Below are positions 1 to 64,000 of a stretch of DNA of 64,000 bases, in pieces. Location of the stretch: contig JAFOMZ010000173.1 of assembly GCA_017421125.1 (NCBI GenBank), forward strand, positions 1,209 to 65,208, written 5' to 3'. The position numbers were made by a program, and so were the translations under genes. Within the stretch, counting starts at the first letter, position 1; every line of letters begins with the position of its first letter. The notes below the pieces were generated by a model that saw nothing but the letters and a program-made list of their open reading frames with translations, was not told the origin of the DNA and searched no databases. Source of the stretch: Solobacterium sp. Its GTDB lineage: Bacteria > Bacillota_I > Bacilli_A > Erysipelotrichales > Erysipelotrichaceae.

Positions 1-416
1 AGAAGGTCGCCGAAGCCATCGAGATGGCGGACGATTTTTCAACATATTACTATGATCTCAAGTCAGGTGAACTGGAATCCATGCTCAATGATGAAGCGTT
101 TATCGATTCAGAGGCTGAAGATGAGTTTTCTGTCCTTCTGGAAGAAGATCCGGACCGCTTCGTAGAAATGCCCGGCAGATATGATCTCCATAATTCTCCC
201 TACAGTGATTACAGGATGATGGAAGCGTTCGTTGAAACGCAGCCGATGTATAAAAACAAACTCGGCAGGGCGATCCAGGGAAAAGGCGCATTCCGCCGGT
301 TCCGGGAAGCCGTAGCACAGCTTTACCTCCTGGATGACTGGTACAAATTCCAGAACAGTTTCCGTCTTGAAGCAGCGAAATGGTGGTGCCGGAAAGAAGG
401 CTGGCACTTTGAATAA
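1..416 (+). CDS. UPF0158-family protein, probably 5'-truncated by the window edge
   Basis: Frame is open to the left edge (KVAEAIE precedes the M at 24). C-terminal AIQGKGAFRRFR...W...W motif is typical of UPF0158. Confidence 0.75.
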   Translation, partial: KVAEAIEMADDFSTYYYDLKSGELESMLNDEAFIDSEAEDEFSVLLEEDPDRFVEMPGRYDLHNSPYSDYRMMEAFVETQPMYKNKLGRAIQGKGAFRRFREAVAQLYLLDDWYKFQNSFRLEAAKWWCRKEGWHFE

Positions 417-441
417 AACGGCAGCAGCCGTGTGAGGTGTT

Positions 442-1542
442 ATGAAAAAATCTCCCATGGAAACATATATCCGCTGGCGCGGAGATCTGAGCTTTTCACA
501 GGCGGGTTTTAATGATGTCGATAACCTGATCTTCTCGGCACTTTCCTATCTTGATTTTTCACCTGTTTTCACCGATGAGAAAACGACGGAAATGAAGCTG
601 AAAGACTGTGCAGATATCATTGAACAGCCCGGTGCATACCGCCTGAAAACACTTGAAGGCGGATATGAAGATACCGTAAAGACGATTCTCCGTTCCAGAC
701 GTTTCGGTGAGATCGCCGTACGGGAATACTGTGAGATCTTTTCGGAAGAAGACCAGACACAGTTTTCAGCATGCGAATTCGTGATCGACGGCAGGACATC
801 ATATGTCAGCTTCCGCGGTACGGACAATACGATCATCGGCTGGAAAGAGGATTTCATTCTTTCCTATTCCCTGATCAGCTCGCAGAAATATGCGGAGGAA
901 TATCTGAAAAAGGTCATGCGTCCGCTGCGGAAATATTATGTCGGAGGACATTCCAAGGGCGGCAACCTGGCTCTGTTTGCGTGCGCAATGCTGGACGCAA
1001 AAAAACGGAAAAAGCTGATCAAAGTATATGCGAATGATTCGCCCGGTTTTTCCCCGGAGGTACTGGACATCAGGCTGCTTGAACCGCTGGCTGACAGGAT
1101 CGTCAGGATCAATCCTGCTTTCTGCGTGATCGGAAGGATCTTTGAGATCCCGTACGGCCGGACAGAGATCGTCGATGTAAACGAATCCGGGCTGCTCCAG
1201 CATGACCTGTTTCTGTGGAAACTGATGGGTACGGGTTATGAAGATGCCGAAGGATATGATAAAGTCAGTGACTGGGTATCCAGATCCATCAAGGAATGGA
1301 TCGAGAATATCGATCCGGCAGAACGCAGGATCTTTGTGGATGATGTATTCAATACACTGTCCGCAGGCGGTGCCGTCACCGTACAGGAGATCACCGGAAA
1401 AGGACTGATGAAGGTCATAACGACTGCCTACTCAGGTACCAGTGATACGACCAAAAAACTGATCAAGGACCTGGTGTCTGCAGCCGCACTGCAGGCAGCG
1501 CCGGAAAAAGCAGGACAGCAGGCAGCAGACCGGGAGAAATAA
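442..1542 (+). CDS. DUF2974 (Mbeg1-like) alpha/beta hydrolase
   Basis: YIRWRGDLSF N-terminus, SFRGTD, GWKEDF, and nucleophile elbow GHSKGG. Confidence 0.85.
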   Translation: MKKSPMETYIRWRGDLSFSQAGFNDVDNLIFSALSYLDFSPVFTDEKTTEMKLKDCADIIEQPGAYRLKTLEGGYEDTVKTILRSRRFGEIAVREYCEIFSEEDQTQFSACEFVIDGRTSYVSFRGTDNTIIGWKEDFILSYSLISSQKYAEEYLKKVMRPLRKYYVGGHSKGGNLALFACAMLDAKKRKKLIKVYANDSPGFSPEVLDIRLLEPLADRIVRINPAFCVIGRIFEIPYGRTEIVDVNESGLLQHDLFLWKLMGTGYEDAEGYDKVSDWVSRSIKEWIENIDPAERRIFVDDVFNTLSAGGAVTVQEITGKGLMKVITTAYSGTSDTTKKLIKDLVSAAALQAAPEKAGQQAADREK

Positions 1543-3705
1543 ATGAAATTGACAGAGTGCTGGATCGAACATCCCGTGAGGCATATCGATCGGACATTTA
1601 CATATTATTATGACGGGGATATCACGCCCGGTGTGCGTGTGAGCGTTAATTTCGCAAACCGCAATGTCATCGGCTTTGTGGAATCCGTCACAGAGACACA
1701 GGAAACACTTGAGGAAGCAGAGAAACGTCTCGGCATCAGCCTGAAACCTGTGCTTTCCGTGCTTGACGACGCCCCGCTGATCACACCTGAACTGCATGAT
1801 CTTGCCATGTGGATGCGTGAAAATACGCTGTCTACGGCGATCAGCTGTTTTCAGTGCATGCTGCCGGGGAAGATCAAGCCGGGCGGAAAGATCAGCCAGG
1901 CAGTACTGGAACGCAGAGTGCGGATCCTGGACAACGAAGTGTCGCTGACGCCTAAACAGCTCTCATGCTACAGGGAGATCACAGAGCTCGGGGAAGCCTC
2001 CTATACGGAGATGAGAAAGAAGTATCCCTCTGTTCTGGCAAAGCTGATCGAAAAAGACGCAGTTGAGGTATTCAGCGTTGAAAAAGAAGCTGTGATGCCT
2101 GCCGGAGAAGAAGAAAACGGCAGGGTCCTGACACCCCAGCAGCAGAAAGCAGTGGATGAGGTCAGGAACAGTGATGATCCTGTTTTCCTGATCAAAGGGG
2201 TGACCGGTTCAGGCAAAACGGAAGTATACCTGAATCTTGCCCAGCATGCGCTGGAAGAAGGACGCCAGGTACTGATCCTCGTTCCGGAGATCGCCCTGAC
2301 GCCCCAGATGATCGAACGGGTATCAAAACGCTTTTCAAATGCGCTCGCGATCTACCATTCCGGCCTGAACCCTCAGGAAAAATACGAGCAGTATAAGCTT
2401 GTCTACAGCAATAAGGCACGGGTCATCGTCGGTACAAGAAGCGCAGTTTTCCTGCCGTTCAGGGACCTCGGACTGATCGTCATGGATGAGGAACATGATA
2501 CTTCCTACAAACAGGAAAACCAGCCTGCATATCATTGCCGTGACGTTGCGATATGGAGAGGAAAATATCATCATTGTCCGGTCGTCCTGGGCAGCGCGAC
2601 GCCTTCCCTGGAATCATACGCGCGGGCAGTGAGAAAGGTCTATCATCTGATCCTGATGGATGAGCGCATCAATATGACGCTGCCTGAGATCAGTGTTGTC
2701 GATATCAGAAAGGCAATGCAGGAAGGACAGTCTTATATCCTTTCCGATGAACTGACCGGTGAACTGAAAAAATGTCTGGACCGTAAACAGCAGTCGATCC
2801 TGCTGCTGAACCGCAGGGGATATCATTCCGTGATCCGCTGCCGGAGCTGCCAGACCGCTTTGAAATGTCCGCACTGCGATATTGCGATGAGCTGGCACCG
2901 TGATGAACGGCTGCTGAAATGCCATACATGCGGCACGGTCATGCGCGTACCGAAGGCATGCCCTGAATGCGGCAGCACTGCCGGGTTTGCGGCATTCGGC
3001 TTCGGCACCCAGAAGCTGGAAGCGGAACTGCAGGAGAAATTCCCCGCCGCAAAGGTACTCCGCATGGATGCGGATACGACCGGACGCAAAAACGCCCACG
3101 AAAAGATCCTGAAGGCATTCGGGAACGGTGAAGCGGATATTCTTCTTGGAACACAGATGATCGCAAAGGGCCTGGACTATCCGAATGTAACGCTGGTCGG
3201 GATCATCAACGGCGATGAGGGCATTGCAAGAACTGACTTCCGCAGCTGCGAATTATCTTTTGATCTTCTGATGCAGGCATCAGGCCGCAGCGGCAGAAGT
3301 GAATATCCCGGTAAGGTGATCCTGCAGGTATTTGATCCCGGACACTATGCCGTACAGTGTGCTGCCCAGCAGGACTATGATACGTTCTTTGTTCAGGAAA
3401 TGCGTTACCGCCATGCGGGGATGTATCCTCCATATACATACCTGATCGCCCTGACGGTCTCTTCCGATACGCAGGATAAAGCGGACAAAGATGCCTATGT
3501 GATCCGTCAGGCATTGAACGGCAGCTATAAAACGATCGGCGTCCTGACACTGCTGAAGATCAATGACCGGTGCCGCAGCCGTGTTCTGCTAAAGGGACAG
3601 GACCTGGATGAAATGCGCAGGGATGTCAGGGCATTCCTCGACAGCAGGGAAGGCGGCAGGATCAAAGACCTGAGGATCGATGTCAATCCTCTTGTACTGG
3701 ATTAA
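1543..3705 (+). CDS. priA: Primosomal protein N' helicase
   Basis: GVTGSGKT Walker A, VPEIALTPQ, DEEH, four CxxC zinc pairs, GTQMIAKGLD. Confidence 0.97.
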   Translation: MKLTECWIEHPVRHIDRTFTYYYDGDITPGVRVSVNFANRNVIGFVESVTETQETLEEAEKRLGISLKPVLSVLDDAPLITPELHDLAMWMRENTLSTAISCFQCMLPGKIKPGGKISQAVLERRVRILDNEVSLTPKQLSCYREITELGEASYTEMRKKYPSVLAKLIEKDAVEVFSVEKEAVMPAGEEENGRVLTPQQQKAVDEVRNSDDPVFLIKGVTGSGKTEVYLNLAQHALEEGRQVLILVPEIALTPQMIERVSKRFSNALAIYHSGLNPQEKYEQYKLVYSNKARVIVGTRSAVFLPFRDLGLIVMDEEHDTSYKQENQPAYHCRDVAIWRGKYHHCPVVLGSATPSLESYARAVRKVYHLILMDERINMTLPEISVVDIRKAMQEGQSYILSDELTGELKKCLDRKQQSILLLNRRGYHSVIRCRSCQTALKCPHCDIAMSWHRDERLLKCHTCGTVMRVPKACPECGSTAGFAAFGFGTQKLEAELQEKFPAAKVLRMDADTTGRKNAHEKILKAFGNGEADILLGTQMIAKGLDYPNVTLVGIINGDEGIARTDFRSCELSFDLLMQASGRSGRSEYPGKVILQVFDPGHYAVQCAAQQDYDTFFVQEMRYRHAGMYPPYTYLIALTVSSDTQDKADKDAYVIRQALNGSYKTIGVLTLLKINDRCRSRVLLKGQDLDEMRRDVRAFLDSREGGRIKDLRIDVNPLVLD

Positions 3706-3713
3706 GGAGAAGG

Positions 3714-4949
3714 ATGATGAATCCAAGACAATACGCACTGAACGTGCTGGAACAGGTAGTGCTGGATCACGGATACGCGAATCTGCTGCTCAGGAAGCAG
3801 AATGATTTTTCTGTGCAGGATATGGGACTGATCTCCGAGATCGTATACGGGACGCTGAGAAATTATACGTGGCTGGAATACCAGTGGAAGCACTTTGCGA
3901 AAACAGTCAGGCCGAAGACAGCAGTGCTGCTGAATATGAGTGTCTATCAGATGCTCTATCTGGATAAGGTACCTGATTATGCTGTCATCAATGAAGCTGT
4001 TGAGATGTGTCAGAAAAAAGACAAGAGCTTTGTCAACGCGGTGCTCAGGAAAGTACAGAAACAGCAGGAACGCACGGCAGAGACGAAAGATGAGATCGAA
4101 GCTGCTGCACTGCGTCTCAGTCATCCGCTCTGGCTGATGAAACTATGGACTGCACATTACGGAAAAGAGACTGCCCTGAAGATCGCTGAACACGATCAGT
4201 CCAGGGGACAGGTCTACGGCAGGATCAATACACTGAAGATCTCCAGGGAAGAACTGCTGGCGGACAGCCGCGTGCATTTCATCAACGATATCAGTTTTAC
4301 ATTTGACGGCAATCTCACGGATACGGACTGGTTCCGGAACGGACAGGTGATCATACAGGATATCGCCTCAGCCATGATCCCGGAGTACCTGGATACCGAA
4401 CCCGGCATGCGGGTCCTGGATGTCTGTGCCGCACCCGGCACCAAGACACAGGAGACTGCGATGCTGATGGAAGACAAAGGCAGGATCGATGCGGGAGATC
4501 TTTATGAGCACCGCGTGGAACTGATCGACAGGCTGATGGAACGGACAGGCGTCAGTATCGTCAGCGCTGCGGTGCGCGACGCCACGGCAGCTCCGGAAGG
4601 GGAACCGTATGACCGGATCCTTGCCGACGTACCGTGTTCGGGACTCGGTGATCTCAGGGGAAAGCCCGAGATTCGTCTTCATACGGCACCGGAAGATCTG
4701 GATGAACTGGCAGCTGTTCAGAAAAAGATCCTTGCGGCATGCGCGCCGGCACTCAGGCCGGGAGGGATCCTTGTTTACAGTACATGTACGCTGAACCGTA
4801 AAGAAAACGAGAATCAGATCGCGTCATTTCTGAAGGAACACCCGGAATTTACATTGATGAAGGAAAAGACATTCTTTCCGTTTGAACTGAACAGTGATGG
4901 TTTCTATGTCGCTCAGCTGAAAAAAACGGACAGGTTTATGCTAGAATAG
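3714..4949 (+). CDS. rsmB: 16S rRNA m5C967 methyltransferase (Sun)
   Basis: NusB-like N-terminus (AVINEAVE, FVNAVLR), DVCAAPGTKT, DVPCSGLG, YSTCT. Confidence 0.95.
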   Translation: MMNPRQYALNVLEQVVLDHGYANLLLRKQNDFSVQDMGLISEIVYGTLRNYTWLEYQWKHFAKTVRPKTAVLLNMSVYQMLYLDKVPDYAVINEAVEMCQKKDKSFVNAVLRKVQKQQERTAETKDEIEAAALRLSHPLWLMKLWTAHYGKETALKIAEHDQSRGQVYGRINTLKISREELLADSRVHFINDISFTFDGNLTDTDWFRNGQVIIQDIASAMIPEYLDTEPGMRVLDVCAAPGTKTQETAMLMEDKGRIDAGDLYEHRVELIDRLMERTGVSIVSAAVRDATAAPEGEPYDRILADVPCSGLGDLRGKPEIRLHTAPEDLDELAAVQKKILAACAPALRPGGILVYSTCTLNRKENENQIASFLKEHPEFTLMKEKTFFPFELNSDGFYVAQLKKTDRFMLE

Positions 4950-4954
4950 AACAC

Positions 4955-5998
4955 ATGCAGACGATATATGACTATACATTGAAACAGCTGGAAGAAGTGC
5001 TCGGTGAAATGGGGCAGAAGCCTTACCGGGCAAAACAGCTTTATACGTGGCTGTACCGGAAACGCGTCCAGTCATTTGATGAGATGACGGATCTGCCGGC
5101 TGCTTTGATCGCGCAGCTGAAAGAGAAATACGTCATCATGCCGGTAAAACTGATCGAGAAACAGGTTGCCAGGGATCTGACTGCCAAGTATCTGTTTGAA
5201 CTGGAAGACGGTATGACGATCGAAACAGTTCTGATGCATTTTAATTTCGGGGAGAGCGTATGCGTATCTTCCCAGGTCGGATGCAACATGGGATGCACAT
5301 TCTGTGCTTCCGGACTTCTGAAGAAGCAGAGGAACCTGACAGCAGGGGAACTGACCGGCCAGATCATGTACATCCAGAAAGAACTGGATGCCGAAGAAAA
5401 GCGTGTCGACAACGTCGTCGTCATGGGTACCGGCGAACCGTTTGATAACTTTAATCATGTGATGGATTTCTGCGCAGTGATCAACAGCGATCACGGACTG
5501 GCCATCGGAGCAAGACATATCACGATCTCCACATGCGGCATCGTTCCGAAGATCAGGGAATTTGCGGCAAGGCATCTGCAGTACAACCTGGCGATATCCC
5601 TGCACGCGCCGACGGATGAACTGCGCAGCAGGCTGATGCCGATCAACAGGGCATATCCGCTGGATGAACTGATGGGTGCCCTGAAGGACTACAGTACGGA
5701 TAATCACAGACGTCTGACGTTTGAATATATCCTGCTGAAGGGCGTCAATGATACGGATGATCATGCCAGGACGCTGGCAGACCTGATCCGCGGCATGAAT
5801 GCCTATGTGAACCTGATCCCCTATAACGAAGTAGATGAAAACGGATATCACAAGACGGACGCCAAAGGAGCTCTGCACTTCTATGATGTTCTGATGAAGA
5901 ACGGTGTGAAGGCAACACTCAGAACGACCCACGGTGATGATATCGACGCTGCCTGCGGACAGCTGAGAGCAAAACATGAAAGGTCTGTATCCAGATGA
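4955..5998 (+). CDS. rlmN: 23S rRNA m2A2503 radical SAM methyltransferase
   Basis: SSQVGCNMGCTFC, MGTGEP, DIDAACGQL. Confidence 0.96.
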   Translation: MQTIYDYTLKQLEEVLGEMGQKPYRAKQLYTWLYRKRVQSFDEMTDLPAALIAQLKEKYVIMPVKLIEKQVARDLTAKYLFELEDGMTIETVLMHFNFGESVCVSSQVGCNMGCTFCASGLLKKQRNLTAGELTGQIMYIQKELDAEEKRVDNVVVMGTGEPFDNFNHVMDFCAVINSDHGLAIGARHITISTCGIVPKIREFAARHLQYNLAISLHAPTDELRSRLMPINRAYPLDELMGALKDYSTDNHRRLTFEYILLKGVNDTDDHARTLADLIRGMNAYVNLIPYNEVDENGYHKTDAKGALHFYDVLMKNGVKATLRTTHGDDIDAACGQLRAKHERSVSR

Positions 5999-6744
5999 AA
6001 TACTATGGGATAACTGACCGCGGACTTGCGCGGAAAAGCAATCAGGATAGTTACATGGTCAGTGCGAATCATGCACATGATCTTTTCCTTATGGTCTGTG
6101 ACGGGATCGGCGGTGCCAGAGGCGGTGATGTAGCATCACGTACAGCCGTCAGGCACATTTCCGAAGCATTCTCACAGACCGATGCTTTTACCGATGAAAG
6201 CGATCTGAAGAAATGGCTGAAAACAGAGATCAACGCGGTCAACAAAACCATTCTTGAAATGGGAACGAAGGACGAACGGCTCAACGGCATGGGCACAACG
6301 CTGGCAGCAGTCATTCTGACCGGCTGCGGCAGGTTTGTCGTCAACATCGGAGACAGCCGTGTATACGGATACCGTTTCGAAAATACCGAATTCCGCCAGC
6401 TTACAACGGATCATACGCTTGTTGAAGATCTGATCCGGCACGGTGAGCTGACGAGAGAAGAAGCTGCGGATTACCCGCGTAAAAATGTACTGACCAATGC
6501 GCTTGGCGTATGGGACAATATCCGTTATGATGTCGTGCTTCATAACGAACCGCTGGACGGATTCCTGATCTGTTCCGACGGGCTGCACGGATATGTATCC
6601 CCGGATATCCTGAAATCGATCGTTTTCGACCGGGACAGTGATCCTTCGCTGAGAGCGAGAAGGCTGGTCAAACAGGCTCTTCTGGCAGGCGGATATGACA
6701 ATATCAGTGTTATCCTGCTGGACCTGGAAGGAGAGACGTTATGA
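5995..6744 (+). CDS. stp: PP2C-family Ser/Thr phosphatase (Stp1/PrpC)
   Basis: NQDS, VCDGIGG, GMGTT, NIGDSR, CSDGL, GGYDN; lies upstream of the kinase. Confidence 0.93.
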   Translation: MKYYGITDRGLARKSNQDSYMVSANHAHDLFLMVCDGIGGARGGDVASRTAVRHISEAFSQTDAFTDESDLKKWLKTEINAVNKTILEMGTKDERLNGMGTTLAAVILTGCGRFVVNIGDSRVYGYRFENTEFRQLTTDHTLVEDLIRHGELTREEAADYPRKNVLTNALGVWDNIRYDVVLHNEPLDGFLICSDGLHGYVSPDILKSIVFDRDSDPSLRARRLVKQALLAGGYDNISVILLDLEGETL

Positions 6745-8495
6745 GCGGCAGAAAAAATATGATAGCAAACCGGTATGAGGTGTTCAAGCATATCGGACAG
6801 GGCGGAATGGCAGATGTCTTCCTCGCTGTCGATACGATCCTGAACCGGCAGGTCGCAATCAAGATCTTGAGAAGTGAACTGAGTACAGACGCTGTTTCCG
6901 TACTCAGGTTTGAACGTGAAGCCCAGGCAGCGACAGCCCTGACGCATCCCAATATCGTCGATATATACGATGTCGGTGATTATAAAGGACATCACTATAT
7001 CGTCATGGAATATGTCGAAGGAAAGACGCTGAAGCAGGTCATTCAGGCAAGGGGAGCGCTATTGAAGGAAGAAGCTGTTGATATTATGAAACAGCTCGTC
7101 TCAGCGATCTCCGAAGCGCATAAGCGCGGCATCATCCATCGTGATATCAAGCCGCAGAATGTCATTGTAAAGGCAGACGGCACGATCAAGGTGCTGGACT
7201 TCGGCATTGCCCTTGCCAAAGGCAGCATGCAGCTGACACAGGCAAACAATGTCATGGGCTCTGTACATTATCTGGCTCCGGAACTTGCCAGAGGCGAATC
7301 GGCATCCGTCCAGTCGGATATTTACGCGCTCGGCATCGTGCTGTTTGAGGCACTGACCGGAGATGTTCCGTTCAAGGCGGATTCCGCGGTACAGGTAGCC
7401 CTGATGCACATGAGGAATGAAATGCCCAGTGTCAGGGTGTTCAATCCGACCCTGCCCCAGTCCGTGGAAAACATCGTCATCCGCGCTACGGCAAAAGACC
7501 GTACGCAGAGATATGTTTCCTGCAATGAAATGCTGGACGACCTGAAAACATGCCTGAGACCGGAACGCCTGAACGAACCGAAACTGATCCTGGAGACAAC
7601 GGAACAGGCGAAAAAGCTGACTGACACAGCGAAGGCACATTCCGAAAAGAACAGCAAAACAGTCAAAAAGCATACAGAAAAGAAAAAGGAACCCGTCAGG
7701 GAATATAAGCGGGTAAGCGATCCCGCGATCCAGCGCAAGCCCCGTACGAACAAATTCATGATGGGACTGCTGATCTTCCTGCTGTTTCTGCTGACGGTAT
7801 CAGGTGTCTATTACGCGCTGAATGTGAGCGGCATCCTGACACCGGAGCCGACGACCGTAGAGGTGCCGAACCTGATCAATATGACGCTGACCGAAGCGGA
7901 GGATGCCTGTATGCAGGCTGAGCTGCAGCTTGATACAGCGAATGTTACATATGAGCTGACTGATTTCACCGATAAAGGGAAGATCGTAAAAGTGAGCCCT
8001 GAAATCGGTGAAGAAGTAGAAAAAGGATCAAAGATCACCGTAACTGTTTCCAGCGGTATCGGCATCACCGTGAAAAACTACGCCGGATGGACATTAACAG
8101 AAGCGATGGATGATCTTTCCCAGTACAGCCGCATGAGTGTTTTGACAGATCATGAGGACAGTGAAACGGTTGCCCCGGGTGTTGTCATACGTCAGGAACT
8201 GCTGGAAGCAGGAACGAAATTCAATCCTGAGAATACATATGAGATCATGCTTGTATACTCCTCATATCCGACGATCACGATCCCTTACGATGTTTACGGT
8301 ATGGAGATCACGGAAGCGGTGAGCTATCTTGAGTCGCTTGGGGCAAAAGTCCTGACGAGCAACCTGGATCCCTCCAGTCTCAGCGAAGCGGAACAGGAAG
8401 CACTGAGTTACGGGACTGTGATCAGAAGCGATCCTGAAACAGGAACGGATTATACACAGGAAGAAAGCAATTACGTTATTTTGTACTACTATTGA
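6741..8495 (+). CDS. pknB: Hanks-type Ser/Thr kinase with TM helix and PASTA domains (PknB/PrkC)
   Basis: [32 protein letters not shown], hydrophobic TM segment, [13 protein letters not shown] start. Confidence 0.95.
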
Positions 8496-8507
8496 TCGGA
8501 GTGCTGA

Positions 8508-9371
8508 ATGATTGCAAGAATCGTTAAGATCGTATCAAAACATTATCAGCTTCTGCAGGAGGACGGTACCCGGAGCGACGCGATCGTCATGGGCAAGGTG
8601 CGTCTGCAGATGACGCCATGCACGGGAGATATGGTAGAGGCGGATCTGATCAACGGACAGTATGTGATCCAGAAGATACTGCCCAGGAAGAATCATCTGA
8701 TCCGTCCGTTCGTCTCCAATGTCGATCAGGCACTGATCGTGATGAGCGTCAAGGATCCGGATTTTTCTGCTGTACTCGTTGACAGGCTGTGTTTCCTGAT
8801 CGTCAATGCCGGAATTACACCGTTATTGTGCGTTACAAAGACGGATCTTGGCATCAGCGAAGAAACAGAAGCACGGATCAGGGAGTATGAGAACGGTCCG
8901 ATGCAGGTGATCAGGACCTCTAAAGAAACACTTGATCCTTCTCTGGCAGATATCCTGAAAGGGAAGGTGACGGTGCTGACGGGACAGTCAGGCGCAGGAA
9001 AATCTACGCTGCTCAATACTCTGGAACCGACGTTCCATCTGGAAACGCAGGAGATCTCAAAGGCGCTTGGCAGAGGAAAGCATACGACCCGTCATAATGA
9101 ACTGCATCCGGTCGCAGGAGGACTGGTGTGTGATACACCGGGCTTCAGTTCGCTGGACTTTTCGAAGATGAGCGTTACGGATCTCGCGGAATCTGTCCGT
9201 GAATTCGAACCGTATCTCGGCAAGTGCAGATTCAATGACTGCGTTCACCAGAATGAACCGGGCTGTGCCGTCAAACACGCTGTGGAAGAAGGCATCATCC
9301 CGCAGACCAGATACGATAACTACCTCATGGTTCTGAAAATGATCCAGGAAAGAAAGGAAAAATACATATGA
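8508..9371 (+). CDS. rsgA: Ribosome small-subunit-dependent GTPase
   Basis: TKTD, GQSGAGKS, GKHTT, DTPG, CRFNDCVHQNEPGC zinc motif. Confidence 0.96.
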   Translation: MIARIVKIVSKHYQLLQEDGTRSDAIVMGKVRLQMTPCTGDMVEADLINGQYVIQKILPRKNHLIRPFVSNVDQALIVMSVKDPDFSAVLVDRLCFLIVNAGITPLLCVTKTDLGISEETEARIREYENGPMQVIRTSKETLDPSLADILKGKVTVLTGQSGAGKSTLLNTLEPTFHLETQEISKALGRGKHTTRHNELHPVAGGLVCDTPGFSSLDFSKMSVTDLAESVREFEPYLGKCRFNDCVHQNEPGCAVKHAVEEGIIPQTRYDNYLMVLKMIQERKEKYI

Positions 9372-10012
9372 TCATATCTCCTTCGGTATTGTCACTTGAT
9401 TACAGCCGCATGGCTGAACAGATGAGTGAACTGAACGCTTCCGGTGCGGAATGGATTCATTTTGATGTCATGGACGGACACTTTGTCCCGAACCTGACAT
9501 TCGGTCCGGACCTGCTCAAAGCATTCCGCAAAATGAGCAGTCTTGTCCTCGATGTACATCTGATGGTAACGGATCCAGGATTCTTTTCGGATGTTTTCCT
9601 GAAAGCCGGAGCGGATGTTATTACATTCCATTATGAGGCTATGGGCAGTCCTGATGAGATCAGGTCACTTGCAAAGCATATCCGTGAACAGGGAGCGCTG
9701 GCAGGGATCTCCGTCAAGCCGGGAACCGATGTCAGTGTTCTGTATCCGTTCCTGGAAGACTTTGATCTGTTCCTGATCATGTCTGTTGAGCCCGGCTTCG
9801 GCGGACAGAGCTTCATGATGTCTGCAGTTGACAAGATCGCTGCACTCAGGGAAAAGCTGAATGAAGCAGGACTGCATGCACATATCGAAGTGGATGGCGG
9901 GATCAATGCCGAAACAGGCAGACTTGTCAAAGATGCAGGTGCCGATGTCCTGGTTGCCGGTTCCTACGTATTCAAAAACAACATCAAAGAGGCGGTGAAT
10001 TCACTTGTCTGA
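9368..10012 (+). CDS. rpe: Ribulose-phosphate 3-epimerase
   Basis: HFDVMDGHFVPN, MSVEPGFGGQ, EVDGGIN, VAGS. Confidence 0.97.
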   Translation: MIISPSVLSLDYSRMAEQMSELNASGAEWIHFDVMDGHFVPNLTFGPDLLKAFRKMSSLVLDVHLMVTDPGFFSDVFLKAGADVITFHYEAMGSPDEIRSLAKHIREQGALAGISVKPGTDVSVLYPFLEDFDLFLIMSVEPGFGGQSFMMSAVDKIAALREKLNEAGLHAHIEVDGGINAETGRLVKDAGADVLVAGSYVFKNNIKEAVNSLV

Positions 10013-10616
10013 GTGCATCGTATGCCTGACACTGACCAGCCGGCTGCCCGATGGTTCATGCGACCTGATCGGCGTAGACAGAGGTGCGCTGTTCCTGGCA
10101 AAGCACGGGAAGCGCATGAAGCTGTCTGTCGGAGACTTTGATTCGGTTGATGAGAAGGATCTGTCACTGATCAGGGAATACAGTGATGAAATGATCAGGC
10201 TGAATCCTGTCAAGGATGATTCCGATTCGGAATCCGCAATACGTCAGCTGATCAGCAGGGGATATCAGAAGATCACCCTGCTGGGCGGTCTGGGCGGCAG
10301 GGCGGACCATGAGATCGTCAATCTGAAGCTGGCGGAAGAGTTCGCCGGTCATATATGGCTGAAGAATGACCAGAACCTGATCACGGTCCTGAAGGAAGGA
10401 ACGTATGAGATCGATCCTGCGGGATATCGTTATATATCGTTCTTTGCCGTAATGCCTTCTGTCATCACACTGGAACAAATGAAATATCCGCTCAATGAGC
10501 GGATGCTGTATCCCGGTGATCTCTATGCGCTGTCCAATGAGATCACAGGAGATAAGGGGATCGTCCGGATCGCTTCCGGCAAGGTCCTGATGATACAATC
10601 AGATGATAAAAAATAA
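10005..10616 (+). CDS. thiN: Thiamine pyrophosphokinase
   Basis: GVDRGA, GDFDS, KDDSD, GGRADH, LSNE; conserved position after rpe; TTG start. Confidence 0.93.
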   Translation: MSECIVCLTLTSRLPDGSCDLIGVDRGALFLAKHGKRMKLSVGDFDSVDEKDLSLIREYSDEMIRLNPVKDDSDSESAIRQLISRGYQKITLLGGLGGRADHEIVNLKLAEEFAGHIWLKNDQNLITVLKEGTYEIDPAGYRYISFFAVMPSVITLEQMKYPLNERMLYPGDLYALSNEITGDKGIVRIASGKVLMIQSDDKK

Positions 10617-10633
10617 AAAGAACTTCCGTGAAG

Positions 10634-12318
10634 CAATGTCATTAAGTTAAAGATGACATTACAGAGCGAAAGGTCTGAAAAGAAAGAGAATCAGGAAGAC
10701 TGAGAGAACAATCTCAGGAAATCCTGATTCTTTTTTCTGAACAACGTTGATAGTCCTGTTGTGATTTCGCATTGAAAAGAACAGCGACCGCTGAATAAAT
10801 GCAGTTGTAATTAAGAGTACCAAATAGTATATTGTCCTTGTTAAGCCGTATAGTATGAGGGTGTCTTGCAGGACTGTGGCCTCACGTTACGACTGAATGA
10901 TCTTCCTGGTCTGATAGGGATCAGGAATTTTATTATTCTTCTTATTAGTTCTTCCTCATCGATTTCGTCATTCATGTAACGACGGATATTTGTGACAGCC
11001 AGTTTGAAATTAGTTTTATATCTCCGTTTGCATTTTTTGTTATGAGGTGGAGGAGTGTTGTTGACAAGGAACCGGCAGTAATTATGGAGAATTAAAGAGG
11101 CATAGATTTCCTGGCGGATCAGTTCCTGATTGGCAGAGTGAAAATACAACATACCAATGGTATACTTGAGATCCCTGAACGCTCCTTCCTCATTCCATCT
11201 CAGATGGTAAATAACTTTGAATTCATCTTCATTCATCTCATCTTCTGTAAGATTAGTAACCAGACATTCATAGGTATCTTCAGTGATTTTGAAACGCAGC
11301 ACTCTCAGGTTCATTTCATAGTATTCATTTTCAAAATCAATGTAATCAAATGGACTGTTGTTCATTAAAACCGCATAAAGCCCATTGTGTGTTGTCTCAC
11401 TGTTGTTAATACGTGTAACGATCTTGCGGATGTGAGTATCGAACGACTCGTTCGGAAGATCCAAAGTGGAAAGAATACCATTACTTCCGATATCCTTTAC
11501 ACGGATGATAAACTTCTGGTTGTTTTCTATAAATGCGGCTATCAGATTATATTTCTCATACCCTCTGTCACAGATAATGATGGATTTATCTGGATATTGT
11601 CTGCTGTGTATTATTTGAGTCAATGCATTGCATTCATTGCTTTTCTTCGCTGTATCAACATATACATCCTGGTAGATATTATTCAGTACATCATAAAGGG
11701 CATTTAAATGAAGCTGGTTATACCCCTTTGTGGCAGACGTCTGGATATAGTAAGTATCTTTATCTTTCGGATTATGACAGATATTGATATCTGAGCCGTC
11801 ACAAGCAAGCAGGTAATATCCGTTGTATGTTTTATAGTTATCGAAACTGTCTGTGAATAATCGAAAAACTCTTTTCACTGCCAATGAATCCAGCTTATAT
11901 CTCTGCTGGCATACAGCTGAAGCAGAAGGCATATCTTCCACATGATCATAGTGATTCATCAGATCGGAGTTTACGGATCTGTCTGAAAGCCGGATCAGAT
12001 AATGAATCAGTGCAGCACAGTTCATCTTTCTCTTGCGTGTAAAAGCAATGCCGGGATCTGTACAATAACATGCGATGTTGTCTGAAACCAGATTAACTGC
12101 ACGGTCCAGACCGGCCCGGATTGATGAAGGCGAATAATAGTAATTACTGGAAATCATAGTCGATTTTCCTCCTACAATTTCCTTCGGATTGTGTAAAAAT
12201 CGGCCTGTTTTCGTGTCAAGTCTTTTCTTCACCTTTTGAAGAAAAAAAGCCCTCAACCTGTTGCTTGGTTGAAAGCTTTTCACAGCCGCTACCTCAATGT
12301 CTTAACTTAATGACATTG
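10634..12318 (-). mobile_element. IS4-family insertion sequence, 1685 bp, apparently intact
   Basis: Perfect 17-bp terminal IRs CAATGTCATTAAGTTAA (10634-10650) and TTAACTTAATGACATTG (12302-12318). 9-bp direct repeat TCCGTGAAG at 10625-10633 and 12319-12327. Visibly AT-richer than its flanks. Confidence 0.95.
10841..12157 (-). CDS. IS4-family DDE transposase (~438 aa)
   Basis: FTRKRK, LACDGS, CDRGY, LVTNL, and YHLRWNEEGAFRDLK (YREK signature). Start placed at ATG 12157 behind a GGAGG RBS rather than at 12283. Confidence 0.92.
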   Translation of the reverse strand: MISSNYYYSPSSIRAGLDRAVNLVSDNIACYCTDPGIAFTRKRKMNCAALIHYLIRLSDRSVNSDLMNHYDHVEDMPSASAVCQQRYKLDSLAVKRVFRLFTDSFDNYKTYNGYYLLACDGSDINICHNPKDKDTYYIQTSATKGYNQLHLNALYDVLNNIYQDVYVDTAKKSNECNALTQIIHSRQYPDKSIIICDRGYEKYNLIAAFIENNQKFIIRVKDIGSNGILSTLDLPNESFDTHIRKIVTRINNSETTHNGLYAVLMNNSPFDYIDFENEYYEMNLRVLRFKITEDTYECLVTNLTEDEMNEDEFKVIYHLRWNEEGAFRDLKYTIGMLYFHSANQELIRQEIYASLILHNYCRFLVNNTPPPHNKKCKRRYKTNFKLAVTNIRRYMNDEIDEEELIRRIIKFLIPIRPGRSFSRNVRPQSCKTPSYYTA

Positions 12319-12334
12319 TCCGTGAAGTTCCTTT

Positions 12335-12565
12335 TTATTCTGCAGCAGGAGCTACTTCCTTTTCTGCAGCCGGCTTAGCTTTAGCGCCTGCTTTGAGTGT
12401 CTTCATCGCGCGGGCTGAAACACGAAGTGTTGTAGGCTTGCCGTCAACGATCACATGAACTTTCTGCAGGTTAACGTTCCACTTGCGGCGTGTCGCGCGC
12501 AGGGAGTGGGAACGGTTGTTTCCCGACATCGCTTTTTTACCGGATACGGCACAAACTCTGGACAT
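12335..12565 (-). CDS. rpmB: 50S ribosomal protein L28
   Basis: MSRVC...GNNRSHS...RRKWNVNLQ; GGAGG RBS. Confidence 0.97.
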
Positions 12566-12916
12566 ACCATAACCTCCTTACATAACAATGCCTAATTAGA
12601 TTAGCACGGAAAAATCCTAAATGCAACAAAAAGTGAATGTTCCTGCACTGAATCTCTGCCTGTTTTCTGCGGTAATTTATGCAGTGCTGTATATGTTCAT
12701 ACATATTCCTGAAGTACAGCGGTCCCTCAGGCAATGTTCTTCTGCGCACACCGTACAGACGGGAAGGGATATCTTTCTGCCGGAATGAAAAAATGAATCA
12801 TGTATCAGAAAGCGTTTCATGCATGGCTGAAAAAGAAATGTATATGCCTGAAATCTCTTTAGAAGATTTTGTGAATGTGGTAGAATAACTATGTTTAATC
12901 GGAAGGAGTTCAGACG

Positions 12917-14182
12917 GTGAGCGATAAGCAGATATTTGCAGCATTAGAAGCTGTTGATCATGAAGTACGTCTGATTGTGGGCGAATTCTTCAATACGCGC
13001 TTTAATATCATTAAAGTTGAGCGCACCCCGATCGAAGGGTTTACAGGCGGAGCCATTACTGATCCTGAAGCTGTAGCGAAAGGGATCAGAACTGCAGCGG
13101 TCGACGCATCCAAGATGATTGGAGCAGACATTGAGAAAGTGATCGTTGCAATGCCTTCATATGGAATGAAGAGATATTCCGTGAAGTCAACGGTTCCCGT
13201 AACAGGTATCGATGGTGCTGTGACAGTTGAAGATATCCGTGAAGCAGTCAGAAAAGCACAGTCAATCAGTATCGGAAAAGACCTCGCACTGATTCAGACC
13301 GTCTGTGTCAAATACACGGTGAACGGGATCACGTCAAGGCGTATTCCTGTCGGCGAAAAAGCAAATGCGCTGACAGTCGATATTGATCTGCTGTGTGCAG
13401 ACAGACAGCTGTCATTTGATATAGTCACATGCGTTGAACAGGCGGGACTGCAGGTCATCGATATTTTCCCTGATGTGTTTGCAGTGGCAAAGGAAGCTGC
13501 CCTGTTCGAACAGGCAGTCGATCAGAACGTGATCGTTCTGAAAATGGAAAGAAGCACCACAACACTGGGTCTTCTCAGCAAGGGCAGGCTGACGACCTGC
13601 ATCGTTGAGCCCCAGGGTGTTGGAACGATCGGCATGGCGGTCCAGGAGAAATACGGACTCAAGAGTGACGTTTGTGCCGAACTTGTCAAATACAGCGCAA
13701 GATTGAATGAAAAAGTCAATTCAACGAATCCCGTATACATCTGGGCAGATGCGGAAGGCGGAACACAGAAAATCAACGAGCAGCAGCTGTGTGACTGCAT
13801 ACGCGGAAATGTTGAAAAATGGCTTAATGATATGCAAAAACTGTGTCAGCCAATCTTGCAAGCAGGTCCGACTGCTGTTATTATAACTGGAGAAGGCGGC
13901 GAAATGCAGGGGCTGAAAGACCTGCTGCAGAAGAAGCTGGGCTGTGAAGTCCGCAACTATATTCCTGACACACTGGGTGGAAGGAACGCCGGTCTTACAG
14001 CGTGCCTTGGCCTGTTCTATGCTTTTAAGGACAAACAGCCGATTACCGGCTTCACAGAAAACAGCCTTGATATGGATGCATTCATGGATGCAGTCAGTTA
14101 CAGAGGCAGAGAAACAACAGGTAATCCTGAAGACACGATAACTAAAAAGCTGAAGGGTATTCTCTTCGACGGGAAAAAGTAG
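12917..14182 (+). CDS. ftsA: Cell division protein FtsA
   Basis: Actin-like fold motifs (IITGEGG), C-terminal amphipathic helix ITKKLKGILF, directly upstream of ftsZ; GTG start with AAGGAG RBS. Confidence 0.88.
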   Translation: MSDKQIFAALEAVDHEVRLIVGEFFNTRFNIIKVERTPIEGFTGGAITDPEAVAKGIRTAAVDASKMIGADIEKVIVAMPSYGMKRYSVKSTVPVTGIDGAVTVEDIREAVRKAQSISIGKDLALIQTVCVKYTVNGITSRRIPVGEKANALTVDIDLLCADRQLSFDIVTCVEQAGLQVIDIFPDVFAVAKEAALFEQAVDQNVIVLKMERSTTTLGLLSKGRLTTCIVEPQGVGTIGMAVQEKYGLKSDVCAELVKYSARLNEKVNSTNPVYIWADAEGGTQKINEQQLCDCIRGNVEKWLNDMQKLCQPILQAGPTAVIITGEGGEMQGLKDLLQKKLGCEVRNYIPDTLGGRNAGLTACLGLFYAFKDKQPITGFTENSLDMDAFMDAVSYRGRETTGNPEDTITKKLKGILFDGKK

Positions 14183-14194
14183 AGAGGAAAAAGT

Positions 14195-15283
14195 ATGGCA
14201 GACTTATCTTACAATCAGGTGGCACGGATCAAGGTATTCGGAATCGGCGGTGCCGGCAGCAATGCGGTTAACCGCATGGTAGAGGAAGGCGTACAGGGCG
14301 TTGAGTTCTATGTTGCAAACACAGATCTTCAGGCACTGGATGTTTCTCCCGTTACAAATAAGATCCAGCTCGGAAACGAAGGACTGGGTGCAGGCGGAAA
14401 TCCTGACAACGGACGTAAAGCAGCTGTAGAGAGTGAAGAAGATATCAGAAACGCTATGGAAGGCGCTGATATGATCTTCCTGACAGCAGGACTCGGCGGC
14501 GGAACAGGTACAGGTGCATCCCCGTTATTCGCAAAGATTGCAAAGGAACTCGGGTGCCTGACAGTAGGTATCGTTACAAAACCGTTCAGCTTTGAAGGCA
14601 GAAGAAGAATGATCCAGGCTGAGCAGGGACTTGAACAGCTGAAAGAATATGTTGACAGTCTGATTATTATATCGAACAACAAGGTTCTTGAAGTGATCGG
14701 TCATATCCCGTTCGAAGATGCATTCAAGGAAGCTGACAACATTCTCCGTCAGGGTGTTCAGACGATCACAGACCTGATCGCTGTTCCTGCAATGATCAAC
14801 CTTGACTTTGCGGATATCAAGAGCGTTATGGAAGGTCAGGGAAGCGCCCTGATCGGTATCGGCATGGCATCCGGCGAAAACAAGGCGAAGGAAGCTGCCG
14901 CAAAGGCTATCCAGTCACCGCTGCTCGAAGCTCAGATCTCCGGTGCCAGAAGCGCGATCGTCAACGTAACCGGCGGCGCAAGCATGTCCGCTTACGATGC
15001 TCAGGAAGCTGTTGAATACATCCGTGAAGCAGCAGGCAATGATATCGATATCATCTTCGGTGTTGCCATCAATGAAAAGATCGGTGAATCCATCATCGTT
15101 ACAGTTATCGCAACAGGATTTGATCTGCCGAAAGCAGAACTGCTTGTTACGGAAGTTCCTGCAAACCAGGCAAGACCTGTTGCAGGCGGCGTACAGCCTG
15201 AACCTGAACTCGGATTCGCTACAGGTCTGGAAATGGAAGACGATGACAGATCCGGAATCCCCAACTTCTTTAACAGAAACTGA
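14195..15283 (+). CDS. ftsZ: Cell division protein FtsZ
   Basis: GIGGAGSNAVNRM, GGGTGTG, NLDFAD, C-terminal IPNFF. Confidence 0.99.
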   Translation: MADLSYNQVARIKVFGIGGAGSNAVNRMVEEGVQGVEFYVANTDLQALDVSPVTNKIQLGNEGLGAGGNPDNGRKAAVESEEDIRNAMEGADMIFLTAGLGGGTGTGASPLFAKIAKELGCLTVGIVTKPFSFEGRRRMIQAEQGLEQLKEYVDSLIIISNNKVLEVIGHIPFEDAFKEADNILRQGVQTITDLIAVPAMINLDFADIKSVMEGQGSALIGIGMASGENKAKEAAAKAIQSPLLEAQISGARSAIVNVTGGASMSAYDAQEAVEYIREAAGNDIDIIFGVAINEKIGESIIVTVIATGFDLPKAELLVTEVPANQARPVAGGVQPEPELGFATGLEMEDDDRSGIPNFFNRN

Positions 15284-15305
15284 TTGTAGACAAAGCATAC
15301 AGCTG

Positions 15306-15330
15306 AAGCCCGGCATAAGCCGGGCTTTTT
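15306..15330 (+). terminator. Intrinsic terminator after ftsZ
   Basis: AAGCCCGGC-ATAA-GCCGGGCTT followed by a T run. Confidence 0.85.
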
Positions 15331-15435
15331 CTGTACAAAATATAACGATGTTATGCTCTGTGAGATTGATATTGCCTGCCGTTGCATGAGAAAATAACTA
15401 TAACAAATCTGTAAAAAATATAAGGAGATCATGAA

Positions 15436-16347
15436 ATGACTGAAAAGTATCTTGGTATCGATGTCGGAGGAACAGAGATCAAGTATGCCCTGATGACAGA
15501 AGATGAATTTCTGGAGAAAGGATATATTCCGACACCGAAAGAATCAATGGAAGCTTTTATTGAAGCGATCGGACAGATCTATGATCAGTATGCCGATCAG
15601 ACAAAGGTTATCGTCATGTCTGCACCCGGCAGGATCGACGCGCAGACCGGATTCTTCTATTCGGGAGGCGCGCTGTCTGCTTTCCTGACAAATGTCAATG
15701 CGGCAGAACTGATCAAAAAGAGATGCGGAATTGAAGAAGTAGCGATCGAAAATGACGGCAAAGCAGCAGGTCTTGCTGAAGTATGGAAGGGAAGCCTGAA
15801 GGGTGTCCGCAACGGAGCTGTCATCGGGATCGGGACCGGTATTGCCGGAGCAGTCGTCATTGACGGCAAACTGCACCGCGGTTCCCATTTCTCTGCCGGT
15901 GAATTCTCACTGCTGGACTCCAATTACCAGGGATTCTATCTGCAGAACCTGTGGGCGATCCGCAGCTGTACACCGAACCTTGTGGCGACATATGCGACAA
16001 GAACAATGGAAGATCCCGCGTCACTCAACGGACGTATATTCTTCGAAAGACTGCAGAACGGGGATGAGGCCGCAAAGCAGGTCCTGGATGAATTCTGCGG
16101 TGAATTCGTCAACGGCATCCTGACGCTGCAGGCAGTCCTGGACGCGGACAGATACTGTATCGGAGGCGGCATCTCCAAGCAGCCGGTCCTGATCGAAACA
16201 CTGAACAGAAAGATCGACGAGATCTATGCGGTCACAGGCAATGCGCTTCCTGTCATCAAACCGGAGATCGTCGCGTGCACATTCCATAATGACGCGAACC
16301 TGATCGGTGCGCTCTATCATTATCTGTACGAACTGAAGCAGCAGTAA
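15436..16347 (+). CDS. ROK-family sugar kinase (no HTH, no CxC zinc motif)
   Basis: GIDVGGT, IENDGKAA, GTGIAGA, GEFS, IGGGIS, NDANLIGA. Confidence 0.88.
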   Translation: MTEKYLGIDVGGTEIKYALMTEDEFLEKGYIPTPKESMEAFIEAIGQIYDQYADQTKVIVMSAPGRIDAQTGFFYSGGALSAFLTNVNAAELIKKRCGIEEVAIENDGKAAGLAEVWKGSLKGVRNGAVIGIGTGIAGAVVIDGKLHRGSHFSAGEFSLLDSNYQGFYLQNLWAIRSCTPNLVATYATRTMEDPASLNGRIFFERLQNGDEAAKQVLDEFCGEFVNGILTLQAVLDADRYCIGGGISKQPVLIETLNRKIDEIYAVTGNALPVIKPEIVACTFHNDANLIGALYHYLYELKQQ

Positions 16348-16359
16348 AACATTAGTCAC

Positions 16360-16387
16360 AAGGGCATATGGCAGACATATGCCTTTT
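16360..16387 (+). terminator. Intrinsic terminator after ROK gene
   Basis: AGGGCATATG-GCAGA-CATATGCCTT-TT hairpin. Confidence 0.75.
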
Positions 16388-16394
16388 GTATTGA

Positions 16395-16423
16395 TTGCCT
16401 GTCAAAACGGTGTCTGATATAAT
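16395..16423 (+). promoter_or_regulatory. SigA-type promoter of the rsmE operon
   Basis: TTGCCT-17 bp-TATAAT with extended TG. Confidence 0.7.
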
Positions 16424-16443
16424 CAGAAAACGGAAAAGAAATT

Positions 16444-17151
16444 ATGCAGCAGTATTTTATGGATCGTCCGCTGGAAGTCGGACAGAAAGCAGTATTCACA
16501 AAAGAACAGGCACACCATGCAGGAACAGTCGTCAGACTGAACCGGGAAGTGATCAGGCTCGTTCATGACGGAAAAGGCTATTTTGCCGTGGGTGCTCCGG
16601 AAGGAAAAGGCTTCAGTGCGCTGGTAACGGAAGAAGATCCCAATGTCAACGAGCTGAACACAAAGATCACGCTTGCCATGGCGCTCATACGCCGGGAAAA
16701 GATGGAGTGGGTACTGCAGAAGGCGACGGAACTCGGCGTATCGCGGATCGTACCGTTCGTATCGGGAAGATGCGTGGTAAAGAATAAAAAAGAAAAGACC
16801 GACCGCTGGAATACGATCGTTCTGGAAGCTGCCCAGCAGTGCAAGCGGAATTTCATTCCGGAGATCACGGCTGTCGTTTCCCTGAAGGATCTGAAAGACT
16901 ACCGCAGTGAAGTCAATCTCGCTGCCTTTGAAAAGGCGTCGGAAGCTTCCGGCAGGATCTCGAAGTTTCTGCCTGCGGAGTCGGTAACTGTGGTGATCGG
17001 ACCGGAAGGCGGCTTCTCGGATGATGAAGTGTCGCTGATGTCTGATATGGAGTTTCATCCTATTACCCTCGGAAACAGGATCCTGCGTGCCGAGACAGCA
17101 GCAGTCTATGCCGTCAGTGTGATCGGTGAATATGAAGAAGGTGCCAGATGA
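16444..17151 (+). CDS. rsmE: 16S rRNA m3U1498 methyltransferase
   Basis: QKATELGV, EAAQQCKR, IGPEGGFS, LGNRILRAETA. Confidence 0.96.
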   Translation: MQQYFMDRPLEVGQKAVFTKEQAHHAGTVVRLNREVIRLVHDGKGYFAVGAPEGKGFSALVTEEDPNVNELNTKITLAMALIRREKMEWVLQKATELGVSRIVPFVSGRCVVKNKKEKTDRWNTIVLEAAQQCKRNFIPEITAVVSLKDLKDYRSEVNLAAFEKASEASGRISKFLPAESVTVVIGPEGGFSDDEVSLMSDMEFHPITLGNRILRAETAAVYAVSVIGEYEEGAR

Positions 17152-18422
17152 GGTTTTCAGCAATTAATCTTGGCTGTAAGGTCAATGCGTTTGAAACGGA
17201 AAGTGTTGCCGGCATGCTTGAACAACGCGGACATACCCGTGTTGAGCCGGATGAAGACAGCGATGCCTGTCTGATTTTTACGTGTGCCGTGACGAATACG
17301 GCAGCTGCCAAAAGCAGACAGATGATCCACCGTATGCGCAAACGGAATCCGGACGCGGTGCTTGTCGTAGCAGGCTGCTATGCCCAGATCGATCCGGCCG
17401 CTCTGAAAACAGCTGACGTGCTGGTCGGCAATGCGCACAAAATGAATATCCCGGATTATATCGATTCCTTCCGGGAGAACCATATCCGCATATCGGAACC
17501 CTCGGAAACAGACAGACCGCCGTTTGAGCCGATGACTGTAGACCGTTTTGAGCACCAGACAAGGGCGTACCTGCGTATTCAGGATGGCTGCAACCAGTTC
17601 TGCACGTACTGCATCATCCCGTATGCAAGAGGCAGGGAGCGTTCAATGGATCCGGATATGGCTGTACGTGAAGCCGTGAGGCTTTCCCGTTCGCATCATG
17701 AGATCGTGCTCACCGGCATCCATACCGGCAGATACGGCAGGGAACACGGCGTCACACTGGCACAGTTGATGAAGCGGATCCTGCATGAAGCGGATGATTT
17801 GCAGAGACTGCGCATCTCTTCGATCGAGATCACGGAGCTGGATGATGAGTTTGTTGAGCTTATGAAAAATGAGCCGCGGATCGCCAGACATCTGCATATC
17901 CCGCTGCAGGCAGGAAGTGACCGGATTCTTGAACTGATGCATCGTCCTTATGATACGAATGCGTATTATAATAGGATGGAAGAGATCAGAAATGCTGTAC
18001 CGGATCTTTCCGTGTCATGCGACCTCATGACCGGATTCCCGACCGAGACCGATGAAGACCATCAGGACGCGCTTGCATTCCTGAGAAAATGCAGGTTCTC
18101 GTTCATGCATGTATTCCCGTATTCCATGCGGGAAGGAACAGCTGCCGCGGCGATGAAACAGCAGGTCCCTTCACAGGTCAAAAAACAGCGCACTGCGGAC
18201 TGCATCGCGCTGTCACAGGAACTCTATGATGCATACAAGACATCATGGCTGAACAGAAGCGCTGATGTGATGTGTGAGACGGTACAGGACGGCTGGACCA
18301 GAGGCTACACATCACAGTATATCCCCGTCAAGATCGAAGGGGAATTTGAATCGGGATCCATGGTACGGACAGATCTGACCGCACTCAGGGATCATCAGGT
18401 TTACGGAAAGAGGCATGTATGA
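17148..18422 (+). CDS. mtaB: tRNA t6A37 methylthiotransferase
   Basis: LGCKVN, TCAVT, GCYAQ, QDGCNQFCTYCIIP, HVFPYS; rsmE-mtaB synteny. Confidence 0.93.
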   Translation: MRFSAINLGCKVNAFETESVAGMLEQRGHTRVEPDEDSDACLIFTCAVTNTAAAKSRQMIHRMRKRNPDAVLVVAGCYAQIDPAALKTADVLVGNAHKMNIPDYIDSFRENHIRISEPSETDRPPFEPMTVDRFEHQTRAYLRIQDGCNQFCTYCIIPYARGRERSMDPDMAVREAVRLSRSHHEIVLTGIHTGRYGREHGVTLAQLMKRILHEADDLQRLRISSIEITELDDEFVELMKNEPRIARHLHIPLQAGSDRILELMHRPYDTNAYYNRMEEIRNAVPDLSVSCDLMTGFPTETDEDHQDALAFLRKCRFSFMHVFPYSMREGTAAAAMKQQVPSQVKKQRTADCIALSQELYDAYKTSWLNRSADVMCETVQDGWTRGYTSQYIPVKIEGEFESGSMVRTDLTALRDHQVYGKRHV

Positions 18423-19858
18423 AACTGACGGAATTATTTGAACAGGTACCTGATATAGAGATCAGGAGTTTAATGGCTGACAGCCGGAAAAAACGTCCGG
18501 ATTCCATCTTTTTCTGTGAAAAGGGAATGATGTTTGACGGACACAGATTTGTCGAACAGGCGATCGAAAACGGCGCGAAGGTCATCGTACATTCCGAGCC
18601 GATCGCAAACAAGCATCCGGATATCACCTATATCCGAGTCAAGGATGTCAACTCCGTATTCAACCGTGTAGCTGACGCGTTCTACGGATATCCTTCCCAC
18701 CGTCTGACGATGTACGGCGTAACAGGAACCAACGGCAAGAGCTCAACAGCCTGCATCATCCGGGATATCCTGAATGATTATTCGCCGACCGGCTATATCG
18801 GAACGATCTCGATCGCGTACGGAAACGTCAAGCTTCCGCCGCTTCTGACGACGCCGAATATCGATGACCTGCACGGCATCCTGAGTGACATGGTGTCCGC
18901 AGGAATCAAGAACTGCGCGCTGGAAGCGTCTTCGATCGGCATTGAACAGGGAAGGGTCGACAGTATTGATTTTGACGCGGCGATCTTTACGAACCTGACG
19001 CATGACCATCTGGACTATCACGGAACGATGGAGAATTACTTTGCCGCAAAGAAGGAACTGTTTGACAGCCTGAAGCCGGAAGCAGTCGCCATTACCAACG
19101 CGGATGATCCCTACGGAATGAAGATCGTCGCTGACTGCAAGTGTCCGGTCGTAACATACGGTATCGACAATGACGCGGATTACCGTGTCACAAAGTACCA
19201 GCTGATGAAGGACAAGACCGTATTCACGCTGAAATGCAACGGCATGGAATATGAGATGGAAACGAACCTTGTCGCGAAGTTCAACATCTATAACCTCGTA
19301 GGTGCGATCGCGGCATTGAACCAGAAGGGTCTCAGCATTACCCAGATCCTGGAAAAGATCGGCCATATCAATCAGATCGAAGGACGTATGGAACGGATCA
19401 ATCTGGGACAGCCGTTCAATATTCTGGTCGATTTTGCCCATACACCCGACGGGATCACAAAACTCTGCTCCTATGCGGCTGCCATTACCAAGAAGGACAA
19501 CCGGATCATTGCCGTGACCGGTTCAGCCGGCAAGCGTGATACCGCGAAGCGTCCGGTATTCGGACAGATCCTCGATAAATATGCGGATATGATCATCCTG
19601 ACCGAAGACGATCCGCGTGATGAACAGATCATCGATATCTGCAACTCCATTGCCTCAGGCATCAAAAACACGAACTACATCATCGTGGAAGACCGTTACG
19701 ACGCGATCCGCCAGGCGATCGAAATGGCGGAAAGCGGTGACTGCGTCCTGCTGATGGGCAAGGGCGACGAGAAGTTTATCTACCGTGAATACGGAAGAGA
19801 ACCATATGAAGGCGATGACGCGATCGCCGTTGAAATACTGAAAAAGTACTGTCTTTAG
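18419..19858 (+). CDS. murE: UDP-MurNAc-dipeptide amino-acid ligase
   Basis: [42 protein letters not shown]. Confidence 0.93.
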
Positions 19859-19862
19859 GAGG

Positions 19863-20504
19863 ATGAACATGAAGCGCAGCAAGTACATTGACCACACACT
19901 GCTGAAAGCAGACGCAACAAAGGAAATGATCCTCAAACTGTGCAGCGAAGCAAAGGAATATGACTTTGCGTCTGTCTGCGTCAATCCGTGCTGGATCGAA
20001 ACAGTCAAGGAAGCACTGGCCGGTTCGGATGTCATGACATGTGTTGTCATCGGTTTCCCGCTCGGTGCCATGACGACAGCTGCCAAGGTCTTCGAAGCGA
20101 AAGACGCTGTTGAGCGCGGTGCCGACGAAGTCGACATGGTCATCAACATCGGCAAACTCAAGGATCAGGATGACGCATATGTAACGGAAGAGATCAGAGC
20201 GATCAAGGAAGCCGTCGGCGATCATACACTCAAGGTGATCATCGAAGCGTGCCTGCTGAGCGATGAGGAAAAGGTCCGCGCATGCAGAGACGCAGAAGCA
20301 GCCGGAGCTGATTTCGTCAAGACAAGTACGGGATTCTCACTGCACGGAGCTACGATCGAAGATGTCAGGCTGATGAAGGAAACAGTCGGCGACCGTCTGA
20401 AGGTCAAGGCTGCCGGAGGCGTACGTACCGCCGAAGACATGGATCACATGATCGAAGTCGGTGCTGAGCGTATCGGCACAAGCGCAGGCATCAAACTGAT
20501 GTAA
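19863..20504 (+). CDS. deoC: Deoxyribose-phosphate aldolase
   Basis: [35 protein letters not shown]. Confidence 0.97.
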
Positions 20505-20648
20505 GACGAAAGGGATGCATGAACGCATCCTTTTTTCCTGCGCCGGCCGGTGAAAAAACCCGGAAATGTTCTGAAATATGACGTTGCAATTGGGAAAAGT
20601 GTTTGATAGTATATTAAGTGCTTTCGCGTACGGAAAGGGGGGTTGAAA

Positions 20649-20828
20649 ATGTCCAGAGTTGTTGTGAAAGAAAATGAGAATCTCGATGATGCACTGCGCC
20701 GCTTCAAGCGTCAGGTATCACGTAATGGAACCCTTGCCGAAGCGCGCAAGAGAGAGTATTACGTAAAGCCGGGCGTCAAGAAGAGACTCAAGCGTGAAGC
20801 TGCACGTAAGAACAGAAAACGCAAGTAA
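20649..20828 (+). CDS. rpsU: 30S ribosomal protein S21
   Basis: [14 protein letters not shown]...RKREYYVKP; upstream TTGCAA-17-TAGTAT promoter candidate and downstream hairpin. Confidence 0.97.
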
Positions 20829-20905
20829 TCAGGAAAAGAAGCAATGCTTCTTTTTTTGTACATCAGTTGATGTGTATTATAATGAACCTGTGAAGGAGGC
20901 TTCCC

Positions 20906-21862
20906 TTGGAAACTCATACAATACATTTTGAAGGAATGACTGCGGCGCAGGCTCAATGCTTCTCCGGCAGTCAGGATAAAAACCTGAATACCCTGTCAGA
21001 ACTGTTCGGCACCGATATCATCTTCCGGGATGACACGGTCACATTCAGGTGCCCGGATGAACAGACAGAACAGATCTCACTTGCTTTGCATGCCCTCTAT
21101 CAGGTCGCCGCAAAGGAACGGTCATTATCAAACAGTGATGTGATCTATGCTTACCGCATGGCCCTGAAGGGCAAGGAAGCGGAATTTGAAGAATTATCAT
21201 CCATCGTCGTCGGACGCACACTGTCCGGCAGGCCTGTCATGCCCAAAACAGCCGGTCAGCTCGAATTTGTCAATGCGATGCAGACATATCCGATCGTATT
21301 TGCGATCGGTCCGGCAGGCACCGGAAAAACATATCTGGCAGTCATACAGGCTGTCTCCATGCTGAAAAAAGGCGATGTCAAAAGGATCGTCCTGACCCGT
21401 CCGGCTGTTGAAGCGGGCGAGAACCTCGGCTTTCTGCCGGGCGATCTCAAGGAAAAAGTCGATCCGTACCTGACGCCGCTGTATGATGCCCTGCATGACA
21501 TGCTTGGCAATGAACAGACAGACCGTCTGATCGAGAAGGGATCCATCGAGATCGCACCGCTGGCATATATGCGCGGACGTACACTGGATGACTCATTTGT
21601 GATCCTGGATGAAGCGCAGAATACGACGCCTTCACAGATGAAGATGTTCCTGACACGTCTGGGCATGCATTCCCATATGGTCATCAACGGTGATATCACC
21701 CAGATCGATCTCAAATTCGGAGCGGTGAGCGGACTGGTCGAAGCATCAGGAATCCTGAAGAACATCAAAGAGATCGGAATGATCAGGCTCAGCGGGGATG
21801 ATGTTGTCCGTCATCCGCTCGTGCAGAAGATCATCGAAGAATACGAGAAAGCAGGCAGATAA
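20906..21862 (+). CDS. phoH: PhoH-family ATPase
   Basis: GPAGTGKT, RPAVEAGE, LGFLPG, YMRGRT, DEAQN, VVRHPLV; TTG start with GGAGG RBS. Confidence 0.95.
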   Translation: METHTIHFEGMTAAQAQCFSGSQDKNLNTLSELFGTDIIFRDDTVTFRCPDEQTEQISLALHALYQVAAKERSLSNSDVIYAYRMALKGKEAEFEELSSIVVGRTLSGRPVMPKTAGQLEFVNAMQTYPIVFAIGPAGTGKTYLAVIQAVSMLKKGDVKRIVLTRPAVEAGENLGFLPGDLKEKVDPYLTPLYDALHDMLGNEQTDRLIEKGSIEIAPLAYMRGRTLDDSFVILDEAQNTTPSQMKMFLTRLGMHSHMVINGDITQIDLKFGAVSGLVEASGILKNIKEIGMIRLSGDDVVRHPLVQKIIEEYEKAGR

Positions 21863-22317
21863 TGGAAATCACACTGATCAACAGAACCAATCAGGATATG
21901 GAGCAGTACGCTCCGCTGTTTCATGAAATAGCAGCCTCCGCCGAACAGGTGCTGGAGCTGGATGATACATGCATCATCAGCGTGACCTTTGTGCGTTCCG
22001 CCGCGATCCACCGCATCAACCGTGACTACCGGGGGATCGACCGTCCGACAGACGTCATCAGCTTTGCGGTCAGGGACGATACAGACGGATTTGAAGATGT
22101 GGAAGAGGAAACGGACCTCGGAGACATCTTTATCAATATCAATTATGCCAAACGCCAGGCGCGTGAATACGGACACAGTGAGAAACGGGAGATCTGTTTC
22201 CTGTTTACACACGGTCTGCTGCACTGCCTGGGGTATGACCATATGACGGAAAAAGACGAAAAAGAGATGTTCGCACTGCAGGACAGGATCCTTGATCCGA
22301 TTGTGAGCAGGACATGA
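21862..22317 (+). CDS. ybeY: rRNA maturation endoribonuclease
   Basis: NRDYRGIDRPTDVISF, HGLLHCLGYDH. Confidence 0.97.
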   Translation: MEITLINRTNQDMEQYAPLFHEIAASAEQVLELDDTCIISVTFVRSAAIHRINRDYRGIDRPTDVISFAVRDDTDGFEDVEEETDLGDIFININYAKRQAREYGHSEKREICFLFTHGLLHCLGYDHMTEKDEKEMFALQDRILDPIVSRT

Positions 22318-22658
22318 AGCATAAGTTTCTGCCGGCATTCAGGGGACTTTTTTCAGACGGCTGGAAGGATCCGGGGATCCGTACCCAGATCATCCTTGCC
22401 GCTCTGGCTGTGTGTGCTGCTTTTATTCTGCGCCTGGACGCCATGGAATGGTGCGCCGGCATCATCTGCGCGGGCATGGTGATCGCCGCGGAGATCCTGA
22501 ATACAGCAATTGAAAAAGTGTGTGATCTCTATTCGGAACAATATGATGAACGGATCCGGGTGATCAAGGACCTGGCAGCCGGTGCCGTGCTTGCGGCATC
22601 GATCGCTGCGCTTGCGGTGGCTTTGATCATACTGGCAAGACATATCGGAGGTTTATGA
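22314..22658 (+). CDS. dgkA: Diacylglycerol/undecaprenol kinase
   Basis: EILNTAIEKVCD, KDLAAGAV, hydrophobic; conserved ybeY-dgkA-cdd-era order. Confidence 0.92.
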   Translation: MKHKFLPAFRGLFSDGWKDPGIRTQIILAALAVCAAFILRLDAMEWCAGIICAGMVIAAEILNTAIEKVCDLYSEQYDERIRVIKDLAAGAVLAASIAALAVALIILARHIGGL

Positions 22659-23059
22659 TGACAAAGGATGAACTGATCAGTGAAGCATTCAAAGCGATGG
22701 AAAACGCTTATGCGCCGTACTCCAATTACCATGTCGGAGCATGTGTCGAGACGACGGACGGAAAACTGTTTTACGGCGCAAACATTGAAAACGCTTCTTA
22801 CGGCGCAACCATCTGTGCCGAACGCAATGCGGTATTTGCGGCATATTCCAACGGTTACCGCAAGGAACAGATCAAAGCGCTCGCGATCGTCAGCGACGGC
22901 GGCAGGATCGCTGCGCCATGCGGCATCTGCCGTCAGGTACTGTGTGAACTGGTCGGACAGAACATGCCGATCTATCTCTCAAACGGAAAAGATGAGATGA
23001 TGACATGCATCGAAAAACTGCTTCCGATGCAGTTCGGACTGGAGGACGTGATCCGATGA
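22655..23059 (+). CDS. cdd: Cytidine deaminase
   Basis: AYAPYS, NIENASY, CAERNA, PCGICRQ. Confidence 0.97.
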   Translation: MMTKDELISEAFKAMENAYAPYSNYHVGACVETTDGKLFYGANIENASYGATICAERNAVFAAYSNGYRKEQIKALAIVSDGGRIAAPCGICRQVLCELVGQNMPIYLSNGKDEMMTCIEKLLPMQFGLEDVIR

Positions 23060-23943
23060 AGAGCGGATTCGTCGCTCTGGCAGGCAGACCGAATGCCGGC
23101 AAGAGCACGCTTCTCAACGGCCTTCTTTCGGAAAAGATCGCGATCGTCTCCAGCAAGCCCCAGACGACAAGAAGCCAGATCAGGGGCATCCTGACGACTT
23201 CGGAAGGGCAGATCGTATTCACGGACACACCCGGCATCCATAAGGCAAATACCCGTCTGGAAAGCAGGATGAATAAGGAAGCTGCCGATGTGATCCAGGG
23301 AGTGGATGTGATCTATCTGGTCGTAGACGGCACAAGAGCATTCGGTACCGGTGATGAATATGTGCTCCGCATGGTGAAGAACGTCGGAGTACCTGTTTTT
23401 CTGATACTCAATAAGATCGACCAGATGAAAAAGGAAAAGGTGCTGAAGGTACTTCAGTCCTGGCAGTCCCGGTATGAATTCGCGGAATTCTTCCCGCTGT
23501 CCGCGCTGAAGCAGAATGACTTCACAGACCTGATCACCACGACGATGAACTACCTGCCGGAGGGTGACTATATGTATCCCGAAGAGATCACGAGCGACGG
23601 TCCTGTCAGGTTCCGGATCGCCGAGATCATCCGCGAGAAGATCCTGATCTGCACCGATGAGGAAGTCCCGCATGCCTCGGCAGTCGTCGTTGAAACGATG
23701 GAGACCGAAGGGGATGTCTGCTATATCCAGGCACTGGTACTGGTGGAAAAGCAGGGCCAGAAGGGCATCCTGATCGGCAAACAGGGAAGCATGCTGATGA
23801 AGATCACATCCATGGCAGAAAAAGAGATCGCGCAGCTTCTCGGCATGAAAACAGAGCTTGAACTGTTTGTACGCGTCGAGGAAGAATGGCGTGACCGTGA
23901 CGCAAGGATCACGGAATACGGATACGGAAATATCGATGAATGA
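23056..23943 (+). CDS. era: GTPase Era
   Basis: MKSGFV, GRPNAGKS, PQTTR, DTPG, NKID, KH domain; start at ATG 23056. Confidence 0.97.
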   Translation: MKSGFVALAGRPNAGKSTLLNGLLSEKIAIVSSKPQTTRSQIRGILTTSEGQIVFTDTPGIHKANTRLESRMNKEAADVIQGVDVIYLVVDGTRAFGTGDEYVLRMVKNVGVPVFLILNKIDQMKKEKVLKVLQSWQSRYEFAEFFPLSALKQNDFTDLITTTMNYLPEGDYMYPEEITSDGPVRFRIAEIIREKILICTDEEVPHASAVVVETMETEGDVCYIQALVLVEKQGQKGILIGKQGSMLMKITSMAEKEIAQLLGMKTELELFVRVEEEWRDRDARITEYGYGNIDE

Positions 23944-24682
23944 TACAACAGAAGTAATGATCCTGAAGCAGACGGATTACCGGGAACGGGCGGCGCTCGT
24001 CACTGTGCTTTCGAAGGAATACGGGAAACTGACGCTGAGCGCGGAAGGGGTCAGAAAACTCACCAGCAAGAATGCCGGTGCACTGATCCCCTGCACGAAA
24101 GCATCCGTAACGATCGACTACAGCGAGGGACGGACGATGTTCCGGCTGAAAGGCGCAAGGACAGTGAAGGCGTACAGGAATATTCACAAAGACCTTGTAC
24201 TGTCCGCGGCAGCCGGCGTGCTCAGTGAGATCGCGGACCAGATGACCTATACCGATCATGATATCGTGTCGGCGGTGCATACATATACGCTTCTTGAGGA
24301 AGCGCTCGATCTGCTGGAGAACAATGAAAAGTCCGATACAGTGCTGGCTTTATTTCTTTCTACGATGATGAAAAATGCCGGCATGAGCCCGAATGTCGAT
24401 GAATGCGTCATGTGCGGGCGGACGAATGCCGCGGCGGTCTCCGTCAGGGACGGCGGCTTTCTGTGTGACCGGTGCGCAGCCCAGGCAGGTATCCCGCCGC
24501 GTTCAGTCACGGAACTGAAACGGTTCAGGCTCATCAGCAAGGCTGAGCTGAAGCACTATCCCATCGTGAAGGAAAGCACGGAGCGCACGATCGAAGACCT
24601 GGCAATTCTGCTTGAAATATTAAATCGTCATGCGGGTATTGAAATCCGCAGTTTTTCCTTATATCAAAGGGTTTTCCATTGA
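23936..24682 (+). CDS. recO: DNA repair protein RecO
   Basis: N-terminal OB fold, CVMC...CDRC zinc motif, position after era. Confidence 0.9.
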   Translation: MNDTTEVMILKQTDYRERAALVTVLSKEYGKLTLSAEGVRKLTSKNAGALIPCTKASVTIDYSEGRTMFRLKGARTVKAYRNIHKDLVLSAAAGVLSEIADQMTYTDHDIVSAVHTYTLLEEALDLLENNEKSDTVLALFLSTMMKNAGMSPNVDECVMCGRTNAAAVSVRDGGFLCDRCAAQAGIPPRSVTELKRFRLISKAELKHYPIVKESTERTIEDLAILLEILNRHAGIEIRSFSLYQRVFH

Positions 24683-24707
24683 ACGGGACCCCGGTTGGTG
24701 CTATACT
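24679..24707 (+). promoter_or_regulatory. SigA-type promoter of glyQS-dnaG-rpoD
   Basis: TTGAAC-17 bp-TATACT with extended TG. Confidence 0.7.
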
Positions 24708-24744
24708 TCGAATATTAGCGTACTAGAAAGGATACGGTATTTTC

Positions 24745-26118
24745 ATGGAGAAAACATTCGATAAAATAGTTTCACACGCTAAAAATACGGGCTTTGTCTT
24801 TCAGGGTTCCGAGATTTACGGCGGTCTGTCCAATACGTGGGACTACGGTCCGTACGGCGTTATGCTGAAAGACCACATCAAGCGCGCATGGCAGAAGAAA
24901 TTTATACAGGAAGATCCGAACAATGTTGAAATACAGGCAGCGATCCTGATGAATCCGAGAGTCTGGGAGGCTTCCGGACATCTGAAGGGATTCTCTGATC
25001 CTCTGATGGACTGCAGACAGTGCAAGACCAGACACAGAGCAGATCAGCTGATCGAAACGTTCACCAACGGTGCGGTGTCACCGGAAGGCTGGACAAATGA
25101 ACAGATGGAGAACTACATTAAGGAGAACCATATCCCGTGTCCGGACTGCGGCGCACATGATTTCACGCCGATCCGTCAGTTCAACCTGATGTTCAAAACA
25201 TTCCAGGGAACACTGGAAGACGCCAAGAGCACGATCTACCTGAGACCGGAAACGGCACAGGGCATGTTCGTTGACTTCAAGGGTGTGCAGCGTGCTTACA
25301 GAAAGAAGCTGCCGTTCGGCATCGGCCAGATCGGCAAATCTTTCCGCAACGAGATCACACCGGGCAACTTTATCTTCCGTACACGTGAATTCGAGCAGAT
25401 GGAAATGGAATTCTTCTGCAAGCCGGGTACAGATGATGACTGGTTCCCTTACTGGCGTCAGTTCTGCATGGACTGGATCCTGAGCCTGGGCGGAAATCCG
25501 GAAAACCTGCGTTTCCGCGATCACGAAAAGGAAGAACTCAGCTTCTATTCCAAAGCAACCACGGATATCGAATACAAGTTCCCGTGGGGCTGGGGCGAGC
25601 TCTGGGGCATTGCGGACAGGACCGACTATGACCTCGGACAGCACCAGAAGTTCTCCGGCGAGAATATGGAATATCTCGATCCGGTCACAAATGAGAAATA
25701 CCTGCCGTATGTCGTTGAACCGGCAGTCGGCGTAGAACGTCTGTTCTTCATGTTCTTCACGGACGCTTATGACGAGGAAGTACTTGAGAACGGCGATACA
25801 CGTATCGTCATGCATTTCCACCCGGTACTCGCGCCTGTCAAGGCTGCGATCCTGCCGCTGAGAAAGAAGTACGGCGATCTGGCAAAACAGATCAGAAAAG
25901 AACTCTCCTATGACTTTGAGTGCGATTATGACGAAGCCGGCTCGATCGGCAAGCGTTACCGCCGTCAGGATGAGATCGGTACACCGTTCTGCGTTACGAT
26001 CGACGAACAGTCAATTGAAGACGGTACAGTAACGATCCGCTACCGTGATTCCATGGCTCAGGAACGTATGACCGTGGAACAGGTAAGGGAAAAGATCTGT
26101 CAGGAGATCCGTTTCTGA
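24745..26118 (+). CDS. glyQS: Glycine--tRNA ligase, homodimeric (alpha2) type
   Basis: [53 protein letters not shown]. Confidence 0.97.
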
Positions 26119-26137
26119 GACAGAGGAAAGGACATTG

Positions 26138-27895
26138 ATGCCGAGGATCAGTGAACAGGAAATCAGTGAACTGCGTTCAAGGGCAGATATTGTGGATGTG
26201 GTAGGACACTATCTGCAGCTGCACAGGAAAGGAAAGTCCTATGTAGCCCTGTGTCCGTTTCATGATGACCATTCCCCGTCAATGTCAGTTTCACCGGAAC
26301 GGCAGATCTATAAATGCTTTGTCTGCGGTGCCGGCGGAAATGTGTTTTCATTTGTCCAGAATTATGAAAAGGTCAGCTATCCGGAAGCAGTCGCAAGGGT
26401 AGCGGACCTGGTTGGTTTTGAGCTGTCGGAAAAACCGGAAGCTGTTCAGAAAACAGTTGATCCGTACAGGGAAAGACTGTACGGCCTGATGAATGAGACG
26501 ATACGGTTCACGATGTATCAGATCAATACGGCCGAAGCATCCCTGGAAAAGAAATACCTGGATGACAGAGGCCTGGATGAAGAGATCCGCCAGAAGTTTG
26601 AGATCGGCTTCAATCCGGGCAATGACCAGCTTTATAAATTTCTGAAAGCAAAAGGATATGAGGACAGCGACATGACTGCTTGCAACGTCATCCGCGCCTC
26701 ATCATCCGGCGTGCATGATGTATTCGCGCAGCGCATCACATTCCCGATCCATGACCCGTCCGGCAATCCGATCGGGTTTTCAGCCCGTACGATCAATCCT
26801 GACAACAGCTCAAAGTACATCAATACGAATGATACCGTGCTGTTCCATAAAAGCGATGTCGTATACAACAGCCACAGGGCAAGAAACGAAGCGAGAAGAA
26901 GCGGCAGGATCTATGTGTGCGAAGGCGTCACGGATGTCATTGCGTTTGCAAGGGCAGGCATGGAAAATGCGGTCTGTACGCTCGGTACATCCTGCACCGA
27001 AAGCCAGATCCGGCAGATCAAACGGCTGTCCATGAAGGTCGTCTTCTGCTACGACGGCGATGATGCCGGTCAGTCAGCGACGATGAGGGCTGCCAAAATG
27101 GCAAGGAAAGAGGGCTGTGATGTTACGATCATCGATAACCGCACAGGACTTGACCCGGATGAACTGATCCGTTCACGCGGTATCGAAGCATTGAAACAGA
27201 TGGTCTCAAACGAGATCAGCTGGATGGAGTTTGTACTTGCTTATCTCCGGAAGCATACAAACATGTCAAACTATCTGGAGAAAAAAGAAATGGTAAAACG
27301 GGCTCAGGCGGAGATCGCTGAGCTTGATGATGAATTTGACCGGCAGCACTTTACGAAAGAGCTTTCCGAGATGACGGGTTTCCGGATCGATTACACGCCC
27401 GGAAACAAACGAAGGATCTACACAACAGAAACGCTTCAGAAGGCAGGCGCGCCGGATGGTACAAGACAGGCTGAGGACCTGATCCTGGCAATGATGCTGA
27501 ACAGTGTACAGGCCTGCAGAAGATTTGAAGAAAGACTCGGCTTTTTGCCTGAGGCCGACAGGAATGCAGCAGCGATGATGCTGGTAGACGAAGGTCGTAA
27601 CAGTGTTATCGACGCGGCGGCGCTCATTGACAGTACAACTGATGTCAAAATGAAGGAACTGATCGCATATATTGCATCAACGGCAGAAGATATGCCATAT
27701 GATGAAAAAATCATGGACGGAGCGATCAGAAAGATCATGATCAGTGTCAAAAGCGCCCAGGCCGATGCATTCCGTGATTCACTGCAGCAGCCGATGAATG
27801 CGGAGAGCTTTGCAGTGATCTCGCGCGAATATCAGGAATGTCTGAGAGACCTACGGAGGTATATTGATGAAGACAACAGCGAACAATTTGATTGA
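26138..27895 (+). CDS. dnaG: DNA primase
   Basis: [10 protein letters not shown]...CFVC zinc domain, KYINT, EG, YDGDDAG, DPDE. Confidence 0.97.
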
Positions 27896-29417
27896 TGAGA
27901 CAGAAGAAACACTTGATGAAAGCAGCACTCTCTCAGCAAAGGCAGTCAGGAAGGCGATACGCAAACAGTCTGCAGCCAGACGCGAATTTGCGGAATTCCA
28001 GCAGGCGGAACAGTCCGCCGCACATCAGACTGCATATCTGAATGCAAAACGCGCAAAAAATATTTTCAGTGATGAAAATACTGAAGAGGAGACTGAAGTG
28101 ATTGAAGAATTTGTTGAGGAAGATGCAGAAGTGATCGAACTGCCGGTCGAGGAACCTGAGGAAAAGAAGGTCCTCGAAATGCGCAGGGCACTGCGTCCCT
28201 CCGATAAAACGGAGATCGTACCATATAAGCTTGAAGGCCACCGCAAGGAATACAAGACGCTCGATGAGCTGAAGGCTGATTTCAGGAATGTCTATGACAC
28301 CGACGGTGAGATCTTCCAGAAAGATATCATGGCAGCCCTGGAACATCTGGAAATGAACGAACAGGATCTTGAGGATCTCTGGAACTGGTTCTCTGATGAG
28401 GATATTGAAATTTCCGAAGATGAAGATGTTGAGGCTCTGACGGAAGATGTCGATCTGCTGGATGATGACGCCGATCTGGATGAAGACGGCGAAGGCGGTG
28501 AAGGCGAAGACGAAGACGATGAACTGGGTGACCTGAATCCGCAGGAAATGCTGAGCAGCACATACGGACGGGCCGGCGGAACGCAGATGAACGACCCCGT
28601 CAAAATGTATCTGAAGGAGATCGGCAGAGTCCCTCTGCTGAAGCCCGAGGATGAACCGGAGATCGCCAAGCGTATCGAAGCAGGGGATGAGGAAGCCAAG
28701 AACATCCTGATCTCCAGCAACCTGCGTCTTGTCGTATCCATTGCCAAGAAGTATGTCGGAAGAGGCATGCTGTTCCTTGACCTGATCCAGGAAGGAAACA
28801 TGGGCCTGGTCAAGGCTGTAGAAAAATTTGATTATACAAAAGGATTTAAGTTCAGTACATATGCGACATGGTGGATCCGCCAGGCGATCACCCGTGCGAT
28901 CGCCGATCAGGCACGTACGATCCGTATCCCCGTGCATATGGTTGAAACCATCAATAAACTGACACGCGTGCAGAGACAGCTCGTCCAGGAACTCGGCAGA
29001 GATCCGTCACCGGAAGAGATCAGCGCGCATATGGAAGGCATTTCTCCCGAGAAGGTCAGAGAGATCCAGAAGATCGCTCTGGAACCTGTTTCCCTGGAAA
29101 CACCGATCGGTGAAGAAGATGATTCCCATCTCGGAGATTTCATCGAGGACAAGGATGCGCTGAGTCCTGACCAGTATGCGAACAACCAGCTGCTGAAGGA
29201 TGAGATCAACAATGTTCTGAGCGGGCTGACAGAACGTGAAGAAAAAGTACTGAGACTGAGATTCGGTCTCTATGACGGAAGGACCAGGACGCTGGAAGAA
29301 GTCGGCAAGGAATTCAATGTCACACGTGAAAGGATCCGTCAGATCGAAGCCAAGGCACTGAGAAAGCTGAAGCATCCGACACGTTCAAAGCGTCTGAAGG
29401 ATTTCTTTGATAAATAA
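27867..29417 (+). CDS. rpoD: Primary sigma factor with long acidic N-terminal extension
   Basis: [48 protein letters not shown]. Confidence 0.98.
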
Positions 29418-30073
29418 TGAATCAGCGGATCATTGAGATCGCTGGAATGGTAAAGCAGGGCATGGTCATGGCAGATATCGGCACAGATCATGCCCAGCTT
29501 CCTGTCCGGCTCATCAGCGAAGGGATCGTTCCGAAAGCATATGCCTGCGACATCGGGGAAGGTCCTCTGCGCATGGCTGCTGAGAATGTCAGGAATGCAG
29601 GTCTCCAAGACAGGATCGGTGTGATCCTGTCAGACGGGTTTGAACATGTACCGGACGACGTGCAGTGCGCGGTGATCGCCGGTATGGGCTGCCAGACAGC
29701 GATCGGCATTCTGGAACGCGCAGAGAAAAGACTTCCGGAACTGGAACAGATCATCGTCCAGGTCAATACGGATGTACCGGTATTCAGGGCGTGGCTCAGT
29801 GGCAGACGCTATATGGTGGAAGCGGAAAAACTGATCCGTGATCATGGACATGACTATATTGCGCTCAGTTTTACATGCGCGGATCATGAACCGTACAGCG
29901 AACAGGAGATCCTCTGCGGGATCAGGCTGGCCCATGATGAAGCGTATGCCCGTTTTGCCGGGAAACAGATCAGCACGCTGGAATTCATCCTGTCCAGAAG
30001 AAAAGAACGGGATGCGGAGCTGGAACGTCAGCTGGAACTCTGGAAAGACTCATATCGCAAAGCAGCACAGTGA
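29417..30073 (+). CDS. trmK: tRNA m1A22 methyltransferase
   Basis: ADIGTDHA, IAGMG; follows rpoD. Confidence 0.9.
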   Translation: MNQRIIEIAGMVKQGMVMADIGTDHAQLPVRLISEGIVPKAYACDIGEGPLRMAAENVRNAGLQDRIGVILSDGFEHVPDDVQCAVIAGMGCQTAIGILERAEKRLPELEQIIVQVNTDVPVFRAWLSGRRYMVEAEKLIRDHGHDYIALSFTCADHEPYSEQEILCGIRLAHDEAYARFAGKQISTLEFILSRRKERDAELERQLELWKDSYRKAAQ

Positions 30074-30135
30074 ATCATCACGGCTGCTTTTTTTGTCGGA
30101 AGGGTATAAAAAAGCACGGAATTGTCCGTGTTTTT
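30059..30135. terminator. Two hairpin terminators between convergent trmK and rpsT
   Basis: AAAGCAGC...GCTGCTTTTTTT and AAAAAAGCACGGA-ATTG-TCCGTGTTTTT. Confidence 0.75.
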
Positions 30136-30144
30136 AATGTCCAA

Positions 30145-30408
30145 TTACTGGATGGAATTGACAGCCTTTGCAAGGCGGGACTTCTGACGGGATACGTAAT
30201 TCTTCTTCTTGATGTGCTTTGTTGAAGCCTTGTCAAGAACGGAATTAGCCTCATTATATGCCTTCACAGCAGCTTCTTTATCATTTGCTTTAACTGCAGC
30301 TACAACTTTTTTGATGGCTGTTTTTACCGCTGTTCTTTCACTTACATTTGCTGTCCGTCTTTTTTCATTAGTCAGGGCGCGCTTTTTCTGCGACTTAATG
30401 TTTGCCAT
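30145..30408 (-). CDS. rpsT: 30S ribosomal protein S20
   Basis: MANIKSQKKR...KTAIKK...SRQKSRL. Confidence 0.97.
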   Translation of the reverse strand: MANIKSQKKRALTNEKRRTANVSERTAVKTAIKKVVAAVKANDKEAAVKAYNEANSVLDKASTKHIKKKNYVSRQKSRLAKAVNSIQ

Positions 30409-30523
30409 GCCAACACCTCCATTCGTTGCGTAACGAAAGCATTATAGCAAAGCAATAATCAAAATGCAATGAAAACAGAAGGCATTTCAATGTATAATGA
30501 ACAAGCTGAAGGAGGAAACATTC

Positions 30524-31462
30524 ATGAACGATGTTAGGATTATTTTCATAGGAACTCCTGAGTTTGCCTGCCCGATCCTGCAGACTCTGGTCGACGAGGG
30601 GTATAACGTAGTAGCTGCGGTATGCCAGCCGGATCGTCCCACAGGCAGAAAACAAATAATAACACCCACACCGGTACATGCACTGGCAGACAAATTGAAC
30701 ATACCCGTGCTGCAGCCGGTGAAGCTGAGAGCGGAATATCAGTCTGTACTGGACTACAAGCCCGACCTGATCGTTACCGCGGCATACGGACAGATCGTGC
30801 CTGAGGTGATCCTCAAGGCGCCCCGTTACGGATGCCTGAATATCCATCCGAGCCTGCTTCCCAAATACAGGGGAGGCGCGCCGATCCATCATGCTGTATG
30901 GGCAGGTGACGAAAAAACAGGCGTATGCCTGATGGAAATGGTCAAGGCAATGGATGCCGGCAGGGTATATGCCAGGACGGAAGTACCGATCGGTCCGGAG
31001 GAGACAACATCGGAAATGTATGAGAAGCTGCAGGACGCTTCCTGTGCCCTGCTGAAAGAATCGCTCCCGCTCTATCTGGAAGGAAAGCTGGAAGGCGAGC
31101 CGCAGGATGAGACACAGGTCGTGATCGCACGCAATATTTCCAAGGAAGATGAACAGGTCCACTTTGCGGACGAAGATATCAATGAAGTTTATAACCATAT
31201 CCGTGCCCTGACAGACTGGCCGCTTGCATACGGTCTGCTCGACGGAAAACGCATGAAGTTCATCAAGGTCAGGAAACAGATCTGTGAAACCGATGCAGCA
31301 CCCGGTACGGTGCTTGGCTTCAGGGATCACGCGATGGAGGTCGCCTGCAGGGGAGGTATCCTCAGAGTACTGGAACTGCAGCCTGAAGGAAAAAGCAGGA
31401 TGAGTGCCGACGCATTCGCCAACGGCGCGGGAAGAAATCTCCCCGGCCATGTATTTGAATAG
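30524..31462 (+). CDS. fmt: Methionyl-tRNA formyltransferase
   Basis: FIGTPEFA, QPDRP, AAYGQI, NIHPSLLPKYRGGAPI, MDAG; start at ATG 30524 with GGAGG. Confidence 0.96.
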   Translation: MNDVRIIFIGTPEFACPILQTLVDEGYNVVAAVCQPDRPTGRKQIITPTPVHALADKLNIPVLQPVKLRAEYQSVLDYKPDLIVTAAYGQIVPEVILKAPRYGCLNIHPSLLPKYRGGAPIHHAVWAGDEKTGVCLMEMVKAMDAGRVYARTEVPIGPEETTSEMYEKLQDASCALLKESLPLYLEGKLEGEPQDETQVVIARNISKEDEQVHFADEDINEVYNHIRALTDWPLAYGLLDGKRMKFIKVRKQICETDAAPGTVLGFRDHAMEVACRGGILRVLELQPEGKSRMSADAFANGAGRNLPGHVFE

Positions 31463-31471
31463 GAGTCATCA

Positions 31472-33280
31472 ATGGATCAGAAATATATTCGCAACTTCTG
31501 TATTATTGCCCATATCGATCACGGCAAGTCCACCCTGGCAGACCGTATCCTGGAAATGACCGATACGGTCCAGCAGCGCGATATGAAAAACCAGCTGCTG
31601 GATGACATGGAACTTGAACGTGAACGAGGCATTACGATCAAACTGAATGCTGTCCAGCTGAGCTATCACAGCAAGGACGGACATGATTATCTGTTCAACC
31701 TGATCGATACACCGGGTCATGTGGACTTCAGCTATGAAGTCTCCAGATCGCTCGCCGCCTGTGAAGGTGCAGTCCTGGTAGTCGATGCGACACAGGGCGT
31801 CCAGGCACAGACACTGGCAAATACGTATCTGGCACTGGACAACAACCTGGAGATCCTGCCTGTCATCAACAAGATCGACATGAACAATGCCCAGCCTGAC
31901 TTTGTGAAGCATGAGATCGAGAACATCATCGGTCTGGACTGCTCGGAAGCACCGATGATCTCTGCCCGTACGGGTATGAATGTCGACCAGGTGCTGGAAC
32001 AGATCGTCAGGTCGATCCCTGCGCCGGGAGGAGATCCTTCCGCTCCGCTGCAGGCACTCGTGTTCGATTCGTTCTACGATCCCTACAGGGGCGTCATCGC
32101 CCTGGTCAGGATCAGGGAAGGCTCCCTGAGCGTCGGGGACAAGATCCGCTTCATGGCGACCGGTGCTGAATATGAAGTACTGGAAGCAGGTATCCGCAAT
32201 CCGCGTGAGGTTCCCCTCAGGACACTCGGATGCGGTGATGTCGGATGGTTTGCGGCATCCATCAAATCCATCCAGGATGTCATGGTAGGTGATACCGTCA
32301 CTTCTGCCGCGCGTCCTGCAGCAGAGCCTCTGGAAGGCTACCGCCGCATGAACCCGATGGTCTACTGCGGTCTGTATCCCAGTGATGCCCAGAAGTACGG
32401 AGACCTCCGTGATGCGCTGGATAAGCTCAAGCTCAATGATGCTTCACTGGTATATGAACCGGAAACATCGCAGGCCCTGGGCTTCGGTTTCCGCTGCGGC
32501 TTCCTGGGACTGCTCCATATGGATGTCATCCAGGAACGTCTGGAACGTGAATACAACCTCGACCTGATCGCAACGGCTCCCTCTGTTATCTATCACTGCT
32601 ATCTCAGTGATGGTACGATGATCGCCGTAGATAACCCGGCAAAGATGCCGGACTTCTCGAAGATCGATCATCTGGAGGAACCATACGTCAAGGCTGATAT
32701 CATGGTGCCGGATACGTATATCGGCGCTGTCATGGATCTCTGCCAGAACAAGCGCGGGATCTATCAGTCCATGGAAGTTATCGATACGGGTCGAAACATG
32801 ATCACATACGAGCTTCCGCTGTCCGAGATCATCTTTGATTTCTTTGACCGGCTGAAGTCATGTTCCAAAGGATACGCTTCCCTGGACTATGAGATCATCG
32901 GATACCGTAAGGAAGACCTTGTCAGGATGGATATCCTGCTCAACGGGGAACCGGTGGACGCGCTGTCTGTCATCGTGCACAGAGGCGACGCATACCGCCG
33001 CGGAAGCCAGATCACTGTCAGGCTGAAGGAACTGATCCCCAAGCAGCAGTTTGAGATCCCTGTACAGGCAGCTGTCGGCGGCAAGGTCATTGCCAGGACC
33101 AATATCAAATCACTGCGCAAAAACGTGCTTGCCAAGTGCTACGGCGGTGATATTTCAAGAAAGAAAAAGCTGCTTGAAAAGCAGAAGGAAGGAAAGAAGC
33201 GCATGAAGGCGGTCGGCTCTGTCGTCATTCCGCAGGAAGCGTTCATGGCTGTGCTTTCCGTCAATGATGATGAAGGATAA
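31472..33280 (+). CDS. lepA: Elongation factor 4
   Basis: [56 protein letters not shown]. Confidence 0.99.
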
Positions 33281-34373
33281 CGGGATCCGCCATCTTTATG
33301 TGCATGTACCGTTCTGCCGGACGATCTGTTTTTACTGTGACTTCTGCAGGACGCTCTATCGCGAACAGTCAGCCTCCCAATGGCTTGACGCGCTGGAAAA
33401 GGAGCTGTTCCTGAAGGACATCCGTGTACCGCAGGAAACGGTCTATATCGGCGGCGGAACACCGACATGCCTGGTGCCTGAGCAGCTGGAGAGGCTGCTT
33501 GGCATGCTGGATGGATACTGTGGGGATGGCTGTGAATATACCATCGAAGTCAACCCGGAGACGCTGACGGAAGAAAAGGCGGACATCCTTGCCCGGCATG
33601 GCATCAACCGTGCCAGCATCGGTTATCAGACATCTGATCCCCGGATGCTTGCGCTCATGAACCGTCACCATACAGCCGGGGATGTCAGACATACGATGGA
33701 ACTGCTCAGAAGCAGGGGGATCACCAACCTGTCGCTGGACATCATGTATTCACTGCCCGGCCAGACGATGGAGGACCTGCAGGAAAGCGTGAAGGACGCG
33801 CTGGATATGCGGCCGTCGCATCTGTCCCTGTATTCCCTGACGATCGAGGAACATACTGTATTCGCAAAACGAGGATATCAACCCTGTGATGAAGAACTGG
33901 AAGCGGATATGTACGAGTGGATCGTACGTACACTGGAATCCGCAGGATATGAGCAGTATGAGATCTCCAACTTTGCCCGCAGCGGTATGTACTCACGTCA
34001 CAATACCGCGTATTGGGAATACCGGAACTTCCATGGGATCTCCATGGGTGCCAGCGGCAAAGCTTCCGGCTTCCGTTATGACAACACAAAGGATCTGAAG
34101 GAGTACCTCCTTGATCCTCTGAAGCGTGAGACCATTCCCCTGAGCGAAAGGGATGAGATGTTTGAAATGGTCATGATGGGACTGCGCATGAAGCGCGGGA
34201 TGTCCCTGAAACGCTTTGAAGAATGCTTCGGCAGATCATTTGTATCTGTATATGAAAAACAGCTGGAAAAGCTGATTGCACAGAACATGCTCGTTGTGAC
34301 AGACGGTACTGTGCGCTGTACACCGGAGGGTCTGGAGATCCTCAACACCGTGCTGGAGGAATTCCTGGACTGA
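33264..34373 (+). CDS. hemW: Radical SAM heme chaperone (HemN-like)
   Basis: [34 protein letters not shown]; lepA-hemW synteny. Confidence 0.9.
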
Positions 34374-34421
34374 TGTCTGTCCCCGGCAGCGGATATGCTT
34401 GAAACTGATTATGGAGGAACT

Positions 34422-35114
34422 ATGAAAACAGGGATCATCGGCGCGATGGATCAGGAAGTAGATTCCCTGAAAAGGGAACTCAGGGATGCCGTATCAACAA
34501 CGATCGCAGGCATGGAATTCTGCGAAGGATCACTGGACGGTCAGCAGGCAGTCATCGTGAAGTGCGGGATCGGCAAGGTCAACGCAGGCACATGCGCACA
34601 GCTGCTGATCAATGTGTTCGGAACTGACCGTATCATCAATACCGGTGTAGCCGGATCACTGGATGCCGCGATCGATATCGGTGATATCGTCGTATCCACC
34701 GACGCGGTCCAGCATGATTTCGATCTGACCCCTCTGGGATACGCCGCAGGTGAACTGGACGGGATCGGTTCACCTTCACTGACAGCTGACCCGCATATGC
34801 GCGCACTGGCTGTTGATGCTGTAAAACAATGCGCACCGGAGGTACATGTGTTCGAAGGACGTGTCTGTACCGGTGACCAGTTCATTTCCTCTGCTGAGCA
34901 GAAAGCGTCCATTTCCGGACGGTTCGGCGGATTATGCTGTGAGATGGAAGGCGGCGCGATCGCGCAGGTATGCTGTCAGAACAAAATACCGTTTGTGATC
35001 ATACGGGCGATCTCCGATAAAGCGGACGGCTCTGCGGATATGTCTTTCGCAGAGTTTGTGCAGGAAGCGGCTGTCAGGTGCGCTTCGATCACCAGGTATA
35101 TGGTCTCTCACTGA
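34422..35114 (+). CDS. mtnN: 5'-methylthioadenosine/S-adenosylhomocysteine nucleosidase
   Basis: GIIGAM, GIGKVNA, INTGVAG, TGDQF, EMEG, RAISD. Confidence 0.95.
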   Translation: MKTGIIGAMDQEVDSLKRELRDAVSTTIAGMEFCEGSLDGQQAVIVKCGIGKVNAGTCAQLLINVFGTDRIINTGVAGSLDAAIDIGDIVVSTDAVQHDFDLTPLGYAAGELDGIGSPSLTADPHMRALAVDAVKQCAPEVHVFEGRVCTGDQFISSAEQKASISGRFGGLCCEMEGGAIAQVCCQNKIPFVIIRAISDKADGSADMSFAEFVQEAAVRCASITRYMVSH

Positions 35115-35138
35115 GAGGGACGATCATATGAAGTTCAT

Positions 35139-35171
35139 GAAAGAAGATCCGGACATGCGGATCTTCTTTTC
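35139..35171. terminator. Bidirectional terminator between mtnN and the PucR-family gene
   Basis: GAAAGAAGATCCG-GACATG-CGGATCTTCTTTTC. Confidence 0.8.
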
Positions 35172-35231
35172 GTGAGTATTGATATGTCCGGAACGGAAAC
35201 CGGTCAGGATCAGTCGTTGTTAAAGCTCATA

Positions 35232-36389
35232 TCACTGATCACTCAGGCACAAAAGCCGGCACGCGACCAGATATTTCATTTTTTCTTCTGTTGAATCCAG
35301 GTCACTGTTCAGTAGTTTTTTGATGTTATTCATGCGGTAGATCACAGTATTCCGGTGCAGGTACATCTGTGACGCTGTTTCCTGGATACTGCCGTTAGTG
35401 CGCAGATATATCTCCAGCATCCTGACATAATCACTGCTGTTTTTCTCATCATAATCGATCAGCGGCTGTAAAAGATCCGAGCCCATTTCTTTGATCAGGA
35501 ACGGATCACTGATCAGATACAGCAGACGTTCCGTATCCATGTCATCGAACCAGACGACTCTTTCTCCGGAGATCAGCGCTTTCCTGGAAGCGGCACGGGC
35601 TCTCTTATAGCTGTACGTCAGGTTGTCCAGATCTTTCACGACACTGCCGACACCGACTGCCAGTTTCTGCATCGGCATTCTCTGTTCCACGCGGCGCTTA
35701 AATGAATCAATGATCTCATGGAGAACGCTTTCCGGTACATTGTTGACGACAACGACAAAACAGGAATCGTAATAGAAAAAGTTGGCGTTATGCGAGATGC
35801 TTTCAAGGTAGATCTGGATCTGGAAGCTCAGCCGCCGTCTTTCGACCGTATCCATCGTGTCCAGGTCACCTGTTTCCAGGGCAAAGACCCGGAAGTCACC
35901 GTCTACATCAAAGTAGGGCAGCAGATCCGTACGATAAGAACTGTTTTTCGGTTTCTCAATGGCTTCGATAAAAGATGCCGAGATCTGTTCGTCAGCCATG
36001 CCCTGCAGAAGCACACGGATATTGAGATCCTTGATCATATCAAACAACTGGATATGCCATGGTACTGTCAGGAGCGGAAGATCGTTCTCGTTGCATATGT
36101 CGATGACAGACTGCGGGATCTCATGAATATACATCCCGGTATTAATGATCAGGCCGGAGGCACGCAGTTTGACAAGCAGACCGACGAGCGCAAGAAGCTT
36201 CGATTCTTTGTCAAACCCGAATCCTGTCGTGATCGCGAGGTCTTTTCCCTTGAAATTGCGCAGAGCGTTGATATCTTCGATCAAAAGGATCCAGCTGATG
36301 GAATTTGCCCATCCTTTCTGTCCTGCCACAAAGGTGATTTCGTATTTATCCTGTGAACTGCTCATCAGATCTTCGATCGTATATCCCAT
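35232..36389 (-). CDS. PucR/CdaR-family transcriptional regulator (~385 aa)
   Basis: N-terminal PucR ligand-binding-like segment (AGQKGW...ITTG...LPLLTVPW), C-terminal HTH TASQMYLHRNTVIYR. Start at ATG 36389 with GAGGTG RBS. Confidence 0.9.
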   Translation of the reverse strand: MGYTIEDLMSSSQDKYEITFVAGQKGWANSISWILLIEDINALRNFKGKDLAITTGFGFDKESKLLALVGLLVKLRASGLIINTGMYIHEIPQSVIDICNENDLPLLTVPWHIQLFDMIKDLNIRVLLQGMADEQISASFIEAIEKPKNSSYRTDLLPYFDVDGDFRVFALETGDLDTMDTVERRRLSFQIQIYLESISHNANFFYYDSCFVVVVNNVPESVLHEIIDSFKRRVEQRMPMQKLAVGVGSVVKDLDNLTYSYKRARAASRKALISGERVVWFDDMDTERLLYLISDPFLIKEMGSDLLQPLIDYDEKNSSDYVRMLEIYLRTNGSIQETASQMYLHRNTVIYRMNNIKKLLNSDLDSTEEKMKYLVACRLLCLSDQ

Positions 36390-36424
36390 AAAACACCTCT
36401 TTCTTTGCCTATTATACAATCTAT

Positions 36425-36441
36425 ATGTGCTATCAGCACAA
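36425..36441. promoter_or_regulatory. Candidate PucR-family operator ATGTGC-N5-GCACAA
   Basis: Dyad TGTGC-TATCA-GCACA in the divergent intergenic region; same geometry as the B. subtilis PutR box TTGTGG-N5-CCACAA. Confidence 0.6.
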
Positions 36442-36540
36442 ATAAAAGCATAAATATCATGTTTCCAATCCATTGTAAGCGATTTGATATCAGCTATTAT
36501 ATAGGTGTAAAGCACAAGTAAATAAATGGAGGGGAAATAT

Positions 36541-36684
36541 ATGCTGGCAATGTATCCGCTTTATTCAAATAACGAAGTAAAAGTATCACCGAACTGGTTC
36601 GAAGCTGAACGCATGGGTTATGTAGCAAGATCCGATAAGCATCAGACAAGTCTGATCGAATTCATCAGACACCTGTTCCGCTAA
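36541..36684 (+). CDS. Unannotated 47-aa small protein MLAMYPLYSNNEVKVSPNWFEAERMGYVARSDKHQTSLIEFIRHLFR
   Basis: GGAGG RBS, host-like codons, upstream TTGTAA-16-TATTAT, downstream hairpin at ~36736-36762. Below the ORF-track size cutoff. Confidence 0.7.
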   Translation: MLAMYPLYSNNEVKVSPNWFEAERMGYVARSDKHQTSLIEFIRHLFR

Positions 36685-36827
36685 GCGCTCAGACAGGATC
36701 ACGATCTAATCATCAGATCATTGATATTCACAGGAATGAGGACGTACCGCCCTCATTTTTCTGTATCCGGGACCATTCTCCGGTTATTTCTGCAGGTGCT
36801 GCAGAAAAAATGAGATCCGGCCGGATC

Positions 36828-38321
36828 TCATTTGGGATGATACAGTTTTTTATGCTGATAGACAGGATCGAAGGTGACGTTGACGCCCAGTTTGCGGAAG
36901 ACATTCGCGTCTTCTTCCGGCAGGACAACTGTCGAGTGTGCTTCTGATCCTTTCATGAAGGGCAGCTGTGCCATAGCGGCAGCCGCATGCTTGTTTGTCT
37001 TGGCAGTGATCGCCAGCGCGATCAGCAGTTCATCGGAGTGCAGTCTCGGATTGTGATTGCCGAGATTGTTGATCTTCAGTTCCTGGATCGGCTTGACATA
37101 GAACGGCTCGATGAGCAGAGTTTCCTTGTCTATATTGCCCAGTGCCTTCAGGGAGTTGATGATGGCTGCGGCGGAAGGTCCGAAAAGGGAAGAGGTCTTT
37201 CCTGTAACGATCCTGCCGTCCGGCAGTTCAACGGCCATGGCAGGCTCACCTGTCAGCTGTGCTTTCTCTCTTGCGGCGACCGTGACCTTGCGGTCTGAAG
37301 ATGTGATATCCAGCTCATTCATGAGCAGTTCGATCTTGTGAATGGAAGCTTCCTGGACGCGCTCCGCTTTGACATCGACAAGCGTCTGATAGTACCTGCG
37401 GATGATCTCAGCCTTGGCTGCTTCTTTTGCGGCTTCATCATCGGTGATGCAGAAGCCCACCATGTTGACGCCCATATCTGTCGGAGACCTGTAAGGGGAC
37501 TTCGTCATGATGCGTTCGATGATCCGGTTGAGCACAGGGAAGATCTCAACGTCACGGTTGTAATTGACGGCTGTTTTCCCGTATGCCTCAAGATGATACG
37601 GATCGATCATGTTGATGTCGTTCAGGTCTGCCGTGGCAGCTTCATATGCCAGGTTGACCGGATGGTGCAGCGGCAGATTCCACACAGGGAATGTTTCAAA
37701 CTTCGCATAGCCTGATTTGATGCCGTGCAGCTGATCATGGTAGAGCTGTGAGATGCAGGTAGCCATTTTGCCGGAACCCGGTCCCGGAGCTGTTACAACG
37801 ATCAGATTTCTGGATGTTTCAATATAATCATTTTTTCCCAGGCCTTCCTGTGAAACGATGAAGTCGACATCGGTCGGATAGCCGGGGATCGGATAGTGTC
37901 TGTAGCACCTGATGCCGTCGTTCTTCAGCTGGTGCATGAACTGATCAGCCTTGGGCTGATGTTCATACTGTGTGATGACGACACTGCCGACATACAGACC
38001 AAGTGCGACAAAGGCATCGATGGAACGAAGCAGTTCCTGATCATAACTGATGCCGAGATCACCTCTGCTTTTGGAACGTTCAATACTGTTTGCGTTGATG
38101 CAGAGGATCAGTTCAACATGATCCTTCAGTTCAGTCAGCAGCCTGATCTTATTGTTCGGCTCATATCCGGGAAGAACCCGCGCGGCATGAAAGTCTTCAA
38201 ACATCTTGCCGCCGAACTCCAGATAGAGCTTGTCGTCAAAGATGCTGATGCGTTCCAGAATCTTGTCTCTTTGAAGCTTCAGATACTGATTTGAATCAAA
38301 GGCAGTCCTAGCCATATCCAT
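36828..38321 (-). CDS. DUF1846 (UPF0371) family protein
   Basis: [60 protein letters not shown]. Confidence 0.9.
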
Positions 38322-38391
38322 TTACCCCTCAATGTTCATTAGTATATCAGAATCAAAGATATCCTGCTGATAAAAACGTATAATTTTCTGA

Positions 38392-38504
38392 TTGTATTAA
38401 GCCCAATGGTGTGATATTATTTCATAGCTTTCATTCTGGGACGCGCGAGTCCTCTGACGCCGGTCTCGGATTGAAACGACATTGCATAACAGGAGGATAA
38501 AATT
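38392..38504 (+). promoter_or_regulatory. rpsO promoter and structured 5' leader (probable S15 autoregulatory RNA)
   Basis: TTGTAT-17-TATTAT; the leader pairs TTTCATTCTGGGA with TCTCGGATTGAAA around an inner GCG/CGC stem, just before the AGGAGG RBS. Confidence 0.65.
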
Positions 38505-38771
38505 ATGCTTGAAAAGGAAACGATTGCACGTATTGTCAAAGAATTCGGTCTGAAGGAAGGCGACACAGGTTCTGTTGAGGTACAGGTTGCCCTGCTGACA
38601 GAAAAGATCAACCGTCTGACTGAACACCTGAAGATCAACAAGAAGGACTACTCTTCCGCAAGAGGTCTGATGAAGATGGTCGGTCAGAGAAAGCAGCTGC
38701 TTTCCTATCTGTCCAGAACAGACTTCAACCGTTATCGTGAACTCGTTCAGAAGCTCGGTCTGAGAAAGTAA
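38505..38771 (+). CDS. rpsO: 30S ribosomal protein S15
   Basis: [36 protein letters not shown]. Confidence 0.98.
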
Positions 38772-38785
38772 TCGCATATTGAGCA

Positions 38786-38816
38786 GCGGAGTGGATCAAA
38801 TCCATTCCGTTTTTTT
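38786..38816 (+). terminator. Intrinsic terminator after rpsO
   Basis: GCGGAGTGGAT-CAA-ATCCATTCCGT followed by a T run. Confidence 0.85.
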
Positions 38817-38956
38817 ATTCCTTCGGTGTTCCTGCCGGATGCTGAGTGAAAAGGATCCTGTTTTCTTTCATAAAAGAAACAGGATTCCTTCTGTCAGATG
38901 TCCCTCATGGAACTCACGCCTGATGTTTTTCTGATAGGATAACCGAAAGGAGTTAA

Positions 38957-40177
38957 ATGGATATGAAAAAAGTACTGCTCTGCGGTAAGCTGTTTACTGC
39001 GGAAAATGATGATGTTCTGGAAAATATGGCTGTTGTCGTGGAGGACAGCAGGATCGTTTCCGTATGTTCCCAGAATGACGTGAACACAGACAATGCCAAA
39101 GTGATCGACCTCAATGACAAATTCGTCATGCCCGGCCTGATCGACGGACACCTGCATACCACATCAAACGGCGGGACAAAAGAAGAACCGGGCTACCGGA
39201 CAACTGCTGACCTGACGATCAATGCTCTGCTGAACGCGCAGACAGACCTGCTGGCAGGCTTTACGACGATCCGCGATGAAGGCAGTGAAAACTTTGAGGA
39301 CGTTGCCCTGAAGAAGGCGATCAATGCCGGCAGGGTAGACGGTCCGAGAATGATCACATCCGGCAAGGTGATCACCGCAACGGGCGGCCATGCGGATTCC
39401 CGCTTCCCGCTGGACGTGCATCCGGATGTCTCCTATGGCGCATTTGTCTGCGATTCTCCCGATGACTGCAGAAAGGCAGTCCGTCAGATCTTCAAATACG
39501 GTGCCGATCAGGTCAAGGTCATGGGGACCGGCGGTGTTATGTCGTTAGGCGACGAGCCGGGTGCTCCCGAGTTTACCGAAGAGGAATTCCGTGCGATCTT
39601 TGAGATCTCCAATACAAGAGGCCGTCTGTCATCCGTGCATGCGCATGGCGCGGAAGGCATGAAACGGGCAATGCGTGCCGGCGTCACAACGATCGAACAC
39701 GGCATGCTGATGGATGATGAAGCAATCCGGATGATGGCTGATACCGGTACCTATCTGATCCCGACGATCATTGCCGCCAAGGCGATCGTAGACAACGGTG
39801 TTGAATCCGGAATTCATCCGGAGAATGTCGCAAAGGCAGCCAGATGCATTGCAAACCACTATACCAACCTGAAAAAATGTCTGGAGGCAGGCGTGAAGAT
39901 CGCGTTCGGTACCGATGCAGGAACACCGGGCAACTATCACGGCATGCAGACAAGGGAATTCCAGCTGATGAAGGAAGCCGGTCTGCCGCCGGTCTATATC
40001 CTGCACAGCGCGACCAGCCGGAATGCTGAAATGATCCGGATGATCGATGAGATCGGAACGATCACCCCGGGCAAATACGCTGATATCACGGCGTTTGACG
40101 GAGACCCTCTGGAAGACTTTGAAACGATGAACCATGTAAAGTTCGTCATGAAGGACGGAAAGGTATACAAAAGCTGA
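38957..40177 (+). CDS. Metal-dependent amidohydrolase (Xaa-Pro dipeptidase/carboxypeptidase-like subgroup)
   Basis: PGLIDGHLH, GFTTIRD, TGGHAD, VKVMGTGGV, HAHG, TIEHG, FGTDAG. Confidence 0.88.
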   Translation: MDMKKVLLCGKLFTAENDDVLENMAVVVEDSRIVSVCSQNDVNTDNAKVIDLNDKFVMPGLIDGHLHTTSNGGTKEEPGYRTTADLTINALLNAQTDLLAGFTTIRDEGSENFEDVALKKAINAGRVDGPRMITSGKVITATGGHADSRFPLDVHPDVSYGAFVCDSPDDCRKAVRQIFKYGADQVKVMGTGGVMSLGDEPGAPEFTEEEFRAIFEISNTRGRLSSVHAHGAEGMKRAMRAGVTTIEHGMLMDDEAIRMMADTGTYLIPTIIAAKAIVDNGVESGIHPENVAKAARCIANHYTNLKKCLEAGVKIAFGTDAGTPGNYHGMQTREFQLMKEAGLPPVYILHSATSRNAEMIRMIDEIGTITPGKYADITAFDGDPLEDFETMNHVKFVMKDGKVYKS

Positions 40178-40330
40178 ATTTGAAAACGAGGCCGTGTGAT
40201 ACGGTCTCTTTTCTTTCGGAACAACAGTGTCTTCATAACTTTCACGCGGCATATCAATTTGTTAATTTTGTTCAGACAGTACCAAACAGGCCCGATGATT
40301 GATAAAATAATATAGTTAAAGAGGACGGAT

Positions 40331-41032
40331 ATGAGCTATATTGAATTTCATGATGTAACCAAGGTATACCATGTCGGCGAAGTAGACATCCGCGCTCTTG
40401 ACGGCGTGGACTTTGATATTGAAAAAGGACAGTTTATCGTGATCGCCGGTGCTTCCGGAGCAGGAAAAAGCACGATCCTGAATATTCTGGGAGGCATGGA
40501 CACATGCACGGACGGCGAGATCATTGTGGACGGTTCAAGAGTCGATCAGATGAATGAGGCCGAGCTGACGGATTACCGCAGATATGATATCGGCTTTGTT
40601 TTCCAGTTCTATAACCTGGTGCAGAATCTGACGGCTCTGGAAAATGTGGAACTGGCAGTTGAGATCTGCAAAGATCCGCTGGATCCTGCCAGAGTACTGG
40701 AACAGGTCGGACTCGGTGACCGTATGAATAATTTTCCTTCACAGCTTTCAGGCGGCGAGCAGCAGCGTGTTGCGATCGCAAGGGCGCTTGCCAAAAACCC
40801 GAAGCTCCTTCTTTGTGATGAACCGACCGGCGCGCTGGACTATGTGACCGGCAAGCAGATCCTGAAGCTGCTGCAGGAAACATGCCGGACACACGGCATG
40901 ACGGTGATCATCATTACGCATAATCTTGCCCTGTGCCCGATGGGTGACCGTGTTTTCCGCGTGAAGAGCGGAAAGATCATCTCAGCAGAGGTCAATGAAC
41001 ATCCGCAGGACATTGAAACGATTGAGTGGTAA
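40331..41032 (+). CDS. ABC transporter ATP-binding protein (LolD/MacB type)
   Basis: [35 protein letters not shown]. Confidence 0.95.
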
Positions 41033-41035
41033 AAA

Positions 41036-44000
41036 ATGCCCCGTACACTGAAAAAAGATATTCTGAGATTGATCAGAGCGACAAAAGGCAGGTTTTTTTC
41101 ACTGACTGCGATCGTCACGATCGGAGTAGCTTTTTTCGTGGGCGTTTCTTCATCTTCAACGATCATGGCAGACAATGTCGATACATATTCCGACAGGGTC
41201 CGCCTCAAGGATATTACGATCTACTCTGATTACGGCTTTGATGAAGAAGATATCAAAGCCATCTCCGGACTGGAAGAAGTGGCATACGCGGAAGGCTCCA
41301 AATTCGTTGATGTCAACGCGGCAGCCGGCTCCACAAGCATCATTACAAGGATCCATTCCTATGATCCGGACAGTCAGATCAACCTGTTTGACCTGGTGGA
41401 GGGAAGGCTTCCTCAAAAGAAAAATGAAGTATTGTCTGAGGGCGGTACTGACATGGAACCGGGATATCCGGTCGGTACTGTACTGCGTATTTCCAGACCG
41501 GAAAACGATCTGGATGACTGGCTGGATGTCGATACGGTCACGGTCGTCGGCCTGATCGATACGCCGCTGTACCTGAACATGACAAAGGAAAACAGCACGC
41601 TGGCAAACCAGTATATCCAGACTTATCTTTATATTCCCGAAGAAGCGTTTGTCATAGATTACGATGTGGAAGTCAATGTGCTGACGAAAGAAGGCGTTTC
41701 GTATGAATCCTTTTATGACGCTTATGAAAAATACTGCAGCCGTGTCAAGGAAGAGATCGAGGATTTCGGTACGACACAGGTCATGCACAGACATGATGAG
41801 GTCCTTGAGGAAGCGTATAAGGAACTGAATGACGGCTGGCAGGAATACTATGATGGCAAAAAGGAATTCGATGAAGAGATCGCAGATGCTGAGCAGGAGA
41901 TCGCTGACGCAAAGCAGGAGATCGCTGATGGCTGGCAGGAACTGGAAGACGGCGTTCAGAAACTGAAGGATGCGCAGAAGGAACTGGATGACAGTGAAAC
42001 TGACGGATACCAGCAGATCGCCGATGCCCGGGCTGAGATCGAAAAGGGCAGGGAGAAGCTGAAGGAAGGCGAATCCGAGTATTACGAGAAGGAAGCGGAG
42101 TATCTTGCGCTGAAGGAAGAGATCGACAACGGCATCAAACAGATCAAGGAAGGCATCAAGTCACTGCAGCAGGCCAAGGAAGGACTGGATGAGATCGACA
42201 AGGGTATCGCGCAGATCAATGAAGCCAGACAACAGCTGACAGAGGCTAAAGAAGGCATCGTCATGATCGATGCCGGAATTGCAAAGATCGATGAGTCGGT
42301 CACACAGCTGGAGACTGCTGCGGCAGGCCTGGCCCAGCTGGACGCTGCGATCGCAGCAATGGACGGCATTCCCGGAATGGAAGCACAGAAAGCAGCTCTG
42401 GAAGCACAGCGTGATGCTGTGCGGGCACAGCTGACAGAACAGGGTGTCGATCCCGATCATATCAGTGAAACAGTTGAAGCCCTGAAACAGCAGAGGGCAG
42501 GACTCGCAGAACAGCGTGAAGGCGTGATCGCTTCCCTGCAGGAACAGGGTATTGCATATGAAAACATCGACCAGACGATAGCCGGCCTGGATGCTCAGAA
42601 AACAGCCCTGGAGAACACCAGGGCAGGTGTTGTCGCACAGCTGAAGGAACAGGGCATCGAGGCTGATCAGATCGATGAACAGATCGCCTCTCTGCAGGCT
42701 CAGATCACTGAACTCAACAACAATAAACGGATGATCGATCAAGGTCTTGCGGAAGGAAAAGCAACCCTTGATGATGCGCATGACACGCTGGACAAGGCTT
42801 ATATGGCAACGATCAATGCGGCGGCAGAACTGGCTGAAGAGGTCGAGAAAGCACAGAAAGAGATCAATGACGGCTGGAATGAGATCGATGAAAACAGACA
42901 GAAGCTGAAGGACGCCGAGAAAGATCTGGAGGATGCGGAGAAGGAACTGGAGGACGCCAGGAAAGACGGTCTCCAGGAGCTGGCTGACGCAAAGGAAGAA
43001 CTCGATAAGGCACAGCAGGACATCGATGACCTGGAAGACGGCAGCTGGACGGTCCTTGACCGATCCCAGCATTACGCGTCGAAGACATACAAAAACACCG
43101 TAGAACAGATGCGGGCGATCGGCGCGGTATTCCCGATGTTCTTCTTCATGGTCGCGGCACTGGTATGCCTGACTACGATGACGCGTATGATCGACGAACA
43201 GAGATCACAGCTCGGCATCATGCGGGCACTTGGATACAGCAGGCTTCAGTGCTCGATGAAATATCTGACATATGCCGGTATGGCTACCGTATTGGGGACA
43301 GTACTGGGTACCGTGCTTGGTCTGGCTATTTTCCCGTACATCATTTATACGGCATGGAAGATGATGTATATCCTGCCGCCGATGAAGATCTTTATGCCAT
43401 GGCGGCTGATCGTGATGTCGGCTGTGGGATTCCTTGCGGTCATGCTGGCGACGACATGGTATGTCTGCCGGAACGATATGAACGATGTTCCTTCGCAGCT
43501 GCTGCGTCCGAAGTCACCGAAACTCGGCAAGACTGCCCTGATCGAGCGGATCGGACCGCTCTGGAACAGACTCAGTTTCTCCTGGAAGATCACCATGAGA
43601 AACCTGTTCCGCTACAAGCAGAGACTGATCATGACAGTGATCGGCGTTGCCGGATGCACGGCACTGCTGATCACAGGCTTCGGCATCAGCGACTCGATCA
43701 ACGGGATGGTCGACATCCAGTTTGATGAGCTGCAGCTGTTCGAAGGACAGGTACACGCGGAAGGGCTGAAGCCGAGCGAGATGGATGTACTGAAGAATGA
43801 TTTGCTGAAACAGAAAGAAGTTTCCTCGGCAGTGATTGCAGGCAGCTACAGTGCCATTGCGGTCAACGGACATGACACGCTTGAAGAGACCGTCAACGTA
43901 CAGGTATTCGAGAAACCGGAAATGATACAGTCCTGTTATAACCTGAGAACAAGAGTCGGACATGAACCGATCTTACCGGATGACGACGGTGTGATCATCA

Positions 44001-44716
44001 ATGAGAAACTGGCGGAAAACCTCGGACTGAAGGCAGGGGACAGTATTATTGTCGAAAGCAAGACCGGGATCAGGAAGGAAGTCAGGATCGCTGCTGTTAC
44101 CGAGATGTATATCCAGCACTACATGTTCATGACGCAGGCGTATTACAGCAAAGTGTTCGGAAGCACGATCAGTATGGATACCCTGATGGTCGATATTGAC
44201 GGAGACGTTGAAGTCAGCAGGGCATTCCAGAAACGCATCGTTAAGGATGACAGGGTCAGCGGCGTACAGTTCTATGACACCATACTCGAGAATTTCAAAT
44301 CCATGGTCAACAGCCTTGACCTGATCGTCTGGGCACTGATCATATCTTCGATGTCCCTGGCATTTGTCGTACTGGGCAACCTGACCAATATCAATATCAG
44401 TGAACGTCAGCGTGAGATCGCAACGCTCAAGGTCCTCGGCTTCCGGAAAGGTGAAGTACAGAATTACATCTTCAAGGAGAACAATGTCCTGACCGGCCTG
44501 GGAGCTCTGGCGGGCATTCCGATCGGACAGATCCTGCACCATTTCATCATGAGACAGGTCGAAATGGACTATGTCATGTTCGGAAGGACGGTCGATCCTT
44601 CCAGCAATGTGATCTCGTTCTTCATGACGATCCTGTTCGGCATGCTGGTGAACTTCTTCATGCGACGGAGGCTGCAGTCGATCGAAATGGTGGAATCACT
44701 GAAGAGTGTTGAATAA
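41036..44716 (+). CDS. FtsX-like ABC permease with very large coiled-coil ectodomain
   Basis: N-terminal TM, FPMFFFMVAALVCLTTMTRM, second half with ERQREIATLKVLG and C-terminal MVESLKSVE; long heptad region in between. Confidence 0.9.
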   Translation: MPRTLKKDILRLIRATKGRFFSLTAIVTIGVAFFVGVSSSSTIMADNVDTYSDRVRLKDITIYSDYGFDEEDIKAISGLEEVAYAEGSKFVDVNAAAGSTSIITRIHSYDPDSQINLFDLVEGRLPQKKNEVLSEGGTDMEPGYPVGTVLRISRPENDLDDWLDVDTVTVVGLIDTPLYLNMTKENSTLANQYIQTYLYIPEEAFVIDYDVEVNVLTKEGVSYESFYDAYEKYCSRVKEEIEDFGTTQVMHRHDEVLEEAYKELNDGWQEYYDGKKEFDEEIADAEQEIADAKQEIADGWQELEDGVQKLKDAQKELDDSETDGYQQIADARAEIEKGREKLKEGESEYYEKEAEYLALKEEIDNGIKQIKEGIKSLQQAKEGLDEIDKGIAQINEARQQLTEAKEGIVMIDAGIAKIDESVTQLETAAAGLAQLDAAIAAMDGIPGMEAQKAALEAQRDAVRAQLTEQGVDPDHISETVEALKQQRAGLAEQREGVIASLQEQGIAYENIDQTIAGLDAQKTALENTRAGVVAQLKEQGIEADQIDEQIASLQAQITELNNNKRMIDQGLAEGKATLDDAHDTLDKAYMATINAAAELAEEVEKAQKEINDGWNEIDENRQKLKDAEKDLEDAEKELEDARKDGLQELADAKEELDKAQQDIDDLEDGSWTVLDRSQHYASKTYKNTVEQMRAIGAVFPMFFFMVAALVCLTTMTRMIDEQRSQLGIMRALGYSRLQCSMKYLTYAGMATVLGTVLGTVLGLAIFPYIIYTAWKMMYILPPMKIFMPWRLIVMSAVGFLAVMLATTWYVCRNDMNDVPSQLLRPKSPKLGKTALIERIGPLWNRLSFSWKITMRNLFRYKQRLIMTVIGVAGCTALLITGFGISDSINGMVDIQFDELQLFEGQVHAEGLKPSEMDVLKNDLLKQKEVSSAVIAGSYSAIAVNGHDTLEETVNVQVFEKPEMIQSCYNLRTRVGHEPILPDDDGVIINEKLAENLGLKAGDSIIVESKTGIRKEVRIAAVTEMYIQHYMFMTQAYYSKVFGSTISMDTLMVDIDGDVEVSRAFQKRIVKDDRVSGVQFYDTILENFKSMVNSLDLIVWALIISSMSLAFVVLGNLTNINISERQREIATLKVLGFRKGEVQNYIFKENNVLTGLGALAGIPIGQILHHFIMRQVEMDYVMFGRTVDPSSNVISFFMTILFGMLVNFFMRRRLQSIEMVESLKSVE
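42398..42712 (+). repeat. Three tandem 35-aa (105-bp) repeats inside the permease ectodomain
   Basis: LEAQRDAVRAQLTEQGVDPDHISETVEALKQQRAG / LAEQREGVIASLQEQGIAYENIDQTIAGLDAQKTA / LENTRAGVVAQLKEQGIEADQIDEQIASLQAQITE. Confidence 0.85.
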
Positions 44717-44769
44717 CAATTGCGAAGTTTTCAAACATCGCTCATAATGGATGCAGGAGGAGTTTTATC

Positions 44770-45147
44770 ATGAAAGAATTCAAAGTACTGCGCTGCAAGG
44801 GCTGCGGAAAGATGGTCGTTACCCTGGCTGACAGTGCATGCCCTACAAAGTGCTGCGGAGAACCGATGGAAGAGCTGAAAGCCAACACGACTGACGGCGC
44901 GACTGAAAAGCATGTACCTGTCGTCACAAGAGAAGACGGCAAGCTGATCGTGAATGTCGGATCGGTTGATCATCCGATGATCGATGCACATTACATTCAG
45001 TGGGTCGCACTGGTAACAGACAACAGCTTCCGTATCGTAACTCTTGAACCGGGACAGAAGCCTCATGTTGAAGTGGCAGAGGATGAGAAAGTAAACGAAG
45101 TTTACGAATACTGCAATCTGCACGGACTCTGGAAGACAGAAGCATAA
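44770..45147 (+). CDS. dfx: Desulfoferrodoxin (superoxide reductase)
   Basis: CKGCG...CCGEPM, EKHVP, HPM, HYIQW, YCNLHGLW; own TTGCGA-17-CATAAT promoter and a terminator at 45152-45174. Confidence 0.93.
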   Translation: MKEFKVLRCKGCGKMVVTLADSACPTKCCGEPMEELKANTTDGATEKHVPVVTREDGKLIVNVGSVDHPMIDAHYIQWVALVTDNSFRIVTLEPGQKPHVEVAEDEKVNEVYEYCNLHGLWKTEA

Positions 45148-45205
45148 TTACAAAGCTGCGGACTGCAGCTTTTTAAAAAACAGGATAGAAAAGAGGATTT
45201 AAATT

Positions 45206-46345
45206 ATGACACTGATCAAAAACGGACGAATTCATGACATGGTCAACAGGGAACCGTACATCGCGGACATCCTGATCGAAAACGGTAAGATCAAGGCGAT
45301 CGGAATGGACCTGGCACCGGACGGGGATGTGTTTGACGCATCCGGCCTGGATGTATATCCCGGCTTCATCGATGCGCACAGCCACATCGGTGTTTCCGGC
45401 ACAGGCATCGGTTTTGAAGGCCATGACTATAACGAAATGAATGACATCTGCTCACCGGAAGTACGCGGGATCGACAGCTTCAACCCGTTTGATGCAAGCA
45501 TTCCCACAGCAGCGAAAGCAGGCATTACGACTGTTGCGGCAGGCCCCGGAAGCGCGAATGTCCTGGGCGGCACATGGATCGCGGTCAAGCTGCACGGTGT
45601 ATGTGTGGATGACATGATCGTCAAGGATCCCGTTGCCATGAAATGCGCATTCGGTGAGAATCCGAAGCGCTGCTACCAGAACAAAAACGCGAGCTCCCGT
45701 ATGTCTGTAGCAGCCCGTTTCCGCGACATCATGTATCAGGCCAGGGAATACATGCTGAAGAAAGAAGCAGCCGGAGATGACATTACAAAGAAGCCGCCGT
45801 TCAATCTGAAATATGAGTCACTGATCCCGGTGCTCAAAAAAGAGATCCCTCTGAAGGCACATGCGCACCAGGCAAACGATATTCTGACAGCGATCCGTCT
45901 GGCAAAGGAATTCGATGTTGACCTCACGCTTGAACATGTCACGGAAGGACACCTGATCGCTGATAAGCTTGCGGAGAACAAACAGTATATGATGGCTGTA
46001 GGACCGACATTTACCCATGCGTCCAAATATGAGCTGCAGTACAAGTCCTGGGAAACACCCGGTGTTCTTGCAGCAAAAGGATGCCATGTATCCATCGTGA
46101 CAGACCATCCGTTTGCTTTGGAAGAATATCTCCCGATCTATGCAGGCCTGGCTGTCAAAGCAGGCATGGATCCTTATGAAGCATTGAAGGCGATCACCAT
46201 CAATCCGGCAGAACATCTGCTGATCGCGGACAGGGTAGGATCGCTCGAAGCAGGCAAGGACGCCGATATCGTTGTCTACGAAGGCAGTCCGTTTGAAGTG
46301 ACATCCGAAGTCAGACTCGTTCTGATCGACGGTGTCTGCATCTGA
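45206..46345 (+). CDS. Metal-dependent amidohydrolase (second, different subgroup)
   Basis: PGFIDAHSHIG, PGSANVLGG, MKCAFGENPK, HAHQ, LEHVTEG, TDHP, GKDAD. Confidence 0.88.
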   Translation: MTLIKNGRIHDMVNREPYIADILIENGKIKAIGMDLAPDGDVFDASGLDVYPGFIDAHSHIGVSGTGIGFEGHDYNEMNDICSPEVRGIDSFNPFDASIPTAAKAGITTVAAGPGSANVLGGTWIAVKLHGVCVDDMIVKDPVAMKCAFGENPKRCYQNKNASSRMSVAARFRDIMYQAREYMLKKEAAGDDITKKPPFNLKYESLIPVLKKEIPLKAHAHQANDILTAIRLAKEFDVDLTLEHVTEGHLIADKLAENKQYMMAVGPTFTHASKYELQYKSWETPGVLAAKGCHVSIVTDHPFALEEYLPIYAGLAVKAGMDPYEALKAITINPAEHLLIADRVGSLEAGKDADIVVYEGSPFEVTSEVRLVLIDGVCI

Positions 46346-46397
46346 TCACAATACAGGAGGCAGGGTCCGTCCCTGTCTTTTCATATGCCCCGATCTC

Positions 46398-46431
46398 TTG
46401 CAGAGCAGTCTTATGTGGTGTAAAATTACAC
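46398..46431 (+). promoter_or_regulatory. Promoter of the XRE/radical SAM operon with overlapping dyad operator
   Basis: TTGCAG-17-TAAAAT; palindrome GTGTAA-AA-TTACAC (46418-46431) covers the -10. An upstream terminator at ~46357-46381 isolates the unit. Confidence 0.65.
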
Positions 46432-46453
46432 TATAAGAGAGAAAATAACTGTT

Positions 46454-46924
46454 ATGAAAAAGGAAGAACTGATCAATGTACTGAGCAATGAATGCAGGCT
46501 TGTCCGGGCTGAATTCGGGTTTTCACAGGATCAGATGGCACAGATACTCGGCATGTCGAAGAAGACGCTGGTAGAAACGGAGAAGGGCAGAAGAAAGCTG
46601 TCCTGGCCGGAGTGTATCGCGCTGGCTGTGATCTTTTCCCGCAGCCAGATCCTCGGCAATGAATTCGGCGGTGAGCTGTCGGACATGATCCGCGCTGTAT
46701 CATTTGATGACACGGATGTGCTATATCCGAAAACGATGGGCGGAAAGGTCTGGTGGCGCGATATCGAAGAACATAGCGGTTACCGCATCCAGCAGAACCT
46801 GCTTTCCCAGCATTACCGTCTGCTCGATCCGATGGACGGCAGGATGGTATCTTCATTTGATATTGAAGTGATCAGAAAATACATGAAGCAGAATGGCCTG
46901 ATTCATGAAACGGAGGCTTTATGA
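46454..46924 (+). CDS. XRE-family HTH regulator with an extra C-terminal domain
   Basis: RLVRAEFGFSQDQMAQILGMSKKTLVETEKG HTH; C-terminal KTMGGKVWW...RIQQN...HYRLLD. Confidence 0.85.
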   Translation: MKKEELINVLSNECRLVRAEFGFSQDQMAQILGMSKKTLVETEKGRRKLSWPECIALAVIFSRSQILGNEFGGELSDMIRAVSFDDTDVLYPKTMGGKVWWRDIEEHSGYRIQQNLLSQHYRLLDPMDGRMVSSFDIEVIRKYMKQNGLIHETEAL

Positions 46925-47823
46925 AAACGAGCTCATTTCTGGAACTTGCCGCATTCGGCGCAAAGACTGTACTGTTCAGGAAGAAAGATCCGATCCTCGG
47001 TACCGTCATCATCACCGACAGATGCAATCTTTCCTGCAGGCACTGTTCCGTCAATAATATTACTTCCGTGATGCATCCGTATGAAAAGGTTCACGGTGAG
47101 ATGCGGACACTGTACGATATGGGGATCAGGATCCTGTTTTTCTGCGGCGGTGAAACACTGCTGTGGAGGGACGGGGAACTGACTGTCCGTGATCTTGTCA
47201 TCGAGGCAAAACGGATGGGATTCCTGATCGTCAATATCGTGACGAACGGTACATTCCCGATCGATGTTCCGGAAGCGGACCTGATCCTGCTGAGCCTTGA
47301 CGGAGACAGGAAACGCCATAACATGATCCGCGGGGATACGTATGACACGATCATGGAGAATATCAGGAATGCCACGGCAGACAATATATGCTTCTACATG
47401 GCAGTCAATCAGATCAACAAGCATACGATCAGGGATGTCTGCTATGCGGCAAAGCACCTGAAAAATGTCAGGGCAGTCTCTTTCAACTTCCATACCCCGT
47501 ATCCCGATACGAAAGAGCTTGCACTGAGCAGGGAAGAGAAACAGGAATGCTGTGCAGTCATTGAAGAGATGATGAAGCGGGGCCTGCCGGTATTCAATCT
47601 CAAGAGCGCATTCCCGTATATCATCGACAATTCATTCCCGACACCATGCTGGCAGTGTGTTGTCATAGAAGACGGGAAGATCAGTACGTGCGGCAGGTGC
47701 ATCGATGTGCCCGGACTGTGTGAACAGTGCGGATACTTCTTTGTGGCAGAGTATACACTGCTGTTCTCCGGAAACGTCCCGGTGATCGCGGAAATGCTGG
47801 GAACCTATCTGAAATACATATAA
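46921..47823 (+). CDS. Radical SAM protein with Cys-rich C-terminus
   Basis: CNLSCRHC, GGE, TNG, SLDG; C-terminal CWQC...CGRC...CEQC; ATGA overlap with the XRE gene. Confidence 0.88.
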   Translation: MKTSSFLELAAFGAKTVLFRKKDPILGTVIITDRCNLSCRHCSVNNITSVMHPYEKVHGEMRTLYDMGIRILFFCGGETLLWRDGELTVRDLVIEAKRMGFLIVNIVTNGTFPIDVPEADLILLSLDGDRKRHNMIRGDTYDTIMENIRNATADNICFYMAVNQINKHTIRDVCYAAKHLKNVRAVSFNFHTPYPDTKELALSREEKQECCAVIEEMMKRGLPVFNLKSAFPYIIDNSFPTPCWQCVVIEDGKISTCGRCIDVPGLCEQCGYFFVAEYTLLFSGNVPVIAEMLGTYLKYI

Positions 47824-47832
47824 GGAGCGCAT

Positions 47833-49086
47833 ATGAGTATCATTACAGATCTGACAAGGGACTGGCTGACACGCTCTCTGCGTCCCTTTACATTTACACC
47901 GTCCTATGATGAAGTGCTTCCATACGGGGACTGCGATAATCTCGGTCTCTATATCCATATCCCGTTCTGCCGCAGCATCTGTTCATTCTGTCCGTACTGC
48001 AAGACCGTGTACCGGAAAGAAACATGTGACCGGTATATCGACGCATTGCTGGAAGAGATCAGAAATGTCGGAAATACATACCAGGGCAGAAAAAAAGTGA
48101 CAAGCCTGTATTTCGGCGGCGGTACGCCTGCGCTTGCGCACGCCCGTCTGAAAGAGATCATCGATGAAGTAAACAGACACTTTATCATTACGGACGGGAT
48201 CGGACTGGAACTGCATCCTGATGATGTGAGGGAACCGGTACTGAAAGAACTGAAGGAAGCAGGCGTTACCCGCATCAGTATCGGCATCCAGTCATTCCAT
48301 GATAAATACCAGGATATTCTCGGCAGACGGACCGTTGACATCAAAGCAATGAAAGAGGCTCTTGAAGCAGTCCCGTTTGAAACGGTATCCATGGACCTGA
48401 TCTTTGCGCTTCCCTCACAGACGCTCTATGAACTGGAAGAAGATGTTGAAACGGCATTCGGTCACGGAGCCAATCATGTCGCGGTATATCCGTTCATTGA
48501 TTTTACATTCACCGACAGCAAGCTTAAAGCAATGTCCAAGCAGGAGAAACATGCACTGCTGGACGGAATAACGAATTACTGTCTTGCCAAAGGCTATCAG
48601 CGTACATCGATCTGGACGTTCGCAAAAGAGAAGAATGCCGTATATTCTTCCATGACGAGGGAGAGCTTTCTCGGTTTCGGATGTTCCGCCGCAACACTGC
48701 TGAGAGACCAGTTCAAGATCAATACATTTTCCGTTGACGAATACTGCAAGCGGATCGCTGAAGGAAAGCTTCCGACATCACTGACCATCCGGTTTACCCG
48801 GAGGCAGAGAATGGTCTACTGGCTGTTCTGGACACTGTACAGCACGCATCTGGATCCTCAGGATTTCCAAAGATTCTTCGGTGTTTCCCTGGATCAGATG
48901 TATGGCGCGGAATTCATTCTGGCGCAGCTGCTCGGCTTCCTGAAAAAAGAGCAGGGGATCTATCATATGACACTGCGGGGAGCGTTCTATTATCACTACT
49001 ATGAGAACTACTATACGCTCGCGTATATCGATAAGATGTGGGGCATCATGAGACTTGAAGCATTCCCGGAGCGGATCGAACTTTAA
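47833..49086 (+). CDS. HemN-like radical SAM protein (candidate class C methyltransferase)
   Basis: LYIHIPFCRSICSFCPY, YFGGGTP, RISIGIQSF, MDLIF; lacks the HemW HNxxYW motif. Confidence 0.85.
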   Translation: MSIITDLTRDWLTRSLRPFTFTPSYDEVLPYGDCDNLGLYIHIPFCRSICSFCPYCKTVYRKETCDRYIDALLEEIRNVGNTYQGRKKVTSLYFGGGTPALAHARLKEIIDEVNRHFIITDGIGLELHPDDVREPVLKELKEAGVTRISIGIQSFHDKYQDILGRRTVDIKAMKEALEAVPFETVSMDLIFALPSQTLYELEEDVETAFGHGANHVAVYPFIDFTFTDSKLKAMSKQEKHALLDGITNYCLAKGYQRTSIWTFAKEKNAVYSSMTRESFLGFGCSAATLLRDQFKINTFSVDEYCKRIAEGKLPTSLTIRFTRRQRMVYWLFWTLYSTHLDPQDFQRFFGVSLDQMYGAEFILAQLLGFLKKEQGIYHMTLRGAFYYHYYENYYTLAYIDKMWGIMRLEAFPERIEL

Positions 49087-49161
49087 CTGTTCGCATACGA
49101 GGAAAAAGTTCTCAAGTAATTCTACAGTCCTTATTTTGTTATGACAAAATTTTAAACAACT

Positions 49162-49220
49162 AAAGAGCACAGTTTCCGGTCTGTCTGAATGCAGATCGCT
49201 GAAGGATCTGTGCTTTTTTT
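49162..49220 (+). terminator. Long hairpin terminator ending the radical SAM operon
   Basis: AAAGAGCACAG...CTGTGCTTTTTTT enclosing an inner GGTCTG/CAGATC stem. Confidence 0.7.
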
Positions 49221-49404
49221 GACCGGCCGGGTATGTTGCGGACAGTATGATGAACATGTTTTTATGATGTTTCTCCGTATTTGACAGCACAGTATTCCCA
49301 TGTATGTGTCAGTTTATTCTGTAAGCCATTACATTCAGATCAGGACTTGATTTTATAAAAACACGGAGTATTATAAGAGGTCCTGAAAGGAGGATATCAA
49401 ATAC

Positions 49405-49509
49405 ATGGCACTGATCCAGATAACAATGTTTGCCGGTGCTCAGTTCGCAGTCACATACGGAATACTCGCTTTTTCCATGAATTACGGAAAACTGAAAACA
49501 GCACACTGA
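49405..49509 (+). CDS. Unannotated 34-aa hydrophobic peptide MALIQITMFAGAQFAVTYGILAFSMNYGKLKTAH
   Basis: Strong AAAGGAGG RBS (49386-49393), promoter candidate TTGATT-16-TATTAT, terminator CTCTGCGGC-N6-GCTGCAGAG-TTTT at ~49576-49604. Confidence 0.6.
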   Translation: MALIQITMFAGAQFAVTYGILAFSMNYGKLKTAH

Positions 49510-49755
49510 GCTGATGAGGCTTATGCCCCGTTGAAAAACAATTCACATTCGTACAGGATGACATATATATGAAATACTCTGCGGCTGAACTGCTGCAGAG
49601 TTTTATTATCCAGACTGTCATCATCGATCTGCCTGTTGATCATTACAGCATTTCAGTGCTGCAGTTACTTTAAGAATTCAATATCCGCTGTACTGAAATC
49701 CTGCCCGGGTATAAACTAAACTGTGCATGTCTGATCAGACAGGGAGGTACAGTCA

Positions 49756-50535
49756 ATGGATGAGAACAACAGACTGAATGATGAACAGTTTCTGAAAAAG
49801 GTCGAAGAAGCTGCCAGGAAAGGGGCAGGCAAGGGCAAACTCAACAGTTTCCTGATACAGGCTCTGCTGATCCTGCTCATCGTTGGAGGAGCAGTGTATT
49901 TCATCAATACCAAGGTAAATACATTCAATGAAAAGCTGGAAAGCGTCTTCCATTTTGAAGACCCGGCAGAAAACCATGACCTTGTCCTGGAAAACAATGG
50001 GATCTTCGGATATACAGCAGCCAATTTTGAAGATGCCATTCTTGGTGACTCACAGAAACAGAAAAAGCTGCAGGTCATGACACAGGAAGTCTCCGATGTC
50101 AGTACGGTCACGGAAGCAGGCCTGCTCAACTGGAGCGTATTCACGAAGAACCAGCTGATCACTTACAACGGAACAGCAGTGTATACAGTCGATCTGTCTG
50201 AGATCGGCAGATCGGATATCTCTTTCAACGAGGAAGAAAAGACCGTTACACTGAAGATCCCGCATGCTGTTCAGGAAGAGATCAATATTCCGGAAGACAA
50301 GATCCAGTTCGGTGATACGACAGGCGGTCTGCTGGCATTCGGTGACCTTCATATGACACCGGAACAGATCGCGGATGTACAGGCAGGTGCAAGGAAAAAG
50401 ATGGAACAGAAGCTGGAAGAGGATCATGTGATCGACCAGGCTGACCGGTTTGCAAAGCTTGTTGTCTGGGAACTGTATTCACCGATCATCAAGGGTGTCG
50501 GCAAAGACGTCTCACTGGTCGTGGAATTCAAATAA
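49756..50535 (+). CDS. DUF4230-like membrane-anchored protein
   Basis: Single N-terminal TM, ITYNGTAVYTVDLS...VTLKIPHA pattern; GGGAGG RBS; terminator at 50559-50585. Confidence 0.7.
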   Translation: MDENNRLNDEQFLKKVEEAARKGAGKGKLNSFLIQALLILLIVGGAVYFINTKVNTFNEKLESVFHFEDPAENHDLVLENNGIFGYTAANFEDAILGDSQKQKKLQVMTQEVSDVSTVTEAGLLNWSVFTKNQLITYNGTAVYTVDLSEIGRSDISFNEEEKTVTLKIPHAVQEEINIPEDKIQFGDTTGGLLAFGDLHMTPEQIADVQAGARKKMEQKLEEDHVIDQADRFAKLVVWELYSPIIKGVGKDVSLVVEFK

Positions 50536-50723
50536 AGCAGCACAGCTGTATGAACGATAAAGCGTCTTTGACAAAGGCGCTTTTTCTCTGAACGGATGCC
50601 GGACAGGAAGTGTTTCCGGACGTGCATGAAAACTGGAAAATTCTTCAGTTGGAATGCAAATTGAGTTGTGCTAGAATAGTACCGTTATATTTTAAGGAAG
50701 ATGTTATTGAGGTACTGAAGAAG

Positions 50724-52967
50724 ATGGAAAAGTACAAGAGAAGCTGGGATTTCCATGGCAGAACGCTGACCGTTGAAAACGGGGAAATCGCCAAGCAGGC
50801 AGGCGGATCGGTCCTGGTCCGCTACGATGATACTGTGGTTCTTTCCACAGCAACAGCCAGTCACGAAGCGAAGGATTCTGATTTCTTCCCGCTGACTGTG
50901 CTCTATAACGAGAAGATGTATGCAGTGGGCAAGATCCCCGGCGGCTTCTTAAGAAGAGAAGGAAGACCGACCGAACATGCAACACTGACTGCACGTCTGA
51001 TCGACCGTCCGATCCGTCCGCTGTTTGCGGAAGGATTCCGTAATGAAGTCCAGGTCGTTAATACCGTTCTGTCGGTAGATCAGGACGCTGACAGCGGCAT
51101 GACTGCTATGTTCGGCAGCTCGCTGGCATTATGCGTTTCCGATATCCCGTTCAACGGTCCGATCGCAGGCGTCATTGTCGGTAAAGTAGACGGTGAATAT
51201 GTGATCAACCCTTCGATCGAGCAGCAGGAACGTTCTGTTCTGAGCCTGACGGTCGCCGGCACAAAAGACGCGATCAACATGGTCGAAGCAGGTGCCAAGG
51301 AAGTTTCCGAAGAGGAAATGGTAGAAGCACTGATGGTCGGACACAACGCGATCAAAGAACTCTGTGCAATTCAGGAAGAAGTGATCGCGGCATGTGCAAA
51401 AGAAAAGATGGAAGTAACGCTTTACGAGATCAATCCTCGTATCAAGGCATACATGGATGAACATGGACGTAAAGCGATCGAAGAAGCTGTTTCGATCAAA
51501 GGCAAGCTGGAACGCTATGAAAAGATCGATGAACTGATCGCCCAGATGGAAACTGAAGTAGCTGAAAACCTGGAATGGGAAGATGACGCTGCTAAAGAAA
51601 AGGCGATCAAACAGGCTCATGAATACGGCGTTGAGATCGAGGCAGGCGAAGTACGCCGCCTGATCAGTGAAGAGAAGATCCGTCCGGACGGAAGAAAACT
51701 GGATGAACTGCGTCCTCTGGACAGCCAGGTCGACCTGCTGCCGAGAACTCACGGTTCCGCTATGTTTACCCGCGGTGAAACACAGGTCCTCTCGATCACG
51801 ACTCTGGGTTCACTGGATGACAACCAGCTGATCGAGGATGTTACTCCGACAACAGCGAAATATTTCATGCATCAGTATAACTTCCCGCCGTTCTCCGTCG
51901 GTGAAGTCGGACGTATGGGTTCACCGGGCAGACGTGAGATCGGTCACGGCGCACTGGGTGAGCGCGCCTTGAAGCAGGTACTTCCTCCCATCGAGGAATT
52001 CCCTTACACGATCCGTACTGTTGCGGAAGTCCTGGAATCCAACGGTTCCAGCTCACAGGCAAGTATCTGTGCAGGCACGATGTCACTGATGGCAGCCGGT
52101 GTCCCGATCAAGGCTATGGTAGCAGGTGTTGCGATGGGCCTCATCACGACCGGAAACAGCTACTCCATCCTGACGGACATCCAGGGTATGGAAGACCACT
52201 ACGGTGATATGGACTTCAAGGTAGCCGGTACAAGAAAAGGCATCACTGCTCTGCAGATGGATATCAAAGTTGACGGTATCTCCCAGGAGATCCTGAAGGA
52301 AGCTCTGGCTCAGGCTCATAAAGGCCGCATGGAGATCCTTGACAACATGGAAACAGCCATCAGCGAGCCGAGAGACCACCTGTCCCCGTATGCTCCGAAG
52401 TTCGTTGCATTCACGATCCCTGTCGACAGGATCAGGGATGTTATCGGTACAGGCGGCAAGACGATCAACCAGATCATTGCGGACTGTGACAATGTTGTGA
52501 TCAACGTTGACGATGACGGACATGTTGCGATCTACCATACAAATCAGGAAATGCTGGACAAGGCAAAGGGTATCATCGAAGACCTGACAAGAACAGTCGC
52601 TGTCGGTGATGTATATGAATCAACAGTTACCGAACTGCGTGATTCCTTCGCGTTTGTCAATCTGTTCCAGGGAACAGACGCACTGCTGCATATCTCCGAG
52701 ATCTCCTGGGAAAGAACACAGAAGATCACGGATGCGCTCCATGTAGGCGATAAGATCAAGGTCAAGGTCATCAGCGTTGATGATTCCGGCAAGGTCAAGG
52801 TCTCCGCAAGAGAATGCACGGAAAAACCGGAAGGATATGTTGAGCCGAAAAAGAAGACCGGCGGCAGCGGTAACAGACCTGCTAACAGCAGCAGATCATC
52901 CTCCAATAAGAGTTCTGCGAATTCCGCAAACGTAGAAAAGAGATTCTTCAAGAAAAAGGAGGCTTAA
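50724..52967 (+). CDS. pnp: Polyribonucleotide nucleotidyltransferase
   Basis: DFFPLTV, GKIPGGF, RLIDRPIRPLF, RREIGHG, ESNGSSS, GDMDFKVAG, KH and S1 domains. Start at ATG 50724; promoter TTGGAA-17-TAGAAT at 50649-50677. Confidence 0.98.
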   Translation: MEKYKRSWDFHGRTLTVENGEIAKQAGGSVLVRYDDTVVLSTATASHEAKDSDFFPLTVLYNEKMYAVGKIPGGFLRREGRPTEHATLTARLIDRPIRPLFAEGFRNEVQVVNTVLSVDQDADSGMTAMFGSSLALCVSDIPFNGPIAGVIVGKVDGEYVINPSIEQQERSVLSLTVAGTKDAINMVEAGAKEVSEEEMVEALMVGHNAIKELCAIQEEVIAACAKEKMEVTLYEINPRIKAYMDEHGRKAIEEAVSIKGKLERYEKIDELIAQMETEVAENLEWEDDAAKEKAIKQAHEYGVEIEAGEVRRLISEEKIRPDGRKLDELRPLDSQVDLLPRTHGSAMFTRGETQVLSITTLGSLDDNQLIEDVTPTTAKYFMHQYNFPPFSVGEVGRMGSPGRREIGHGALGERALKQVLPPIEEFPYTIRTVAEVLESNGSSSQASICAGTMSLMAAGVPIKAMVAGVAMGLITTGNSYSILTDIQGMEDHYGDMDFKVAGTRKGITALQMDIKVDGISQEILKEALAQAHKGRMEILDNMETAISEPRDHLSPYAPKFVAFTIPVDRIRDVIGTGGKTINQIIADCDNVVINVDDDGHVAIYHTNQEMLDKAKGIIEDLTRTVAVGDVYESTVTELRDSFAFVNLFQGTDALLHISEISWERTQKITDALHVGDKIKVKVISVDDSGKVKVSARECTEKPEGYVEPKKKTGGSGNRPANSSRSSSNKSSANSANVEKRFFKKKEA

Positions 52968-53001
52968 TGCCTTCTTTTTTGGAAAGGGGTAGCAAAGTCA
53001 T

Positions 53002-53667
53002 ATGAGAATGAGAAAAAAGAAGTGGGCTGAACCGTACCTTGACGCGCATCCGGAATATGCGCTGAGCGACCCGCGTGAACTGAAGGGACAGTGGAAAACG
53101 TTCCTGAAGGGGAAGACCCTGCATGTGGAGATCGGTACCGGCAAAGGCGATTATCTGATGGAGATGTCAAGAATGTATCCAGAGGATGCCTGGGTAGGCA
53201 TTGAAAAAGAGCATAATGTCGCTGCGATCGCATGCCGCAAAATGCTCGAGGACGAGACGTTCTCCACGGAAAACAACCGTCTGATCGTAGCGGACGGTGC
53301 CAATCTTGAGGACTGGTTTGAAGCAGGTGAGATCGATGTGATCCATCTGAACTTCTCTGACCCGTGGCCTAAGAAATATACGCATAAGCGCAGGCTTTCC
53401 AGCGAAAGTTTTCTCAGGATCTATGAAAAACTGCTGAGTCCGGACGGATACGTACGCATGAAGACGGACAACCAGAGCCTGTTTGAGGACTCTGTTCTGT
53501 ATTTCCTGCAGAACGGATTCACGTTCACGGAATTCTCGGTGAATTTCCGCCGGAACGAACATCCTGAGGATGCCGTAACGGAATATGAAAAACGGTTCAT
53601 GGAACTGGGACAGCCGATCTACCTGCTGAAGGCTGTGATCGACCGGTCCAGGAAGACAGAAAACTGA
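53002..53667 (+). CDS. trmB: tRNA m7G46 methyltransferase
   Basis: EIGTGKG, NFSDPWPK, KRRL, KTDN, TEYE. Confidence 0.96.
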   Translation: MRMRKKKWAEPYLDAHPEYALSDPRELKGQWKTFLKGKTLHVEIGTGKGDYLMEMSRMYPEDAWVGIEKEHNVAAIACRKMLEDETFSTENNRLIVADGANLEDWFEAGEIDVIHLNFSDPWPKKYTHKRRLSSESFLRIYEKLLSPDGYVRMKTDNQSLFEDSVLYFLQNGFTFTEFSVNFRRNEHPEDAVTEYEKRFMELGQPIYLLKAVIDRSRKTEN

Positions 53668-53806
53668 TACAGGATTCAGACACAGATACTGGAAACAGGT
53701 ACTGTGTCTTTCATTTTCATGGTACCCGTTTTTCCCGTTTTTTAAGGTTCTTAAAATTTCGGGACAGCCGTGTGTAAGATTTAAATATCCTCACAAGTAT
53801 GCTAAA

Positions 53807-54619
53807 ATGGCAACTATGAAGCATTCATTGATCAAAAAAACAGCGGCAGCTTGTATATCGCTTCTGATGCTTGCGGGATGCAGCACAGACCGGATCGATG
53901 TGGCTTCCGACGTCAACAGAAAACTAGCGGAAGCGGTCGAGATCCCGGCGCATCAGCCGATCTACAACAGTACCTGTTATATGTATTACAAAGAGCCGTA
54001 TGTCGGGAGGATCACATCGGACCTGACGAGCAATGTTTTTTCGCTGAACGGAACACAGTTCGTGATGAACCTGAATGTCCCGGGGATCATCAACAGGGCG
54101 TATTATCCCGGACAGACAGTAGGCGGCATGAATGTGAAGGGGGCTTCCATCATCCTGGAAACAGCCGGCAAGTATGAGAACTATGACGGGGATCAGCAGA
54201 CATATGTCTGCAGGATCTACAGGTCTAATTCTTCATATGTAACGATCATGACGACCGATTGCGCGGAATTCTTCTCTGTCAGCAAGCACTACGAGGTAGC
54301 TCCGCTTGCCTATGAAATGCTGGTGATCGCCAAATCACTCGATGTCGATACGGGTGAAGTATTGGACCGCTATTCAAGCCATAGTGTGATATCCTATCAG
54401 AAGAAGAAACTGGAGCTCTTCCAGAACATTACGCCGGTGAACGGTGTTATCGATGAGCTGTTTGTCGACAGCAATTCCAACGGCATGAAGCTGGGTGATA
54501 ACGGTGATTATCTGGAAGCTTCACCATCAGCGACACCCGATGAACCGCTGTGGCCTGTCTACAGCGAAACGGAAGATCCCGAGAACGCGGAGCCTGAGGA
54601 AACAGGCAATCCCAATTAG
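53807..54619 (+). CDS. Hypothetical lipoprotein
   Basis: Signal peptide with LLMLAGC lipobox; acidic Pro-rich tail. Start may be the M at 53816. Confidence 0.7.
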   Translation: MATMKHSLIKKTAAACISLLMLAGCSTDRIDVASDVNRKLAEAVEIPAHQPIYNSTCYMYYKEPYVGRITSDLTSNVFSLNGTQFVMNLNVPGIINRAYYPGQTVGGMNVKGASIILETAGKYENYDGDQQTYVCRIYRSNSSYVTIMTTDCAEFFSVSKHYEVAPLAYEMLVIAKSLDVDTGEVLDRYSSHSVISYQKKKLELFQNITPVNGVIDELFVDSNSNGMKLGDNGDYLEASPSATPDEPLWPVYSETEDPENAEPEETGNPN

Positions 54620-54682
54620 GATGAGTATTAACAAGAAAGATGAATTGTCTTAGAATAAAAGTAACAGAAAGGAATTAACAGC

Positions 54683-55528
54683 ATGCTGAAAAAACTGCAG
54701 AATCTCTTATTTGAAGAAGAGGAAATTGAAGAAGAGGAAATCGTAGAAGAACCGGAACCGCAGCCGGAGCCTGTCCGCAAACGCAGGAAGGAAACGAGAC
54801 CCGAACCTGTTGAGACTGAACAGGTACAGGCAGAAACAAAGACTACAATGCAGAGAATCGACGTCACACAGCCGCTGCAGACGATCGGCAGTGCTGTACC
54901 AGCCGCTAACGAATCTGTATTTAGACCCGCTGAGCCGGAAAAACCGAAGGGACTCGGCCTGACAGTTGACGAACTGGAAGGTACAGCAAAACAGCAGGCA
55001 CAGCCGGAACCTGCAAAACCGGCAGCACCCGCACCTGCAAAACCGTCCCGTCAGAGAAAGTCAGGTTATGATTTCTCGCCTGTCATCTCTCCGATCTTCG
55101 GCGTGGATGAAACTGATATGAATGCCGTCAAGGCGACCGTAGGTTCCAGAAGAGGGAAGAAGGAAGATGAGAATGTATCAAAAGTCATCAGCCCGATCTA
55201 CGGTATGACAAAAGAAGAAGAATCACTGCTCGCTTCCGCAGCACAGAAACCGGCAGCTACCATGAAGCCGACACAGCGCGCGGAGGAGTCAGTCTTTAGT
55301 GCGCCTCAGGCAGCTGCGCCTGCAGAGGCTGCTGAAGACGACGTACCGGAATTCTCCCTGGATGATATCCTGAGAGTCGGCGATGAGCAGTACGCAAAGG
55401 ATAACCGTATGGTCATGCAGTCACTGTTCCCGGATCTCGACGGCAGTGATGAGGACGTCCCGGATGAAACGACTGTTGTCGACAGCAGGAATGTCACTCC
55501 TTACGGAACGATTGGAAGGAAAAACTAA
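54683..55528 (+). CDS. Acidic low-complexity protein with two VISPI(F/Y)G motifs (possible SftA N-terminal-like protein)
   Basis: 281-aa ORF whose stop overlaps the murC start; motifs at 55082-55102 and 55184-55204. Confidence 0.75.
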   Translation: MLKKLQNLLFEEEEIEEEEIVEEPEPQPEPVRKRRKETRPEPVETEQVQAETKTTMQRIDVTQPLQTIGSAVPAANESVFRPAEPEKPKGLGLTVDELEGTAKQQAQPEPAKPAAPAPAKPSRQRKSGYDFSPVISPIFGVDETDMNAVKATVGSRRGKKEDENVSKVISPIYGMTKEEESLLASAAQKPAATMKPTQRAEESVFSAPQAAAPAEAAEDDVPEFSLDDILRVGDEQYAKDNRMVMQSLFPDLDGSDEDVPDETTVVDSRNVTPYGTIGRKN

Positions 55529-56838
55529 TGAAATACTATTTCATCGGCATTAAAGGCACGGGCATGGCTGCCCTTGCCTGCATGCTGCATGATCTGGGAA
55601 ATGAAGTCAGCGGAAGCGATCTGGCGAAGCATTTTTTCACGGAAGATGAACTTCGCAAAAGAGAGATTCCGCTCTTTGAGTTTTCTCCCGAAAACATTCC
55701 CGATCATGCATCGATCGTGATCGGCAACGCTTTCCTGGAAGACTTTCCGGAGGTGATCGCTGCCAGATCAAACCCGACATGCACATGCATGCGCTATCAC
55801 GAATTTGTCGGCTCATTCCTGAAGCCTTATCACCTGATCGCGATCGCCGGAAGCCACGGCAAGACGACAACGACGGGAATGATGTCCTGCATCATGAAAG
55901 AGAAGGGGAATACCGGCTGGCTGATCGGTGACGGCAACGGCCACATCGATTCAGGTACGGAATACTTCTGCCTGGAGGCAGATGAATTCCGCAGGCATTT
56001 CCTTGCCTATACGCCTGATTACGCGATCATCAATAACGTTGAGATCGATCATGTAGACTACTTTAAGGACAAGGCGGATTACCGCAGCGCCTATGAGGAG
56101 TTCTCATACAATGTCAGGAAGGCGATGGTGCTCTGGGGAGATGACCCTGAAGCCAGACTGCTGAACCTGAATCCCGGGATCGAACATTACTGGTTCGGTG
56201 AGTCGGAAGGAAATGACTTCCGGGCAGTGAACATTGATGAACGCAGCGACGGAATGGACTACGATGTCATGTTCCGCGATGAATTCAAAGGACACTTCTC
56301 ACTGCCGTTCGTCGGACACCATATGCTGCTGGATTCACTGGGAGCGATCAGTACGGCACTGCTGGAAGGTATGGCTGCCGAGGATATTGAGCGCGGCCTG
56401 TGCACATTCACCGGCGTCAAGCGCAGATTCGTCATCGAGCATGACGGCGATAATATCTACGTAGATGATTACGCACACCATCCGACAGAAGTGGCGGTAA
56501 CGATCGCTTCTGCCAGGAAACGCTTCCCGGATAAAAAGCTCGTCGCGATATTCAAACCGCACCGCGCTTCCCGTGTCCTTTATTTCGCGGAAGAGTTCGC
56601 CAATGCTCTGAAACAGGCAGACAAAGTATATCTCTGTGACTTTACAAGCATCGATGACAAGCAGGACGGCACGGATATCGACATTACATATCTGCAGAAA
56701 CGGATCCCCGGATCGGTCGTTCTGAGCGAAGATGAAACAGGTGCGAAGGTTCTTTCAGAAGAAAAACCTGCCGTATTCCTGTTCATGTCAAGCAAAGACA
56801 TCTACTGGCTTGCAAATCTGGTGAAAAAACATAACTGA
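55528..56838 (+). CDS. murC: UDP-N-acetylmuramate--amino acid ligase
   Basis: FIGIKGTGM, VSGSD, AGSHGKTTT, EADE, DHVDY, GVKRRF, DDYAHHPTE. Confidence 0.96.
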   Translation: MKYYFIGIKGTGMAALACMLHDLGNEVSGSDLAKHFFTEDELRKREIPLFEFSPENIPDHASIVIGNAFLEDFPEVIAARSNPTCTCMRYHEFVGSFLKPYHLIAIAGSHGKTTTTGMMSCIMKEKGNTGWLIGDGNGHIDSGTEYFCLEADEFRRHFLAYTPDYAIINNVEIDHVDYFKDKADYRSAYEEFSYNVRKAMVLWGDDPEARLLNLNPGIEHYWFGESEGNDFRAVNIDERSDGMDYDVMFRDEFKGHFSLPFVGHHMLLDSLGAISTALLEGMAAEDIERGLCTFTGVKRRFVIEHDGDNIYVDDYAHHPTEVAVTIASARKRFPDKKLVAIFKPHRASRVLYFAEEFANALKQADKVYLCDFTSIDDKQDGTDIDITYLQKRIPGSVVLSEDETGAKVLSEEKPAVFLFMSSKDIYWLANLVKKHN

Positions 56839-57004
56839 AGACAAGGGACCTGAAAAGGTCTTTTGTTTATTGTCCTTTAAACAAGCGCAATTCCTGTATT
56901 TATTTTGACATATCCTGTCATGTAATAAATTCAGTTAAGCGCTACCACCAATATTGAAAAGATTTTCATTAAGTCTTATACTAAAAGAGCAGAGGTATGA
57001 AATT

Positions 57005-57376
57005 ATGGATGAATTATTACTTGCGTTATCTAATGTTTCAAGTCAGGTAGTGCCGATCGCCGGCGCTCTTGCACTGATTTTTCTGTGCGTCGTCCTGAAC
57101 AGATTGTGGAAGCTGCTTGAAGCGATCACTGCTACAGTCAAAAATCTCAGTCCTACACTGAAGCTCGTTGACCAGAGTATTGAAAAGGTACAGGCACCGC
57201 TCGATACCGTCGTCAAACTGAGCCATACAGTTGATGATGTCAGGGACAAGACTGCCGAATCCATCGCACGTATTGCAAATAATACAGCTGAAAGTACGGA
57301 AAACCTGAAGAGCTTTGTACAGGAAAAGCTGAACAGGGGCGAGACTGTTGAGGAAGAGGCTGTTGAAAATGAGTGA
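57005..57376 (+). CDS. DUF948 / YtxG-like membrane-anchored coiled-coil protein
   Basis: N-terminal TM followed by coiled coil; sits between murC and ccpA like B. subtilis ytxG. Start at ATG 57005. Confidence 0.7.
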   Translation: MDELLLALSNVSSQVVPIAGALALIFLCVVLNRLWKLLEAITATVKNLSPTLKLVDQSIEKVQAPLDTVVKLSHTVDDVRDKTAESIARIANNTAESTENLKSFVQEKLNRGETVEEEAVENE

Positions 57377-58037
57377 TGAACTGAAACAGTCTGCAGATCA
57401 TTATTCTGAAGTAGAAGAAAAAGTTGCCGAACTGAAGGAAAAACTGTCTGAGCTTACGGCGGGAGTACAGGAGACCGTCGAACGGGAAGACAGAAAGTAT
57501 TCCATTCCGGATTACAAACAGTCAAAGGAACCGGTCAGATCGCTGGAAGACATCAGGACAAAGACCGGTGATACTGTCACCAGGACATTGTCCGGTACTG
57601 TCGGGAAACTGGAAGACTTTTATGACAGGAATCTGAAGGAAACTGTTGAAAGTGCTGCCGGTAAGGCAAAGTCAGCTGCCGCTGATGCTTACAACACGCT
57701 TTCATTAAAGATCAGCGATCTGCGTGAAGGCACGAAGGAAGCAGCCGAAGAAGCTGCTGAAGCAGTTGAAGAAGTGAAACAGGAAGCTGAAGAAACTGCC
57801 GGAGAAGTGAAGGAAGCAGCAGAAGAAGCAAAAGAGTCTGCAGAAGAAAAACTGAATGAAGCAGCAGGAAGGGCAAAGGAAAAGTTTGCCGGTCTTGCAG
57901 GAATCGATGTGGATGAACTGAAGAATTCACTCGCTGAAACAGGCGCGAAAGTCAGATCATACGCTGAACAGGCATACAAAAACGTCAGTGAAAAGTTCGC
58001 CGGAAAGGATCCGGAAGATCCCAGGGATCCTGACTGA
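57369..58037 (+). CDS. Glu/Ala/Lys-rich helical-repeat protein, paralogue 1 (ytxH position)
   Basis: Starts MSDELK; KEAAEEA-type repeats. Confidence 0.75.
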   Translation: MSDELKQSADHYSEVEEKVAELKEKLSELTAGVQETVEREDRKYSIPDYKQSKEPVRSLEDIRTKTGDTVTRTLSGTVGKLEDFYDRNLKETVESAAGKAKSAAADAYNTLSLKISDLREGTKEAAEEAAEAVEEVKQEAEETAGEVKEAAEEAKESAEEKLNEAAGRAKEKFAGLAGIDVDELKNSLAETGAKVRSYAEQAYKNVSEKFAGKDPEDPRDPD

Positions 58038-58108
58038 ACCATCATGGACAAAGCATCGGGTCATTCCGATGATCAGATCATACAGAATCACAAGGAGGCA
58101 TAATTAAA

Positions 58109-59143
58109 ATGAGTGATGAACTGAAAAAACTTGAAGAACTTGCTGAAGAAGTAAAAAGACAGGAAGCAGGTGAAAGGGCGGAAAAGGTAACAGCGGCTGC
58201 AGAGGAAGCAGCCGGCAAAGCTGAGGGATTCATTGAAGAAGCAAAGCATACGCTGGGTGAATGGACAGAAGCAGCTAAGGAAAAGGCTGCCGAACTCAAG
58301 CAGGCGGCAGAAGAATTTGCTGAAGAATCCAAGGCTGCTGCCGGTGAAAGAGCTGACCAGCTGACAGAAGCATTCAATGAGGCATCTGAAAAAGCAAAGG
58401 AAAAGTTCGAAGAACTGAAAGAAAAGGCTCAGGAAACTCATGAAGAAACAGCTGAAGCTGTTGCAGAAGCAAAAGAAGAAGCGTGCGAGACAGCGGAAGA
58501 AGTAAAACAGGATGCTTGTGAAGCTGTTGAGGATGCAAAGGAAGCTGCAGAAGACGCAAAAGAAGCAGTATGTGATGCAGTTGAAGAAGCGAAACAGGAA
58601 GCTGAAGAAACTGTTGAAGAAACAAAGGAAGCAGCTGAAGACCTGAAAGAGTCCGTTACCGAAAAGCTGACTGAAACAGCTGACAAGGCGAAAGAAAAAT
58701 TCAATGATCTGGCTGAAAACGTCAAGGAAAAGCTTGATGACCTGGATCTGGATGATCTGAAACAGAGCCTGAGCGAAGCCGGTGAAAAGGCTATGGCATT
58801 TGCCGGTACAGCATATAAGACACTGAGCGAAAAGCTGAACAGCTTCGGAAAAGATGAAGGAACAGGCGTTGAGCGCAGTGCTGCGGCTGAAGAACCTGCA
58901 GAAAGCACTGAGCCTGCTGAAGAAACAGCTGAAGAAAAACTGAATGAAACTGTTGATAAACTGAAGGACGGAGCAGAGAAAGTCGGTGCCGCTGTTACAG
59001 AAGGCGCAAAGACCGTACAGAAGGCAGTCGTTGACTTCGCTTCCAAGCCTGAAGTCAGAGAAACACTTGATAAGATCACAGATACCGCTAAGGATGTATA
59101 CGACAAAGGTGTTGAAACACTGAAGAAAATTTTAGACAAATAA
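58109..59143 (+). CDS. Glu/Ala/Lys-rich helical-repeat protein, paralogue 2
   Basis: Starts MSDELK; AAGGAGG RBS; ~11-residue periodic repeats. Confidence 0.8.
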   Translation: MSDELKKLEELAEEVKRQEAGERAEKVTAAAEEAAGKAEGFIEEAKHTLGEWTEAAKEKAAELKQAAEEFAEESKAAAGERADQLTEAFNEASEKAKEKFEELKEKAQETHEETAEAVAEAKEEACETAEEVKQDACEAVEDAKEAAEDAKEAVCDAVEEAKQEAEETVEETKEAAEDLKESVTEKLTETADKAKEKFNDLAENVKEKLDDLDLDDLKQSLSEAGEKAMAFAGTAYKTLSEKLNSFGKDEGTGVERSAAAEEPAESTEPAEETAEEKLNETVDKLKDGAEKVGAAVTEGAKTVQKAVVDFASKPEVRETLDKITDTAKDVYDKGVETLKKILDK

Positions 59144-59170
59144 AACTGCAGATGCAGTAGGAGGCCGGAA

Positions 59171-60163
59171 ATGAAACGAGTAACTATTTATGATGTCGCT
59201 AAAGAAGCCGGTGTCTCCCTGGCCACTGTTTCCCGTGTCATCAATGGCAGCGATGTTGTAAAAGCGCCGACACAGGAAAGAGTTCAGGCTGCGATCGAAA
59301 AGCTTGGCTACAAGCCGAATGCTATCGCTCAGGGACTTGCTCTGCAGAAGACAACGACCATCGGACTTGTCGTACCGGAGGCCAGTTTCACATATACAGG
59401 CCAGATCATCAATGGTCTGATCGATGTTGCCAAGATCTATAACTACAACATTATGCTGCATACGATCACGGAGGGCATTACAGATGTCAATGAGATCGTA
59501 GAAGAGATCATCAAGAGCCGTGTTGACGGTGTGATCGTTTATAACGACAAACTGATGATGCCTGAGATCGAACAGCTGTCGAAGTACAATATTCCGATCG
59601 TCGTGATCGGCAACCGTGTGCAGGCTGATAATGTATGCTGTGTCTATGTAGATATCGAGAAGGCAGTCTATGAGCTGACATTGAAGTATCTGGAAGAAGA
59701 CAAGACCAATATTGCGATCATTGAAGACCGCAAGAACCATTATTCAAGCCAGCAGATGGTCAGCGGAGCTGAACGCGCATTTGCGAAGAAAGGCCTGAAG
59801 TTTGACGGTTATCTGGAGATCCCTTCGGATACAAGAACGAGTTATGCCTTCCTCAGCAAGTGGCTCAAGGATCATCACTATGATCTGATGATCGGCAACC
59901 GTGATTCACAGGCAATGGCGATCGTCAATACAGCAAGAGAAAACGGTATTGAAGTCCCGGATGACATGGAAGTCGTATGTGTCATTGACACGAAGTACAA
60001 CTCCATGATGCGTCCGCAGATCTCAAGCTTCTCGATCCCGTCATATGACCTGGGAGCCGTATCCATGAGGATCATGACCAAGATGCTGAACAACCAGACT
60101 GACGTGCATCCGGAGACAGAACTGAGCTATCTGTTTACACCGCGTCAGACAACGAAGAATTGA
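59171..60163 (+). CDS. ccpA: LacI-family regulator, catabolite control protein A
   Basis: VTIYDVAKEAGVSLATVSRVING, YKPNAIAQGLA, YDLGAVSMRIMTK; murC-ytxG-ccpA-tyrS synteny. Confidence 0.88.
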   Translation: MKRVTIYDVAKEAGVSLATVSRVINGSDVVKAPTQERVQAAIEKLGYKPNAIAQGLALQKTTTIGLVVPEASFTYTGQIINGLIDVAKIYNYNIMLHTITEGITDVNEIVEEIIKSRVDGVIVYNDKLMMPEIEQLSKYNIPIVVIGNRVQADNVCCVYVDIEKAVYELTLKYLEEDKTNIAIIEDRKNHYSSQQMVSGAERAFAKKGLKFDGYLEIPSDTRTSYAFLSKWLKDHHYDLMIGNRDSQAMAIVNTARENGIEVPDDMEVVCVIDTKYNSMMRPQISSFSIPSYDLGAVSMRIMTKMLNNQTDVHPETELSYLFTPRQTTKN

Positions 60164-60188
60164 CATTCAAAACAACGGCTGTTATAGT
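60160..60188 (+). promoter_or_regulatory. SigA promoter of tyrS
   Basis: TTGACA-17 bp-TATAGT. Confidence 0.85.
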
Positions 60189-60194
60189 CGTTAT

Positions 60195-60412
60195 GGCTGT
60201 GAAAGGAATAAGTACTTTATGCGAAGCCGTACAAGAGACGTCCCGGGCGGTGAAAGGGACCGGCAGACCATGGAAGGAATACATCCCGGAGCTTCCTGTC
60301 TCAAAAGGCAGGGCGTGTGCGCCTGCGTTAAAGGCATAGATGAGTGCATGATCAGGATCATGAACTAAGGTGGTACCGCGCTGAGGCGTCCTTAGAGTTT
60401 AAGGGCGCCTTT
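60195..60412 (+). ncRNA. T-box riboswitch (Tyr)
   Basis: AGTA/GA motif, AGAGA and GGTGAAA stem I elements, specifier TAC at 60280-60282, T-box AAGGTGGTACCGCG (60367-60380), hairpin at 60384-60410. Confidence 0.93.
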
Positions 60413-60432
60413 ATGATGCGCTCAGGGAGGAA

Positions 60433-61692
60433 ATGGAAATGGAATTTATTGAAGAACTGAAATGGCGCGGCCTTGTGAAAGACTGCACCGATTATGACGG
60501 ACTTGTCGAGCAGCTGAAGAAACCGACGACCATTTACTGCGGTTTCGACCCTACTGCTGATTCCCTCCATGTCGGTCATCTGCAGCAGATCATCCTGCTG
60601 AGAAGGTATCAGAACGCAGGTCATACGCCGATCGCTCTGTGCGGCGGATTTACGGGTATGATCGGTGATCCCCGTCCGACGACGGAACGCAAGCTCCTGA
60701 CACATGAGGAAGTCCTTCACAATGCGGAGTGCATCAAGGGACAGCTTGCGAAGTTCCTGAAATTCGAAGGCGGCAATGCTGCGATCATGGAAAACAACAA
60801 CAACTGGCTGGGCGACATGAACCTGCTCAGTTTCCTGAGAGACTTCGGAAAGCTGTTCAATGTTTCCTACATGATCAACAAAGATACGATCAGAAAGCGT
60901 CTTGATTCCGGTATCTCCTACACGGAATTCAGCTACACGATCCTGCAGGCGATCGACTGGTTCTTCCTTTACAGAAGACATCACTGCCAGATCCAGATCG
61001 GCGGCTCCGACCAGTGGGGCAACCTGACGACAGGTCTTGAACTGATCCGCAAGGAAGAAGGAGACTCTGCCCAGGTATTCGGCATCACTTCACCGCTGAT
61101 CACAAAGTCTGACGGTTCCAAATTCGGCAAGTCCGAAGGCAAGAACATCTGGCTTGATCCGGAACGTACCAGTGCATACGAATTCTACCAGTTCTGGCTC
61201 AATACACCGGATGCGGATGTCGTTGACTACCTGAAGCGTCTGAGCCTGCGTTCTCCGGAAGAGATCATGGCCCTGGAAGCAGAGATGCAGGAACATCCGG
61301 AAGCCAGAAGCGCCCAGAAGGCACTGGCAGAAGAACTGACGGAAATGGTGCACGGAAAAGACGGTCTGGAAAAAGCTGTCCGCATTTCCGAAACACTGTT
61401 CGGCGGCGACATCATGAAGCTGAGCGGTGCCGAGATCAAGGAAGGACTGCAGGACGCAGCCAAGAGCGAGATCGCTGACGGCACAACTGTCATCGACGCG
61501 CTTGTTTCTTCCGGTGTATCCCGTTCCAAGGGTGACGCAAGAAAACTGATCCAGCAGGGCAGTGTCCAGGTCAACGGTCAGAAGGTCACCGATATCGGTG
61601 CGGTGCTGACTAAGGCTGAAGCCATCGACGGTGAATTCTCGATCCTGAAAAAGGGAAAGAAAAACTACACGATCCTGACATTCAGTGAATAA
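60433..61692 (+). CDS. tyrS: Tyrosine--tRNA ligase
   Basis: YCGFDPTADSLHVGH, QIGGSDQWGN, KFGKS, C-terminal S4 domain. Confidence 0.98.
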   Translation: MEMEFIEELKWRGLVKDCTDYDGLVEQLKKPTTIYCGFDPTADSLHVGHLQQIILLRRYQNAGHTPIALCGGFTGMIGDPRPTTERKLLTHEEVLHNAECIKGQLAKFLKFEGGNAAIMENNNNWLGDMNLLSFLRDFGKLFNVSYMINKDTIRKRLDSGISYTEFSYTILQAIDWFFLYRRHHCQIQIGGSDQWGNLTTGLELIRKEEGDSAQVFGITSPLITKSDGSKFGKSEGKNIWLDPERTSAYEFYQFWLNTPDADVVDYLKRLSLRSPEEIMALEAEMQEHPEARSAQKALAEELTEMVHGKDGLEKAVRISETLFGGDIMKLSGAEIKEGLQDAAKSEIADGTTVIDALVSSGVSRSKGDARKLIQQGSVQVNGQKVTDIGAVLTKAEAIDGEFSILKKGKKNYTILTFSE

Positions 61693-61697
61693 GCGCT

Positions 61698-61727
61698 AAA
61701 GTACATCCGCAGGGATGTGCTTTTTTT
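61698..61727 (+). terminator. Intrinsic terminator after tyrS
   Basis: GTACATCC-GCAG-GGATGTGC followed by T7. Confidence 0.8.
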
Positions 61728-61813
61728 CATGCATGACCAAAAATACGGATCTGTATGCTGAATCTGTTCCGTCAGAAAGTGACAGCCATGTTATAATCAC
61801 TAGGAGGTATTTT

Positions 61814-62413
61814 ATGCGAAGATTACTGATTTGTCTTTTTTCATTTGCATTGATACTGTCCGGATGCGTGATCCGCAGGAATGACAGTGGGACAGCGGCA
61901 CAGACTGCATATGAAGGATATTATAAAGCGATCGAAGATAATGAACGCTTCATCGGAAGGTCGCTTTACTATACGATCAGTGCGCAGATGAGCAATATGC
62001 CTGACGGAACACACCGTTATTACGTATTCCTCGATAACGCACAGGTCTCCATGTATGATGTCACAATGATGGCGGTTGAAAACGATGTTCCCTTTGAGGA
62101 TTCGAAGAAAATGATGCCGAGCGTAGGCATCTTCGATTCAAAGGATTACAGTCTGATCCCTTATCAGGCAAACGCTGATGCAGGCTATGTGAAAGGTCTT
62201 GTGCTTGGCGGGGAATGCGCTGAGAAGGAAGTCAGGCTGAAGCTGATGGTCGAATGGAAAGACAGAAACCGTGAAAAAGTGACACGTGAATATATATCTA
62301 TGGTACTGACAACAGACGGATTTATTTATCCCAGCGAGATGCTCGTAGAACCGGTACCGGAGAGCACTGCTGAGCCTTCAGCGGTGCCTGAGGAGGGAAC
62401 CGATGGGCACTGA
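61814..62413 (+). CDS. Hypothetical lipoprotein
   Basis: AGGAGG RBS; MRRLLICLFSFALILSGC lipobox. Confidence 0.75.
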   Translation: MRRLLICLFSFALILSGCVIRRNDSGTAAQTAYEGYYKAIEDNERFIGRSLYYTISAQMSNMPDGTHRYYVFLDNAQVSMYDVTMMAVENDVPFEDSKKMMPSVGIFDSKDYSLIPYQANADAGYVKGLVLGGECAEKEVRLKLMVEWKDRNREKVTREYISMVLTTDGFIYPSEMLVEPVPESTAEPSAVPEEGTDGH

Positions 62414-64000
62414 AACATCTTCAAGAGTGAAACAGTCATTTCTGGCAGGATCCCTGACCAGTTCTGCAGGGGTATTTCTTGCAAAGGCGATCGGTCTGTT
62501 CTATGTGATCCCTTTTACCGCGCTGGCAGGGGAAAAGAACATGATCTTTTATTCTGCGCCTTATACATACTACAACGTCCTGCTGCAGATCAGCTCTGCC
62601 GGTCTGCCTTACGCGATCGCTGCGATCGTTGCGAAATATGTGACCCGCAATGACTACAAGACGGTCATGCTGATAAGGAGGCTTTCCACTGCGATCCTGA
62701 GCGTATCGGGCTTCCTGATGGCGATGATATTCATCCTCATTTCCAAACCGCTGGCAACGGCTATCCTGGGCTCACAGGCTACCGGTCTGGATATTTCCCA
62801 GATGCGCACCTGCTTCATGATCCTGGCGATTGCGCTGTTCCTCGTGCCGATCCTGTATTCCTACAGGGGATTCTACCAGGGAATGAAGGAACTGCGCGTG
62901 TATGCCGATTCACAGGTCCTTGAACAGATCGCCAGAGTCGCAGCATTGCTGGGACTTGGCTATGTGACTGTCAGGATCCTCCGCTTCAACAGCATCTGGG
63001 CTGTATACATGGCGATCCTTGCGACATCGATCGGCGCGTTATGCGCGATCCTGTTCTACAGCCGGTTCGACAGACGTCATATCGGCGCGATCGCGAGAAC
63101 TGCCCGTGCGCAGGAAACACCTGCGGTCAGAAGGAATGATATCCTCAAGGAACTGTTCGCCTTCGGTCTGCCGTATCTGTTTGCGGCGATCCTGGGCAAT
63201 TCCCAGACACTCATCAATACGAACTTCTTTGTGCCGACCATGACAAAGCTCGGCATGCAGTATGATACAGCCACACTGATCTACGGCATCATCGAGGTAC
63301 AGTGTGACAAACTGACGTCCATTCCGCAGGTGCTTGGCGCGGGATTCTCCGTCGGCATCGTTCCTTATATGACGACTGCCCTGGAGACCAGAAACATGAA
63401 GGATCTGCGCCGTTATGTACGTGAATGCCTTGATACAGTGCTGTATATCGGAGTGCCGATCTGCTTCTGTCTCTGTGTACTGTCGCGACCGATCTACTGT
63501 GTCATGTACGGAAACGCAAATCTTGATTACGGCGCACAGGCATTGTCCTATGCTGCACTGCTTGCGATCGTGACAACGATCACGCCGGTATGCAGTTCCA
63601 TGATGATGACGCTTCATCTGAGAAAAGAAAGCATCTTCTATCTGCTGATCGGTTTTGTCGTAAAATGCGCGACATTCTATCCGGTAATACGCATGATCGG
63701 CTATCCCGGCGCGATCATCTCGAGCGTGCTGTGCAGCTGTACGATCATTTACCTGTGTCTGGGCAAGATCAAAAACAGATATGGCGCGACATACGGCCAG
63801 ACCGTGATCAGGCTCTTCAAGATGATCCTCGGCTGTATGGCCATGAACGGTGTATTTGCCCTGATCGAGCTGGCAGGCTTCACGTTCAATACAGCATCCA
63901 GACTCGTATGTCTGGGACAGCTTGCGCTTGTCGGAATTGCCGGCATGATCATCTATATCTCTGTCACCGCCGCAATGAAAGTACCGCAGGCTGTATTCCA
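62403..64000 (+). CDS. murJ: MOP-family flippase (YtgP/MurJ-like), running off the right edge
   Basis: Absent from the ORF track because there is no stop in the window. Manual translation gives MGTETSSRVKQSFLAGSLTSSAGVFLAKAIGLFYVIPF...SSAGLPYAIA...YRGFYQG...SQVLEQIAR; multi-TM. Confidence 0.82.
   Translation, partial: MGTETSSRVKQSFLAGSLTSSAGVFLAKAIGLFYVIPFTALAGEKNMIFYSAPYTYYNVLLQISSAGLPYAIAAIVAKYVTRNDYKTVMLIRRLSTAILSVSGFLMAMIFILISKPLATAILGSQATGLDISQMRTCFMILAIALFLVPILYSYRGFYQGMKELRVYADSQVLEQIARVAALLGLGYVTVRILRFNSIWAVYMAILATSIGALCAILFYSRFDRRHIGAIARTARAQETPAVRRNDILKELFAFGLPYLFAAILGNSQTLINTNFFVPTMTKLGMQYDTATLIYGIIEVQCDKLTSIPQVLGAGFSVGIVPYMTTALETRNMKDLRRYVRECLDTVLYIGVPICFCLCVLSRPIYCVMYGNANLDYGAQALSYAALLAIVTTITPVCSSMMMTLHLRKESIFYLLIGFVVKCATFYPVIRMIGYPGAIISSVLCSCTIIYLCLGKIKNRYGATYGQTVIRLFKMILGCMAMNGVFALIELAGFTFNTASRLVCLGQLALVGIAGMIIYISVTAAMKVPQAVF

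What the first reader, a model, noticed from the sequence alone, without database searches (positions are those of the whole stretch)
46398..49220. Self-contained XRE + dual radical SAM operon of unknown chemistry
Seen: a promoter-to-terminator unit of three tightly coupled genes, namely an XRE regulator, a 300-aa radical SAM with six C-terminal cysteines (possible auxiliary Fe-S cluster), and a 417-aa HemN-like radical SAM. The latter is not the housekeeping HemW, which lies at 33264 and has the HNxxYW motif this one lacks. Established: HemN-like enzymes include class C methyltransferases and cyclopropanases (NosN, C10P, MenK/MqnK). Inference from remembered motifs: its amphipathic N-terminus and WTF, NTFS..EY and RM.Y.LF...FG segments look MenK/MqnK-like, and the partner's K.P..RCNL.C..C start and C..CGY end look loosely HpnH-like. 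Both families act on lipophilic substrates. This may be an inducible two-step radical modification of a membrane lipid, quinone or dietary compound.
Basis: partly seen in the sequence, partly recalled or inferred. Interest (0 to 1): 0.78.

Follow-up and report, generated by a model that had tools for sequence, protein, structure and literature searches.

The report
Mobile twin radical-SAM lipid-modifying module
Two radical-SAM enzyme genes that stay together across many gut and sediment anaerobes form an uncharacterised module that likely adds a one-carbon unit to a membrane-bound lipid and then likely alters it in a second radical step; here they sit behind a small regulator gene whose predicted binding site overlaps the likely promoter.

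Summary
The three genes are real, but the conserved unit is the enzyme pair, not the trio. The HemN-like enzyme (B) lies next to the 300-aa enzyme (A) in 79 of 80 gut genome loci and near it in 61 of 80 distant loci (about 30-36% identity), in either order. The XRE gene is adjacent in only 2 of 80. Its palindromic operator (46417-46432) is conserved before 8 of 8 XRE relatives and recurs before A in two other lineages. B is not HemW, HemN or ChuW. It is a sister family of the MenK/MqnK-type methyltransferases but fails membership (1 of 6 motifs), and 41 of 50 carriers lack any UbiA/MenA, so endogenous menaquinone is unlikely. A is twitch-like with one likely auxiliary cluster; the HpnH likeness is weak. 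Distant loci add a secreted START-fold lipid-binding protein (19-20 of 80) and, in one lineage, an ole-like hydrocarbon operon, pointing to a lipid substrate. Best reading (0.4): B adds C1 to a lipid C=C, A acts on the product. Substrate unproven. The scan noted this pair three times before on other DNA; I found no paper on it.

The parts
46355..46381 (+). Stem-loop with following T run after the upstream amidohydrolase gene; likely its terminator
   Evidence: Fold of 46346-46400, -15.3 kcal/mol; not called by the scan; function inferred
46398..46426 (+). Weak sigma70-like promoter (TTGCAG-17-TAAAAT), 8 of 12 consensus bases
   Evidence: Sequence; below the threshold of the scan; inferred
46417..46432 (.). 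Palindromic operator GGTGTAAAATTACACT (consensus AGTGTAAnnTTACACT) overlapping the -10 box; predicted XRE binding site
   Evidence: Conserved before 8 of 8 XRE-family genes; unique in window, 0 in 100 shuffles; directly before A in L052 and L304
46454..46924 (+). XRE-family HTH regulator with an unassigned C-terminal domain (156 aa); local addition to the enzyme pair
   Evidence: Pfam HTH_3; in 8 of 61 genomes of the genus, beside the pair in 2 of those 8
46921..47823 (+). Radical SAM enzyme A (300 aa), twitch-like C-terminal Cys cluster C246/C257/C260/C267/C270-G-Y, predicted single auxiliary [4Fe-4S] site
   Evidence: PF04055; no NCBIfam cut-off met; model pLDDT 94.6; nearest folds BlsE, SkfB, Tes; Cys conservation
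47833..49086 (+). HemN-like radical SAM enzyme B (417 aa), sister family of MenK/MqnK-type methyltransferases, amphipathic basic N-terminus
   Evidence: Best family PRK08629 197.8 bits < 355; motif census; tree; hydrophobic moment
49190..49220 (+). Intrinsic-terminator-like hairpin with T7 run
   Evidence: Scan (count not above chance); fold

Best explanation
Genes A and B form a mobile, co-inherited two-enzyme module that likely works at the inner face of the membrane on an unsaturated hydrocarbon lipid that these hosts likely scavenge or make (most likely a C=C of an acyl chain): B is predicted to add a SAM-derived one-carbon unit, and A is predicted to carry out a second radical step on that product. 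Shown: the pairing, B's place beside MenK-type methyltransferases, A's conserved Cys set, START-fold and ole-like neighbours, absence of quinone synthesis in most carriers. From established class C chemistry (PMC10114718): SAM1 gives a 5'-deoxyadenosyl radical, which takes H from the methyl of SAM2; the methylene radical adds to an sp2 carbon, ending as a methyl, methylene or cyclopropane with loss of SAH. Inferred: B acts first, because B is kept without A in several genomes while gut-type A was not found without B; A abstracts H (or adds its adenosyl radical) and uses its auxiliary cluster to oxidise or hold the substrate radical, as proposed for Tes/Gms, giving a desaturated, ring-closed or cross-linked chain. 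In this genome the pair is predicted to be co-transcribed behind an autoregulated XRE repressor; the signal is unknown and most carriers have no such regulator.
For: Pair adjacent in 79 of 80 gut loci (the 80th contig ends 46 bases after A), B within the locus in 61 of 80 distant loci, both gene orders; A and B unlinked yet both present in G343. B without A: G063, G754, G794, G749 and Clostridium estertheticum plasmids; these rows nest among paired ones. B family plus the one over-cut-off PRK08629 protein (4 of 6 MKMT motifs) form a clade apart from HemW/HemN/ChuW-like rows, SH 99. B's N-terminal stretch is at the 99th percentile of hydrophobic moment in the protein and basic across the family; no transmembrane helix. 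A signal-peptide-bearing START/SRPBCC-fold protein is in 19 (by ORF) to 20 (tblastn) of 80 distant loci, in several parts of the A tree. oleB-, two oleA-, oleC- and oleD-like genes run directly into A in 4 of 80 (OleC-type family 614 > 478). UbiA/MenA over cut-off in 9 of 50 carriers and not in this genome; menB, mqnA/D, cydA not found over cut-off in 5 of 5 tested. fabF not found in this genome or 2 close relatives, so acyl chains would be scavenged.
Against: No direct evidence of substrate. Immediate neighbours of gut loci are unrelated to lipids and to each other. The ole link is one clade, 4 of its 6 rows, and 0 of 50 gut carriers have OleC over cut-off. The module does not replace Cfa: 4 of 14 carriers against 35 of 237 non-carriers have cfa in the same Lachnospiraceae sample, p = 0.24. 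START folds also bind quinones, sterols and aromatic polyketides (top hit is an aromatase). A's N-terminal amphipathicity is unremarkable in this protein (71st percentile), and its best fold match is BlsE, which acts on a soluble nucleoside. Two distinct distant A sequences have long flanks without B (L119/L120, L169/L171). Characterised class C enzymes mostly act on aromatic or conjugated carbons, not isolated cis-alkenes (PMC10114718).
Confidence: 0.4

Rival explanations
1. B methylates the aromatic ring of a scavenged quinone or other aromatic lipophile (menaquinone from neighbours, phylloquinone, alkylresorcinol), as MenK does, and A modifies the product further, for detoxification or redox tuning.
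For: Closest family is MenK-type; NxFxxxxY in 75 of 75 gut and 36 of 36 distant B, strict QxTxYPLx in 11 of 36 distant B; START fold resembles aromatic-ligand binders.
Against: Four of the six MKMT motifs are met by 0 of 111 B sequences; 41 of 50 carriers lack UbiA/MenA; no cytochrome bd in 5 of 5 tested, so no obvious use for a quinone.
Confidence: 0.2
2. The pair remodels or opens a tetrapyrrole (heme or chlorophyll-derived pheophorbide) in ChuW-like fashion, with A acting like AhbC/NirJ on side chains.
For: B scores 151.6 on ChuW/HutW and A-family members score best on AhbC/NirJ-like models, e.g. 69.1 bits for the L175 protein; the MenK-clade protein of C. jejuni binds heme (PMC10320005, passages); carriers live where plant pigment is abundant (herbivore gut, sediments).
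Against: All scores are far under cut-offs (400; 650); B groups away from ChuW-like and HemN rows; HemN motifs absent in 111 of 111; no heme uptake or heme-degradation partner among 40 operonic neighbours scanned.
Confidence: 0.12
3. The pair makes or modifies a small soluble molecule (nucleoside-like, possibly antiviral as with prokaryotic viperins, or a peptide product) and spreads as a defence or conflict cassette.
For: Patchy distribution (about 5% of sampled Oscillospiraceae and Lachnospiraceae), near-identical copies across phyla, A's fold is nearest BlsE, SkfB and viperin; one copy on a viral contig.
Against: Viperin model 30.9 < 180, PADLOC hits weak and limited to the core; no conserved neighbour or upstream sequence that could be a precursor or exporter (ORFs under 70 aa were not clustered); lipid-type neighbours in distant loci.
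Confidence: 0.1
4. The substrate is a scavenged sterol or other isoprenoid (sterol, squalene, phytol, undecaprenol); B alkylates a ring or chain C=C and A adds an adenosyl group as HpnH does.
For: START folds carry sterols and ceramides; an SDR precedes A in 4 and an MMPL/LolA-like pair in 1 of 80 distant loci; A's C..CGY....E tail and a related Atlas cluster with DUF3463 in 14% of members; known lipid-modifying radical SAM enzymes act almost only on isoprenoids (PMC13459092).
Against: HpnH score 29.7 < 225 and no DUF3463 hit on A; the ole-like genes point to straight-chain lipids; SDR and MMPL are unspecific.
Confidence: 0.1

Closest known systems
MenK/MqnK/MenK2 menaquinone methyltransferases (class C radical SAM; NCBIfam PRK08629/NF006385 appears to model them)
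   Same: HemN fold, YP[LF], S.W.F and (N/T)TFS...Y segments, extra C-terminal helix; sister clade to B; best family score for B
   Different: B scores 197.8 < 355; 1 of 6 signature motifs; hosts mostly have no menaquinone pathway; B has a dedicated partner enzyme. That PRK08629 equals this family rests on one over-cut-off protein with 4 of 6 motifs and on recall, not on a characterised sequence
Jaw5, C10P/YtkT, NosN (class C cyclopropanases and methylene transferases)
   Same: Same two-SAM chemistry predicted; C10P also needs a partner enzyme; NocN is one of two PDB sequence hits (E 9e-20)
   Different: They sit in natural-product clusters and act on conjugated or aromatic intermediates; their partner is a polar methyltransferase, not a second radical SAM enzyme
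Tes/GDGT-MAS, Gms, Mss (lipid cross-linking radical SAM enzymes with auxiliary clusters)
   Same: Tes is the only PDB sequence hit for A (E 9.5e-6) and ties among top folds (Z 20.4, rmsd 3.9, 242 aligned)
   Different: A is 300 aa with no N-terminal metal domains, Tes model 41.3 < 450; Mss already accounts for diabolic acids, including in Butyrivibrio (PMC13159169); Mss and Gms sequences were not compared
HpnH (adenosylhopane synthase) and PTO1314 family (TIGR03961)
   Same: Similar size and a Cys-rich C..CGY....E tail; PTO1314 is A's best family (49.8 bits)
   Different: Far below cut-offs (225; 306); no DUF3463 hit; PTO1314 is itself uncharacterised
Twitch-domain radical SAM enzymes BlsE and SkfB
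   Same: Best structural matches: BlsE Z 21.9, rmsd 3.3, 259 aligned; SkfB Z 20.6, rmsd 3.7, 254 aligned
   Different: 16-20% identity; no precursor peptide or nucleoside cluster seen; shared fold shows no function
HemW, HemN, ChuW/HutW
   Same: HemN-like superfamily
   Different: Cut-offs and signature motifs not met; the genome has its own HemW at 33264

Membership tests
MenK/MqnK (MKMT) | Six signature motifs of Wilkens 2021 as tabulated in PMC10320005 Table 2 | tested here: not met
   B meets only NxFxxxxY; YFxxxRxE, GxxFxxxYxGGGT, RxSxGxQxFxxxxL and strict LYxHxPFCxxxCxxCxF in 0 of 75 gut and 0 of 36 distant B; QxTxYPLx in 0 of 75 and 11 of 36
MenK/MqnK (MKMT) | Score over the PRK08629 cut-off (355) | tested here: not met
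   197.8 for B; 164-219 for four distant B; 430.8 for a motif-bearing control, L295
MenK/MqnK (MKMT) | Host makes menaquinone (men or mqn pathway, UbiA-family prenyltransferase) | tested here: not met
   PF01040 over cut-off in 9 of 50 carriers, none in G000 (84.6% complete) or two close relatives; menB, mqnA/D not over cut-off in 5 of 5
MenK/MqnK (MKMT) | Falls inside the clade of characterised MenK/MqnK | tested here: inconclusive
   Sister to one PRK08629 protein, SH 99, long branch; no characterised MenK sequence could be fetched
Class C radical SAM methyltransferases | HemN homology with CxxxCxxC and conserved SAM-site segments (LYxH, GGGTP, E, Q, R, D) | tested here: met
   Alignment to 1OLT, E 3.5e-24; Y40, C46/50/53, G95-97, E126, R165, D188 invariant in 43 of 43
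Class C radical SAM methyltransferases | Transfers C1 from SAM with equal 5'-dAH and SAH | not testable with these tools
   Needs an assay
HemW | HNxxYW motif and TIGR00539 cut-off 205.4 | tested here: not met
   0 of 111 B have the motif; 161.4 bits
HemN | GPRYTSYP and RNFQGY motifs; TIGR00538 cut-off 325 | tested here: not met
   0 of 111; 131 bits
ChuW/HutW | TIGR04107 cut-off 400; heme-uptake context | tested here: not met
   151.6 bits; no heme-uptake family among 40 neighbours
HpnH | TIGR03470 cut-off 225; DUF3463 domain | tested here: not met
   29.7 bits; no DUF3463 at E 0.1
HpnH | Host has squalene-hopene cyclase | not tested
   No search run
Tes / PTO1314 | NF045702 cut-off 450; TIGR03961 cut-off 306 | tested here: not met
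   41.3 and 49.8 bits
SPASM/twitch radical SAM | C-terminal Cys set binding an auxiliary cluster on a hairpin-helix extension | tested here: inconclusive
   C257, C267, C270 in 82 of 82 and 77 of 77, C246 in 82 and 76, fifth Cys at 260 or 258; hairpin 246-256 in model; top folds are twitch/SPASM; but no SPASM Pfam hit, NF033640 27.3 < 170, and only C267/C270 hold in the widest alignment
Prokaryotic viperin | NF038283 cut-off 180 | tested here: not met
   30.9 bits; PADLOC pVip 33.7 bits over the core only
RiPP maturase cluster | Conserved precursor peptide gene and RRE/transport genes | tested here: inconclusive
   No conserved neighbour of 70 aa or more and no conserved upstream DNA; shorter ORFs not clustered

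The most novel reading that the evidence does not exclude
A and B are an undescribed two-step radical route by which anaerobes, from rumen Clostridia to sediment lineages, install a SAM-derived carbon on an unactivated C=C of straight-chain membrane lipids or head-to-head olefins and then ring-close, desaturate or cross-link it, giving a lipid class not yet recognised in gut microbiomes; the same chemistry on scavenged sterols could be a source of the A-ring-alkylated steroids of sediments (that link is recalled; I saw only a reference title in PMC5606710).
Probability: 0.25. Interest if true: 0.8.

Novelty: new variant of a known kind. Interest (0 to 1): 0.52.

Why it matters
A module kept together at about 30% identity and moved between phyla in guts, with thousands of protein clusters (4,520 and 4,862 hits at E 0.001, including other radical SAM relatives), implies a selected chemistry that nobody has assigned. 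A 2026 review says radical SAM lipid modification is almost confined to isoprenoid lipids (PMC13459092), so a class C enzyme plus a twitch enzyme acting on acyl chains would be new enzymology and could yield an unrecognised rumen or gut lipid. It is directly testable: two genes, cultured carriers (Dysosmobacter segnis BX15, Vescimonas sanitatis MH37-1, Butyrivibrio AE3009 and X503), and a defined operator. It also shows that the MenK lineage has a widespread sister branch in organisms without quinones.

Tried and rejected
Trio as conserved operon: rejected. Endogenous menaquinone methylation: rejected for most carriers. Diabolic-acid synthase: dropped because Mss homologues already cover Butyrivibrio and Thermotoga (PMC13159169, passages and section 8). 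Replacement of Cfa: 0 of 59 chosen carriers have cfa but background is 1 of 151 in Oscillospiraceae and the unbiased Lachnospiraceae sample shows no exclusion; rejected. Ole olefins as the general substrate: rejected for gut carriers (0 of 50). A-B complex prediction: no verdict, score 0.00 against a mark of 0.32; no evidence either way. A as a recent duplicate of B: only the shared core aligns (hhalign probability 76%). Expression: two RNA libraries held one short, low-depth contig each inside B; inconclusive. Riboswitch or RNA family in the unit: none. Foreign composition: GC3 of A and B lies within the genome's range (91st and 54th percentile). Whether the three operator-bearing lineages arose once or independently: p-AU 0.164, unresolved. 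No XRE relative found in the L052 genome, a 1.8-Mb MAG. No characterised MenK sequence could be obtained from plasmid, viral or Bacilli searches. Paper searches with no description of the pair; subscription journals, including Hein 2017/2018 and Wilkens 2021, are outside the library and were not seen, and their supplements may list B-family sequences. No model of B was made (fold cap spent on A and the START protein). The third homologue search was not used.
Full report
Observation. The window is G000:C64:1209-65208 of an 84.6%-complete genome; its nearest loci are Solobacterium MAGs from ruminants (97-98% identity in A). The three ORFs are as described: XRE 46454-46924, enzyme A 46921-47823, enzyme B 47833-49086. 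A true HemW lies at 33264 (301 bits against 205.4). The promoter is a weak match and the terminator count is at chance level, but a stem-loop closes the upstream amidohydrolase gene, so a three-gene transcript is plausible and unshown. RNA libraries gave only two short low-depth contigs in B.

The conserved unit is the pair. B follows A directly in 79 of 80; the 80th contig ends after A. The XRE is adjacent in 2 of 80, both Solobacterium. No other neighbour recurs in more than a few loci, and 40 operonic neighbours scanned are unrelated. Hosts include Lachnospiraceae, Oscillospiraceae, Butyrivibrio, Treponemataceae, Kiritimatiellia and Verrucomicrobiota at 75-81% identity, with identical or near-identical A in different phyla: horizontal spread. 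The trait is patchy: B in 7 of 151 Oscillospiraceae and 14 of 251 Lachnospiraceae (each count includes the carrier used as centre), A in 4 of 61 genomes of the own genus and 3 of 201 of the sampled phylum (own genome included). Seen from B, 11 of 14 Lachnospiraceae copies have A adjacent. A was not found elsewhere in G794, G754, G749 or G063, but G343 has A and B on different contigs. B also stands alone on C. estertheticum plasmids at 41% identity. B-only rows nest among paired ones, so A has been lost repeatedly; I infer that B acts first or suffices.

Distant homologues. A metagenome scan with divergent A sequences (about 30-36% identity to the window's A) gave 80 loci. A B homologue lies in 61, within 1 kb in 59, in both orders and in two cases on the other strand; of the 19 without, four (two distinct sequences) have over 5 kb on both sides, the rest are mostly short. 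These B proteins share the family's invariant residues. A roughly 190-230-aa protein with a hydrophobic N-terminus occurs in 19 loci by ORF (20 by tblastn), mostly between A and B; it has no Pfam match but its model (pLDDT 86) is a START/SRPBCC fold (ZhuI E 2e-8, TTHA0849, CERT START). It appears in several parts of the A tree, which suggests an old third component. In four loci of one clade, ole-like genes run directly into A: in L175 an alpha/beta hydrolase, two FabH/OleA-like genes, an OleC-type ligase (614 > 478) and an OleD-like reductase (349 and 309 < 580); two other rows of that clade lack them, and 0 of 50 gut carriers have OleC over cut-off. An SDR precedes A in four loci, an MMPL/LolA-like pair in one. 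These are the only substrate clues and they point to hydrophobic molecules. The apparent A-START fusion in L164 holds an ambiguous residue at the junction and is likely an artefact.

Enzyme B. No NCBIfam cut-off is met; the best is PRK08629 (197.8 of 355), then HemW 161.4, STM4012 156.1, ChuW/HutW 151.6, HemN 131. Against the six MKMT motifs quoted in PMC10320005 Table 2, B meets one; across 75 gut and 36 distant sequences NxFxxxxY is universal, QxTxYPLx is in 11 distant ones, the other four are absent, as are HemW and HemN motifs. One over-cut-off PRK08629 protein was found among 181 genomes (L295, 430.8 bits); it has 4 of 6 motifs, takes B-family rows as its best matches, and groups with them at SH 99 on a long branch. 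So B is a sister of the MenK type and not a member. Hosts argue against menaquinone: UbiA family over cut-off in 9 of 50 carriers; menB, mqnA/D and cydA not over cut-off in 5 of 5. The N-terminus is amphipathic and basic, without a transmembrane helix.

Enzyme A. Best families are PTO1314 (49.8 of 306), Tes (41.3 of 450), NirJ1, AhbC, viperin; HpnH is eighth (29.7 of 225). The model (pLDDT 94.6) matches BlsE (Z 21.9), SkfB (20.6) and Tes (20.4), the last two tied. C246, C257, C267, C270-G-Y and E277 hold in both clades, with a fifth Cys at 260 or 258; in the widest alignment only C267 and C270 hold. One auxiliary cluster is the likely reading. The complex prediction gave no verdict (see Tried and rejected).

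The regulator. The XRE family occurs in 8 of 61 genomes of the genus; in six it precedes a small membrane protein or a PstS-like binding protein instead. All 8 have AGTGTAAnnTTACACT just upstream. In the window it overlaps the -10 box at 46417-46432 and is unique, the mark of an autoregulated repressor (inferred). The same site stands directly before A, with no adjacent XRE, in Anaerotignum L052 (perfect; only site in that genome) and G222 L304 (2 mismatches): 2 of 99 upstream regions against 0.11 in shuffles. A single origin with XRE loss cannot be rejected (p-AU 0.164). In G222 one-mismatch sites are no commoner than the reversed control (9 against 10), so L304 alone is weak. Most carriers have a plain promoter-like sequence or sit behind an unrelated gene. 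XRE control is therefore real here but not part of the core system.

Mechanism. From class C chemistry (PMC10114718, main text parts 1-3 and supplement read), B would generate a SAM methylene radical and add it to an sp2 carbon. Membrane-type termini, START and ole-like neighbours and the lack of quinones favour an unsaturated lipid chain; fabF was not found in this genome or two relatives, so it would be scavenged. A would then act on the product using its auxiliary cluster, by analogy to Tes/Gms (PMC13459092, outline, passages and section 2 parts 1-2 read). I put 0.4 on an acyl/olefin C=C, about 0.7 on a lipophilic substrate of any kind (adding quinone/aromatic 0.2 and isoprenoid 0.1), 0.12 on a tetrapyrrole, 0.1 on a soluble or defence product, the rest on something else. 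Against the lead: no exclusion with cfa, the ole link is one event, gut neighbours are mute.

Novelty. Ten paper searches showed no description of the pair. Other papers seen: PMC10320005, PMC13274423, 10.1101/2025.09.17.676790 and PMC5606710 as passages; PMC13159169 as passages and section 8; the rest as listings only. Three earlier notes of this scan describe the same pair on other genomes without a substrate. New here are the MenK-sister placement with a motif census, the negative quinone and cfa tests, the START and ole-like contexts and the operator. Both enzymes belong to known superfamilies, so I file it as a new variant of a known kind; interest 0.52, 0.8 if the lipid chemistry proves new.

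Noticed in passing
L092-L098, L312, L308, L313, L316, L318, L320: The P0001-type XRE and its operator AGTGTAAnnTTACACT define a small regulon in this genus: an unnamed ~170-aa membrane protein and a membrane-anchored PBP_like_2 (PstS-like) protein. In G222 six perfect 14-bp sites occur, some beside repeat arrays and ATPase-like genes.
   Followed up: partly
L013, L014, L015, L020, L021, L025, L032, L042, L043, L055, L073, L077 upstream of A: About a dozen loci (by eye) share a promoter-like TTGAAA...TATAAT followed by a TGTGTACACA-like palindrome; several are followed after B by the start of a gene that looks like a MobC relaxosome protein (label recalled), suggesting carriage on a mobilisable element.
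   Followed up: no
L154, L175, L179, L181: An ole-like operon with two adjacent, different FabH/OleA-like genes, as in heterodimeric beta-lactone condensing enzymes (comparison recalled), in a sediment lineage.
   Followed up: partly
L116:1778-3957: The pair lies among genes typical of Patescibacteria (pilin-like, coupling-protein-like, PilT-like; inferred from translations), organisms thought to scavenge lipids.
   Followed up: no
L084:1272-3435: The pair lies on a viral contig next to lysis-type genes on the other strand; cargo or host flank not decided.
   Followed up: no
L246:2-1462: A second, diverged partial copy of A (50% over 175 aa) lies directly upstream of the full A.
   Followed up: no
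window 44770-46345 and 49756-50535: Desulfoferrodoxin and amidohydrolase upstream, DUF4230 downstream of the unit; kept only in close Solobacterium relatives.
   Followed up: partly
window 60190-60396: T-box leader, 111 bits over gathering score 93.
   Followed up: no
window 10001-13000: GC drops to about 0.41 against about 0.50 elsewhere; possible acquired segment.
   Followed up: no
G000, G260, G261: No fabF match in three related Solobacterium genomes, suggesting fatty-acid auxotrophy; G000 is 84.6% complete.
   Followed up: partly
L295 (G1020:C13): A MenK-type protein (PRK08629 430.8 bits, 4 of 6 motifs) in 1 of 181 genomes of the phylum of G287.
   Followed up: partly
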